NCBI RefSeq assembly: GCF_028641065.1
Contig: NC_073386.1
Location: 47,058,001-47,122,000 of the forward strand
Direction of reading: 5' to 3'
Length of the DNA: 64,000 nt
Source of the DNA: Leucoraja erinacea
Lineage: Eukaryota
The notes under the pieces are model-generated. The model made no database searches. It was not told where the DNA came from and saw only the letters and a program-made list of their open reading frames with translations. Below, one piece after another: positions 1-64,000 of this stretch; within the stretch, counting starts at the first letter, position 1; every line of letters begins with the position of its first letter. The position numbers and the translations under genes were made by a program.

Positions 1-834
1 ACTCAACATGTTTTCTATGGTGCATCTGTAGTGGTTTGTAAAGGTCACTGTAGACATGTTGAATTTCCCTAGTCACCACAGGAAGTTGAGCTGATGGTGC
101 CTTCTTGGCTGTTTCATCAATGTGGTTGGTTCATGTTCCACCAAGGAATTTGAAGCTCTCAACCACTAACTGAATGATATTACGGTCACATAACCATAAT
201 GTGAGTGAAAATAGTATTTATCATAAAAGTTAACTCCTGATAATCAGTATTTAACTGATCACATGTGATTGATAGATTTGAAATAAGTAAACATGATTTT
301 TTTTTAATTATGTTGAACAATTTTCTAGGTACATTAGTTTAGAAAAGTCAGTTTGTTCCAAATTAAAATAATGATATCGATAGCTTTTTCCTGTCATTGC
401 AACCAAAAGAGCAGGCATGAACACTTGCAAAACACAAATTAGCATCAAGTTGTAGTCATGATTATTCTGAGCTGATGGTGTGTCCAGCGATGCAGATGGG
501 GTGATGATCTAACATTATGTTTTTAACTGCAAAAACTTGATTTGCAGCAATTGTAATTTGTGCTTGAGATTCCATGAATTTAGTGTTGGTCTGGCTGATT
601 TTTGTCCGTCTTTCCTATTTATTGCACAGAGTTTTAGTCACAAGTGTAAACCATTAGTTGGCACTGTGTTGAAGAAACAAACTATAAAGCCCGAACGTAA
701 AGCCTCTCTGACTCTTCACTCCTTAAGTGGCCACTCTTCTGGTCAGATTTATTGTGTATCTTGCACAATATTGACTGATTTCATTATGAGCCCAATCTGT
801 CCACACAACATTTTAACTTTGCCAAACCTCCAGG

Positions 835-1220
835 TTTAATTTAGTTTAGTTTAGAGATACAGAGTGGAAACAGGCCCTTCGGCCCACCGAGTCCGCACCG
901 ACCAACAATCTCCACACATTAACACCATCCTACACACACTAGGGACATTTTACATTTATACCAAGCCAATTAACCTACAAACCTGGACCCCTTTGGACGT
1001 GTGGGAGGAAACCGAAGATCTCAGATCTCAGTCATGGGGAGAAAGTACAAACTCCGTACGCACAGATTCAGATTCAATTTTTTTTAATTGTCATTGTCAG
1101 TGTACAGTACAGAGACAACGAAATGCACAGCACCTGTAGTTAGGATTGCACCTGCGTCTCTGGTGCTGAAAGCGCTGTGAGGCAACAACTCTACTGCTGC
1201 GCCACCGTACTGCCGCCAAT
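835..1220 (-). mobile_element. tRNA-derived V-SINE (HE1-like) with a ~65-bp insertion at ~1063-1126
   Basis: Minus-strand A/B-box head GGCAGTACGGTGGCGCAGCAGTAGAG, V-domain, (CTAAA)n tail. Confidence 0.85.
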
Positions 1221-1654
1221 TGTATTATTGCCCGTAAATATTAAAGGGAATGTAAGAAAGCAGGAAGCGGGAATTGTCATACTGTATTCCTGCTGAGGAA
1301 TTATTTCTGACCAATGAATAAAAATACAAGATTGAATAACTCTTATTAAGTGGTCTAATTGATAGTCCTTTACTGCCACTGCTCAAATCAAAACAATAAG
1401 ACAAATCCCGTGGAACCACAAGGTGTGTTAATGGTCACCGAGCCTAGAAAATTCCTAGAAAATCAACCAGCCCAATGTGCAACATCCGGTATTTCCCTTT
1501 CCTCCCTCTGGGATATTCTCCCTAACTCCATTAGCTTGCCTGTGTTGGATGATTATCGCAATCACAAACTGAATCTCTGACTGGAAGACGCTCCAAAGGT
1601 CACTTGAGATTTGAGCCTCAACTTGCTTTCCTTTGCCTGAGGGGAGTTGACAAA

Positions 1655-1937
1655 GAAGCAAAGAAAATAGGTGCAAAGTAGGCCAATTCGGCCCTTCGAG
1701 CCAGCACCGCCATTCAATATGATCATGGCTGATCATCCAAAATCAGTATCCCGTTCCTGCTTTTTCCCCATATCCCTTGATTCTGTTCGCCCTAAGAGAT
1801 ATATATATATATAACTCTCTCTTGAAAGCATCCAGTGAAATGGCCTCCACTGCCTTCTGAGGCAGAGAATTCCATAGATTCACAACTCCCTGGGTGAAAA
1901 AGTTTCTCCTCATCTTAATCCTAAATGGCCCACCCAT
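1655..1937 (-). mobile_element. CR1 (HER1-like) LINE 3' end
   Basis: RRNFFTQGVVNLWNSLPQKAVEA...KGYGEKAGTGY* plus 3' UTR. Confidence 0.9.
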
Positions 1938-2665
1938 TTAGGATCACGAGGGCTGGAGCGGCTCATTCATCTGCTGGAGTCTGCTCCACCGTTTAATGAA
2001 GTTCTGGGTGATCTCTGACCTGACTGCACGTATCTGCCTGTACCCTTTTACCTTTGATTAACAAGGTTTGATTCAGTTTGCAAATGACCCAGAATCTGAT
2101 GCCTTTTGAAATAGTAATCTTTGGCACTGTGATCCGAGGTGGAATGAGTTAAAATGTCATCGCTTTCTGTCTCCTAAAATTGTGCCGTGATTCTTTCCAA
2201 CCCTCGACAATGATCCTTTCAGTTCTGATGAACCATCTCATCACCAAGGAAACCATCTGCCCAGCACTGAACTGTATAACCATTGTGAGGCACAGTGAAA
2301 CGCTGTACTGCCCCTCTTGCCGACTTGCTAAAGATAATGGTTGACCTTCCTGTCGCTGAGACTGTATCATAATTTATAATGCATTCCCTCAGTTTTCTGA
2401 CTGGGAAAATGTGCAGAGCGTGATTCATGCTTGCCCTGCTAAATGAGCAATGACCCCTGTAGACTTTCTGAGACCAGCTTCATTTTGCTCATTTGGATAA
2501 GCTCCAGATATTCTCAATGCCACTAAGTATGTGTTTGCCTTTTAAGGGAAGGTAGCAAATAGCATGCTGCAGGATTTTATAGTCCATTAAATCAGCAGCT
2601 CTGTTTTTGCTTCAGCTACAAAAATCCCTTTATAAATGTACTGACTTAAAAATCAGAAAAATTTA

Positions 2666-3430
2666 TGGGCCTGTCCCACTTAGGCGATTTTTCAGGCGAC
2701 TGCCGGCGACTGTCAAGTCGTAGCAAATCGCTGAAAAACCGGCAACTGGAACGGCGACTGGAATGGTGACTGTCAGAGTGGAACACACACATCGCTTCCT
2801 TCACCAGCCAGTTATGCAGGCGGGGGACAGGGCAAGCGGGGGGGAGCGCTGTCTGAGTGAAATTCACACCATGCAAAGCCAATGTGATACAGACACACAC
2901 CACGATGAATAGGAAGGTTTGCGCTGTGGGAAGGGTCAGGTAAGTCGTTTAAAGGAGAAGGGGGGGAGAAGGAATGGAGACAAGTTTTAAGATGCCAGAG
3001 ATACACGGCTATGAAGCTCGGCGGACATTAACATTAACATTGATTATTCTTGGTTCTGAAAACAACTGTCTATGTTTTTTTTCCCAATGAGCCAATGAAA
3101 TTCACCGGTCAGCACTGGCGACAACCTACAAGAACCTACGACAACCTACGACCTCCTGGCAGCCCACTACCACTGCACCTACGTCACGAGAATTCTCGTT
3201 ACTCTCCATGCCGTCAAAATTCTGGTCGCTGCAAATTTTTCAACATGTTGATTCATGTTGAAAAATTAACGGCGACCAGAATGAAGCCGCGACTAGTTAC
3301 GAGAATGCGGGGACTACTCACCACCATGCAGGCGACACCCCGGCAACCTCCAGCGAACATGTAGCGACCTTGTGGCGACCTCATAGTCCCCTGCAGTCGC
3401 CTAAAAAGTCGTGTAAGTGGGACGGGTCCA
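2666..3430. mobile_element. PIF/Harbinger-type MITE
   Basis: TIRs TGGGCCTGTCCCACTTA.../...TAAGTGGGACGGGTCCA; 3-bp TSD TTA (2663-2665, 3431-3433); subterminal GGCGACT repeats. Confidence 0.85.
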
Positions 3431-3734
3431 TTATGACACTGACTTTTGGCCTGTGTCAGAAATCTTCGCACTTGTGGCCCATCATGTTGGTTGTCAAAGA
3501 GCTGGCCAGTTCAATCCCACTATCCATACTGAGCCTGCAGTTTAAATGTGACAAGTATTTCTGCCACTACATCTCTCTTTGGGAAGAGAGTTCCAGACCA
3601 CCCAGCTCACTCTGAATGGAAAAACCTCTTCCTAATCCTTCTAACCCTTATTTGGAATTCATGCACCTCTATTTCTATTCTTCTTAGTATAGAAAATATG
3701 TCCTTCCCATTTTCCCTGCCCAGGTCTATTCAGG

Positions 3735-4572
3735 GAAGATAGACACCAAATGCTGGAGTAACTCAGCAGTACAGGTAGCATCTCTGGAGACAAGGAATGG
3801 GTGACGTTTCCGGTCGAGACCCTTCTTCAGACTGAAAGTCAGCAGGGAGGGAAACTAGGGGTATGGAAGGGTACAGAGAGAGAATATAAGGCGTGAAAAG
3901 GGCAGATCAAAGCAGACGATGAACAAGGAGATTACAAATGTTTTTTTCAGTGAAACGATCGCCAAGCTTGCGCTTGGTCTCGCCAATATATAGGAGTCTA
4001 CACCTAGAGCAGCAGATACAGTAGATGAGTTTGAAGGAGGTGCAAATGAACCCCTGCCACACCTGAAAAGACTGTCAGGGTCCTTGGACGGAGTGGAGGG
4101 ATGAGGTATGGGGGCAGGTGTTGCATGTCCTGCTGTTGCAGGGGAAAGTATCTGGGCAGGGGGCGGCTTGGATGGGAAGAGATGAGTTAACTAGGGAGTT
4201 GCAGAGGGAACAGTCTCTGCAGGAAGTGAAACAGGATGGCGATGAGAAGATGTGGCTAGTGGTGGGATTCCCTGGGCGATAGCTGAGCTACAGACCTTCC
4301 AACGTCCTGCCTCCCAGTGAACTTGGGCCTGTGCCAATCCATTGCTATGGCACAACTTGCTTAATCGCCTGAACATCTTGTTACCAATGATTCAGGTTCT
4401 TCCAAGATGTTCTGGCCTTACTCTTTTTCACATCTACCATTTTCAGACCTTCCTGTGTCTCCCTCTCCCCTGGCTCTTAGTCTGAAGAAGGGTCTTCTCC
4501 CAAAATGTCACCCATTCCTCTCAAGAGATGCTGCCTGTCCCATTGAGTTACCCCAGCATTTTGTGTCTATTT
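3735..4572 (-). mobile_element. Penelope-like fragment (minus) with an inverted tail copy at its right end
   Basis: Minus-strand GIY-YIG remnant at 3945-4270; tail copies at 3735-3845 (-) and 4450-4572 (+). Confidence 0.75.
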
Positions 4573-5587
4573 TCTGGCACACTTGGATCACAGGATGGCA
4601 AACGGGCTCAGGCTGAGCGAGACCCAGAAACGCATCAGGTCCCTGGCTCACTGAGATTCAGGGGATTGTGAATGGGATGGGAGGGGGTTCTCTGTATGTA
4701 TTGGTGGGGCTCACCTGAATTCAATTTTAGCCCATTTGCGAAGCGCTGGAAATTATGAATTCACATTGGCAAGCATGAACTGCATGCCAGTCACATAGCT
4801 ACATTACATAGCTATTCCAGTCATCTTGACTGGATTTAATATTGATTTCACATCACCCACATACAGTAAATGGTGATCTTAGTTCCATGATGAATGATGC
4901 AGATGCTTTGAATTTATACTAAAATAGAATTGTATGAATGAGGGATGGTGCAAACAGCTCTGATTCATCACAGTGAAGATACAGGGAGAAGATGAAGGGG
5001 AGATAGTTGACAATAAAAAAACATTCAGGGTTGGGCAGTGATTATAGCAGGATTGGGTTCATCTGGCGAAAAGAAAGAAAGATCACTACACAAGCGTGGG
5101 AATGGGGATTGAGGGGGGAGAAAGTCAAACTGCTTACTAGCTGCTAGTGAGCATTCCAAAGTCTAATACAACCATTTAAAAAAATAATGAAGAGCCATTT
5201 GGGTTAAGCATTTCTTTGGCAGTTGTGAGATGTTGTGAGTACAAAAAAAATGGCTGCTGTGTTTATTTAAATAACAGGCACTTGATGCCAACTCACAGTG
5301 TGAAGCCTGATCCAGTGGTTTGACAAGGCATAAAGTTAATGCCATGTTTAAACCCATGAGATGATGTTCTGCAGCCTATAATAAGAGAGCTGATTGAAAT
5401 TTTACTCTTCAGTACAAATTAGACCTGGTTAACAGCAGGTGTGAAATAAAATGATTTCACTTTTAAATGAAGTGCTAATTGGTAATAATAAAGACAATCC
5501 CTGTCGCACTGGGTGGAAACTGAGATAAACTTCTCTTTTGCTGAGAAGCTAATCTGTGCCTCTGTGAATAAACTGGTTGCTGGTGGC

Positions 5588-6094
5588 TAGGGTTGCCAAC
5601 TGTCCCGTATTAGCCGGGACATCCCGTATATTGGGCTAAATTGGATGGTCCCATACGGGACCGCCCTTGTCCCGTATTTGACTGCTACTACTCGGGTCGA
5701 AGGGACTGTCGGGTCGGAGCGCCGCTTCCGGCCCCGCCTCACCCGTCCCGACATGGTGCAGCCCATGGAGTGCAGCAGCAGCACCTCGCCCGTGGCAGCT
5801 CGACCAGCTGTCCGACCTTCGGACTTACATTTACCGCCGACACCACCGTCCCTCCTTCTCATGGCCGATCATCGGTTCATGAGTTGGATGGGATGCCGGA
5901 CTTTGCGCGCGACGTCGCGTGGGCCAAAACTCCTCAGCTGGCCCGCCGGCTGGACTTTGCGTGCAGTCCAGCACCCGGCCCAACTCATCATTCACCCAGG
6001 CACGGCCGAGTCGATCAACGAATTGCCGTTGGGAATTGGTCCCGTATTTTGACCTTTTGTCCCTTATTTGGGAGTGAGAAAGTTGGCAACACTA
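5588..6094. mobile_element. hAT-type non-autonomous DNA transposon (CpG-rich)
   Basis: TIRs TAGGGTTGCCAACT / AGTTGGCAACACTA; subterminal TCCCGTAT repeats; 8-bp flanks CTGGTGGC / CCAGCGAC differ only by transitions. Confidence 0.8.
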
Positions 6095-6147
6095 CCAGCG
6101 ACTGACAGCACAGCCTTTAATCATGTTTTTTCTCATTTTCCTTCTAG

Positions 6148-6271
6148 AGAGTGACTGGCTGCATTCTGTCCAACGTAAACTCTCCAGCTACACCTATCAT
6201 TGGACAGCCGCAGAATGGAAGGCGTACCATCTACCAGAACTCCACAATCACGAACGACAAACCCACTGCAG
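6148..6271 (+). CDS. NMNAT2: NMNAT2 coding exon (equivalent to human exon 5); upstream exons lie outside the window
   Basis: Polypyrimidine tract + ctag| acceptor and G|gtaggc donor. Translates [41 protein letters not shown], matching recalled human NMNAT2 [24 protein letters not shown]...KPTA. 124 nt, phase 0/1. Confidence 0.96.
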
Positions 6272-6384
6272 GTAGGCCTCACCTGTGACATGGTGGATGT
6301 AAACTGGGGGAGGTTGAGGAAGCCACTTCAAATATTAATTCAGAATCGGTGTTCTCTATTATAATACACTCTGCAACAAAGGAT

Positions 6385-6686
6385 CTAGTTTAGTTTAGAG
6401 ATACAGCGCGGAAACAAGCCCTTTGGCCCACCAAGACCGCACCAACCAGCGATCTCCGCACATTAACACTATCCTGCACACACTAGGGACAATTTACACT
6501 TGTACCAATTAACTTACAAACCTGTATGTCTTTGGAGTATGGGAGGAAACCGAAGATCTCTGAGAATAACAAAGGAGAACGTACAAACTCCATACAGACA
6601 GCACCCATAGTCAGGATCGAACCCAGGTCTCTGGCGCTGCAAGCGCTGTCAGGCAGCAACTCTACCACTGCACCACTGTGCCATCC
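6385..6686 (-). mobile_element. V-SINE (HE1-like)
   Basis: tRNA-like head, GGTTCGATCC B-box, CTAAA tail. Confidence 0.85.
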
Positions 6687-6949
6687 ATTTGTGTGCAGTG
6701 GAACCAACCCAACTGAATTGCATTTTAAATCTCACTACTCGCTGGCTGAGCGAATTCAACATCTAGTTTATTCTTGAATTGTAACATACATGGGCTCTGA
6801 AATGCCACAAATAATACCGAGAGCAAAACACAAAATGTTGGGGAAACTCTCCCGGTCCGGCAGCATCTGTGCCGGCAATGAATAGGTAACGTTTCACGGT
6901 GTGACCCATCTTCCTGTTCTTTAGGCCAAGATCTGTGTTAAAGAGCTGG

Positions 6950-7180
6950 AGATAAGAGCTGGAATCTGAATTCAGTCATGTAAATACATCTGGAATGGAA
7001 AGTATATTATTATTGTTTATGGCAGCCAATAACATATTGTCAGAAAAGTTCACCAGGGTGATTCATTCAAACCTGGTCTGGCTCGTAAGTGGTTCCAGAC
7101 CTACAAGAAAACAGATGATTCTTAATTTTCCTCTGAAATGGCCAAGAAAGCTACAGTTCAAGGCCAATTAATGCCTGTGT
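6950..7180 (+). mobile_element. Ancient SacSINE1/Deu-SINE-like relic (related relics at ~10610-10750 minus and ~35200-35390 plus)
   Basis: ACCTGGTCTGG...CCAGACC...CCTCTGAAATGGCC...AGTTCAAGG motif series recalled from shark SacSINE1; highly diverged. Confidence 0.5.
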
Positions 7181-7624
7181 CCCACCAAGCAATCAAGGAG
7201 CTTCCAGGTCCCCGTCTGTTCCATGTCAGCTGTTCTTGGGTGAGTGATGGAGGAATGACTACATTTGACCACGATGCTGGCGTGTTTCCCACTCAATAAT
7301 TACATATAAATGAAGATGACCTGTCACGATGACTCTTCACTTGAATGCTGGTATCTTCTAGACCATCGCAGGCACGAGGGTGCACCATCAATGAGAAAGG
7401 AGTGATAGAAAATACCATAAATGTCATATGTTTTTTGGATGAGGGCATCATTAGCCAAAGTGTCATATCTGTTGCCCCTAATTCCCTTCCAGAAATAGCT
7501 GGTGAACCTTATGCTTGAACATCACCTCACCCTGGTCGTCGCACATGTTTCACTGTCACCATGCTGAGTTTCATTGTCCCCACCCTAGATATTGTACTTG
7601 TTTCACTGTCATCTTGGTGAGTTT

Positions 7625-7890
7625 ATTTCTGTCATTATCACCTAGCCCACAGCCAACATTGGACCATTTCCTTGATCATCGTTACTTTTTTGCATAATTT
7701 TCATTCATTCGTTCTATATCTCTTTATATCACCGTCTATATCCCCTGACACTCAGTCAGAAGAAGGGTCTCAATCCAAAACGTCACCTATTCCTTTTCTC
7801 CAGAGATGCCTGCTTGACTCGCTGAGTTACTCCAGCTTGTTGTGTCTATCTTCAGTTTAAACAAGCATCTGTACTTCCTTCCTACACATT
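7625..7890 (+). mobile_element. Penelope-derived tail element
   Basis: CAGTCAGAAGAAGGGTCTCAATCCAAAACGTCACC...TTCCTTCCTACACA; same family as 21142. Confidence 0.75.
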
Positions 7891-8216
7891 TTGACTACTC
7901 TCTATGGCCGCATTAACACAGCAGTGATAAATACATTTCCAATTCAGGTTGACGTGGGACTTAATGGAAACTTGAAAGTGTTTTTTTTTAGCAAAGTCAG
8001 AAAACTGCACGTGCTAGAAATGTAGAAGAATAAAGCACGATGCAAACCAGCAGGCATTGATGAAGAACAATAGGAAATTGGGTTATCTGTGCAGAAAGCT
8101 GCTTTTCATTCCTCTGCAGATAAACCTGGGTCAATCTTTAATTCTGTATCAGAAAGCGTATTCGAGCACTGCGCATCCCCCCATTGTTCCTTTTTATTTT
8201 GTGTTTGTCTTCTGGG

Positions 8217-8555
8217 TGTTTAGTTTAGTTTTGTTTAATTTAGTTTAGTTTAGTTTAGGGATACAGCATGGAAACAGGCTGTTCGGCCCACTGTGTATAC
8301 ACTGACCATCAATTACCCGCTCACACTGGTTCTATGTCATCCCACTTTCTCCTTCACTCCCTACACATTATGGATAGTTTTACTGAGGACAATTAACCTA
8401 CAAACCACACGTCTTTGGAGTCTGGGAAGAAACCGGGGCTTCCAGAGGAAACCCACATGGTCATAGGGACAATGTGTAAACACCACACAGATGAGGTCAG
8501 GATTGAACCTGGGTCTCTGGCGCTGCGAGGCAGCAGCTCTACCAGCTGTGTCAAT
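8217..8555 (-). mobile_element. V-SINE (HE1-like)
   Basis: Same family; (TTTAG)n tail. Confidence 0.8.
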
Positions 8556-9564
8556 GCGTTGTTGTTGTCCTCTCACGAAGGATAGGAAGGAAATCAAGAA
8601 ACTGTTTCAACAAAGCAGGGAAGATTCTCACTGGCGTATCCGTTACTTTTCATCCCTACATCAATATCTCTAAACTAGATTATCAGAAAACTTCTTTCCA
8701 AGCTTTTCCCTTTCCTGTAATTCAAAACCTGCCTATTTTCTAATTTTTCTAAAATGATCTGAAATGTTAATTCTGTTTGTCCCCCTGTCGATGCTGCCTG
8801 ACCTGCTGAATGTTTCCAGCATTGTTAGTTGTTATGGTGTTAACTCTAATATTGACATCGCTATTTGTGGAAGCTTGCAGTGTACATATTTGTGATTGCA
8901 CCAAACATTGATATTAAATCTGCTGGCTTTTGACTGTTGATGATTGTTAAAGCAATTTCTACCACATAGATTGCACTCATCCACGCACTATTGCTTTCAA
9001 ATCATCTCTATTCAGATCACCGGGGTGTCCACAGTCTTCCACTTGCCTGCCACCTTTATCCTTTGGTACCACAAAAAAACCCCTCTTTTTCTCAGCCTGA
9101 AGGGTCCCATTCTGATATTCCATCTGTCCATTCCATCCACCGATGCTGCTTGATGCACTGACTTACTTTGTTTCTTGTTCAAAATTCTAGCATTTGCAGT
9201 TTCTTGTGGTTCCTCTTATCTTTTCTCAAGTGGTACCGTTGCATTTTTCCTGTGGCTTTGTTTGATTTAGTTACGCTAATTTCTTTAACCATATCAGTCT
9301 AATTCCTTGGTCTCGTACATGGACTTTCAAATCCCAATGTATTCCTCAATTACACTCTGACCCTTCTGTCTTTAACATCCCATATGGTTTCAACAGAAAC
9401 TCAAGGATGAGCACCTTATCTTTCAACTAAACATATTGACCTATGTGTTCAGCAGTATCAGATAGTAATCCTGCTACTGCAGGTCACGTCTGCTCTACCA
9501 CAACAATTTATTTCTTTGCTTGTCCCATCTATTGCCCCTTTTGCTGTACATCATCATTTATTTT

Positions 9565-9866
9565 TACAGATACAGAGCGGAAACAGGCCCTTCAGCCCAT
9601 CGAGTCGGCACCGACCAGCGATCCCCGCACCTTAACACAAGTCTACACACACTAGGGACAATTTCCACTTATACCAAGTATACAAGCCCAAGCCAATTAA
9701 CCTACAAACCTGTACGTTTTTGAAGTGTGAGAGGAAACTGAAGATCTCGGAGAAAACCCACGCGGTCATGGGAAGAACGTACAAAGTCCATACAGACACC
9801 ACCTGGAGTCAGGATCGAACCGGGGTCTCTGGCGCTGCAAGCCCTGTAAGGCAGCAACTCTACCAC
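9565..9866 (-). mobile_element. V-SINE (HE1-like)
   Basis: Same family. Confidence 0.85.
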
Positions 9867-10239
9867 AATCATTCTCCTTTATTTTTTTTTATCTCTCCCA
9901 CTATCCCCCTTTCACAGGCCTTCCTTTTTATTCTTTCACCCACATCCCACTTGCTGACTTCTCAAAGCCTATTACTAACATTTTTAGTTCTGAAATAAGA
10001 TCATTAATCGTTTTTCTCCACAAATCTGCCTGACCTGAGAATTTAGCAGTTTTCTCAATTTTGTAAAATCAGTGCTGGTGCTGCTTTTTGATTCATTTGT
10101 TCACAGAATGGGGATGTCGCTAATAATATGAGCAAGTCCAATCGCTGTATTAGCTCCTGAACTGAGGAGGCAGTTCAGAATTAACTGCATTGGTGTCTCT
10201 AGACTCACGTATAGATCAGATGGGTAAAGTTGACAGGTA

Positions 10240-10552
10240 TAGGGGTGGCACAATGTTGCAGCTAATAAAGTTGTTGCCTCACTGCTGCAGTGATGTGGGT
10301 TCAATTCTGACCTCCGGTGCTGTCTATTTGGAGTTTGCATGTTCTCCCTGTTTTCGCGTGGGTTCCCTCCAGGTTCGCTGGTTTCCTCCCACATCCCAAA
10401 GATGTGTGAGTTGGTTGGCTATTTGGCCACTGTTAATTGCTGTTGATGTCTCTGAGAGGGAGAATATGAGGAGAATTGAAGGGAGGAATGTGTGTGGGTA
10501 GGGCTCAGCTTGGACAGAGTGCCAAAGGGACCTGGCCCATGTTGCATCTCTG
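10240..10552 (+). mobile_element. Old V-SINE
   Basis: Degenerate head + GGAGTTTGCATGTTCTCCC V-domain. Confidence 0.7.
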
Positions 10553-11465
10553 TGGCGGATTTCCGTCCTTGAAAACTAAGAATGAATCAAATACGATTTA
10601 TCGTTTCAAAATGAGCTTTCATTCCAGATTAATTTAATTTCTTGAATTTAAATTCTTCAGCTGCCATGGCAAGATTCAAACTCGTGAGCCTGCATCAATG
10701 GCCCAACACTCTAATTAGGTTACTGGACAAACAGCCACTATTATATCACATGATCAAATCACTTTTTCTGGAATAGTATTTCTCCTGCTGTGTTGTTGAT
10801 TTAAACTTCACATTTTTGTAAATATTATAAATTAATGGTCTTTTATTGTTTTCAAATATGTTCGTCTTGGAATTGTACTAGTGCATTCAAATCCAAATGT
10901 ATTTTTCAAGTGAAGTGTAGTTCAATCGTTGGGATCATTATAGAGTGCATCAAAGCCCACAGATGTAATTCCATTCCCATTTTAACATGCATTCCAACCT
11001 TAATTATATTCCATTATAAATTCCTGTGCCTACGTCAGTAATGAAAATAGCTTTTGTTAAATAGTTATTGAATAATGACTCCACTCCCACTCTTGGTGAC
11101 ATTGTGAGAAAAGTGGATTTACATTTGGAAAGGAATCGTTTGCAGAGTTTGGAGATAAGAGCAGTAGAATTGGACAGATTAATGATGAATCGGACAGATT
11201 CTCCAAGTGCTGACAGGTGGGTCGCCTAGGCTCAAGTATGATCCTGGAGTACCACTCAAATTTGTATAAAATGATGCAAAAGAGGTTTTCAAAATGTAAT
11301 CATAAATAAATAAATGCCGCTGAATATAAAGGCCAGGTGATTGGATTGCACAGCAGTATTTATTTTTGGCTCGGCACAAATGAAAATAAATTTTGCAATG
11401 TGGTGAAACTTAATACAAACATTTCCAACTTAGAAATTAATTCAAATGACCAAGGCCTTATTATA

Positions 11466-11637
11466 TGTAGGAAGGAACTGCAGATGCTGGTTTAAACTGA
11501 AGATAGACACAAAAAACTGGAGTATATCAGCAGGACAGGCAACATCTCTGGAGAGAAGAAGGGTCTCGACCTGAAATGTCGCCCATTCCTTTCTCGCTGC
11601 CTGTCCCGCTGAGTTACCGCAGCTTTTTGTGTCTATC
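11466..11637. mobile_element. Fold-back (inverted dimer) Penelope-tail element
   Basis: Arms 11502-11541 / 11598-11637 are reverse complements; 15-bp TSD CAAGGC(C/A)TTATTATA. Confidence 0.8.
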
Positions 11638-14283
11638 AAGGCATTATTATAGCTGTGCCAGTCCCAGTGCCTCCTATTCCTTTATATTTTGGTCACGTCC
11701 CCTCCGTCCCCTCCTCCATCTCCCACCCCACATTTGTATCTCTCAGGCCAGGATGGGGGAGAGTAGGTGTGGGATTGTCAGGTTAAATCTACCAGGAAGG
11801 TCAGGGATTGGGACTCTGGTCAATAAAGGAAGGTCTAGGTTGAGTTTAACCATGATCCAGTTGCTGCCTGCGCAGTGTGGCTGCAGATCAAAACAATCAT
11901 CATCGGACACACAATCGTGTACTGCACCTAGTAAGCACACTGCAACTCCTCTAACAGGGTGTTTTGCATGCCTAGAAATTCACCTGTGCTAGCAATCACT
12001 AACCACACAATATAGCAGTGTCTAGGCATTGTGCATTGCCTTAATTCATTCAATGGGTTTCAGCCCTGGCCATTCCTACTATGACCAAGCTGCCTCCATA
12101 GGTACTATCTTGGGGTTGATCCATTGCAATGACTTTCTGTGCAACCTTTCTTGCTTATAAATTAATTATAAATTCTTCTACTTTTCTCGGTATCCTTCCA
12201 TTTATTGTGATCCCCTTATCTAGTTTCCCCCTCCCCAAATGCAAACCTAGCACTTTCAAGACAAGATTTGATTTGCAACATTTTGACTTCCGTATCAGTC
12301 CACTGATACCCTACAACTTTCTGCCTTGCTACCAATCACATAGTCAGTTCAGTATCATCCACAGATTCCCTTATTGTAACTCCATTATAATCAAGTTCAG
12401 TTCATTGATACCCAGCACGAGATCTGAAGAACCAAGCACTGAGCCGTGCAGAATCCCATTGAATACAGTCATGAAAACTTGTGTTTGAACATTACACTTT
12501 GGTTTCTGCCATTTTGTAATTACAGATCTCGTGGCATTTCCTCTGGATCCCATGGCCTTAGACCTTCCTTGGCCATCCATCTTGACAAACGCCTTTGTAA
12601 AATGCAAACGGAGCACATCAAGCACACTATTCTCATTGACCATTATTGTTAGCACTCATGACTAGTTAACCAAGTTTGACAGACACATCCTTAATAAATC
12701 CATGCTGGTCATTGTTGAATAAACTGTAGATTTATGGAAGACAATTCATGCAGTCTCTCCAGAAAGTTTCCAATAATTTGTTCTCTTCCAGTGTTATACT
12801 GAGACGCCTGTAGTTCCTTCTATCCCTTTTTAAGTAGCGATTGAGTTTTTGAGGAGGTGCTTAAAGCAATTGACGAGGTTAGGATGGTGGATTTGTCTAC
12901 ATGGATTTTAGTAAGGCATTTGATAAATTCTCCCATGGTAGGCTGATCCAGAAGATTAAGATGCATGGGATTGACCTTAACACGATCATATGGATACAGA
13001 ACCGGCTTAAGGATAGAAGACGGAGGGTTGTGGTGGAAGGACAATATTTAGGTTGGAGGTTTGTGACCAGTGGAGTTCTGTGCTGGGACCACTGTTGTTC
13101 GTGATGTATATAAATGAATTGGACAAGAACATAGATGGGTTGGTTGGTAATTTGCAGATGACACTAACATTACAGATGGAATTTAATCCAAGCAAGGCTT
13201 AAAAACTTGTGGAAAATATTGACTCCTTTTGAGCAATTGCAGCAATTTGCAAAAGACAACAGCTTGCTTTGCTTCCGTGAGGAAAAGCAGCTGAAAATGC
13301 ATAAATATGTTAAACAGTTTTAAAGCATTTTACGACTCTCTTGTGGCTTGTTCTCTCGTGTCCTCTGGTGGTTCCTGTTGAGAAACAGCTGCTGACCTCC
13401 CCAACTATCAGCCATCATCCTGCAACAGGAACTGCAACGTGATCAGGATGGATGGCCCAGAGGGTAGGGCTGCTTTGTATATAAAAATACACCCATCGTC
13501 TCCTTTAAACTTTGCCCATCGCCCACTTTAAAGCATTACCCCATCCTAGGGTAAAGGTTCTTACTATCAACCCTATCTATGCCTCTCGTAATGTTAAGTG
13601 CTTCTATCAGGTCTTCCCGCAACCTCTGAAGTTCCAGAGTAAACAATCCAAGTCTGTCCAACCTCTCATTGTGCCTAATATCTGCCAAGCCAGGCATCAT
13701 ACTGATAAACATCCTTTGCACCCTTTCCAATGCCTCCATATCCCTCCTGCAATGGGGTACATGCAGTACTCCAAATTCAGCATAACCAAAGGCCTATGAA
13801 GCGCATTATGACTTCCTGCTTCTTATTTCAATGTCCCAGCCTATGAAAGTAAGCTCCTGCCTTCTTGACCACTCTATCTGTCTGTGTTGCCACTTGCAGG
13901 GAGATATGGACTTGGACCCCAAGATCCCTCTGTATATCAATGCTGTTCAGGGTCATGCCATTAATTGTATATTTTCCCCTTACATTCGACGTTCCAATTT
14001 GCAGATTTCACCAACCAATCCATCCAAATAAATAATCTATAGAATTCCTAATTATTTGCTGTACCTGCATGTTAAGTGTTTTTTCAGTGATTCCCAGATC
14101 CATTTGTGCCCCAACACTTTGCAGCCTTGTTGCATGAATATTGCTTTTTCATTCTTCCTTCCAATATTTATGACCTTACATTTTCCCATATGAACCTCCA
14201 CCTCCGAAATTCTTGTCCACTCAGCCAACCGTTCCATATTGCACTGCATGCTCTTCAAGTTCACCTCACGGCATGTTAACCCA

Positions 14284-14381
14284 AGGTAGACAAAAATGCT
14301 GGAGAAACTCAGCGGGTGAGGCAGTATCTATGGAGCGAAGGAATGGGTGACGTTTCGGGTCGAGACCTTCTTCAGACTTCA
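14284..14381 (-). mobile_element. 98-bp Penelope-derived micro-element
   Basis: Perfect 13-bp TSD GCATGTTAACCCA (14271-14283, 14382-14394); hammerhead motif on the minus strand. Confidence 0.85.
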
Positions 14382-15021
14382 GCATGTTAACCCATGTAAC
14401 ATTGCATCATCAGCAAATGTACTCTGTCCCTTCCGTGCACTTTGTCCCTTCACCAAGCCATAAATACAGATTATAGAAAGTGCCCCTTCAGCACTCTTTG
14501 GGACCTCCCCAGTTACTGACTGCCAATCTGAAAATGACCAACTGATACTACTGTTTTCTGATTGTTCACCATTCCACTATCCATGCTAATATGACGGGTG
14601 TCAGGGGTTATGGGGAGAAGGCAGGAGAATGGGGTTAGGAGGGAGGGATGGATCAGCCATGATTGAATGGAAGAGTAGACGTGATGGGCCGAATGGCCTA
14701 ATTCTGCTCCTATCACTTATGATCTTATGACCTAATATTTATTATTCCAGCCCATACATTTTTACCTTGAGGCAGCTTTTCAATTGCCTTCTGGAAATCT
14801 AAACATACCACATATTGTGTTTCCCCTTTGTCCTTCCTATTTGTGGCATCATCAAAGTTATTGATTTTGTTGTTATTAAATGTAATTTCTTTTTTCCATA
14901 AAACCATATTGAATTGCTTAATAATGTAGGCGATGTAAGATGGAGAACATAAAACAGCCCAGTACAGGAACGGCTCTTTTGGCCCACGCTGTCTTTGGTG
15001 AAAATAGTCACGTTAAACTAA

Positions 15022-15160
15022 ATGTGTTGGAAGGAATTGCAGATGCTGCGTTATACCGAAGATAGACGCCAAATGCTGAAGTAATTCAGCGGGTCAGGCA
15101 GCATCTCTGGAGAAAAGGAATAGGTGATGTTTCGGGTGGGAACCCTTCTTCTGATTGAAA
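15022..15160 (-). mobile_element. Penelope-derived micro-element
   Basis: Same tail family, ending at a degenerate hammerhead. Confidence 0.7.
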
Positions 15161-17109
15161 GATAGAGAAGGCCAGAACAAAACTTGCATGTGATCCATAT
15201 CCCTCCATTCCTTGCACATCCATGTGCCTATCTAAGAGACTTAGATGCGTTAGACTATAATATCTGCCTCCACGACCACCCCAGACAGCATGTTCTAGGC
15301 TCCTCCACTCTCTGTCCAAGAAAAGCCTTGCTCCGCTGCCTCTGACCTTAAAGCTATGCCCTCTAATCTTTGCCATTTCCACTCTGGGAGAAAGATTTTG
15401 ACTGTCTACCTTATATATAGCCTCTTATAATTTTATATACATCTATCATGTCTCCTCCCTTCAACCTCCGATGCTCCCGAGAAAAGAATCCCAGTTTGAT
15501 AATCCAAGTTTCTTATAATGTTCTAGATATCTTGCTGTTAACTTTTTAATTATGGATTTAAGCATTTTCCCAGTGACTGAAGTTACAGCTTGCTTCTTGC
15601 TTTCCTTTTTGCTTCTTTCTTGAATATTGGCTTAATTTTTTGGGACTTCCACTTCCTGGAACTATCCAGAATTCAGGGAATTCTGGTAGATTATAGACAA
15701 CGCATTCAGTATCTCTGCAGCCATTTCCTTTAATACCCTCCGATGCACACCATTTGGGTTCAGCAAACTTGTGGCCTTTTGTTTGCATAGCACTTTTACC
15801 TGTTGATAGAGATTATTTAAACACTTCCCTCCCACAGCCCTGCAGTCATAAAACAGCCCCTTTATACCAAGACTCAATCCAGTGAACGTTGGCTGCTCTG
15901 CCTCCCAAGATAAATATAACAAGATATATATAGCCTGTAGTTGTACCAAATTGACACTGGTACAATTAAGCTCATTCCAATTACTGTGGTGATGATATAA
16001 CACCTTTATTTTGTATAAATAATGGTTTAGCTGAGATGTGGAATGTAAATGTTACAGCCCTTTAATTTGAATGTTTGTTAAGCAACTGTTGCTTGAATCT
16101 TCTGACCAAACCAAAAAAGGTTCCCTCTTTTAAGATGATCTCATTTGGAGTTTTTTATTTACAGGCAAAGAGGCTCTGATTGCACTATAGATACATTAAA
16201 TGTCCACCAGTGGGCAATGGAAGGTATCTAGGCTGAAATAGCTGCTTGGAAATTTCAGTAGCTCATACGTTCATAAGTGTATGTGATAGGAGCAGAATTA
16301 AGCCATTTGGCCCATCAAATCTATGCCATTGAATCATGGCTGATCTATCTCTCCCTCCTAACCCCATATACCAGCCTTCTTCCCATAAACCCTGACACCC
16401 ATACTAATCAAGTGGCTGATTGACTAAGAGACCATTCAGACCCCGAGCTTCTGCAAGGTGCAGTCTTAGAATAAAGGGGAGGTCATTTAAGACTGAGGTG
16501 AGAAAAAACTTTTTCACCCAGAGTTTTGAATTTGTGGAATTCCCTGCCACAGAGGGCAGTGAACGCCAAGTCACTGGATGGATTTAAGAGAGAGTTAGAT
16601 CGAGCTCTAGGGGCTAGTGGAGTCAAGGTATACGGGAAGAAAGCAGGCGCGGGTTATTGATAGACGATCAGCCATGATCACAATGAATGACGGTGCTGGC
16701 TCGAAGGGCCGAATGGCCTCCTCCTGCACCTATTTTCTATGTTTCTATGTTCACATGTCCTGTGGACAGCAAACTTTTTCCAGGTGCAGAAAATAGAGCA
16801 GAATGTCCTTGGACTCCAGTCCATTCCTCCATATCAAAGGTGTAACTATGGGAACCTGAGGGCCCAGGCCATGCACGCCTTTTTGTGGGATACATGGAGC
16901 GGTCTGCTTCCGTACTATTGAGCTCTCTCCCCCACCCATTTTTCCAGTACAGTACATCAACAACTGTACTGTTTCCTGCATTTGTACAGGACTAAAATGT
17001 CATCATTTTTGCTCCTAGTCTCCATCCTGCTCCCATTTTCATCTGTCCACCTCTGACTCCTCCCTTCCGTTTCTGTAATCCTGCCTCTGTGATTAATAGA
17101 CATGCATTA

Positions 17110-18285
17110 CAATTCTCCCAGCACTAAAAGCGATCATCGACTATATTTCTGCCAATGATGCATCCTACAAGGACTCCATTCCATTCTCCAAAATCTTCTT
17201 TCCCCACTGCATTTGCTCTGATGATGATACTTTCTACCCCAGCTATTCCTGAGCTGTGACTACCACTCAACTATAGTGACAGAGCCCAAGATCCCATCTC
17301 ATCTATTTCACATACCCCTGCTTTCACCCCTTTTCCTGGACAAAACATGAATTCCTTTTGTCTTGCCTTCTGTTCCACAAGCCTCTGCATTCACAATGTC
17401 ATCCTTCATAATTTCCACAGGCTTCAGAGGTTCTACTATTGGACCCCTGTTCCCTTCTCACCTTAGTAAATTGAAGTGACTGTTCTCTGTTATTCCTCGA
17501 TCCACTCTTCCATTGCCACCATATCCCCTTCTTGTGGCTCTTTCCTGAGAAGATTACGGAGAGTCGGTATGTCAAGGAGGACCCTCTCGAACCTCTACAG
17601 GTGCACAGTAGAGAGCATTCTGACTGGCTGCATCATGGCTTGGTTTGTCAACTTGAATGTCCAGGAGCGGAAAAGAATGCAGAAAGTTGTGACCACTGCC
17701 CAGTCCATCATCGGCTCTGACCTCCCCACCATCGAAGCGATCCATCGCAGTCGCTGCCTCAAAAAGGCAGCCAACATCATCAAAGACCCACACCATCCTG
17801 GCCATACACTCATTTCTCAGTTGCCACCAGGAAGAAGGTACAGGAGCCGGAAATCTGGAACATCCAGGTTCAAGAACAGCTTCTTCCCCACCGCCATCAA
17901 GCTACTGAACACGACATCAGACAAACTCTGAACAATAACAGCCTATTGCACTTTATCTGTTTATTTATTGTGTATGCATATGGTCTATGGTATATAGACA
18001 CACTGAACTTTTATCTCCTGTTCTGTATTATGTTTGCATATTCTGTTGTGCTGCAGCTAGCAAGAATTTCATTGTCTGGGACACAGGATAATAAAACTCT
18101 CTTGACTCTTGACCAAGAGGTGCAGCTCTTGTCCATTAACCTCTGACCTTCCCACCATCCCGTGACTCACACAGTCCTTCCAAATATAGGAACAACTAAC
18201 TTACATTCATTCCAATCTTGTGTTATGCATTTGGTGTTCACGATGTTTTCTCCATTCATCCAAACACAGATTGGGTGATTATTTA
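17110..18285 (+). mobile_element. Old Penelope-like fragment interrupted by a Rex1/Babar insertion (17540-18112)
   Basis: Degenerate Penelope RT/GIY-YIG linker sequence on both sides of the younger LINE. Confidence 0.55.
17540..18112 (+). mobile_element. Rex1/Babar LINE 3' end
   Basis: FLRRLRR.G.S..TL.NLYRCTVESILTGCI.AWF...RFKNSFFPTAIKLLN, then AATAAA + CTCTTGA tail. Confidence 0.88.
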
Positions 18286-18319
18286 GCAGGAGTGACTGAG
18301 AGGGTGTGTGCTCAAGGGT

Positions 18320-19255
18320 TGTAAGCTCCTCAGGGTTTTGTGCTCAATCCCCTGCTCAACTCCCAGTATGCCCGTGACAGTGTGGTCAAGTATAATGCCA
18401 GTCTTTAAGTCCACCGATGATACAACTGTTTTTGGCCGAATTGACAACAATGGTGAAACCGAGTGCAGGAAAGAGATCGGGAACTTTGTGTAATTGTGCC
18501 AGAACAACAATCTTGTCCATAATATCAGCAAGATGAAACAGTTGGTTGTCGACCGAAGGAAGTTGGTGTGTGATCACAACTCTGTTCTCATCAACGGAGC
18601 TGCTGTCGAGATCGTCGGCAGCTTTGTGTTCCTAGACATCCACGTGACTGACAACCTAACCTGCTGCCTTCACATTGATGCAATGATCAAGAGAATGCTT
18701 TAGTGCATTTACTTTCTTTAGCATCTGAGAAGATTCAATATATCCACAAGCATTCTCTCAAACTTATACAATAACGTGCTACTGCTCTGCTCTTGACCGC
18801 CTGAACCTGCAAAAAGTGGTAAGTGTTCCATCACAGGCTCGTCACTTCCATCCATCCAGTACATCTTCACGGTGCTTCGGGTCAAGAAGGCTAGAAGTAT
18901 TGTCAAGGATGCTGTCACCCTGGCCATTTCCTATTTTCACTTTTGAGAGAAGTTATAGACGCTTGACAGCCTGGATGTCCAGACTTCAGAACAGTTTATT
19001 TCCCCACTCTCAGACTCCTGAACTCTTTCACACCCCATTCCAGGAGGGTCTCCTATTTCTCTTACTAGTAACTCAGCCTCGTTTGATTATTCTGTTATTA
19101 CACTTTAGTATGTTTGTGGGGCTTTTTAGCGCTACTTCAGATTGCATTATAATCTTTGTAGCATTCTGCTGATTTGCATTTGTCGTGTGTACGTACTTAA
19201 TGCGAACAAGGAATTTCCTTGCACCCTGACGAACACAACAATAAACTAATCTGAT
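18320..19255 (+). mobile_element. Older Rex1/Babar LINE RT fragment
   Basis: FKSTDDTTVFGRI.NNGETECRKEI; NNL..NISKMKQLVVD.R; VEIVGSFVFL. Confidence 0.8.
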
Positions 19256-19385
19256 CTATGATATTGGCTTAGAACTACTAGCAAAAATAGTTTCTCACAA
19301 ATTGTTCAATGTGTGATGATCGGCCGTGAACTGCAGTTGAAACAGAACCCAATGAAATCTTCAGAAAGTGGATTAAATCCACTGT

Positions 19386-19560
19386 GTCTGAAAAGGTGTC
19401 TCGACCCGAAACGTCACCTATCAGTCTGAAGAATGGTCTCAACCCGAAAAGTCACCTATTCAGTCATAAGAAGGGCCTCAACCCGAAACGTTACCTATTG
19501 CTTTTCTCCAGAGATGCTTTGACCCGCTGAGTTACTCCAGCTTTTTGTGTCTATCTTCAG
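19386..19560 (+). mobile_element. Penelope-tail element with three tandem hammerhead-like units
   Basis: 38-39 bp period with cores at 19388, 19426 and 19465, then the standard tail. Confidence 0.8.
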
Positions 19561-19924
19561 CACAAATTAAATGGGCCACATGGCCGGTTTTTTGTGCTGC
19601 AATATTCTGTTGCCCTGAATAAACACTCACTGACTCCTGAACACAGAATCCTGGGGCCAAACTCAAGCATTGCATTCCGTCTGTTAAAAGGTGCAGTTGT
19701 TCTTGATTGATCTCAAATCGCACCCTGTAGCCCCTGTTTTCACCGAAACCCTGCACTGTTTGCATGTTCGTGATTAATAAACACCAATCATGTATTCAAC
19801 AATGCAGCATGCCCTCTAGGTGGCACTCTGAACTACACCAGCCACCTCTGACTACAACATTAGTTCCAACACCAGAGCCAATATTTTACTGTTCACTGGA
19901 AGACTAAATAAAGATGTAGTAGTC

Positions 19925-20335
19925 GGCCCCCCTCAGTCATGACTGATCCTGTTCGATGCAAGCCTGGGCGATGTCATATGGAGGACAGGCTGTTGCCCAT
20001 GCAGCACGCCCCACCCTCTCCACGTTGCTGATCGATCCAAAGGAACAGCAGGGCCGTTACAGTTTGACACCAGTGCCGTCGCAGGAGCTGCCAGAGCGAG
20101 GTTGTAGACAACGACGAACTGCCTTAGGGGCTCCGACTCCGGATTTTCTTGAGGTTTACTCCTGGAGCCTTTTCCATGACTGGATATGGCCACAAGGCAG
20201 TGGAGGTTTTAAATCAGAGTTTTCCCTCTCCTAGATGGACTGCCTTCCCATGCTGACGACCCCCATCTGCCCGAGACTCGTGGGGGCGGGAGCGTCTACC
20301 TTCCCGTGCAGGTCTATAGCACCTGCCCACTGCCC
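19925..20335 (-). mobile_element. Probable 5' leader of an RTE-clade-like non-LTR retrotransposon (or derived SINE)
   Basis: GC-rich island. The minus-strand GGCAGTCCATCTAGGAGAGGGAAAACTCTGA motif is recalled from RTE-type 5' UTRs; family not verified. Confidence 0.45.
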
Positions 20336-21141
20336 TCAATTAAAGATGAATACCTCATTTATTATGTGTTCTTGTTGGAGGTGCACAATGTTTATTTTCA
20401 GTTGCTATTTGTATTAACCTGGACTTTAATTCCATTTTATAAGTGCAGTTCTGTGCCAGATTTAGTCTGCACAGCATCCAATTTGCCCAAGGCTAATTCA
20501 CTTTAGGTTATAAATCACCATTGTAACCTTCAAGCAGGAATGTTTAAAATGCTCTTGTGATGTTCCTATCTGTCCTATTTTGATGAAGATTAACTCAATA
20601 ACTTTAAATAGATTGACAGCAACTGGTAAATACTGTACATGAGATCACAGTAAGAACATGTTAAATGTTTGCATATGAAGTCCCCAACTGGTACTTATTA
20701 ATGCCACATCAGTCTTCAGAGCTAAACCTTTGTGTACGATATGGAGAGGAAGTCAATACAATCTGTATATATATCAGTGGAACTGGCGCAAAGCTCCAGC
20801 ATGAGTTCTGCGGAAACCACCAGGGTTAATCATTTAGAGCAGCTTCTGCAGCATCAGACAAACCATTCATAACTTAACATTCTTGGCACTAGGTGTTTCT
20901 TTAGAGAGAGTTTCTACAGTGTCTAATGGATGGATGGGTTTTTGGAGATGGTGATGGGAACAACCTGCTTTATTACAGAGGTGGCTGGAGTTGCTTGGGA
21001 TAGTGTTAAAACCGCCATTGGTACATATGCTGCACATGTGGTCACACATCAGGCCCATTGAAAGCTGGGTTGTAATCGTGCAAGGCAGTGTTTAAGCCAG
21101 CTTCCTGTTTTCTATTCCTAACATATCCAACAGTAATGAGT

Positions 21142-21176
21142 CTGAAGAAGGGTCTCGACCCGAAACGTCACCCATT
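21142..21176 (+). ncRNA. Minimal hammerhead ribozyme motif (Penelope type), best-preserved copy
   Basis: CTGAAGA-A-GGGT(CTCG)ACCC-GAAACGTC: core CUGANGA and GAAA, stem II, palindromic ACGU mini stem III, GUC site. Activity untested. Confidence 0.7.
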
Positions 21177-21274
21177 CTTTCTCTCCAGAGTTGCTGCCTG
21201 TCCCGCTGAGTTACTCCAGCATTTTGTGTCTGCCTTCGATTTAAACCAGCACCTGCAGTTCTTTCTTACATACA
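21142..21274 (+). mobile_element. 133-bp Penelope-derived micro-element
   Basis: Flanked by TAATGAGT direct repeats (21134-21141, 21275-21282). Confidence 0.8.
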
Positions 21275-22039
21275 TAATGAGTTAACCATTGAGAGGCAAT
21301 ATTTCAGCAAACATTAGTCAGAGAACTCATAACAATGAAGCTACACATGTTCAACATGCCAAAGACCAAAACAGTTCCACAGTAGGTAGATGTTCAATAA
21401 CCATGAAAAATGTGTTTATTTTGAGGCATTTTCATTTATTTTGAATTTGTTTCAAGATGATTGAAATGCAGCATACTTTGATTTGTGAGTGGCATAATAA
21501 TAAACAGCGGTGCTATTTCTGGCTCCTTCCACTGCCGTCTCATTGGGATAGTTGTGTAGATGGCAGTCAACTACCAAGCAGTTATATATTTGACAAGAAA
21601 AAGTGAACCACTTACATCACTTCTGCTTTTCGTGTTCATCTTGTTACAAATGTTGACCTCGCTGTCATCGTCCGTCCTGAAAAGGACACAATCAGTGGAA
21701 GCCATCACTTGTTGCAATAGATGATGGTGGTAGCAGAATTAGCTCAAGATACTTCCAGTTTCCAGCCCCGTGACGTGGACGCTTCTGCTACAGAGCCCAC
21801 AAAAGGATAAAGAACCACAACAATTTAAAAGTTACAAACACCAGTTATAGGTTGAAAGCTTATCTTCCATCTATTTAGACCTTCTTCAGTGTCCAATTAA
21901 AAAATACTGTGATATATAGCTTAAATGGTAGTGTGAGCCAATGCTCACTATACAATTCACTTGAGTTTATTTCTCGGAGTTCCAAATAAGCAGCCCGGTT
22001 TGCTCTACCGCCTGAAAACCAATATGAACCCTATACTGT

Positions 22040-22183
22040 GTATGAAGGAACTGCAGATGCTGGTTTAAACCAAAGAAAGACACAAAATGCTGGAGTAACT
22101 CAACGGAACAGGCAGCATTGACCCATTCCTTCTCTCCAGAGGTGCTGCCCGTCCCCCGCTGAGTTACTCCAGCATTTTGTGTT
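22040..22183. mobile_element. Fold-back Penelope-tail element
   Basis: Inverted arms ACACAAAATGCTGGAGTAACTCA / TGAGTTACTCCAGCATTTTGTGT; 17-bp TSD TATGAACCC(T/C)ATACTGT. Confidence 0.85.
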
Positions 22184-22896
22184 TATGAACCCCATACTGT
22201 TCTGTGTCATATGTGCCAGGAATTTCTAAGATTTGCTCTATATTAAATATAAAGGTTGTGAGTCAGAAGATTGGAGAGGGAGAAGAGGGTTGAGGATGGG
22301 GTATGAATAATGATCAGTTGAGATGCTGTAATTATAATTTCTGCTACTCAGTTTGAGTGTGATGCTGCTGAAAAATCTTGCAATAATGTTTAGGCACACG
22401 TATGAAAAGGGGCTCTGAAGCCAACTATTGACAGGCCAGAAGTTGTTGATTAATGACTTTGCAACGTGCAAAAGCCTTTTTATTATCAAAACTCTATCTT
22501 TCTTGGAATGATCATTTTCATAAAAACTGTTCATTTTAGAGAGCCAAATAATTATAAAAAGTACAATATTGACATAATGCAAATTCCATGTAATTGCTAA
22601 TGCTGCCTCTTCACAACTTGAGCACAACATTTCCCAATACCAACCCCTAAAAGGTTACTTGGTTTAAGCTGCTTCAATGGGTCAGGCAGCATCTGTTGAG
22701 GAAAATGGACAGACAGTGTTTTAGGTTTGGAAGCTGTAAAATGTTTTGTGATTTTCTATCGGCAATAGATGCTGTCAAAGAAAAATTAATTCTTCCAGAG
22801 AGTTGTGATTTCTACATGTTATTAACTTGCTGCTGAGTTCCCATACCCATGTTCTATTGTTCCCATACCCAGTGTTCTATTGTATTTGCTTTGCAG

Positions 22897-22977
22897 TTCG
22901 TATCCTGGGGAAGGTGAGCGAAAGTCTGGGGAAAATCTGCTGTGTTCGTCCACATGTTGAACGCTTCACCTTTGTGG
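22897..22977 (+). CDS. NMNAT2: NMNAT2 coding exon (equivalent to exon 6; palmitoylation CC motif)
   Basis: ttgcag| ... G|gtaagt; (V)[26 protein letters not shown]; 81 nt, phase 1/1. Confidence 0.97.
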
Positions 22978-23282
22978 GTAAGTGCGTCATTTATTTTGCG
23001 TAAAAACAGACACCTGATCAGGCAAACATTCCTGGTGCTTGAACATCCAGAATTACTCTAGAGTGAGGGCTGCACCATATTAAATAGCCTTGTTCAAAGC
23101 ATTTCAAAGCTTAAACAGAGAACATTAAACTTGCCCACAATTAGGCATTTAAAATGACAAAAACATAATTGTATTTTCAAATTTTGAAATTTGGTTTTTG
23201 GCTGGGGACCATTTCCAATATCAAGAAATTGTTCCTGAGTCAGAAGTACAAAGGTCATATTACTGATCTGTGCAGATGGGCA

Positions 23283-23630
23283 CACATGGAACTACAGATG
23301 CAACATTCTTGAGCAAAACACAAAGTACTGGAGTAACTCAGCAATCCAGGCAGCATCTATGGAGATGCTGGAAGATCGAAGGTACACAGAAATGCTGGAG
23401 AAACTCAGCGGGTGCAGCAGCATCGATGGAGCGAAGGAAATAGGCTGCACCCGCTGAGTTTCTCCAGCAGTTGTGTGTACCTAGCATCTATGGAGGAACT
23501 GGATTGGAGATGTTTTGGATTGCGACCCTTCTTCAATGTCTGAAGAAGGGTCTTGTCCTGAAACATCACTTATCCCTTCCTTCCAGAGATGCTGCCCGAC
23601 CTGCTGAGTTAATCCAGCACTTGTGTTTGG
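23283..23630. mobile_element. Nested fold-back Penelope-tail elements
   Basis: Inner hairpin at 23380-23482 inside an older outer fold-back copy. Confidence 0.75.
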
Positions 23631-23959
23631 TATAGATAGACAGATGAGTTGTAGATAATAACACAAAACATAATAAGAAGCATTGGTTAAATGTTTTACG
23701 GGAGCTCCAAGCTCATTAGAAATCCAACTTGAAAAGCGATTCATAATGTACTGCCTAATGTGTATGTGTTTTCAGTTGGCTTCTGAGATTTTGTTGCACG
23801 TGAAGTCTTGTGGTTATGGTTAAAGTGTGTTGGTTTAATGTTTCCATAGAAAAATCGGTTGGATTCATGAAGGGTAGTTGGCCATGTAAAATGTTGAAGT
23901 AAATTCTGGCATAACACAAATATTCACCACACAAATATTCATAACGAATAAAATATTCA

Positions 23960-24570
23960 TAACTCCCCCCTCGACTCCATTCAAGGATCCACTCAGCCGT
24001 TCCAGGTGTGACAGAGGTTCACCTGCACCTCCTCCAACCTCATCTATTGCATCTGCTGCTCTCGATGTCAGCTGATCTACATCGGTGACACCAAGCGCAG
24101 GCTTGGCGATCATTTCGCCGAACACCTGCGCTCGGTCCACAATAGCCTACCTGATCTCTCGGTGGCTCAGCACTTCAACTCCCCCTCCCATCCCAGACCT
24201 TTCTGTCCTGGGCCTCCTCCATGGCCAAAGTGAGCACCACCAGAAATTGGAGGAGCAGCACCTCATATTTCACTTGGGCAGTTTATATCCCAGCGGCATG
24301 AACATTGACTTCTCCAATTTCCGGTAACCCTTATTGTCCTCCCCTTCTCAGCTCTCCCTCAGCCCTCTGGCTCCTCCTCTTCCTTTCTTCTTCCCGCCCC
24401 CTACTCTACACCAGTCTGAAGAAGGGTTTCAGCCCGAAACGTTGCCTATTACGCCCCCCTACCCTACATCAGTCTGAAGAAGGGTTTTGGCCAGAAACGT
24501 TGCCTATTTCCCTCGCTCCATAGATGCTGCCACACCCGCTGAGTTTCTCCAGCACTTTTGTCTACCTATT
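23960..24570 (+). mobile_element. Penelope-like element 3' fragment (GIY-YIG endonuclease remnant + hammerhead-bearing tail)
   Basis: FTCTSSNLIYCI.CSRCQLIYIGDTKRRLGDHFAEHLRS; tail CTGAAGAAGGG..CCCGAAACGT. Confidence 0.88.
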
Positions 24571-25589
24571 CATAACCTCCTCCTGGTTCACTGATAATTT
24601 GCCATTGTTTTTATAGTTCTCCAAGTCTGCCACACCCTACCCAACTCAGCCAAATGGTTCCTTTACCCTCAAGCCATGTCTCACTTTATTTACCATTGTT
24701 AGATCAACAATCAATCAGAATTAAACCAAAATGAACATCCGGAACAGAGAGAGAGAAAGCTGTAACATTGCATAATGTTCTGACTAATATAAGAAACACA
24801 TCCTCTGACTCACTGAACAATTCCACTGAGACTTGCAACATATTCAGTGCATTTTCCACATATAACAGGAAATGTTGTGTGCAGCCGATTTGCTAAACGA
24901 TTGCCATGGAGATGATTCCATGATATAAAAGGAGGCAATTCAACGTACGGACAGAGGCCAGCTAAAGGACTGACAATGAGCCTCAGAAAAATGCTGTTGG
25001 CCTTTTGATTAAAACTTTTACCAAAATCCAAGCATTTGGCTAATCCACAAACACGCACTGATTCCTTGTGCAATAGTCGCCAAATCTAATTGTTTCCTAC
25101 ATTCTGCAGTCCCAAAAAGCATTTCCACATCATTTATTACACAAAGGAAAGCCTGTGTTTTTTGTTTGCTGTCTAATATGATACTGCAAGTACTGCGTTA
25201 ATCTACATTACCCTTAAGCAGCCGTGTTATTGGAACTCCCGCTCACCAAAGCATCCTGAAAAACATATTTTGATACCATATATCTCTGGATATATTCAAG
25301 TTTTATAACACAGGCCTTGTGATCCTTTTCAATGTATTAGAATTTATACCACACTTCAGAGAATGTCACAATGGTATATTAACAAATTAAGGGTCAAATT
25401 CTGGCAGTCCGACAATAAGACTTTAAACTTTTTACAAATATGTTCCAGTTTCCAGCATCCTGAATAAATGTTGGGAAGCTGCAAGCAATCTTCCCATGGA
25501 AAGACAAGACAAACATCTGTTTCAGGTTTACCAAGCGCAACTGCCCGAAGAAAGCTGAAGAGCAGTCTTAACATAACCCGCTGTGGACC

Positions 25590-26720
25590 TTGGACATGTT
25601 CTTGGTCACTCTAATGCTATAATGCTGTAACACTATATTCTACACTGGTCCAGATGGTGGGCTGATTGATGATAGATAGATGTCATCTTCTTGAGGCAGT
25701 GTCTCAAGTAGATGCTCTCAATGGAGGGGCGGGCTGTTTACATAATGGACACTCACAATGTGAGAACTCTACATGTGGAATCTTTCCTCAATTTAGGTTT
25801 TGATGTATTTATCTCTTTGCACCATGTGTGATTGTGTACGGTTCGCCGGGATAGCACGCAAACAAGGCTTTTCATTGCGTCTCAGTACATGTGGCAATAA
25901 GCAATACCAAATGTTTGACTGCACAATATGTATTCTGGAATTGAGGAAGAAAACTGATTTTGTGCAGTGTGTCCAATAAGAAGTGTTGAGTTTCCCAGTT
26001 CATAGTAGAATTCTAGCCTCAGCCATAAAAAGGGTATTGAGGCAGATTAATCCCCCTTTGTTTCCACAACAGATACTATCATGTTGAACGTACCTGTAAT
26101 AAAGCAAGCAGTGCAACAGTGTCGCACTGCAACAGTGCTATCCTTTTCCAAACTAGGTTGTTTTGAACTACATAATATTCATTTTCAGAGTAATTGTAGA
26201 AATAGGAAAGAAATCCAAAATTTTAATAATAATCATAACAACATCCAAAAGTAGATTGCGAAGAGATCCTGCGTCCAATATTGCCATATTGTGAGCCTCC
26301 ATCACAGGCACAGCCCTCCTCTCCATCAAAAGCATCTACATAGGGAGCTGCCTCAGGAAGGTGACATCTATCACCAAAGATCCCCCACATTGTAGGCAAT
26401 GTCCTTTTGTCACCGTTACCATCAGGCAGGTGGTGCAGAAGCCTGAAGTGCCACACCACCAAGTCCAAGATCAGCTACTTACCTACAACTATCAGGCTCT
26501 TGAACCAATCTACACAACCCTAACCCTAGCTCGCTGGAACATTGCAGCACAAGTCATGCACTACTATGGGGTTCTATCGCAAAATGTTTTTGCATTTTGT
26601 CCTTTTATTTTGCACAGTCATCTTTCTTTCAGAATTTTGTGTAATTTATGTATAATTTGAGTTATTTGTGTCTGTCTGAGTCCATGTGCTTGTGATGCTG
26701 CAGCAAGCAAGATTCTTACC
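25590..26720. mobile_element. Rex1/Babar-like 3' fragments
   Basis: SITKDPPH...RYLPTTIRLLN-like remnants at 26290-26510. Confidence 0.6.
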
Positions 26721-27280
26721 TTTTTAATTTTTAATAAACATTAAAGGTGAGATTTTATGCTTTGAAACTTGCCAATAGTACATAACAGGATATTTATCTT
26801 CCATTTGTTGTAGCTGACTGGAGATCAGGTGCTGAGGCCCAGTATTTCAAAAGGTCTTTTCCATCTTTTCCAAAGAGATTCCCATCCATTTAAATGGGGA
26901 TAATCTATCTATATTACTAAAACTCTGATCTTGACCGCTTTTAGCACACCGTGCTGCGATTTCCTACAGAACGCCGCCACATATGGCCGTCATTTTTGGG
27001 CACCTCGCTCAGAGCCCCCCTCCGCCTTACGGGTGCTGAGGATTTTTCCCATCGATGACAAATCAGAGAGATATTAATGTTTTTTAAAAATTCACCATTC
27101 TCCCTGCTGCCCCTGCTGGAGGGAGGGGAAGGGACGATAAAACCAGGAAGTGGTGTGCCTCACTCAGTCTCTGCAAGATGGATGAAGCCAAGGGTCACGT
27201 CTATCTGAGTTCTGAATAACACTGAACAAATGTCTACACAACTGTGAGTCCCCTTAATGTGGTTTGAAAATGAAAATATG

Positions 27281-27958
27281 GTTTGTTTGAAGTAAAAAGG
27301 CACTGCCTGCAAATGGTTGTTTGGGTGCTTTGGCTTGAAGTTGAAAGGCACTACTTACTGCAAATGGTGCCTTGGGAGCTTTGGCTTGAAGTTGAAAAGC
27401 ACTACTTACTGCAAATGGTGGCTTGGGTGCTTTGGCTTGAAGTTGAAAGGCACTACTTACTGCAAATGGTGGCTTGGGTGCTTTGGCTTGAAGTTGAAAG
27501 GCACTACTTACTGCAAATGGTGGCGTGGGTGCATTGGCTTGAAGTTGAAAGGCACTACTTTGCAAATGGTGGCATGAAGTTGAAAGGTACTACTTACTGC
27601 AAATGGTGGCTTGGGTGCTTTGGCTTGAAGTTGAAAGGCACTATTTACTGCAAATGGTGGCTTGGGTGTTTTGGCTTGAGGTTGAAAGGCACTACTTACT
27701 GCAAATGGTGGCTTGGGTGCTTTGGCTTGAAGTTGAAAGGCACTACTTACTGCAAATGGTGGCTTGGGTGCTTTGGCTTGAAGTTGAAAGGCATTACTTA
27801 CTGCAAATGGTGGCTTGGGTGCTTTGGCTTGAAGTTGAAAGGCACTACTTACTGCAAATGGTGGCATGGGTGCTTTGGCTCTAAGTTGAAAGGCACTACT
27901 TACAGCAAATAGCGGCTTGGGTGCTTTGGCTTGAAGTTAAAAGGCACTACTGCAAATG
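27281..27958. repeat. 51-bp minisatellite, ~13 copies, inside the Helitron
   Basis: Unit GGCTTGAAGTTGAAAGGCACTACTTACTGCAAATGGTGGCTTGGGTGCTTT; 17-aa periodicity in the ORF track. Confidence 0.95.
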
Positions 27959-28315
27959 CACACTTCCTGTTTGCACTGTACATTGATTTAAAATACAACG
28001 CTACCACTTACGGCTGTGAATTTTGGCCATCTTACTCAGTCCCCCTCCGCTGAGCAGGTGCGGAGAATTCTTCCTATCAATGAAAACTAAAAGTGTTATT
28101 AGTGTTTAAAAAATGTTGAGAATCTCTCTCCTGTCAATCACGCCATGAAAGCCACACCTTTTCCGGTGGGAGGGGGAGGGGTTATAAAACCCGGAAATGT
28201 GGGTGTGTCTCTGCATGATGGGTGAGGGAGAGGTGACGACGCTGTCTGTGCTGTGAATCAACTGAACACACTGAATGTCCACTGAACTGTGAGTTTGGTG
28301 TTTTGTGTGGTTTTA

Positions 28316-28677
28316 TGGTGGTTTCACCCTGCATGAAATGGTATGAAGCTGCATTTGAATTTGGTGGCCTTGCACCCTGCTTGAAGTGGTATGAAACTGC
28401 ACTTGAATTTGGTGGCCTTGCACCCTGCTTGAAGTGGTATGAAACTGCACTTGAATTTGGTGACCTTGGATCCAGCTTGAAGTGGTATGAAACTGCACTT
28501 GAATTCGGTGGACTTGCACCCTGCTTGAAGTGGTAGGAAACTGCACTTGAATTTGGTGGCCTTGCACCCTGCTCATAGTGGTAAGAAACTGCATTTGAAT
28601 TTGGTGGCCTTGCACCCCGCTTGAAATGATAGGAACATGGATTTGAATTTGGTGGCCGTGCACCCTGCTTGAAATGG
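28316..28677. repeat. 48-bp minisatellite, ~7 copies, inside the Helitron
   Basis: Unit GCTTGAAGTGGTATGAAACTGCACTTGAATTTGGTGGCCTTGCACCCT; 16-aa periodicity in the ORF track. Confidence 0.95.
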
Positions 28678-28919
28678 AATTTCAAGGAATAGTCATGAGT
28701 CAACTGCCAGCCCACCAGCCGTGAGTGAGCTGCCAGCAGATCAGGCTTGAGGGACTGAGCTGCCACCCCAAGAACCCATACCAGCACTCCAGAAAGCCCC
28801 CCCTCTGGCCACCAATATTGGAATTGGTGAAGAGGTGGAATATTGCGTCCGGGGACCAGCCCTCCCATGTGAACATGGGACCAAACGGGCCCCACTTACT
28901 CTAGTATTGGATGGATGCT

Positions 28920-29735
28920 TGGTCTAGAAATGTATCTACATTGTTTTTTAATATATTCAACAACATAGTCACTGCAGCCCCTGTGGGAGGGAATTCCACA
29001 ATTCATCCCCCTCCATCTGGGTGAAGAAGTTGCTCCTTGTCATCTATACCTGTCCTATAACCTGAGATTGCGTTCCCTACCCACCCATTGTCCACCCTGC
29101 CCCTCACCACACCACTAATTCTTGGGCATCTTTCTAGTCCAGTCAGAATTTTGGATTTTTTAAATATATTTTGAATTATATCTCCTCTTATTCTTGAATA
29201 CAGACCTAAACTGTAATTTGCGATTTCTTCACATATGGCAGTGCCATCTCAGGTGCCAGAAATTAAAATATACTGCACTCCCTCCATGGCAAGTATGACC
29301 TTGCCTAGGTGAGGAGACCAAAACTGGGCACAATAACATTGGGATAGGCTCACCAACACCTGCATAATTAGTAATAGTATAATACAGCTCAGAAATAGGC
29401 CCATCAGCACAACTCATCTATGCAAACCAAGTTGTGTACCTGAGCTTGTCGCACCTGCCTGGATTTGACCCATATCCCTCTAAATCTTTCCTATCCATGT
29501 GCCTGTCCAAAAGTATTTTAAATGCTGTCATTGCACCATTCCTCACAACTTCCTTCTGCAGCTTATTCCTGTGGAATCACCCTCTGTGTGAAAAAGTTGT
29601 CCCTCTCGTCCCCTTTAAATCTTTCCCCTCTCACCTTACATCTTATCCTTCCAATGATAGACTACCCTACACTGGGAGAAAGACGCTAACCTTATCTCTT
29701 GTACTCATGATTGTATATACCTCTGTAAGGTCATT
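28920..29735 (-). mobile_element. Old CR1 fragments
   Basis: Degenerate CR1 ORF2 C-terminus and 3' UTR. Confidence 0.65.
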
Positions 29736-29826
29736 TGTCTTTTGGCAATAGAGTGTGGAAGGGTTGTCATTCTGAATGCAAACAACCTTTAATAACAGTC
29801 TTTTACTGATTATGTCTCTACTTCAG

Positions 29827-29871
29827 ATGAAAATGCAAACCTGGGTACGGCCATGAGATACGAAGAGATTG
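29827..29871 (+). CDS. NMNAT2: NMNAT2 coding exon (equivalent to exon 7)
   Basis: cttcag| ... G|gtgagt; (D)ENANLGTAMRYEEI; 45 nt, phase 1/1. Confidence 0.97.
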
Positions 29872-30493
29872 GTGAGTGTAATAATTTGCAGCTGAGTTTT
29901 AACATAGGTCACGATTCTTCTTTTTAGAAACATTGCATGAATTCAGTTGTAATTATCATGGGGACAATGCCTGGTAAAACACTGACAATGCCAAGATCCT
30001 CTTGAAGCCATTTCCTACCGAGTGTCCACAGACTGCAAGTTTGCAACATAAATAAAGCAGTTTCCCATGTTGTTGCAGTCCTATCTTCAAGCTGTTTAAA
30101 ATGAACAGTTGGATTCCTGCTTTCTTCCTGCTTGCCTTCAAAATGCTTTGTCAAATCTCTGGTTTGCATGAGCACAATACTGGGATGGCTTCTTCCATTA
30201 ACTATGTTAGTTGTAATCCTTCAGAAGTTAGTTATTTCCCAATGTTTGCAGACAACATATGATCTAGAAGTTCCAAATTCAGTTTTGGGGTGAGTTATTG
30301 AGTTATCATATCGGGGAAGGATTAGGAAATGAACATTTAATTGAGTAGAGAGACAGTGATTTGGGATTATATCATTTTTGACATCTAACACACCTTATCG
30401 TTTCAGCAGCAGAGAGAACCTCAATTCACTGCTATTTTAATGGATTATCCATCTCTTACAGTTTAGTCGCTGCTTGACTTCCACTGGCATATT

Positions 30494-30799
30494 TTTAGAG
30501 ATACAGCACGGAAACTGGTCCTTCGGTCCACTGAGTCCGCACCGACCAGCATCCCCGCACATTAACGTTGTCCAACACACACTAGGGATAATTTTACATT
30601 TATACCAAGCCAATTAACCTACAAAACTGCATGTCTTTGGTGTGTGGGAGTAAAACGAAGATCTCGGTGAAAACCCACGCAGGTCACGGGTCACGGGGAG
30701 AACGTACAAACTCCACACAGACAGCACCCATAGTCACGATCTAACCTGGGTCTATGGCGCTGCGGGACAGCAACTCTACCATTGCTCCACCGTGCCACA
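30494..30799 (-). mobile_element. V-SINE (HE1-like)
   Basis: Same family. Confidence 0.85.
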
Positions 30800-31529
30800 C
30801 TTTGCTTACAGTTCCAATGGTTAGCTGTTTTCTGGAATTGATTGGAGATCCAATACTCTGCATTATGTGAATATTGCTAATGTACATTTTTCCAGCTGCA
30901 TTGCCTCTGCACAAAATCAATTTGTGTTTGTATTTTTTAACATCTTCAATAAATTAATAATTTTTTTAAAAATGTTTTTAAAAATTGGCACCACATCTGG
31001 GTAGTTCTCGTTCTCCTTGAAATCCAGCAAGGGCAAAAGGCACATCGAGTTCGACAGGAAGCAGAATCTTCAGCCTGAGAGCCAGTGTGGGGGAGTTGCC
31101 GAGAGATCAAAGAGGGGCCATTGAGGACTACATGGAATACTTTGTAACTGTTGGCTCCCTCTATATGGCTACCCGCTGCATATGTGCATGCAAAACAAAG
31201 AATCTCACCGTGACATGTCACATGTGATTTATTCTTTCATTCAAGGTACTGTCTAACAATTTCCAGACTGGAAGTGGAGATACTTGCAGCATATTACAGT
31301 TTGCCATTTATCCTCCTGTAAAGGAAGCTCTTTATTCAAAGGGAACAGTCTGTGTTTCAGTTTCTCCTGCCAGAGCTGTTGATCACCATAGCGTCCACTT
31401 TATGACAATCAAAATTAAAAGCCACCACAAAATTATTATCCTAAACCACATCTGCTGGACACAAAGAACCCCACGTGCATTCCCTCAATGCTCTGTACGT
31501 TAGTCTGCCTCCGTGCTCCTATGCAATTA

Positions 31530-32490
31530 TATAATAGGAGCAGATTTAGGCCATTCGGCCCAACAAGTCTACCATGCCATTCAATCATGGCCCATAGGGG
31601 CTGTCCCACTGCGGCGACCTAATCCGCGAGTTCAGAAGAGTTTGCCCTCGACTCATACTCGCAGCATGGTCGACACAAGGTCCTAGGAGGTCTTTGCAAC
31701 TCTCCTTCATGCTCGAAAGTAGTCCCCGTGTACTCAAGGTCTCAGCTAGGTTGCTCTGTATTTTTCAACATGCTGTTGAAACACACGAGTAAATGAAGGT
31801 CGTCATGGAAAAAATCGATTTTTTTTTAACTTGTAGTTTTAGTCGAGGTAGGTCGTGGTAGGTCAGCATGTTATTCGTAGGTAATCGAGGGTAGTCGAAG
31901 GTAGTCGTAGATAGTCTTCAACATAGTCGAAGGGTGGGCGAAGCAGATCGTAGGTTGTCGTCTTCACGTCCAATTTTCCCGAAGCTAGTCTTCCACATAG
32001 TCAAAGGAGGTCTTCCACATAGTCGAAGGAGGTCTTCAACATAACACTTTTACAAACTCTCCTAAACTCTTCTAAACTCGCCAATTAGGTCACCACAGTG
32101 GGACAGCCCCTTATCGCTCCCTCCTAACCCCATTCTCCTGCCTTCTCCCCATAACCCTTGACACCCGTACTAATCAAGAATCTATCTTTATCTGCCTTAA
32201 AAAAATATCCATTGATGGCCTCCGCAGCCTTCTGTGGCAAAGAATGCCACAGATTCACCACCCTCTGACTAAAGAAATTCCTCCTCATCTCTTTCCTTAA
32301 GGAACATCCTTTAATTCTAAGGCTATGACCTCTAGTCCTAGACTCTCCCACTAGTGGAAACATCCTCTTTACATCCACTCTGTCCAATCCTTTCACTATT
32401 CAGTACATTTCAATGTGGCCTCCCCTCATTCTTCTAAACTCCAGCGAGTACAGGCCCAGTGTCGTCAAAACCATTCATCATATGTTAACC
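31530..32490 (-). mobile_element. CR1 3' fragment split by the Harbinger MITE
   Basis: ORF 32124-32396 KGLDRVDVKRMFPLVGESRTRGHSL...FFSQRVVNLW; tail continues at 31530-31590. Confidence 0.9.
31596..32111. mobile_element. PIF/Harbinger-type MITE nested in a CR1 3' tail
   Basis: TIRs AGGGGCTGTCCCACTGCGGCGACCTAAT / ATTAGGTCACCACAGTGGGACAGCCCCT; internal ~10-bp GTAGTCGAAG repeats; TSD imperfect. Confidence 0.8.
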
Positions 32491-32894
32491 TTGAATATCT
32501 TTGGCAAGTCTGGTATAGGAGACCGCAGATAGCCTATGGGGTTGTCATCAAGCTGCTGCAGGCTCGGAGGAATGAGCTGGGGATTACTCAGTGTCTGGAA
32601 GGGTGGCAGTGAGCTGTGTTGGCAACAGCAAATCATCTGGCAGAGTGTTCCTAGTACCGTCCAGATGAGCACCAAGTCCACGTTTCCCCAGGGCAGTGAC
32701 TCAGCTCAGCCACAGACAGGTGGCTGCATTTCTCCATAGATGCTCCCTCAGGCACAGTTATCCACGATGCCACAGTCCACATTGCACAAGAATAGCCAGA
32801 ACTTGTACTGTTGTGAGCAGACGCTGGAGAAACTGCTGCTTGTGTCAGAATGGTAGGCACAGCATCACATCCTATTATAGTCAGAGAGTCATAC

Positions 32895-33325
32895 TGTAAA
32901 TAGCTCGTTCTAAGCTCCTCCCAGTCTAGTTTCAGTCAATAAAATACTGAATCAAGCACTTGAGCAACAAAACTTTATTTTGGATAATACAACATATATT
33001 CCCCTATAAAATACGTAACCACCGCGGGTTTGATCCTTGTATCTGCTTGGCCAAGCCCTTCTAGCCTCGTGCAAGCAGAGACACTCCAAAAGGTCATGCA
33101 GTCCCAAACGTTCTTCCAGAAGATCAACATCGGACCTCATGGGAGCTACCTTTTATAGGTCCCCGAACCTTGAGGGGCCGAAACCACATTGGGGTGGTCT
33201 CTATACAGTCCAATAATACATATCAATTAACACAGTACATGATAGACAGTTCCCTAACCCAATAATACAGTAACTAATACATTGTAATCAAAAGGAGCTT
33301 CTAGAAGGAAGCTAACATAGCAACA
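32895..33325 (-). mobile_element. Solo LTR
   Basis: TGT...ACA termini; minus-strand TATAAAA (33151-33157) upstream of minus-strand AATAAA (32974-32979); CCAAT motifs; degenerate 5-bp flanks catac/tgtgc. Confidence 0.65.
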
Positions 33326-36089
33326 TGTGCCCTGGGATTCAGACAGTTCCTCCAAGGCTCAACATTTTAACCAATCAGCAACTATCCAAATAATGTGGCT
33401 TTGCAACATTATTTACACTATGTATAGTGTATACTGTATACAGATTGACCCAATCAGTTCCATGCAATTTACACCTTATTGTAAGAATCTGCAGATGTCC
33501 CATTCTTTCCATGCAGCTCTTATCTAGGCCACAGATTTTAAAAAAATCTATGTGCATTCACCGTATCAATTCCACTCATCATTTTATATACTCTATAAGA
33601 TCACCCCATAATTGCCTGCACTCCATGGAATAAAATCCTAGTTTGCCAAATCTTTCCCTATAGCTCAGGTCCTCGAGTAACATTCTTGTAAATCCTCTCA
33701 GGCTTTCCAATGTACCAGGCATTTAATTGCGGTAAATCTGCAACCTTCTTATATAGGCCATTGTAAAGTCCTCATCGGATTCCTCTGCAGCAGAACATTT
33801 AGTACAAACTGGCAGCCTGGCACCACCCTTGCCCCAATGCTACACGTATGCCACTCGTGTACAGTGTTTCTGTTTGTCCAGATCTCATCTTTGTGGTGCC
33901 CTCTGGCCTTGTCTATACTAGTGGCTGTGAATGTAAAATCAAGTAGTGGTCTGCATCACTGTATTCCTGCTTTACCTCCAGTGATTAGTTGGGTACAATT
34001 CCTGGGCATTTGAAATAAAATGCAATAAATATTAAGAAAGTAAGAAGGCCAGACTTGGAGCCTCTATAGCATGAGACCCAGAACATGATGTTGATTGAGG
34101 AGTGGAGAGTTGGTTTGCGTTTTAGTGTTTGCCTCTCCACTGGCCACAGCCTGGTGTAGCATCTTCTCCATGGAGGTTGTACCTGCCCCCTGTTTGACAT
34201 TTTGTCAGTGAGTGCCTGCAGTACGTTGGGGTGAAGTTGTGGTCATGGTTGAATAATGCCCAGTGTGTGCGAGTGATGAGATTGTGATGATGTACCTAAT
34301 GTCACCAATGATTGAGGCCTAATTCCTCGAGATCGTTGATGAAATATGGTCCACTAGCAACCGGCAGGTTATGGCATTTGGAGGTAGTGCTGCGTCTTTC
34401 TTAGCTGGTACCAGCTGACTTAAAATTAGTGGGCTGTTAATGTGTTTTACTATATGGCTTTACTGTAGTTACAACATTGTACTGTACATGATTTTTGGTT
34501 AAAGACCAACTGCTGCAAATAAAAATTGTTTATGAAATCTTCTCATTCATGGGATGATTGTATAAGCCTGAAAAACAGCACAACAACCTCTTGCAGCTTT
34601 ATTCATGATGATACCTTGAAACTTTCCATAGGGACCAAATCCGAGTGCCTAGGGGACCTCATTAAAACCACTATAACATACAAGGCTTATCCCCTGTCGT
34701 ACACCTCAAATGGAGACTGCAATGCAGTGAACATAAACCTTGGAGCCTGCTGAATCCCACGTTATATCATCCTTCTGTGTTTCTCAGGCAATGCTGGCTC
34801 CTGCATCAACAACAATGAACGGCTTCTCTAAGAGATGCAGGCTGGCTTTACACGTTACAGGCTAGATTTAGCCAAAGCTGAAAATGCCTGCAATTTGCAC
34901 CTTTGCCGACAAATGTGGTGATCTTACCCCTAACTGATTTCAAATGATTAATTCCTTCCTTTACATCTGGAGGAGAGTTGCACTTGGTATGAATCAGATA
35001 ATCACGGCTCTGTATTGTGACTCAGTCTGCTGAGCTGTGCCCACGGAACAAGGTTAACATGCTGAACCCTCAAATTTAAACACTCATCCATAAGCAAACA
35101 TTGCACACTCAGTTGTTTAAAAAAATGATTGAACTCCTGTATAAACCTGCTGCCGAGACAGTCCTGAATGCATTATGGTGGGAATTGTGATTATACAGTT
35201 AAGTCCAGATCCTGAAGCAATTAGCTGGAGACATAATTTTAAAATCAGTTAATTAAATTATACAGAATATTTTTTTTAAAAGTACCATTAATGTGACCAT
35301 GGAATAGCAAAATCCCTCTGGTTCGTTCATGTTCAATGTGGAAAAGCTCTGCTGTCCTTATCTTGTCTGACTCTTCACACCCACGACCAGTCCTGGGACT
35401 GGGCCAAAATGGCCATTCACATGTCCTGGGTGAAGCATCCTATAGCTTGCTCCCATTTATAGTTCTATTTGTGCCCAGATAAGGGAGGGTGTGATGCCCA
35501 CACATACACGGGAGGCCTTGCATGAACATGGTTCTGGAATATATCATTAAAATCGAGTGGTCATTTATTTTTCCATTTTTTTGGCAAAATAAAACTATTT
35601 TGGAACAGAAATACAAAAAAAATCAGTTTATTCTAAAATGGCCCAAGTCGACCACATCACACCATTTGCTATGGCAAATCAAACACCACTCTGACTGCAG
35701 CAGCTTAATAAAGCATTGAAGAGTGTTGGAATGGGCACTCAGTGTTGGTTTAGCTGGTGTGAACGTACCTAATGAGTGAGTAAAGAACTCAATGTTGCCC
35801 TATAGAAAGCAAAAGAGTACAATGGTTAAAAAAAGGAAAATCCTTACTGTGCATTATTGGTTGTCTTCTCGTTGCTCTATTCTGTTGAGTACACACAAAA
35901 AAAGATAAATAAAGATATTGTGGACTAAGTGAAGGCAATTCCTAAACTTCCCTCATCTTTTCAGGCTCATGCAGAACTTCCCCTGCATATATTATTTGAT
36001 GATTGTGCATTCAACGTAAAGCCCCTGTGTTTGGAATAACATATTCCCCAGTGTAAAATACTATCTTAATTCATCTTCCAACTGTGTAG

Positions 36090-36166
36090 AGCTCCGGATT
36101 TTGTTGCTGTGTGGGAGTGACTTGCTGGAATCCTTCTGTATCCCAGGTCTGTGGAATGAGGAAGAT
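36090..36166 (+). CDS. NMNAT2: NMNAT2 coding exon (equivalent to exon 8)
   Basis: tgtag| ... |gtaagt; (E)[25 protein letters not shown], the conserved NMNAT LLCGxDLLESF..PGLW motif; 77 nt. Confidence 0.97.
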
Positions 36167-37000
36167 GTAAGTACCCCTTCCTGCGATAACCGATCTCGTT
36201 GTTATGTTTGCAGGGTTCTGGAGAAATAATGGTTGAACTTACCATAGGGAGGGTATTTTGACTTTGTGCCTCTTGTTGAAAGAGTGTTTAGAAAAGAAAG
36301 TGTAAATATTATACTCAAAATACCTGCCTGCAAAAAAATGTCTGTCTTTCACTTATCACCATTCCTGATAGTCTAGACAAGATGGGGGAACACCTCCAGC
36401 ATAGCCCACCTTGTGCTACTCTTTTCAAGCTGCTTTTAGCACAGTTACCAAGATTATTCAAAGCTGTGCAATATGCTTCTCTAGTTTGCCTTTTATCCAC
36501 GTGTATGTACAAGATAAAAATGGGAATTAAAACTTGTGACTTATTTTGGCCATCTGCCTCATTCAGTTCCTCATGCATCGAGCTCTTAGTACAGGTCACA
36601 TCCACAGTTAGAGCAGTTTGCGTAGCATATATTTACCCTTCGGGAATTCACAAATAACCAACAAAAAATATTGAGTTACGGAATAACAAATTAAAAAAGA
36701 ATAAATGTCCACCCATAACATTTATCTGAATATGTAAAAACTGTTTTTCTCCTACTTCTGCACTTGATGTGTTATGGAAAATGACAATATGACAACTTTT
36801 TTATATGATATTTTTTTGATGAGTTTTGTGGAAAATGACAATATGACAACATGACAACAATATGACCCCCCCTCCCCGCGGCTACAAACTGTCTGCATTA
36901 ATGTTGGCTGGTATTTTGAAGTCATAAAAATACATGACTATTCCTTGCAGTGATCTAGATGATTGTGATTGTAATTGTACCTTGAAATTTCTCTCCTCAG

Positions 37001-37102
37001 GTGGAAGTGATAGTTGGTGATTTTGGAATAGTGGTTGTCCCACGAGACAATGTAGACACGGACAGGATCCTCAATCATTCCTCGATGCTTCGCAAATACA
37101 AG
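37001..37102 (+). CDS. NMNAT2: NMNAT2 coding exon (equivalent to exon 9)
   Basis: ctcctcag| ... AAG|gtaagc; [34 protein letters not shown]; 102 nt, phase 0/0. Confidence 0.97.
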
Positions 37103-37889
37103 GTAAGCCCTTGCCATTTTATTCTGAGATGTTCTCCTGAAATAATTGTCCTGGTTATTTGATAGATGTAAAACTATTTTACAGTGAAGTGCAACGGCAT
37201 GGTTTTGATAAGAAATATTTAAACAACAAAATTGGTGGTTGCAATGAACTCAAACCTGGTAAAAAAAAAACAGGTAATAACTACTTTTATAATACAGTGA
37301 GCAAGTACAGCAATTTCACTTTTTATAACAATATGGAATAGAAAGAAGGGCTTCTGCAACTTTACCAATCTGTTCTTATTCGTATTTCTTAATTCTTCTT
37401 ATCTGTTCTTATATCATACGTTTGTCTGTGCAAAGGATAGAATATTGAAGATGATTGCACAGCCATGAATGGCCCCAAAACACTTGTGTGCTATTAATAA
37501 TCCTAAAGTCACAATGCACACATCGTATACTGCTAACCAATGCCAAAGAATCAGAAACATTTAATACATTGACATCTGCACCACAATACCCCAAAACAAT
37601 TAACATTAGTGTAACAGAATATAAATGAACCAAACCTGTCCATGAACTGTTGCCAGCAGTCAAATGTGTCTGATGCATGACACTAAATCAGATAGAACAT
37701 ATCTCAGATTCATCCTCATCACTCCGAGATGAGAGTGTGTTAATTCTGAATTCACAACAAACTTTGTTCTGCAGCATTGACATTGGTAGTAATAAACTCA
37801 AGATTGTGAAGATTTATAGATTTAGTTGCATCCGATTTATATTCGTTGATTCTGGTAAAAAGCATTTCATATTTTCTGCTCTTCAACAG

Positions 37890-37957
37890 GATAACATTCT
37901 TGCTGTAAAGGATGATACTAATCACCCCATGTCTGTTGTCAGTTCTACCAAGAGCAG
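37890..37957 (+). CDS. NMNAT2: NMNAT2 coding exon (equivalent to exon 10)
   Basis: caacag| ... AG|gtatga; DNILAVKDDTNHPMSVVSSTKS(R), containing the SSTxxR nucleotide-binding motif; 68 nt. Confidence 0.97.
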
Positions 37958-38204
37958 GTATGAATCTTCTTCTTACAACTGGATAGAAGCTGATCTATTT
38001 CATGTGTTCAGTGAATTTCATGGTTATTTCAAATCACCCACAATTTGTGTGAGGATGCTTTATCTTTTTCTTTGGTCAGGATCTGGGTATTGCTCATAGG
38101 AACTCATTTTATGCCCATATTAATTGTCATTTAAGAATCAAGCATATAGTGTTGATGTAACCAAACCTCGGGAGGCGGGACTCTTCACCGGATAATAATA
38201 GTTA

Positions 38205-38802
38205 GCAATGACATCCGTCGCATTGGTGAATGTTGACAGTTGACTGATGAGGTGGTACAGATGCACAATAGAAAGCATGCTGGCAGGTTGCATCACAGCC
38301 TGGTTTGGGAACAGCTTTGCCCAAGATCACTAGAAATTACGGAGAGTTGTAAATGTAGTCTGGTCCATCACACAGACCAGACTTCCCACCATTGACTTCA
38401 TCTACACTGTCTCAGAAAAGTAGTCAACTTCATCAAAGACATGTCCCATCCTGTTCATTCTTTTTTTCCTTCTCCCATCCGGCACAATTTATGGAAGCTT
38501 GAAAGCCTACATTGGCAGACTCAGTAATAGTTTCTCCCTCTGTTACCTGGCTTCAGAATGGTCCTTCCATTAGCTAGAGTACTGTCCTATTCACCTCCAC
38601 CCCATTGTGGATATTGGAACTGATGCGCTACATTGCGAAGAATATATTCTGCACTCTGTATCTTCCTCTTTGCTCTATCAATTGTACTTGACTTTGACTT
38701 GATTGTATTTATGTGCAGTATATCAAATCTATCTGGATAGCTTGCAAAACAAACCTTTTCACTGTATCTCAGTATAGGTGACAATAATAAACCTAAACCT
38801 AA
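38205..38802 (+). mobile_element. Rex1/Babar-like 3' fragment in the last NMNAT2 intron
   Basis: YRCTIESMLAGCITAWFGN remnant; AATAAACCTAAACCTAA tail. Confidence 0.75.
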
Positions 38803-39214
38803 TCAGCAAATTGGATTAGTTTTCAGTTTTATGTATAACGTGGTGCAATTTTTCATATGTCTTGGAGAAAAATTGAGAGAATCATGTAAATCCACATCCA
38901 TCAGCATGTTACAGTCTCAATATTAATTCAGAATCTTAAGATAGTGTAGATGTACAAGTCAATCATCTGTTCTTCTTGCTGGGTGAAAATCCCAATCTTG
39001 AAAGGGAAAGCTTTGCAATTAAATGAGATGGTGTAAACTACATTTACAACTCCCTGCAATTTCTAAAGGTGACTTCATTTCAAATCTTCTCTCTCTTGCT
39101 CTCAATTATACCAGAAAACAAATTAACAGTAAAGTTAGTGGACATATTTAGGCAACAAAATGAATTTATCACTCAACTGCATTATGACTAAACATTTGTA
39201 TTTGTATCTGACAG

Positions 39215-39317
39215 ACTTGCTTTGCAACATGGTGATGGCCACGTGGTGGAATATTTGAACCAGCCAGTTATTGATTACGTCTTGCAGAATCAGCTGTACA
39301 TCAAGACATCTGGATAA
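39215..39317 (+). CDS. NMNAT2: NMNAT2 last coding exon (equivalent to exon 11), stop TAA at 39315-39317
   Basis: ctgacag| acceptor; (R)[33 protein letters not shown], matching the recalled human C-terminus [33 protein letters not shown]. Confidence 0.97.
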
Positions 39318-40419
39318 AGTTATCCAGTGAAGACCAGAAAGCACAGCTTGCAATCTCCCTCTCAGTAAAACTGTACCACTACTCCTCTGCTTACATGTCC
39401 AGAGCTTCTCGTGTCTGCCATTCCCACTGTACAAAACGAGTCGAAGCTCTACTAACAGAATGCACTGTGTGAACTGCATATACAACTTCTTGTGTCTTTT
39501 CCTTTGTGCTCCCCTCTTTCAATTTTTTGTGCTGATCTTCCTATTGTTCCAGATTACCAAAATCAATAACTATTTCTGCTTTTTTCACTAGTGTTAGAAT
39601 TACATATGTTTCTTTGCGACAAATTCCTAATCTCTTTGTGCTGCTTGCAAATTTAAAACAACTTGGTTGTATGCCTTCTGGATTTGTGATCCAGGACTCG
39701 CAGTTAGTAGCATGTCTAGTTCAAAGAACTGCTTCAATGCCTCTGTGTTTGATAAATGTGATAAACTCAAACAATCAATTGTTTTCCATAGAAACTAAAT
39801 AAGTACTTGGACAATATTACATGTATTCTTGATGTCATAATATGCAAAAGTTATAAAAATATTCATGAATGTTCTGGTGGAATTGGAGTAAAATAAATTG
39901 GCATTAATAATATTTTCCGTCTGGAATATGAACATAGGAATTAGTCTCCTTCCTCTGAATTACATTTTGGTTGCTATGGAAAAAATTTAAAAAGTACAAC
40001 TTTCCTTGCTATTTAATAACAATGCAATTTTTTGGCCAGGCTTCATCTTTTATATAAACTCTGCTGAGTAATGATGGTGAAATTCCAAATAAGTATGGAT
40101 AAGATCACACTGTGACTTAGGACTATATTTCATTTATATGCAGCAGTAGGAAAGAAGCACAGAAAAACAATTAGTCTGGATGAATCAGGAATTGCATGTT
40201 CTGCGTTTCTATGTAACTTGTGTTCAACGAAATTGATCCAATTTTTGCAAGTGGTGTTTAGCTACTGTAATGTTGGAACCAGAAAGCATTCGAGAAAATT
40301 TGAAAAAAGGATGGCAGTCATACAAATAATCCTCCCGTACAAACCACGCAATATCTTCAGCCTCGGAAGCTAAATGTTGAAGCAAAGAAGTCTGTATTCT
40401 TTTTTGTAGAAGGTTACTA

Positions 40420-40950
40420 GTTCACAAGTTATAGGAGTAGAATTAGGCCATTCGGCCCATCTAGTCTACTCTGTCATTCAATCATGGCTGATCTCTGCCT
40501 CCTACTCCCATTTTCCTGCCTTCTCCCCATGACCCATGACACCCATTCTAATCAATAATTTATCTATCTTTGCCTTTAAAATATCCACTGACTTGGCCTC
40601 CACAGCCCTCTGTGGCAATGAGTTCCACAGATTAACTACCCTCTGACTAAAGAAGTTCCTCCTCACCTCCTTTCTAAATGTGCGCCCTTTAATTTTGAAG
40701 CTATGACCTCTGGTCCTAGACTCTCGCACCAGTGGAAACATCCTTTCCACATCCACTCTATCTATGCCTTTCATTATTCTGTAAGTTTCAATGAGGTCCC
40801 CTCTCAACCTTCTAAACTCCAGTGAGCACAGGCCCAGTGCTGCCAAAAGCTCAGAAAATGCTAACCCACTCATTCCTGGAATCATTCTTGTAAACCTCCT
40901 CTTGATCCTCTCCAGAGCCAGCACATCCTTCCTCAGATATGGGGCCCAAA
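40420..40950 (-). mobile_element. CR1 3' fragment in the putative NMNAT2 3' UTR
   Basis: ORF 40502-40924 LERIKRRFTRMIPG...RRLRGDLIETY...FFSQRVVNLWNSLP. Confidence 0.92.
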
Positions 40951-41734
40951 TATGAGTTACAAAATGAGTGAGTTGGGATTAGCCTCCTGCTGTTTTCATT
41001 TTGCGGTTCACTGGACTGCCAAAACAATTCAAACATGCAATAAGATCTCAGTTACATTGAAACTTGACATCTACTTGACTCCCTGGAACCAAATTTCTCA
41101 AATATAATGCTTTTTTAACCAGTAATCCTCTACATTTTGTCAAATGTCATTGTAAATTGAGATATATTTTATCAATCTTTTTATCCAATTCTGCTATGGA
41201 GATTTTCATGTTCACTAGTAATCTCAGATCTTTACACTTTCCAGGACATTGAAAGAAACTTATTTCAGATTAAGGTTTATATTGTAGGGTACTTTTAATT
41301 GTAGGATTAATTCCAGGGTTTTTATGATTTCACATGACTGTGAACCTTTTGAGTTCCAGTTCAACTTCAATCTTGTCTACGTTAGGCCCAACGTGAAAGA
41401 ACGATGGTCAGTTTTGAGGGCTAGTTATGAAGCAGTTGTGAATCTTATGAAAGGAATATTGAACAAAACACCGAAAATGGAAAGACAGTAGCGCAGGAAT
41501 GTACACGGGACAAAAGTGTATGCAGATTTCTGAAGCTAGCTTTCACAGGTTAGATGGGATAAATTCCAACTCAAGACCTAGTCCTCGTCTCCCTTCAGAG
41601 AGTAAAACTAAACAACTCCAAGTCACTACAACAATATAGAGGAAAATCATACGAAAGGCGTGATTCTCTCCAAAATGACCATCTTAGTGACAGAAGTTGA
41701 TTATTAGTTCTTGCTTCATTCTGTTATTTTACTG

Positions 41735-41952
41735 CAGAAATATCTTGAACTGACTCTCTCTCTCCATCCCCTCTCCCTTCCCAGTTCTCCCACCAGTCTC
41801 CCTGTCTCGGACTACATTCTATCACTGTCCCACTCACTCCCCTCACATCAGACTGAAGAAGGATCTCGACATGAAACGTCACCCATTCCTTCTCACCAGA
41901 TGCCTGCCTGCCCCGCTGAGTTACTCCAGCATTTTGTTGTCTACCTCTTCAA
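41735..41952 (+). mobile_element. Penelope-derived tail element in the putative 3' UTR
   Basis: CTGAAGAAGGATCTCGACATGAAACGTCACCCATTCC + tail. Confidence 0.75.
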
Positions 41953-44634
41953 CTGACATGTCACGTTTATTGTGATATGCACATGGATGGTGAGATACAG
42001 GTACAATGAAAATCTTGCTTGCAGCAGCATCACAGACACATAGACTCAGACAACAGAGAACCTTTGCTTTTAACAGTTGATTTTTTGATTCTTGCCGCTA
42101 TTGTATTAAATACACCTGGTTGTTTAGTCACAAAATTAGTTTTCATTACTAAATACCCTGCCCATTTAGTCTTCCCCAAAAAGACTTGCTAACAAAGAAA
42201 TTGTGTATTTATGTATTCTGTTAATAATTGTGCATAGCTGTCAGATGTATCCTTTAATGTACAGTGTGTGACTTCTCTCTGTTCACTGTTGTCTAGTGTC
42301 CAACACCATTAGTAGTTTAACCTTTAATGTCGCACGATTGTCTCTCTAATGCACAGATTCTTCGGCAAATATAATGAAAGGGTTCTATATCACTTCCCTG
42401 ATGTTTTCATTTTACTGTCATTCAAGAATAATACTGTAATGATGTGTGCTCAATTTGAGAGCTGTAAGTTATCTAAATGCATGCTTTCAAGATTCTCCAG
42501 TAGGATGTCATTTTTTAACTACAAAAAACTTCATAGAACAAAAGACTCTACCTGCTGGTATAATGCTGGCTGAGATCCATGTCATGAGTTCCATATCTTT
42601 CATGAAACAGATTCCAATTTCCCAATTTGAAATTCATCATTTCTAGAAATGGCAATGTAATGGCACTTCTATATAAAACATACATTTATCAAAATATTGT
42701 TTTTTCCTGACCTACAATACAGTCTTTGTTCATAGATCAAGTACAAACAAGAACTAAATAGCTTCATGTCTGGCAGTTCCTTCCCAAGCTCTTGGTTGTG
42801 TTTCTGTTTGTAACTTGCACGGGTTTTTTTTAAAAACAGACTCCACTTTTATAACGTTTTTTTATAAGCCTGTGATAATAATCTAGAAGCTTAAATTCTT
42901 TTCAATAAATGTTTCTGCATGATTAGCAGCACAGGTATTATCCGGGGCTGGAAAATGTAACCCGTTCATATATAAGGCACAATGGAATTTGTTTAACAGA
43001 GAAGATGAACATAAAAAAACAATAAGATGCTGCTACCTCCTGGATTTGGATAATTTAGCACCCTTGTTTGATAGCTCTTTTGTTCTGAGAAATGAATTAA
43101 ATAATTTCCACAAAAACTAAAAAAAATATTTGTTTTCTTGTGCTGGCAATACACATGTGTAATCCCCCATCTGCACCCAACCCCCTCCCCTGCTCTGGTG
43201 GTCATTCAGTGGTCAGTGCGTACTTTTGTATTCGTTACTTTTTTGTTTAAAGATACAATATAAATGACTCTAATTTAGTGGACAATATCTTTTGATTGTG
43301 CTTCTGGTATTTGTGACATCTCCCATGATGTATTGAACTGTTTGTAGGTGTGAACCAATGTGGATAAAGATTGCATCCAGTGTAGTGTTCAATCCATTGT
43401 TGCGTGTCTGAACATCATCTTTTCCCTGTCGCTCCAAACTTTCAAAGGAGTTTTAGAAGACTGTATAGATTAGCTGGAAGCTAAGTGTTTCCTCTGCATC
43501 TGGTTCAGGGTGCAACAAACGCATGCGTAATTATAATCACCCGTGTATCTACTTTTATGCAGAGCTCGTTCAAGAGAAAGGGGCAGAAAGCATAAGGACT
43601 ATTGACTGTTTATCGTTAAATGATTCAGACCATTTGGGAAGGATGCTTTGAGCTCACTGGGTGAGGTAGTGTCTTGGGTACCTTTTTGAACTAGGATGGG
43701 TTGAATTACCACTATCTATACCTTTTTTGTTCTATGGTCCATCATCATCGCAAACTTCCTTTTGAACCACCACATGACATTATTATTAGATTTCACCTAT
43801 TTACCACTTTGCTGCAGAAATGTCACTGCTGGCTCTGTCATAATTATGAAGGTTAATCCTTTGACCCCTGTTTAAATCATGAGCAGTCAGGCAAAAGTGA
43901 TCTGGTAATTGCCACAATTGAGTAGTTGGGGCAGGTATCTTTAACCAAACAAGCCACAGATAAGTGAGGGTGGCATTTATTCTACATGATTAAGAGTACT
44001 GTGTACGGAGCATGTGAACTGTAATGAATTAAAACAATTATTGCTCAGTGTTTTATTTATCTTTCTTTTCTGATATGGAGCCCACCCAAACTCACGCTAT
44101 TCACAGCATACCATTTGTTTCAGTCTGATCACAGATCAGGTCAACTGCACATTGTTGTCTCAACGTCTTGGTGAGACATTAACCACTCAGTGACCCCTTG
44201 GTAACTTCACATATCTTAAAATCTGGTTAATTTTAGAACATTTCCTATTTCTGTGTATTATCTTTAATTATTGATACGTAAGATGATTCGATGATGGACT
44301 TAATAGTCAGAAATCAAATATTCTGTTTTGTGTATCATGAACTTTCAAATTATTTCTTAAATTGCTAATAAAATTCCTTGCTGAAAGAATGGGTTATCGG
44401 TTATTGTAAAATATTGTGCTTTTGTGCATTGACTGAAAAATATTTGAAGCAAAATAGCTAGATTCATTATTAATCTATTGCCTATAATCCTAAATCTTGC
44501 ATTGAGAATAGTGGGAAAACGATTCAATCACATACAAAACACGGGCTAAAACAGTTTGGTGAGGGGGAGTGAATCTATGGGTTTTTGTTCTAACGCCAAT
44601 GTGTAAGAATTGTTCCAATGCAGGTATATTTTTT

Positions 44635-45027
44635 TTGAAGACACAAGGAACTGCAGATACCATTTACAAAAAAAAACACAAAGCACTGGAGCAACCCAGC
44701 GGGTCTGGCAGCATTCCTGGAGGATGTGGATAGGCAGCATTTTGGGTTGGCAGCCTTCTTCAGACTGATAATAGTAAAGTGGAGAAAGCAGGCAGGGGCA
44801 GGATGAAGCTTGGCAAGAGATAGGTGGGTACAAGTGAAAGGGGTTTGATTTGCAAATGGGTGGACAAAGACTAGAGATGAAAAGGAAATAAAAGGCTGTG
44901 AGAAGGAGAGAAGAGGAGTGACATGTAGAGCCGAAGGGAGAGATGTACAGCAGGTGGAAGGGGATGGGGAAAAGGGGAAAGAGGCTGGGATGATGGGATA
45001 ATAGATGCGTACCAGGGTGGGGATATG

Positions 45028-45066
<39 letters not shown>

Positions 45067-45620
45067 AGGTGCGGGCAGTTACCATTGTTGTAAGCTACCC
45101 ATGTGGAATATAAGGTGCTGTTCCTCCAGTTTCCTTGTGGATTCACTCTGGTAATGGAGGAAGCGTTAGAGCTGTCCGGTTTCCCTCTACGATCACCCTG
45201 CCTGGCGGAGCTTGTGCTCACCCTCAACTACTTCCTTTGACTCATTTCACTCTCTTCAAGTTTAAAGTGTAGCAATGGGCACTCGCTTTTAGTTTAGTTT
45301 ATTGTCACATGTACTGAGTACAGTGAAAAAAGTACAGAGTACGGTGAGAGAGGGATTCATATGTTTGTCCTCGAACTTCATTTACTGCATTCAGTGCTCC
45401 CAATGTGGCCTCCTTTCCAGCGATACCAAGTGTAGATTAGATGACCATTTCATGGCACACTTGCATGGCCTGCTGCATACCCAGGTTGCCCATTATTTTA
45501 GCTCCTCTTGCCATTCCAATACCAACCATTGTATCCTGGGCCATTGTCCTTGCCAGAGTGCAGCCACACATATACCACTCAGATAGGTTACAACCCAACA
45601 GAATACCACATTTGTTTAGG
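44635..45620. mobile_element. Penelope-like fragments (tail on minus strand at 44635-45160; GIY-YIG remnant on plus strand at 45340-45610) with a poly-G run at 45033-45065
   Basis: ORF 45302 FICLSSNFIYCIQCSQCGLL..TKCRLDDHF; the tail matches other copies in the window. Confidence 0.7.
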
Positions 45621-45644
45621 TAAAATGATCCCCCACCCCCATTT

Positions 45645-45885
45645 CCCGAGCCTAACACTGCATCCTGCGAAACATTGCGGAAGTTAAGAAGGTCCAGGAA
45701 GACATCAGATCCCGCTCTTTTTTACTTTTCCATCACTTGTTTCGCACTCTGAACGGCTCTTTCCCCTAAGCCGTTTGACTGCTGATATTCCGGGATGCTG
45801 TTGACATGTTTGAAATCCCAGCATTGGATAAAATCTTTGAAGCTTTGGCTTGTAAATTGTCCTGCATTGTCTGACATGAGGGAGA
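45645..45885 (-). mobile_element. Gypsy/Ty3-type integrase core fragment
   Basis: LMSDNAGQFTSQSFKDFIQCWDFKHVNSIPEYQQSNGLGERAVQSAKQVMEK, then SDVFLDLLNFRN...LGS: second D and the E of the DDE motif. Confidence 0.85.
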
Positions 45886-45894
45886 GAGGGGCCA

Positions 45895-46485
45895 ATAGAA
45901 ACAGAAAATAGGTGTAGGAGTAGACCATTTGGCGCTTCGAGCTAGCATCCCATTCAATATGATCATGGCTGATCATCCAAAATCAGTACCCTGTTCCATA
46001 TCCCTTGATTCCATTAGCCCTAAGTGCTATATCTAACTCTATCTTGAAAACATCCAGTGAATTGGCCTCCACTGCGGTAGACAATTCCACAGATTCACAA
46101 CTCTCTGGGTGAAAAAGTTGTTCCTCATCTCAGTCCTAAATGGCCAACCATTTATTCTTAAACTGTGACCCCTGATTCTGTAATCCCCCAACATCGGGAA
46201 CGTCTTTCCTGCATTTAGCCTGTCGAATCTCTTAAGAATCTTATATATTTTTATAAGATTTCCTCTCATCCTTCTAAATTCAATTGAATACAAGCCTAGT
46301 CGCCCCATTCTTTCATCATATGTCAATCCCGCCATCTTGGGAAATAATCTGGTGAACTTACGCTGCACTCCATCAATAGCAAGAATGTCCTTCCTCAAAT
46401 TAGGAGACCAAAACTGCACACAATACTCCAGGTGTGGTCACAACAGTGTACAACCCCTTGCTCCTATACTCAAATTCTCTCGCTA
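45895..46485 (-). mobile_element. CR1 3' fragment
   Basis: ORF 46039-46419 QFWSPNLRKDILAIDGVQRKFTR. Confidence 0.92.
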
Positions 46486-48184
46486 TGAAGTAGCAATGAG
46501 GTAAATAATGAAATATAGTTGGAATATTGATTTAATCATTGGAACATTATTTTCAATTGGGTCTCTGCTATGGAAAATCCAACCAAACTGATAATTGAGA
46601 ATTGACATGATGGTAAATGCCTGACTAGATTGTGTGTTCAAACTTTGATATAGAATCCAAAGCCATGCCATTCTTACTGCTGAGTGAAATTCTATCATCT
46701 GGAACCAATCTGGCATTTGTATTGATGAAGATGATAATTACAAATACAACATTAATTTAAAAATAAAAAGCGAATGTTCATGCAGCAATATGTCTAAATG
46801 GAATGCGTTCAAGAATGCCGACAAGTTCATACGACATTTCTGGGAATGTGCTGCGCAGAAAATAGCTGGTTTGATCAGATGCCTTTCATTGCTAGCAGAT
46901 GGGAATGAATAACAGATGTAAGAGGAATAGAAGACGAAGCTTCCTGTGGACATGTTTACGAGATTGGATTAGCTAGCATGAATGATGGACACAATAAATC
47001 ATTTAATGCATATTAATTTTAATAAAGCAGGAATTGGGAATGATTAATTACTATTAATGAGTAACAATTAATGTAAACATTGTCATTGATGAAACTTTTG
47101 AACACTAGAATACAAATATCGGAATTTCTGGTCCTAATGCCTATCAGACTATTATAATGGGCACACACTACAGTTTACAGCTTAGTGTTGGCCATTATCT
47201 GCACGAGTGGATAGTGTGTACAAGGGAAATGGAGATGTTTAAAACTCCCAGGATCAGACTTGCATCTTCTCAGGAGCAAGAGTACACAAGCTATTTGCCT
47301 TCACAAATGTGTTTAAGCTACCACTGGTGCAGCTGATGTTATTACAGACTCTTAACTCAGCCAAGGCTGAAGATTATGTGGTGATGATTGGGATACCATT
47401 TTTTTTCATTTGGCACTGTTTGCCCTTAACCAATGTCATCAGCTTAGCTAAGCCTTGCTTGACTCTCAGTCTGCAATTCCTGGACTTCCACATCCACTTC
47501 CACAAAGACCATTGAATTGTTTTTGGAATTATATACTTAAGGTGATTTTGTTGCATATCATTTGCAAGGATTATTTAAATTTTAATTTAGCAACACATTT
47601 TCCATATCTTACATCCTTCCTTTCTACATAACACCAAAGGCTGGTAGATTGAACCTCCCTCAAAATGGTGGATGTAGGCGAGATCCATAACAGTTTCAAA
47701 AGATGATTCATAGTATCAACCCACCAACCCACCAATCATGCCTGGTGCATGATTTCTGGCAGTCTCATGAGTACACTGCTTGAACTATGGAACTCATTCA
47801 GCTTTCCTTCAATGTAAAGAACTCCAAAGAATTTGAAGGGGTTCTATTCATCAACATCTGGTATGAATGGGACTATTTGTACCAGATCATCAGAAATATG
47901 CTAAGAGTTTTAGGAACTAGCACCAGTGCCATATTTTAAACAACATATCAAGACTGATGAATGGACTTCTCTGTAAACACGTATATATATTTTTTGTGAA
48001 GTGGTTCATAATTTAGTTTGAAATCGAAGGACTATGGCAACAATCAAATATAATACACAGACCAGCATAAAGATAGCACTGAGATAGAAAGAAAAATATT
48101 GTATTTTGTAAAATTCTCCAAAATGACAATGAAATATAATTATCAGGTATAGGAATATATATTACCAGGATCATGAGCACCACA

Positions 48185-48522
48185 GATAGACACAAAATGC
48201 TGGAGTAACTCAGCGGGACAGGCAACGTCTCTGGAGAGAAGGAATGGCTAACGTTTCGGGTCGAGACCCTTCTCCAGACTGTGAGTCAGGGGAAAGCGAA
48301 ACGAGAGATATAGACGGTGATATAGAGAGATATAGAACAAATTAGTGAAATATATGCAAAATGTACCAATGATAACAGAAACAGGCCATTGTTAACTGTT
48401 TGCTTTGTCATCGTTACTATTTTGCATCTTTTATTCATTTGTTCTATATCTCTCTACATCACCGTATATATCTTTTGTTTCCCTTTCCCCTGACTCCAGT
48501 CTAAAGAAGAGTCTTGACTCGA
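48185..48522. mobile_element. Fold-back Penelope-tail element (long arms)
   Basis: 48255-48375 and 48405-48522 are reverse complements. Confidence 0.75.
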
Positions 48523-48529
48523 ATGTACT

Positions 48530-49935
48530 TCCTATGGCAGGAATAGAGGATAGGCCAGTAGTGGCTGAGGAGTTGCTCCTGGTGTGGGGATTCAGGTTTT
48601 TGGACCACTGGGATCTCTACTGGAATAGAAGTGATCTATACAAATGGTGTGGAACAGATCTCGGGGTACAGGTGCATAGTTCCCTGAAAGTGGCATTTCA
48701 AGACAACAGGGTTGCGAAGAATATGTTCGCCATACTGGCCTACATTGGAAAGGTGGGACATCATGATCCAGCTGTACAAGTCATTGGTGAGACCATACCT
48801 GGAATACTGTGTGCAGTTCTGGTTGCCCATCCAAAAGGAGGATGTGAATAAGTTGGACAAGATGCTGAAGAGATTTACCAGGATGTTACTGGCACTTGCC
48901 AGCTTATTAAAGGGAGAGGCTAGATAGGATGGGACTTTTTTCTTTGGACTGCAAGAGGCTGGGGGTTGACCTTATTAAGGTATGCAGAATCATGAAGGGC
49001 ATGATAAAGTGGACGCTCACAGTCTTCTTTCCCAGGGTGAAGAATTCCAAAACATAGGGTTAAGGTGAGAGGAGAGATTTAAGATGGACATTTTCACTCG
49101 GAGGGTAGTATCTGCAAAGAGCTGCTAAAGCCTGTTTTAGCAGTGGCCTTCATAACAAGAGGATTTCAGTATATGAGTAAAGAGGTTCTTCTGCAGTTGT
49201 ATAGGTCTCTGGTGAGACCACATCTGGAGTATTGTGTACAGTTTTGGTCTCCTAATTTGGGGAAGAACATCCTTATGATTGAGGCAGTGCAGCGTAGGTT
49301 CACGAGATTGATCCCTGGGATGACGGGACTGTCATATGAGGGAAGATTGAAAAGTCTAGGCTTGTATTCACTGGAGTTTAGAAGGATGAGGGGCAATCTT
49401 ATAGAAACATATAAAATTATAAAAGGACTGGACAAGCTAGATGCAGGAAAAATGTTCCCGATGTTGGGCGAGTCCAGAACCAGGGGCCACAGTCTTAGAA
49501 TAAAGGGGAGGTCATTTAAGACTGAGGTGAGAAAAACGTTTTCGCCCACAGAGTTGTGAATTTATGGAATTCCTTGCCACAGAGGGCAGTGGAGGCCAAG
49601 TCACTGGTTTTAAGAGAGAGTTAGATAGAGCTCGAGGGGCTAGTGGAGTCAAGGGATATGGGGAGAAGGCAGGCACGGGTTATTGATAGGGGACGATCAG
49701 CCATGATCACAATGAATGGAGGTGCTGGCTCGAAGGGCCAAATGGCCTCCTCCTGAACCTATTTTCTATGTTTCCAAGGATACAATTATGACTTTCTGAA
49801 AGATATTTGGACAGATGTATGGATGGGAAGGTTATTGATGGATATGGGCTAATTGCAGGCAGATGGGACTAGCCCAGGATGTCAAATTGATTGGCATTAA
49901 CAAGTTAGGTCAAAGGATCTGTTTCCTTACCTTAT
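48530..49935 (+). mobile_element. Old CR1 (ORF1 remnant joined to ORF2 end) with a younger CR1 nested at ~49143-49755
   Basis: GFRFLDHWDLYW; LYKSLVRPYLEYCVQFW; ORF 49143-49559 LYRSLVRPHLEYCVQFWSP. Confidence 0.88.
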
Positions 49936-50211
49936 ACACAATGGATCGATGACAGAAAAATAATAATCCAGGCTGTTTGTTGGGGAATGGGGGAGGGGAG
50001 CCTCAGGCCATTGTAAACCCATGAAATCATAAACATTAGCAATTGATACTTGTCAGACATGAAATTATTTTTGAAAAGTAAAGTTTGGTCCTATTGAAAA
50101 TTCATTTGGATTGAAATGTTATGACGAAGGACAAAGGACAAAGGACAAAGGATAAAGGACATTTATTGTCACATACACCATTTCTGGTGTAATGAAATTT
50201 GGGCTATAACG

Positions 50212-50523
50212 GCAGCCAGTGGTGCAGTGGTAGAGTTGCTGCCTTACAGTGCCAGAGACCTGAGTTCCATCGTGACTATGGGTACTTGTCTGTACAGAGT
50301 TTGTACGTTCTCCCCATGACCTGTGTGGGTTTCCCCCAGAGGTTCCAGTTTCCTCCCACACTCCAAAGACATGCAGGTTTGTAATTTAATTGGCTTGGTA
50401 AAATTGTAAATTGTCCCTAGTATGTGTAGGATAGTGTGAGTGTGCAGGGATCGCTGGTTGGCACGGATTCGGAGGGCCTGTTTCTGTGCTGTATTTCTAA
50501 ACTAAACTAAACTAAACTAAACA
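50212..50523 (+). mobile_element. V-SINE (HE1-like)
   Basis: Same family; (CTAAA)n tail. Confidence 0.85.
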
Positions 50524-50814
50524 ATGCACATTTACCAGTGAACGAATATCTATGATAGAATTAGTTTAAACATGAAGTTAGAATCATAGTCATAGCATGG
50601 AAGCAGGACCTTCGGCCCAATTTTCACATGCTGACCAATGTGCCCCATCTACGCTAGTCCCAGCTACCCATGTTTGGCTGATATCCCTCTAAACCTTTCC
50701 TATCCATGTATCGTCCAAATGTCTTTTAAATGTTGTGAGAGTACCTGCTCAACTACCAGCAAGTTCCATATATCCCCTCTGGATGGAAAGTTTCTAAGCA
50801 CAAGTTTAAGTTTA

Positions 50815-52272
50815 AAGCACAAGGCATTGGGGGTTCAGTATTGATGTGGATAGAGTACCTGGCAAACAAAGCAAAGAGTACGGGCAACAATGGCCATGAT
50901 ATGGGGTACCGCAAGGATGCTGGGAAAGCTATTTACAATATATCATGAGGGAATTATCTCCAAGTTTGCGGATGATAAAGCTCTGTTCTATGAGGAGGAT
51001 GCTCTCTCTGGGTGAGTGGGCAAATGTTTGGCACTTAATGTGGATAACCCATTTTGGTGGCCAGACTATTATCTAAATGGTTCCGATTGGGAAAGGGGGA
51101 GATCCGAGACCTGGGTGTCGTGGTACACCAGTCAAAGGTAGGCATGGGTAATATGTTAGCTTTCATTGCAAAAGGATGTGAGTATAGGAGCAGGGAGGTT
51201 CACTGCCCTGTGAGACCACACCTGGATATTGCGTACCCTCCAAATCTGAGGAAGGACATCATGATTTTCCCTTGGTGAGTTTTAGAACATAGAATGGCTC
51301 ACCAGAGCAAAGGATGCTGCAGTGCACTGTGTGAAGAATGTTTTATGAAGAAAAAACAAGTTATGCTGATCCTTTGGATTCTTTGAGACCCGAGCTAAAA
51401 CAAAAGAAAGACAAACAGAGAGACAAAGAGAATAAAACAACCAGATTAGAGATGTTATGAACAGGGAGTTATCTAAATCTGGGGGTTACAAGAGAAGAAA
51501 ATACTGAGTTGCAAGAGCAATAATGTGAAATAATCGCAGGGACTGGTCTATATGTTTCATATTTCATTCCATTAAATCTTTTCTCTCTCACTTTAAAATT
51601 GCATAAAGGTTTGGGTAAAATGTGCACCAACCCTCATGATTTTCCTTGATGAGGGGAGATGGAGAGAGTGCAGGATGCAGATGTGAAGAATGTTTTAAAC
51701 GTGGACTGGTGAAAACTGGCAAGATTGGAAATCCACTTGTTTTGCCAAACTTCAGAGCAGATAGACAATGTAGCAGCGTAGGTTTACAAAAGGTTAATTC
51801 CCGGCATGGTGGGACTGTCATATGCTGAGAGAATGGAGCAGCTGGGCTTGTACACTCTGGAGTTTAGAAGGATGAGAGGATATCTCATTAAAAAAATATA
51901 TAAGATTGTTAAGGGCTTGGACACGCTAGAGGCTGGAAACATGTCCCTGATGTTGAAGCAGTCCAGAACCAGGGGCCACAGTTTAAGAATAAGGAGTAAG
52001 CCATTTAGTACGGAGACGAGGAAACACTTTTTCTCACAGAGAGCGGTGAGTCTGTGGAATTCTCTGCCTCAGAGGGCGGTGGAGGCCGGTTCTCTGGATG
52101 CTTTCAAGAGAGAGCTAGATAGGGCTCTTAAAAATAGCAGAGTCAGGGGATATGGGGAGAAGGCAGGAACGGGGTACTGATTGGGGATGATCCGACATGA
52201 TCACATTGAAAGGCGGTGCTGGCTCGAAGGACCAAATGACCTACTCCTGCACCTATTGTCTATTGTCTATTG
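50815..52272 (+). mobile_element. CR1 ORF2/3' end: micro-deleted part at 50815-51260, unrelated insert at ~51260-51770, intact part at 51770-52272
   Basis: ISKFADD remnant at 50955-50978; ORF 51806-52180 is the CR1 C-terminus. Confidence 0.8.
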
Positions 52273-53234
52273 TCTTTTCTTTTAAACAGATTTCCATCTA
52301 CTCGGCTGGCAGACAAAATGACGGCTCATTCAAGAAAATGAAGGGTGGGGTAGGAAGTTCAGAAATTCTGGCAGAGTGGAGAGAGGCTATCCAGGCAGGT
52401 GGGGAGAGGGCTGAGGAATGCTGGGGAGGAAGTGATATATGCAAACACAGCAGGAAGAGGCAGGGCCATCAGAGCCAGGATGGGTGGGGAGTGGTCATGG
52501 AGATGAGAGAGAGCACAGTTGTCAATGGGGAGATGATTTGGGAGAACTGTGGTTTTTTCCATCTGTTCCACAAGGATTGCTCTGTCTGCTCTCTCCTTGT
52601 CATTGTTGGGACTTCTACACAGCAGCAGCAAAGTTAAAACTATTCTCTAATGACATTGCAGAAGCCATTTTAAATAAGTTAGTGGAAGGACATACTGCTT
52701 CCACAATGTCTGCCTTTATATAAAGGTACTTGGCCACAACTTTACGCATTGGTAATAAGCCTCAGTAGGGTAAATTCAATTTCGAGCTTCATTCAATTCC
52801 TGCCGTCCTGATGGTTTACCAAAACATGCTCGAATGAATGACCCACATTGATATACTGTACAGAACTTATGATAAGTTAAGCAAGATTACATGTTGATGT
52901 CTCCCTTGAATAGACGTATTAAGCTGTCACAGATCGTGATGCTGGATACCAAATTAACAAAGAGAATTTGCACTTGGTGAAGAGTCAGCAATAAACAGGA
53001 TAAACTCCTATTCACAGTTGCTGACACATGGTGCAGCTGAAATTGTTGACCTTTTAATTTTACATGTTCTTAAATTTGCTGACCATTGACTTCAAAATGC
53101 TATTACATGTTCAAACCAAAGAACATTCGAAGGGTTTTTAGTCTTGAGGTTTAGCTTTGAACTTGACGATTAGTTGCCCATTGATTCTGTTTCTATTTTG
53201 TCACATACAGTCCTGAATGATGCACATTCTTAAT

Positions 53235-53578
53235 AAAGTTTGTCTTGGTGGTGCCAGACAAAGCGTAAAATTGCATCGCAGTAAACATTCTCTTTGTCAC
53301 TTTTTTGGCGAGACATGCTTCATAACCCAAAATTATCCGGCCCGCAGGTATATCTTTCTCTTCTTCTGAGGACCTCTGACATCCAGAATCCCAGAACAAG
53401 CGCATAGTGAGCGCGGCAAAACCACGACCAGCCGTGGCGGAAACCGACTGCCCCCCAAAACCCTCCCTCCCCTCCGCTCCACGGCCAATCACAGCACGGT
53501 TCATAGTCAAGATATGGGGCATTGAACAAAGCGCTGTGATTAGCCACCGAGGGAGAGAGAGGGAGAGAATCGGCCCCG

Positions 53579-53609
<31 letters not shown>

Positions 53610-53978
53610 TGGGGCGCAATGGGGGACACATCCCATACTTTTTGAGTTGGGGGATGGCCTGTATTATCCCCCAGTTTTTGGAGGGCGAGCAATAACAAAA
53701 AATAATAATTGTGCCACCCTCCCCCCGCTCAGTCACTCTGCTCCCTCACCGGGTCCCCCGAAGCCAGTGATCAGTGATCTCTCAGCCCACCCACTTTCAA
53801 AAACGCTCTGCGGCCCCTGTTCAGTACAGATACATTTTAATTTCACCCCTTTTACAGGGGTATGTTAAACACGTGATTAAATTGGTCCTTAACATGTTTC
53901 TCTACGCCGGGGCAGTGGGCGGCAGAGAGAGAAGTTCATGGACCTCACTCTACGTGCAAATGCTTGTTCCCTTTTTCC
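53235..53978. mobile_element. Unclassified CpG-rich repeat, probably a non-autonomous DNA transposon; contains (GA)n at ~53578-53603
   Basis: Abrupt CpG enrichment relative to flanks; only one plausible terminus; no paired TIR found. Confidence 0.4.
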
Positions 53979-54194
53979 AATTATGTCAAGTTCACAAACG
54001 CAAGCTTTATTAAAGCTTTAAAGCACTCCCTGGGTTGACTCAAGTTCACCTCCTCTTTGATTTTGTTTCAATAGAAAAAAAAGTACAGATAAAAGTTGTT
54101 AATAATTTACAATAGATTGAAAACTATTTAAAAATCTAAAGTAACTGGACTAACATACTGACACCAACCCTGGCTCTGAGGCTCAGCAGGGAAG

Positions 54195-54850
54195 GGTGAC
54201 GTCAGGCAGAGCCATAGTGACAGGTGACTTTATAGTTAGGGGTGTAGACAGGAGATTTTGTGACAGTAGCTGAGACTCCAGGGAGATGTGCTGCCTCCCT
54301 GGTGCCAGGGTCCAGGACATCTCTGAGTGGCTGCATGACATCCTCAAGAGGGAGTGGGAGCAGCCAGATATTGTTATGCATGTTGGCACAAACAATATAG
54401 GTACTGTAGATAGAGGAAGGAGGTTCTGCAACATGTGTATGGTTGGTTGCGGTGGCGCAGCGGTAGAGTTGCTGCCTTACAGCGCCTGCAGCGGCGGAGA
54501 CCTGGGTTCGATCATGACCACAGCTGCTGTCTGTATAGGGGTTTGTACATTCTCCCCGTGACCGCGTGGGTTTTCTCCTTGATCTTCGGTTTCCTTTCAC
54601 ACTCCAAAGGCGTACAGGTTTATATGTCAATTGGCTTGGTACAAGTGTAAATTGTCCCTACTGTGTGTAGGATAGCGTTAATGTGCGAGGATCATTGGTC
54701 GGTATGGACTCAGTGGGCCGAATGGCCTGTTTCCATGCTGTATCTCTCAACTAAACTAAACTGAACTATAGAGAATTAGGTAAATGGCTGAAAAGCAGGG
54801 GAGTGATTGCTTCCAGTGCCACATGCTTGTGAGGGTAAGAACAGAAAGAT
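54195..54850 (+). mobile_element. CR1 ORF1 SGNH-esterase fragment (split by a SINE)
   Basis: AIVTGDFIVRGVDRRFC...CCLPGARVQDIS..L..ILKREWEQPDIVMHVGTNNIG. Confidence 0.85.
54448..54767 (+). mobile_element. V-SINE (HE1-like) inserted into a CR1 ORF1 fragment
   Basis: Same family; CR1 ORF1 sequence resumes after it. Confidence 0.85.
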
Positions 54851-54854
54851 AGGG

Positions 54855-55810
54855 GATTAAAATGCCGTTTTCTCCTGCATGTCCGAGATATATTTTATAG
54901 GGCTGCCAACTGATGCTGAAAAATCGTTCCGACTTGCGTTCTCTGAAGTTTTTTTTTAAATCGTGGGGCAATTTAATTGTTGGAGTAAAATAAAAAAGTG
55001 ATTTCTAACGCCGTCAACGCCGACAACGGGACGGATCTCACGTAGTGGACAAAACATAAGGTAAGTCGTATATTTTACATATAAACTTGCTTCTTAGGAT
55101 GACTTTAATCAAAATTTCCTTGATGATAATGTGATTATGGCCCCATGCGAACCGGAAGTGTTTTTCCTGCCGATATGGGGTTCAAATTCACCGCAACCGC
55201 AACGTTCCAATCGATTGCTTTCCAAAAAAAACCACTCGCAAGATGATTAAAATGGCCATTAATTTACGGGAATTAAACATTAAATTCCTTCCATTTGGCC
55301 TATAAATTCATGACAATGAGATTTAAAAATCATGTTATATTGTGAATTCTGGTGTGAATGTTATTTCGACACTTAGGCTATTTAAAAATGTAATCTTTTC
55401 TTTAGAAATGGATAGATGTTTAGATCTAGTAATTGAATTTTGCAATTAGCTACAATTAGGTAACTAACTAATTATATACTTTAATTTCAGGTCATCCAAG
55501 TAAGATTGTTTCATATTTGTTTCAGAATGCTTCAATCTATAATAACTGAAAATTTATTTCAGTTCTCTTAATTTTTAAGAAATATAGGGCTTTTGACTGT
55601 CCTTGATCACAGCTTTTGTGTTAAGTCAATGGAAAAGCAATAGGGAACAAGATGCTAATTTCCAAGTATGAAAATGGCCATAACGTTTTTAATACTGAAG
55701 ATATGAAAGTGAATTAGGTGTCAAATTAAACTTCTTTTTAAGCTTTATCTAATGGAATAAATTGCAGACTTGATTTTTAAAATCTCAAAATGGTGTAACA
55801 TTGCTACTGA
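54855..55810. mobile_element. Probable DNA-transposon fragment (possibly Kolobok-like end)
   Basis: CpG-rich then AT-rich body ending ...GTAACATTGCTACT; left TIR not found. Confidence 0.35.
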
Positions 55811-56063
55811 AGGCTGAGTTGTAGTCAACGAATAGCATTCTGACGTAGGTGTTCTTATTGTCAAGGTGAATGTAGTGCAAGGGAGATACAACACCTCGTC
55901 CATAGACCTAGTTTTCCTGTGTGCAAATTGCTAGGGATCTAGATTGCCCAGGAGTCTGGCACAGATGTAGGCCATTACTAATCACTCTAAGCAAATAATT
56001 ATATTTGATATTAGAACTACTTCGTAGCTTGAACACAACATGCAGGCTGTATAGCAGGCGAAA

Positions 56064-56306
56064 TGTGTAGGAAGGAACTGCAGATGCTGGTTTAAACCGA
56101 AGATAGACACAAAAAGCTGGAGTAACAGTGGGATCGGCAGCATCTCTGGAAAGAAGGAATGGGTGACGTTTCAGGTCACAATTCTTCTTCAGACTGAAGA
56201 AGTCTGAAGTCTGAAGAAGGGTCTCGACCCAAAACGTCACCAATTCCTTCTCTCCAGAGATGCTGCCTCTCCGGCTGAGTTACTCCACCTTTTTGTGTCT
56301 ATCTTT
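56064..56306. mobile_element. Fold-back Penelope-tail element with opposed hammerhead motifs
   Basis: Inverted arms around ...TTCTTCAGACTGAAGAAGTCTGAAGTCTGAAGAAGGG...; flanking GG(C/T)TGTATAGCAGG duplication. Confidence 0.85.
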
Positions 56307-57099
56307 GGTTGTATAGCAGGGTTAGGTGAGTCAGGGGTGAGCCATGTTTCCATGAAACAAAGAACATCACAGTCCTGAACTCCCTTTGAAACAGCACAGT
56401 TGTTCAAGTTTGTTCTCAAGTGATTGAACGTTAGTTAGAAGTATGCAGGGGTGGGGAAGGACAAAATTCCTTTCATTTCAGCCACACCTGGAGTCCTCCC
56501 ACCTCCTACTGTATGGAACCGTATGCAGTACAGCACAGTATTTGACAACAGCTTTAACACCATGCAATTCTGGTCATTACATTACGAGAGAGGGCAAAGA
56601 GTAAATCTATGAGGAATTGTCAGCATAATGTTAGATAGTCTATGGTTGTTTCCTTTTGAACTGAAGAGGCTGAGGGAAGACTTGGTGGAGATAGGGCATG
56701 GATAGAATAAAGCAGCAGGGTTTGGTAGCGTCAAGGAAATTTCCATGTTTGTGTCCAAAATTTATCCACATGCAACCTTTACAGGGACCACGATTTTGTA
56801 ACACAAAAAACAGTTATTTTTTGGATGGAGAAGAGGTGAAGGGAGACTAAAGAGAAAAAGAGATAGGTTAAACTTACTCCTAGTTTCACTGCAGCAAAAC
56901 CTTAAACCTCGAAGCAAAAACTCCAGGTGTTTTGCTTCAACAGAAAGTTTAGCATCTCACAGTTAAAGTAATATGTCATCCTAGGTACAGGTAAGAAATT
57001 GGAGGGTGGGGTCTCCTTTGACAAGGGGGTTTGCCTTTTTGTTGAGGATTTAAAAACATGCGTCAAGATAATATTCTTGAGGGATTGTCTGTACAATTT

Positions 57100-57640
57100 G
57101 GATACAAGGAGTTGATCCCTTTGATGGGAATGCATTATAGACCCCCAGTAGTCGAGTATTCATGGAAGATTATAGCTTTGTTAATATTGACCAGATCACC
57201 CACAGTGCAAAGGGCTTGAACAAGGAAACATTTGTTAAATATGCCCAAGAAAGCTTTCTTCATCAATATCTCGAGGTCACTGGTAGGGAGAGTACTGCAC
57301 CAGACCTCGTCACAGGTAACTACGTAAGGCATGTGACTGAAATATCAGTGAGGGAGCACTTTGGGACCAATAAACATTATTCTGTTGGTTTTAACATAGT
57401 TATGGAGAAAGATGGGACTGGTCCGCGAGTGAAAATACTTAAATGGGACAAGGTCAATTTTGGAGGAATTAGGCTGGAACTTTCAGAGGATGACTGGGTG
57501 AGATTGTTTACAAGTAAAGGGGCATCTGGCAAGTATGAGTCTTTTAAAATGTAGACAACAAGAGCTCAGGGATAGTATGTTTGTCAAGTCTGGCAAGTTT
57601 AGGGAAACCTGGTTGACAAGAGATATTGAGGCTCTGTATC
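57100..57640 (+). mobile_element. CR1 ORF2 endonuclease C-terminal fragment
   Basis: FVKYAQESFLHQYLEVTGRESTAPDLV..N...V.EHFGTNKHYSVGF...ILKWDKVNF. Confidence 0.75.
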
Positions 57641-58672
57641 AGCTATCCATGCTGTACTATTACACAAGTTTAATAATTATTGTTGCACAAGTTGAACCTC
57701 AGGTTACAACATTGGTACTTAACATTTATCTCCAGAGAACAAAAATAATCTATCTTAAATGAATATTAAACATGCAGATCAGGCAGTGTCCTTGGCAAGG
57801 CAAACGGAGTTAAATGCTAGGGTCTGATGATCTTTCATCAGAAACATTGGCTCAGATTTTGGTGGTAAAGGCCAGCAAACAGCATTTCCACACATGAGAA
57901 GTCCGTAACATATTTGGCACATGTTAATAAGGAATATTTTTCTGTGTTGCGGAGCTGAATTCCCTGCTTCCAAATGCAGAGATCCATCTTGCAGTGATTC
58001 AACAATATTTATGGTGAGGAAATGTTTCTTTGATTCTGTACCAAGTATGGTCTGATGCAGGATTACGAAACCCTACAAAATCTCAGGGCAGGCGGGAGGG
58101 AGGAAGGGAGAGAGGGAGGCAAGCAGACAGCAAGTTTTATTGTCATATTTAGAATGTACTTGTTTTATATCTTCAGTTATTTAATGAATTTTCTAAGTAT
58201 TTAATTTTATTCATTATTTTTAATTAAGCTTAATACTTTTCAAATACTTTTCATTTCATTTTGGATATTATTTTATAAATTTTAAATTATCCAAGAGCTC
58301 CAGACACACTTAAAAACCCAGATACCTCTCACAGCTGCTAAAGTTATTGATGGAACCTAACCAGCTATCAATGCTGTCAGGACTGTCCTGGGCATGGGCT
58401 TTTTTCAGTGCCTCCTTGAGTTGTTGCCACTAGACTGTACCGCGGGAACCCAGGAGGCTACAAGCCAACAAAATTGACCTGCCGCATAGGGGGTGCTTGG
58501 GGTGGGTAGGCCAATGTCAGCAATATCTGGCACACCAACTTTTCTATGCACTGATGTTGCCTAATCTGCAAGTAGTTGGTGCATCTATGCCAGATTTCAA
58601 AATCCTCAGTATTTACAGCTTTTGGTCACCTTATATGGATGAGAACCAGTCACCAGATTTTGTATAAATTAA

Positions 58673-58881
58673 TAGGAAAGAACAGTAGATGCTGGTTTAA
58701 ATTGAAGATAGACACAAAATGCTGGAGTAACTCAGTGGGACAGGCAGCATCTCTGTAGAGAAGAAATGGGTGAAGTTTCGGGTCGAGTCTGAAGAAGGGC
58801 CTGGACCCGAAACGTCACCCATTCCTTCTCCCCAAAGATGCTGCCTGTCCTGCTGAGTTGCTCCAGCATTTTGTGTCTCTC
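58673..58881. mobile_element. Fold-back Penelope-tail element
   Basis: Inverted arms joined at the hammerhead; TSD TTTGTATAAAT (58659-58669, 58882-58892). Confidence 0.85.
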
Positions 58882-59299
58882 TTTGTATAAATGAAGCTGG
58901 TTAATATATTGCTTTCCCAACAAACGATGTGTTTTACTTTTCCTTGATAGCATATTGTGCACATATACCCAAAATAAAAATAATGAATCACTCAACCAAT
59001 GCCAGGGAGATAAATGACTTTTATATTAATCAAAACTATTTATTTATGATCCATTTCTTTGAGCATGGACCTTTTTTTTTGCAACAGTGACTGAGATTCA
59101 GGAACATCATAAACTGTTCAAAAGTCTTCAAATTGAAAATATCAGGGAAGTTATTTATAGGCTTAGACATTTTTATGAACACGAAGAAACAGACTTACAT
59201 CAAAATTAATTACATTAATACAAAGCGATCAACATAATTTATGTTTCTCTAGCAATGTACTCTCTGCTCAACAGCAGCGTCAGCTCTGGGTTGAGAATG

Positions 59300-59962
59300 C
59301 CTCCGTAACTCCCTGGTCAATTCGTTCCTTCCCACCCAAACCACCTCCTCCCCTGGTATTTTCCCTTGCAACCGCAGGAAATGCTACACTTGTCCTCCCC
59401 CCTCGATTCCATCCAAGGACCTAAACAATCTTTCCAGGTGAGGCAGAGGTTCACCTGCACCTCCTCCAACCTCATCTATTGCATCCGCTGTTCTAGGTGT
59501 CAACTGCTCTACATTGGTGAGACAAAGCGCAGGCTTGGCGATCGCTTTGCCCAACACCTCCGCTCAGTTCACATTAACCAACCTGATCTCCCAGTGGTTC
59601 AGCACTTCAACTCCCCCTCCCATTCTGAATCTTACCTTTCTGTCCTGGGCCTCCTCCACGGCCAGAGTGAGTCCCACCGCAAACTGGAGGAGCAGCACCT
59701 CATATTTTGCTTGGGTAGTTTACAGCCCAGTGGTATGAACATTGACTTCTCCAATTCCTTGCTTTCTCCCTCCTCCCCCTCCCCTTCCCAGCTCTCCCAC
59801 AGCCTACTGTCTCCGCTTCCTCCTGTCTTCTTCCCACCCCCCCCCCCCCCCCCAGCCCCACATCAGTCTGAAGAAGGGCCTCAACCCGAAGCATCACCTA
59901 CTCCTTCGCTCCATAGATGCTGCCTCACCCGCTGAGTTTCTCCAGCATTTTTGTCTACCTCC
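59300..59962 (+). mobile_element. Penelope-like element 3' fragment (GIY-YIG)
   Basis: ORF 59366-59935: FTCTSSNLIYCIRCSRCQLLYIGETKRRLGDRFAQHLRS...RKLEEQHLIFCLGSLQPSGMNIDF. Confidence 0.9.
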
Positions 59963-60004
59963 AATTTGTCCTAATCTGGTGTGGTAGGCGGCATAGTTCC
60001 AGCC

Positions 60005-60170
60005 AAATCTCCACAGAGATAGATAGATTCGTGAATAGTACGGGTATCAGGGGTTATGGGGAGAAGGCATGAGAATAGGGTTCGGAGGGAAAGATAGATC
60101 AGCCATGATTGAATGGCGGAGTAGACTTGATGGGCCTAATTCTGCTCCTAACGCTTATGAACTTATGTTT
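60005..60170 (+). mobile_element. CR1 3' tail
   Basis: GGTTATGGGGAGAAGGCA...GATCAGCCATGATTGAATGGCGG. Confidence 0.85.
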
Positions 60171-60924
60171 GATGCTAGGCATGTTATGATCTCAGTGGCT
60201 CTGACAACCAGGCCCCTTATGGCCCATTTTCCAAGGTAAAGTTGTGCATTTACATTTTATTTGTGATACTGCTCCCTAGCTCAGCCAGAAAGAGCAATGG
60301 ACAATGCAGCAGTCCAAACCTGCACTAACCTTTTTCATTCTGTTGAACAGATGTGTTAAAGTGGTGAGGAAATATTATGCTAACTCAATCCATCAAAATG
60401 ACAATTTGGAATTTATACTGCAATGACAACAGAAATAGGTATTGAAAAATCCCGCAAAACTCATAAAAATGTCTAAGCCTATAAATAACTTCCCTGATAT
60501 TTTCAATTTGAAGACTTTTGAACAGTTTATGATGTTCCTGAATCTCAGTCACTGTTGCAAAAAAAAGGGTCCATGCTCAAAGAAATGGATCATAAATAAA
60601 TAGTTTAGATTAATATAAAAATCATTTATCCAAAGAATAATAAACTTTTCTTTAGAAAGGAGTCAAGACAACCATCATTATTTTTCATTCATCAGTCAGT
60701 TCTTTGTTCTTGCAATAGTTTGAGAAGATTTGCTCATACTCATTCCCCTGGCCTTGCGCTACTGTTCATGCCAGGACCCCTGCCCAAAAACAGATTACTG
60801 GAGGAACTTTACCTGGTCAAGGAGCGTCTGTGGAGGGAATGCTCAGATGGCGTTTGGGTTGGGACCCTACTTCAATCTCTTCTTCAAACTTGTTTAAAAT
60901 TCCACAATTGGCAGTCACGGGTGT

Positions 60925-61310
60925 CTACAGTACTCCTCCCTACATGCCCGTCACTCATGCAGGTACTCTTGCCCGAATGGCTATTATTCACACCAGAGCT
61001 CCTGCCCCACAGAACCAGTACACTCATCGTGCTGCCCTTACTCACTCCCGTACTCCTGCTCCAGTAGCCATTCCCACACCAGAATTCCTACCTACGTGGT
61101 CATTGGTCACATCAGCACTTTTCCCCTGGTGGTGCCAGTACTCCTGCCCTGGTGGCAATTATTCACACCTGTATTTTTCCCAAGTGGACATTGCTCACAT
61201 CAGTACTCCTGCCCATATAACCATTACTCCGCAAGTATTCATGCCTGTTGCCATTCCTCCTGCCGGTACTCCTGACCAGGTGGCCATTACTCACACCAGT
61301 ACTCCAAACG
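60925..61310. repeat. Degenerate ~33-bp minisatellite (CCATTACTCACACCAGTACTCCTGCCCAGGTGG-like)
   Basis: Recurrent CAGTACTCCTGCC motif; one more unit appears after the CR1 insert at ~61708. Confidence 0.7.
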
Positions 61311-61324
61311 TCAGAGCCTTTGAC

Positions 61325-61700
61325 TGGAGTTTGGAAGGTTGAGGGGGACAATAATGAAAGGCATAGATAGAGTGGATGTGGAAAGGATGTTTTCACTGGT
61401 GGGAGAGTCTAGGACCAGAGGTCATAGCCACAGAATTAAAGGGTGCTCTTTTAGACAGGAGATGATGAGGAATATCTTTAGTCAGAGTGTAGTTAATCTG
61501 TGGAACTCATTGCCACAGAGGGCAGTGGAAGCCAAGTCAGTGGATATTTTTATGGCAGAGATAGACAAATTCTTGATTAGAACTTGGGTAATGGGGAGAA
61601 GGCAGGAAAATGGGATTAGGAGGCAGAGATCAGCCATGTTTAAACGGCGGAGTAGACTCGATGGGCTGAATGGCATAATTCTATTTCTATAACTTGTGAA
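61325..61700 (+). mobile_element. CR1 3' fragment inserted in a degenerate minisatellite
   Basis: ORF 61339-61692. Confidence 0.9.
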
Positions 61701-62044
61701 CGTGTGAACTCCTGCCCAGGAGCCCATCGCTGTAGTCGCACTCCTCGTCACGCATCCATTACTTGTGAACGTACCTCTGCCCACGTGACCATTGTTAATG
61801 CCTTGTCCTGGACCGTAAATGACAAGCAGTAACAGAGCAGCCGAAACCATGGCATGGTTGCTGATGTTGCAGGTTTGGATGTGACCGTTGTTCCCCAGTC
61901 ACGTGGCGTTGTCTGGTTACCGGTGAAGGTGGCCGTAGTTTGGAGGAGGAGCAGAACAGAGGTCCACTGGTGGAAAGTACTTCAGTAAGAACTCCAGTGC
62001 TGATTTGTGGGTCGGGGGATGCACATTGCTCTCTTGGGGAAATT

Positions 62045-62525
62045 CATGTTCGCAAGTTATAGGAGTAGAATTAGGCCATTCGGCCCAGTCTACTCCGCCA
62101 TTCAATCATGGCTGATCTCTGCCTCCTAATCCCATTTTCCTGCCTTCTCTCCATAACCCTTGACACCCATTCTAATCGTGGTTAAAAGAGCCCCAATACT
62201 GGTTCACAGTGGAATGGTCTCCTCCCTCTCCCCGCCCCCGAGTTGCGACCTTGGTTGGTCCAGGCGGCTTCCATTTTGGGAAACACTGGCCCAGTTTCTA
62301 AAAGTCAAATGTCACATAAGCTGACTTAAATTAGTATTAAATATGGCTCAAATTAGACTTTTCTGAATTCTTTACTTTAATAATTATTTCATGAGAAATA
62401 GGAGCAGAATTAGGCCATTCAGCCCATCGAGTCTGCTTCGCCATTCGATCATGGTTGATCTATTTATCTCTCTCAACCCCATTCTCCTGCCTTCTACATG
62501 TAACTTTTGTCCCTTACTAACCAAC
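62045..62525 (-). mobile_element. Two CR1 3' tails (62045-62178, 62390-62525)
   Basis: ATAGGAG.AGAATTAGGCCATTC...CCCCATTCTCCTGCC. Confidence 0.8.
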
Positions 62526-62599
62526 GTGTATTTATCCAATATACCATCAGTGTTGCTCTTCAGCAATGTTTTATAATTAAAATCAAAATCTCTACTTAT

Positions 62600-64000
62600 A
62601 TTTGCAACAACTATTTTAAATATTTTTATTTGACTGGTAGAATAAACTTTACAGACAAAACATAGTTATTTGCAAATGAAGGACTTCAAATACTTCAAGG
62701 CAAAAGTGTCTTCAAAGCACAAGTTTAACACTGAGACATTTAAATAAAGAATCTTAAAACTACATGCAGAAAAACACTTTGTAGTCAGACTTCAGCAGTT
62801 CAAATATACCTGTTTGGTTATATTGTAGATGACCTATCCATGATGAAAAGGGAGAAAGTGCTATTTTACAGCTAGTATGTTTCAACATTACATCTGAGCA
62901 TCCTATGGAGTATTTAAAGGTCCATTGTGCAAGTGAAGAGAGACCATATTCAGGAGACATAAGTAACATGCAGTAACATGATCTCATATCATTTAGCATG
63001 GTGACTTCATTTACTTGGCTGCGCTATGTTTAGGCAAAAGCCAAACAATTTTACTGAAACATCTAAGCACCAATTTGTCTCTGGTCCCTGCCACTATATG
63101 ACTCCAATGTATTGGTTGTCCCTTTTACACCCAACTAATGTTTGATTCAAATGACATTTTATTTCAGGCATCCAAATTCTGAATTTGAGCCCTGTGAAAG
63201 ATGAATGAAATGGATGAAGAGTATCCAGCTCTTCAGAGGTATCATAATCTACAATGGTTATATTTAAAATGTACGTAACTGAGTGAGAGTATAAATAAAT
63301 AAGAACAGGTACAAAAATGTCTAGTATTTCACTAGAATGGATCACATTATCCCTAAATTAGCTTGCCTGAAATGTTCAAGCAAGTGATTAGAACAGGGAA
63401 AGCACGGTGCAAAAACATGTCTAGTCTTCCCACGGCATAGAACATAGTGTCTATGCAACAAATATATAAATATCCAGATTCAGTCAGTAGTTTCTCCTTT
63501 TGCTGACAGAGTCTTTGATTGTAAATCACTAATGGGACATCCCAAGGCCATGACCAGTTATAAAAACTGCAATATGTTTGCATTGTTTCATTAGGGTGCA
63601 GTCTGCGAGGGAGTATGCATTATGTTTCAATAATTCCGCATTCATTGAGTTTCCCCATAGTCGATTATCAAGCTGTTTAAATTCATTCACACATCTTTTG
63701 AGATTCAGAAATACTTTATAGCAATATTCAGGATTATCTCCAATGATAATTATCTCCTGGGGAACGTTTGAGATTTTGAGGTTGCAGCTGTGAAAGGTGA
63801 TCATGCTGCCAAAAGCTTTCTGAATATTGCGTGTTCTAACGTAAGCTAATGGTGTTGAATGAAAAAAGTTCAAGTTCAGTAATCAGGTAGTTGCATTCTT
63901 GAAGCAAGTACCCTATAAAAGGCGATCATACAAATTTCATCTGGCACACTCCCTGTGAACAGCAGTGACCTCAAATTACCATTGCATGTTGCAGTGGTTT
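62600..64000 (-). other. Putative 3' UTR end of a convergent neighbouring gene (LAMC2/LAMC1 expected by synteny)
   Basis: No recognisable repeats. Minus-strand AATAAA (tttatt at 62625-62630) followed by a GT-rich tract, and a minus-strand TGGTGCT (miR-29 seed match) at 63066-63072. No coding exon seen. Confidence 0.35.

Follow-up and report, generated by a model that had tools for sequence, protein, structure and literature searches.

The insert at positions 21134 to 21282 of the window (the whole stretch of 64,000 nucleotides of Leucoraja erinacea DNA analyzed here) is, on the sequence features tested, the solo end repeat (pLTR plus tail) of an EN+ Penelope-like element (PLE) of the Neptune/Nematis type. 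Copies of its family have 5' ends that pile up at the front edge of a minimal hammerhead core. We consider it somewhat more probable than an even chance that such a stub is the run-off product of a reverse transcriptase (RT) primed at ~+94 or ~+131 on uncut RNA starting near the core. Here and below, plus and minus positions are counted from the C of CUGA, with 0 at window position 21142. The insert comprises the following features:

21134-21141, plus strand: left target-site duplication, TAATGAGT, the last 3 nt of which are also element letters -3 to -1 (microhomology)
21139-21274, plus strand: solo pLTR and tail stub of a Neptune-type PLE, long-tail form (~-3 to +132)
21142-21169, plus strand: minimal type I hammerhead core (pattern as in PMC4209133), predicted cut at 21169/21170
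21170-21176, plus strand: stem I 3' strand, forming 6/7 pairs with 21135-21141 in this copy only, where an alternative hairpin is predicted to be preferred
21236-21274, plus strand: optional tail between the two family 3' ends (~+94 and ~+131)
21275-21282, plus strand: right target-site duplication

The insert is 136 letters long and is flanked by an 8-bp direct repeat, with TAATGAGT present at 21134-41 and again at 21275-82. Both this duplication and the hammerhead core lie where the earlier note had placed them. The AGT that ends the left duplication equals the element's own upstream letters (A, G, and T occur in 41/44, 34/44, and 34/44 long copies, respectively), and the left junction is therefore read as microhomology. 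The assignment as solo pLTR plus tail is based on the parent anatomy recovered by walking upstream and on the closest relatives of this copy, at least 7 of 29 of which carry GIY-YIG sequence just 5' of the core. These 29 best matches and a random sample covered the copy's own subfamily, while 5' ends at base resolution come from a young sister subfamily. Three other organisms have contigs that run into the insert from both flanks, which makes it older than their split; an empty-site allele was not seen in three related organisms.

The core consists of CUGAAGA, an extra A, a 4-bp stem II with a CUCG loop, GAAA, ACGU, and a GUC triplet (as DNA, CTGAAGA-A-GGGT(CTCG)ACCC-GAAAC-GTC), with the palindromic ACGU standing in place of stem III. 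Minimal type I hammerheads sit in the pLTRs of metazoan PLEs (Cervera and De la Pena 2014, PMC4209133), and the skate motif shares with them the extra nucleotide before stem II, the G-C closing pair, and the palindromic 15.2-16.2. Stem II has 4 bp here versus 7 to 8 bp in the Schistosoma families described there, and stem I is poorer. Native stem I amounts to 2 bp plus an internal loop, mostly with 3 to 4 Watson-Crick pairs of 7 (119/141 long copies), and core and stems are kept in 26/108 random copies aligned from +0. The earlier note had proposed that upstream host bases complete stem I in the 21142 copy. The 6/7 pairing holds, but only 4 of the 7 bases are truly host, since AGT belongs to the element. 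As a family trait, host completion was rejected, as it occurs at 6/7 in 1/100 short copies, by chance.

Folding predictions gave -6.7 kcal/mol for the hammerhead versus -13.9 kcal/mol for a hairpin that buries the core, placing the hammerhead fold 6 to 7 kcal/mol above the predicted minimum. For five pieces, the folding z-scores (-0.95 to 1.06) did not stand out. The covariance-model check called for earlier was carried out with Rfam, which gave no match at gathering score across the whole window and, in 19300-24700 at E values up to 10, only hairpin look-alikes and no hammerhead. Differences between subfamilies in stem II and the triplet were not counted as covariation because they can be read as CpG decay. 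In the assays of PMC4209133, monomers were inactive and dimers weak. The hammerhead in the lone intronic copy is predicted to be weak or inactive.

Thirty segments of the family are present in the window, among them the following:

11464-11634: head-to-head pair
14283-14376, minus strand: simple core-start copy with short tail, 12-bp duplication, and a few extra letters at the 5' junction
15021-15183, minus strand: older-subfamily copy reaching ~30 nt upstream of the core
19386-19560, plus strand: three head-to-tail cores (~38-nt units), partly broken, followed by a short tail; starts at the core
22039-22182: head-to-head pair with the joint downstream of the core
23960-24567, plus strand: 5'-truncated copy with frameshifted GIY-YIG remnant, pyrimidine tract, duplicated core, and short tail
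56066-56300: head-to-head pair joined at the core
58673-58878: head-to-head pair joined at the core, with one long-tail and one short-tail arm
59300-59960, plus strand: 5'-truncated copy with Cys-rich linker, GIY-YIG (59399-59755), pyrimidine tract, core, and short tail

The claim of more than 15 copies of the core motif in the window thus applies to family segments but not to the motif itself: the 28-nt motif has a single exact match, in the 21142 copy, and the core with its stem II pattern is intact in only two copies (21142 and 24416), the majority being decayed. Sixteen segments reach the core, of which 9 have upstream homology, 4 are head-to-head arms, and 3 are simple core-starts (14375, 19388, and 21142). 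Three further copies had been described as starting near the core. This is correct for those at 14284 (14283-14376, core-start at 14375) and 19386 (core-start at 19388), but the copy at 15022 shares 30 nt upstream of the core with another locus and is not core-starting. The tail shared with the GIY-YIG remnants at ~23960 and ~59300 was confirmed. It is not, as had been supposed, a fixed sequence of ~100 nt; copies end at either ~+94 or ~+131, which defines an optional tail of 30 to 40 bp. Tandems in the family take the form of 36- to 38-nt core-only units (window 19386-19500) and also of ~91-nt units running from core to short end; their joints return to -3 to -1, as if RT, on reaching the RNA 5' end, switched templates.

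Family abundance was gauged from 80 evenly chosen 10-kb stretches (800 kb), in which 323 of 327 segments were kept, the other 4 having fewer than 30 aligned nt. Counts of simple copies are given as 194 or as 186, the latter leaving out 7 edge copies and differing by one further copy classed differently between scripts. Extrapolation from 800 kb to 2.19 Gb gives ~880,000 segments, or ~700,000 insertions. A head-to-head partner accompanies 118/323 segments and a tandem neighbor 12/323, and ~10% of copies reach the open reading frame (ORF).

For the parent element, a first full-length search (20 loci) returned 5'-truncated copies only. In 15 of the 20 the core follows the ORF end, with GIY-YIG ~100 to 130 nt before it. 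The young subfamily supplied a natural unit of 3,726 bp from core to core, in the order core and tail, ATG at +164, RT, Cys linker, GIY-YIG, stop, pyrimidine tract, and next core. Core and tail continue straight into the ORF 5' end there, which is the arrangement of a partial-tandem pLTR; in the subfamily of the 21142 copy itself, only the 3' link to GIY-YIG was found. A single 782-codon frame matches RVT_1 (E 1.4e-6) and GIY-YIG (E 5e-4), both just below cut-off, and Pfam GIY-YIG scores above cut-off for window 59399-59755. Between RT and endonuclease, the translations contain a Cys-rich linker, CNRRKCYTC. Such a linker is common to Neptune and Nematis (PMC8557442), so the clade name Neptune is provisional and refers to features rather than to an RT tree. 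A Penelope origin of the family copies and their mobilization by Penelope RT, as the earlier note had it, are supported. Separately, contig C11:2267500-2277400 contains a tandem of almost two complete 3.7-kb units, one of which is open over 967 codons and shows a frame change upstream.

To resolve 5' ends, the young subfamily was sampled with an exact 72-nt pattern from +8, which has 10,450 matches genome-wide, and 91 copies were taken in order along contig C1; starts downstream of +8 are invisible to this pattern. Sixty of the 91 copies start at -7 to +8, 2 at -8 to -68, and 29 further upstream. The mode is -2, with a hard upstream edge near -7 and a spread of ~15 nt rather than a single base. 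The clustering at the ribozyme core that had been reported from a handful of window copies is therefore a sharp peak, and a smooth 5'-truncation distribution, which would have contradicted it, was not seen. Copies carry duplications of 9 to 18 bp. Among the first 77 young copies, a duplication of at least 9 nt adjoins 22/33 non-inverted core-starts, and in the random sample 11/21 duplications of at least 10 nt sit at -10 to +9 (versus ~0.1 with swapped flanks). In the random 800 kb, 65/186 simple copies end at the core, a figure that is somewhat too high because upstream homology is harder to detect in old subfamilies. A minor peak at +40/41 (13/194) arises, at least in part, from the way older subfamilies align. 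The cut site, +28, is not a peak (1/194 simple copies and 1/39 ORF-bearing copies start there); the single ORF-bearing copy that begins exactly at this predicted site lies on contig C12 near 56128400.

Copies that contain the ORF 5' end behave differently. Of 39 such copies, 24 extend as far as the upstream core, where 4 end and beyond which 20 continue. The stopping rate of 4/24 compares with 52/77 for tail-ended young copies (p 1.4e-5); the 24 are the top-scoring matches from a single subfamily, and processive events may be overrepresented among them.

In three RNA runs, neither read starts nor read ends accumulate at the core or the cut site, the libraries being poorly suited to reveal such a pile-up. 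A cap-derived extra G was not significant (10/23, p 0.09; 6/16, p 0.25). Single-cell RNA (run X23) has 1,290 loose read ends at window 21177. Presumably, this pile reflects the library adapter annealing inside the element, an artifact that could mimic antisense starts; given its adapter-like loose ends, it was not accepted as an RNA end. In all long copies, a pyrimidine tract and CAG directly 5' of the core resemble a splice acceptor, and a second acceptor-like tract ends near +46 (window 21170-21188). Splicing as the source of the 5' ends was rejected because the duplications abut the core without an upstream exon and many copies keep letters -5 to -2.

The 3' ends are informative in head-to-head pairs. 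Random pairs combine a long-tail arm with a short-tail arm in 38/50 cases versus 24.7 expected (p 1.2e-4; 9/59 pairs with a broken arm were left out), and young pairs do so in 17/18. The arms of a pair disagree at 1/37 polymorphic-site comparisons versus a background of 0.39, in a test biased toward concordance because 9/27 rows were left out (8 partners with at least 12 mismatches and 1 tandem); with the 9 dropped rows kept, the count is 9/52. Since arm alleles match, one template molecule seems to serve both arms of a pair; the matching also fits fold-back copying or gene conversion. Inverted short pairs are for the most part asymmetric, with one arm extending to -7 to +8 and the other ending anywhere, and as this second arm has no fixed stop, the 5' limit is not merely one of palindrome annealing. 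Head-to-tail joints in contigs of three other organisms run from the short 3' end back to -2/-1.

We propose that Penelope RT primes inside uncut RNA at ~+94 and/or ~+131 and may then run off the RNA 5' end near -3, a few bases before the hammerhead core, which would leave a solo stub. Because core and tail run on into the ORF, an RNA starting at the core has both priming sites in its first 95 to 135 nt. The 5' edge would mark a transcription start at TCAGTCT; these edge letters fit the vertebrate initiator consensus. Both ends of a cut target may prime on one RNA, one per site, and so yield head-to-head long and short arms. Long partial-tandem copies would derive mostly from a second pool of longer templates (read-through, multimeric, or circular), two pools being required by the contrast between 4/24 and 52/77. 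The hammerhead would be a passenger in this scheme. In retroviruses, priming near the RNA 5' end produces minus-strand strong-stop DNA, a short run-off cDNA. The likeness is one of analogy only, as the primer here would be target DNA and the run-off product would thus be integrated. The present counts are not accommodated by a uniform jump model: with one jump rate, the simplest strong-stop-and-jump scheme was rejected, as 20/24 would need far more pass-through than the 25/77 seen. The stop-rate contrast thereby limits simple jump models.

Support for two internal priming sites comes from the anole Poseidon element PAc in vitro (Frangieh et al. 2024, PMC11167929), where two adjacent sites bound the tail, both target strands are cut and extended, and uncut RNA is used. 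Hammerhead cleavage is dispensable in that system, and RNA-seq ends are not found at the cut site. PAc belongs to the Poseidon clade and its ORF starts inside the hammerhead, whereas that of the skate element starts at +164; run-off stubs and pairs of long and short arms do not figure in the available account of PMC11167929. Several points count against run-off: a start of the RNA was not seen, the cap-derived G fell short of significance, the 5' ends are spread over ~15 nt, and only 4/24 ORF-bearing copies stop at the core. In addition, the start in Drosophila virilis Penelope is 46 nt upstream of an intron (PMC2377424), and this intron has its 3' end at helix I (PMC4209133), which puts that start well upstream of the core. 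The fuller claim that the ~700,000 stubs record insertion events, each with one uncut RNA primed twice at the sites that bound the tail and both cDNAs running off its 5' end, is tentative and falls a little short of an even chance. If true, it would give a single origin to solo pLTRs, the one-sided tail, and head-to-head inversions; stubs would show where transcription of vertebrate Neptune-type elements begins; and full copies would need a second pool of templates longer than the unit.

Alternatively, truncation on long templates might be determined by sequence or structure, with RT stalling, or cDNA being joined, at the front edge of the core. Candidate causes are the TCAG-T-CTGA palindrome, the weak stem I, and a C-rich tract starting just upstream. 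In the young subfamily, the upstream edge at -7 coincides with the end of that tract; the palindrome pairs between two molecules in cofolding and is the center of some head-to-head joints, and palindromes at inverted junctions, together with self-priming, were proposed in PMC3846280. Three long young head-to-head pairs on contig C1 all join at -261 to -304, in the endonuclease region, where a near-palindrome (read by eye) surrounds the joints. However, a sequence block should act on both classes of copies, yet 20/24 ORF-bearing copies pass the very sequence at which 52/77 tail-ended copies stop (p 1.4e-5). Most inverted short pairs are asymmetric, and the predicted stable hairpin at ~+2 to +40 would be met by RT near +40, not at -3. 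We therefore disfavor the ribozyme-structure-determined truncation raised in the earlier note and regard this class of explanation as unlikely.

A lower probability still, a small one, is given to the idea that solo stubs have a transcription start of their own and that the Penelope enzyme copies their RNA again in trans, in a SINE-like manner with many sources and without a separate lineage. The presumed start and the two priming sites are retained in every stub, trans-mobilization in a rotifer requires nothing beyond pLTRs (PMC3846280), and the short-template pool required by the 4/24 result would be supplied. Stub sequence is also abundant in RNA reads, but 63 to 94% of these reads continue into unlike sequence, as host transcripts should. 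Nor was a short-only clade or allele found, within the limits of a low-resolution tree and a pattern blind inside its 72 nt. Short copies are interspersed with long ones in a tree built from 99 random copies (32 changes versus 31.4 shuffled), a weak test of a short-only lineage because it has few columns and no starred branch. None of 112 tests found an allele that separates short from long copies (minimum p 0.02), so the diagnostic subfamily mutations sought in short copies were not observed. The variants at +80, +84, and +91 occur in young short copies as well as in young long ones, in a sample blind to variation inside the 72 nt of its exact pattern, and each resolved subfamily makes both short and long copies. 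SINE-like features are thus confined to discrete ends with target-site duplications; mutations of their own, absent from autonomous copies, were not detected at the low resolution of the test, and the discrete retrozyme-like SINE suggested earlier is not borne out.

A classical non-LTR retrozyme, with hammerhead-cut, circularized units and rolling-circle reverse transcription, is very improbable: small core tandems exist (19388-19500; 12/323 segments), retrozymes derive from pLTRs (bioRxiv 10.64898/2026.07.22.740005), and one locus has nearly two full 3.7-kb units in tandem, but boundaries lie at -3 and +94/+131 rather than cut to cut, copies are mostly single or head to head, and the motif is minimal, with mostly 3 to 4 of 7 native stem I pairs Watson-Crick (119/141 long copies) and a hammerhead fold 6 to 7 kcal/mol above the predicted minimum. 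Like animal non-LTR retrozymes (PMC7229834; bioRxiv 10.64898/2026.07.22.740005), which are presumed to use the PLE enzyme, the skate stubs are non-coding, carry a type I hammerhead, and are related to pLTRs, and "monomer" retrozyme copies are recognized in the latter source. Retrozymes are tandem repeats with a complete hammerhead per unit and a circular RNA, whereas the skate stubs are dispersed and their ends are unrelated to the cut site. Membership was rejected on the counts of tandem segments (12/323) and of simple copies starting at +28 (1/194).

The repeat itself is ordinary, since the element type, minimal hammerhead, solo and inverted pLTRs, and tail are already in print. The motifs of PMC4209133 are likewise mostly single and dispersed, are ascribed to truncated PLEs, and include opposite-strand pairs; they number 2,000 to 9,000 copies, compared with several hundred thousand here. 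The available part of that study reports no 5'-end peak, and one of its supplement files contains no shark or skate term. With EN+ Neptune/Nematis elements (Craig et al. 2021, PMC8557442; Arkhipova et al. 2013, PMC3846280), the skate element shares RT, Cys-rich linker, and C-terminal GIY-YIG as well as partial tandems, 5' truncation, solo pLTRs, head-to-head inverted pLTRs, and a 30- to 40-bp tail at one end. Unlike the elements as described there, solo stubs dominate in the skate and have a sharp common 5' edge. Those accounts ascribe the tail to endonuclease resolution and the inversions to self-priming; double priming on one RNA fits the present data at least as well. In the literature searched (without Dfam, Repbase, and most subscription journals), we found no report of the 5' peak or of long and short arms paired with matched alleles. 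The added value lies in the statistics of copy ends, by which an ordinary element offers an unusually clear record of mechanism. The PLE questions touched are how end repeats are rebuilt, how the one-sided tail arises, and what role the hammerhead plays, for which one in vitro system exists so far. With ~10,000 near-identical young copies, the predictions are sharp: transcription should start at ~-3, a single RNA should be primed twice, and templates should come from two pools.

The 21142 copy lies in the sense orientation within an intron of the following gene, between its first two exons (~6150 and ~22900):

6148-39260, plus strand: host NMNAT-family gene, with exons at approximately 6150, 22900, 29830, 36090, 37000, 37890, and 39210

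The short exons were located by motif and PDB match; a Pfam family search missed them. The sense placement in NMNAT-family pre-mRNA agrees with the earlier note, while the name NMNAT2 used there is a provisional one based on motifs. Within the window, the nearest intact sense core is 3.3 kb from the 21142 copy. The predicted hammerhead might cleave the host pre-mRNA, although this is unlikely; for the host gene, the copy is probably without effect, being common to related organisms and showing no sign of cleavage. Sense intronic copies could, with their acceptor-like tracts, serve as cryptic splice acceptors. Some 350 nt downstream of the insert, 21628-21815 is another very high-copy repeat, judged from high contig depth. 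On the minus strand, 21732-21809 gives a weak CPEB3/HDV-like ribozyme match (19.9 bits, E 0.1; gathering score 35). Elsewhere in the window, 23300-23630 is a compound insertion in which several inverted tail pieces form a long perfect hairpin (23393-23469), and the segments at 7680-7756 and 48278-48400 represent a subfamily with a different T/C-rich upstream region, ~120 to 300 nt of which is common to other loci.
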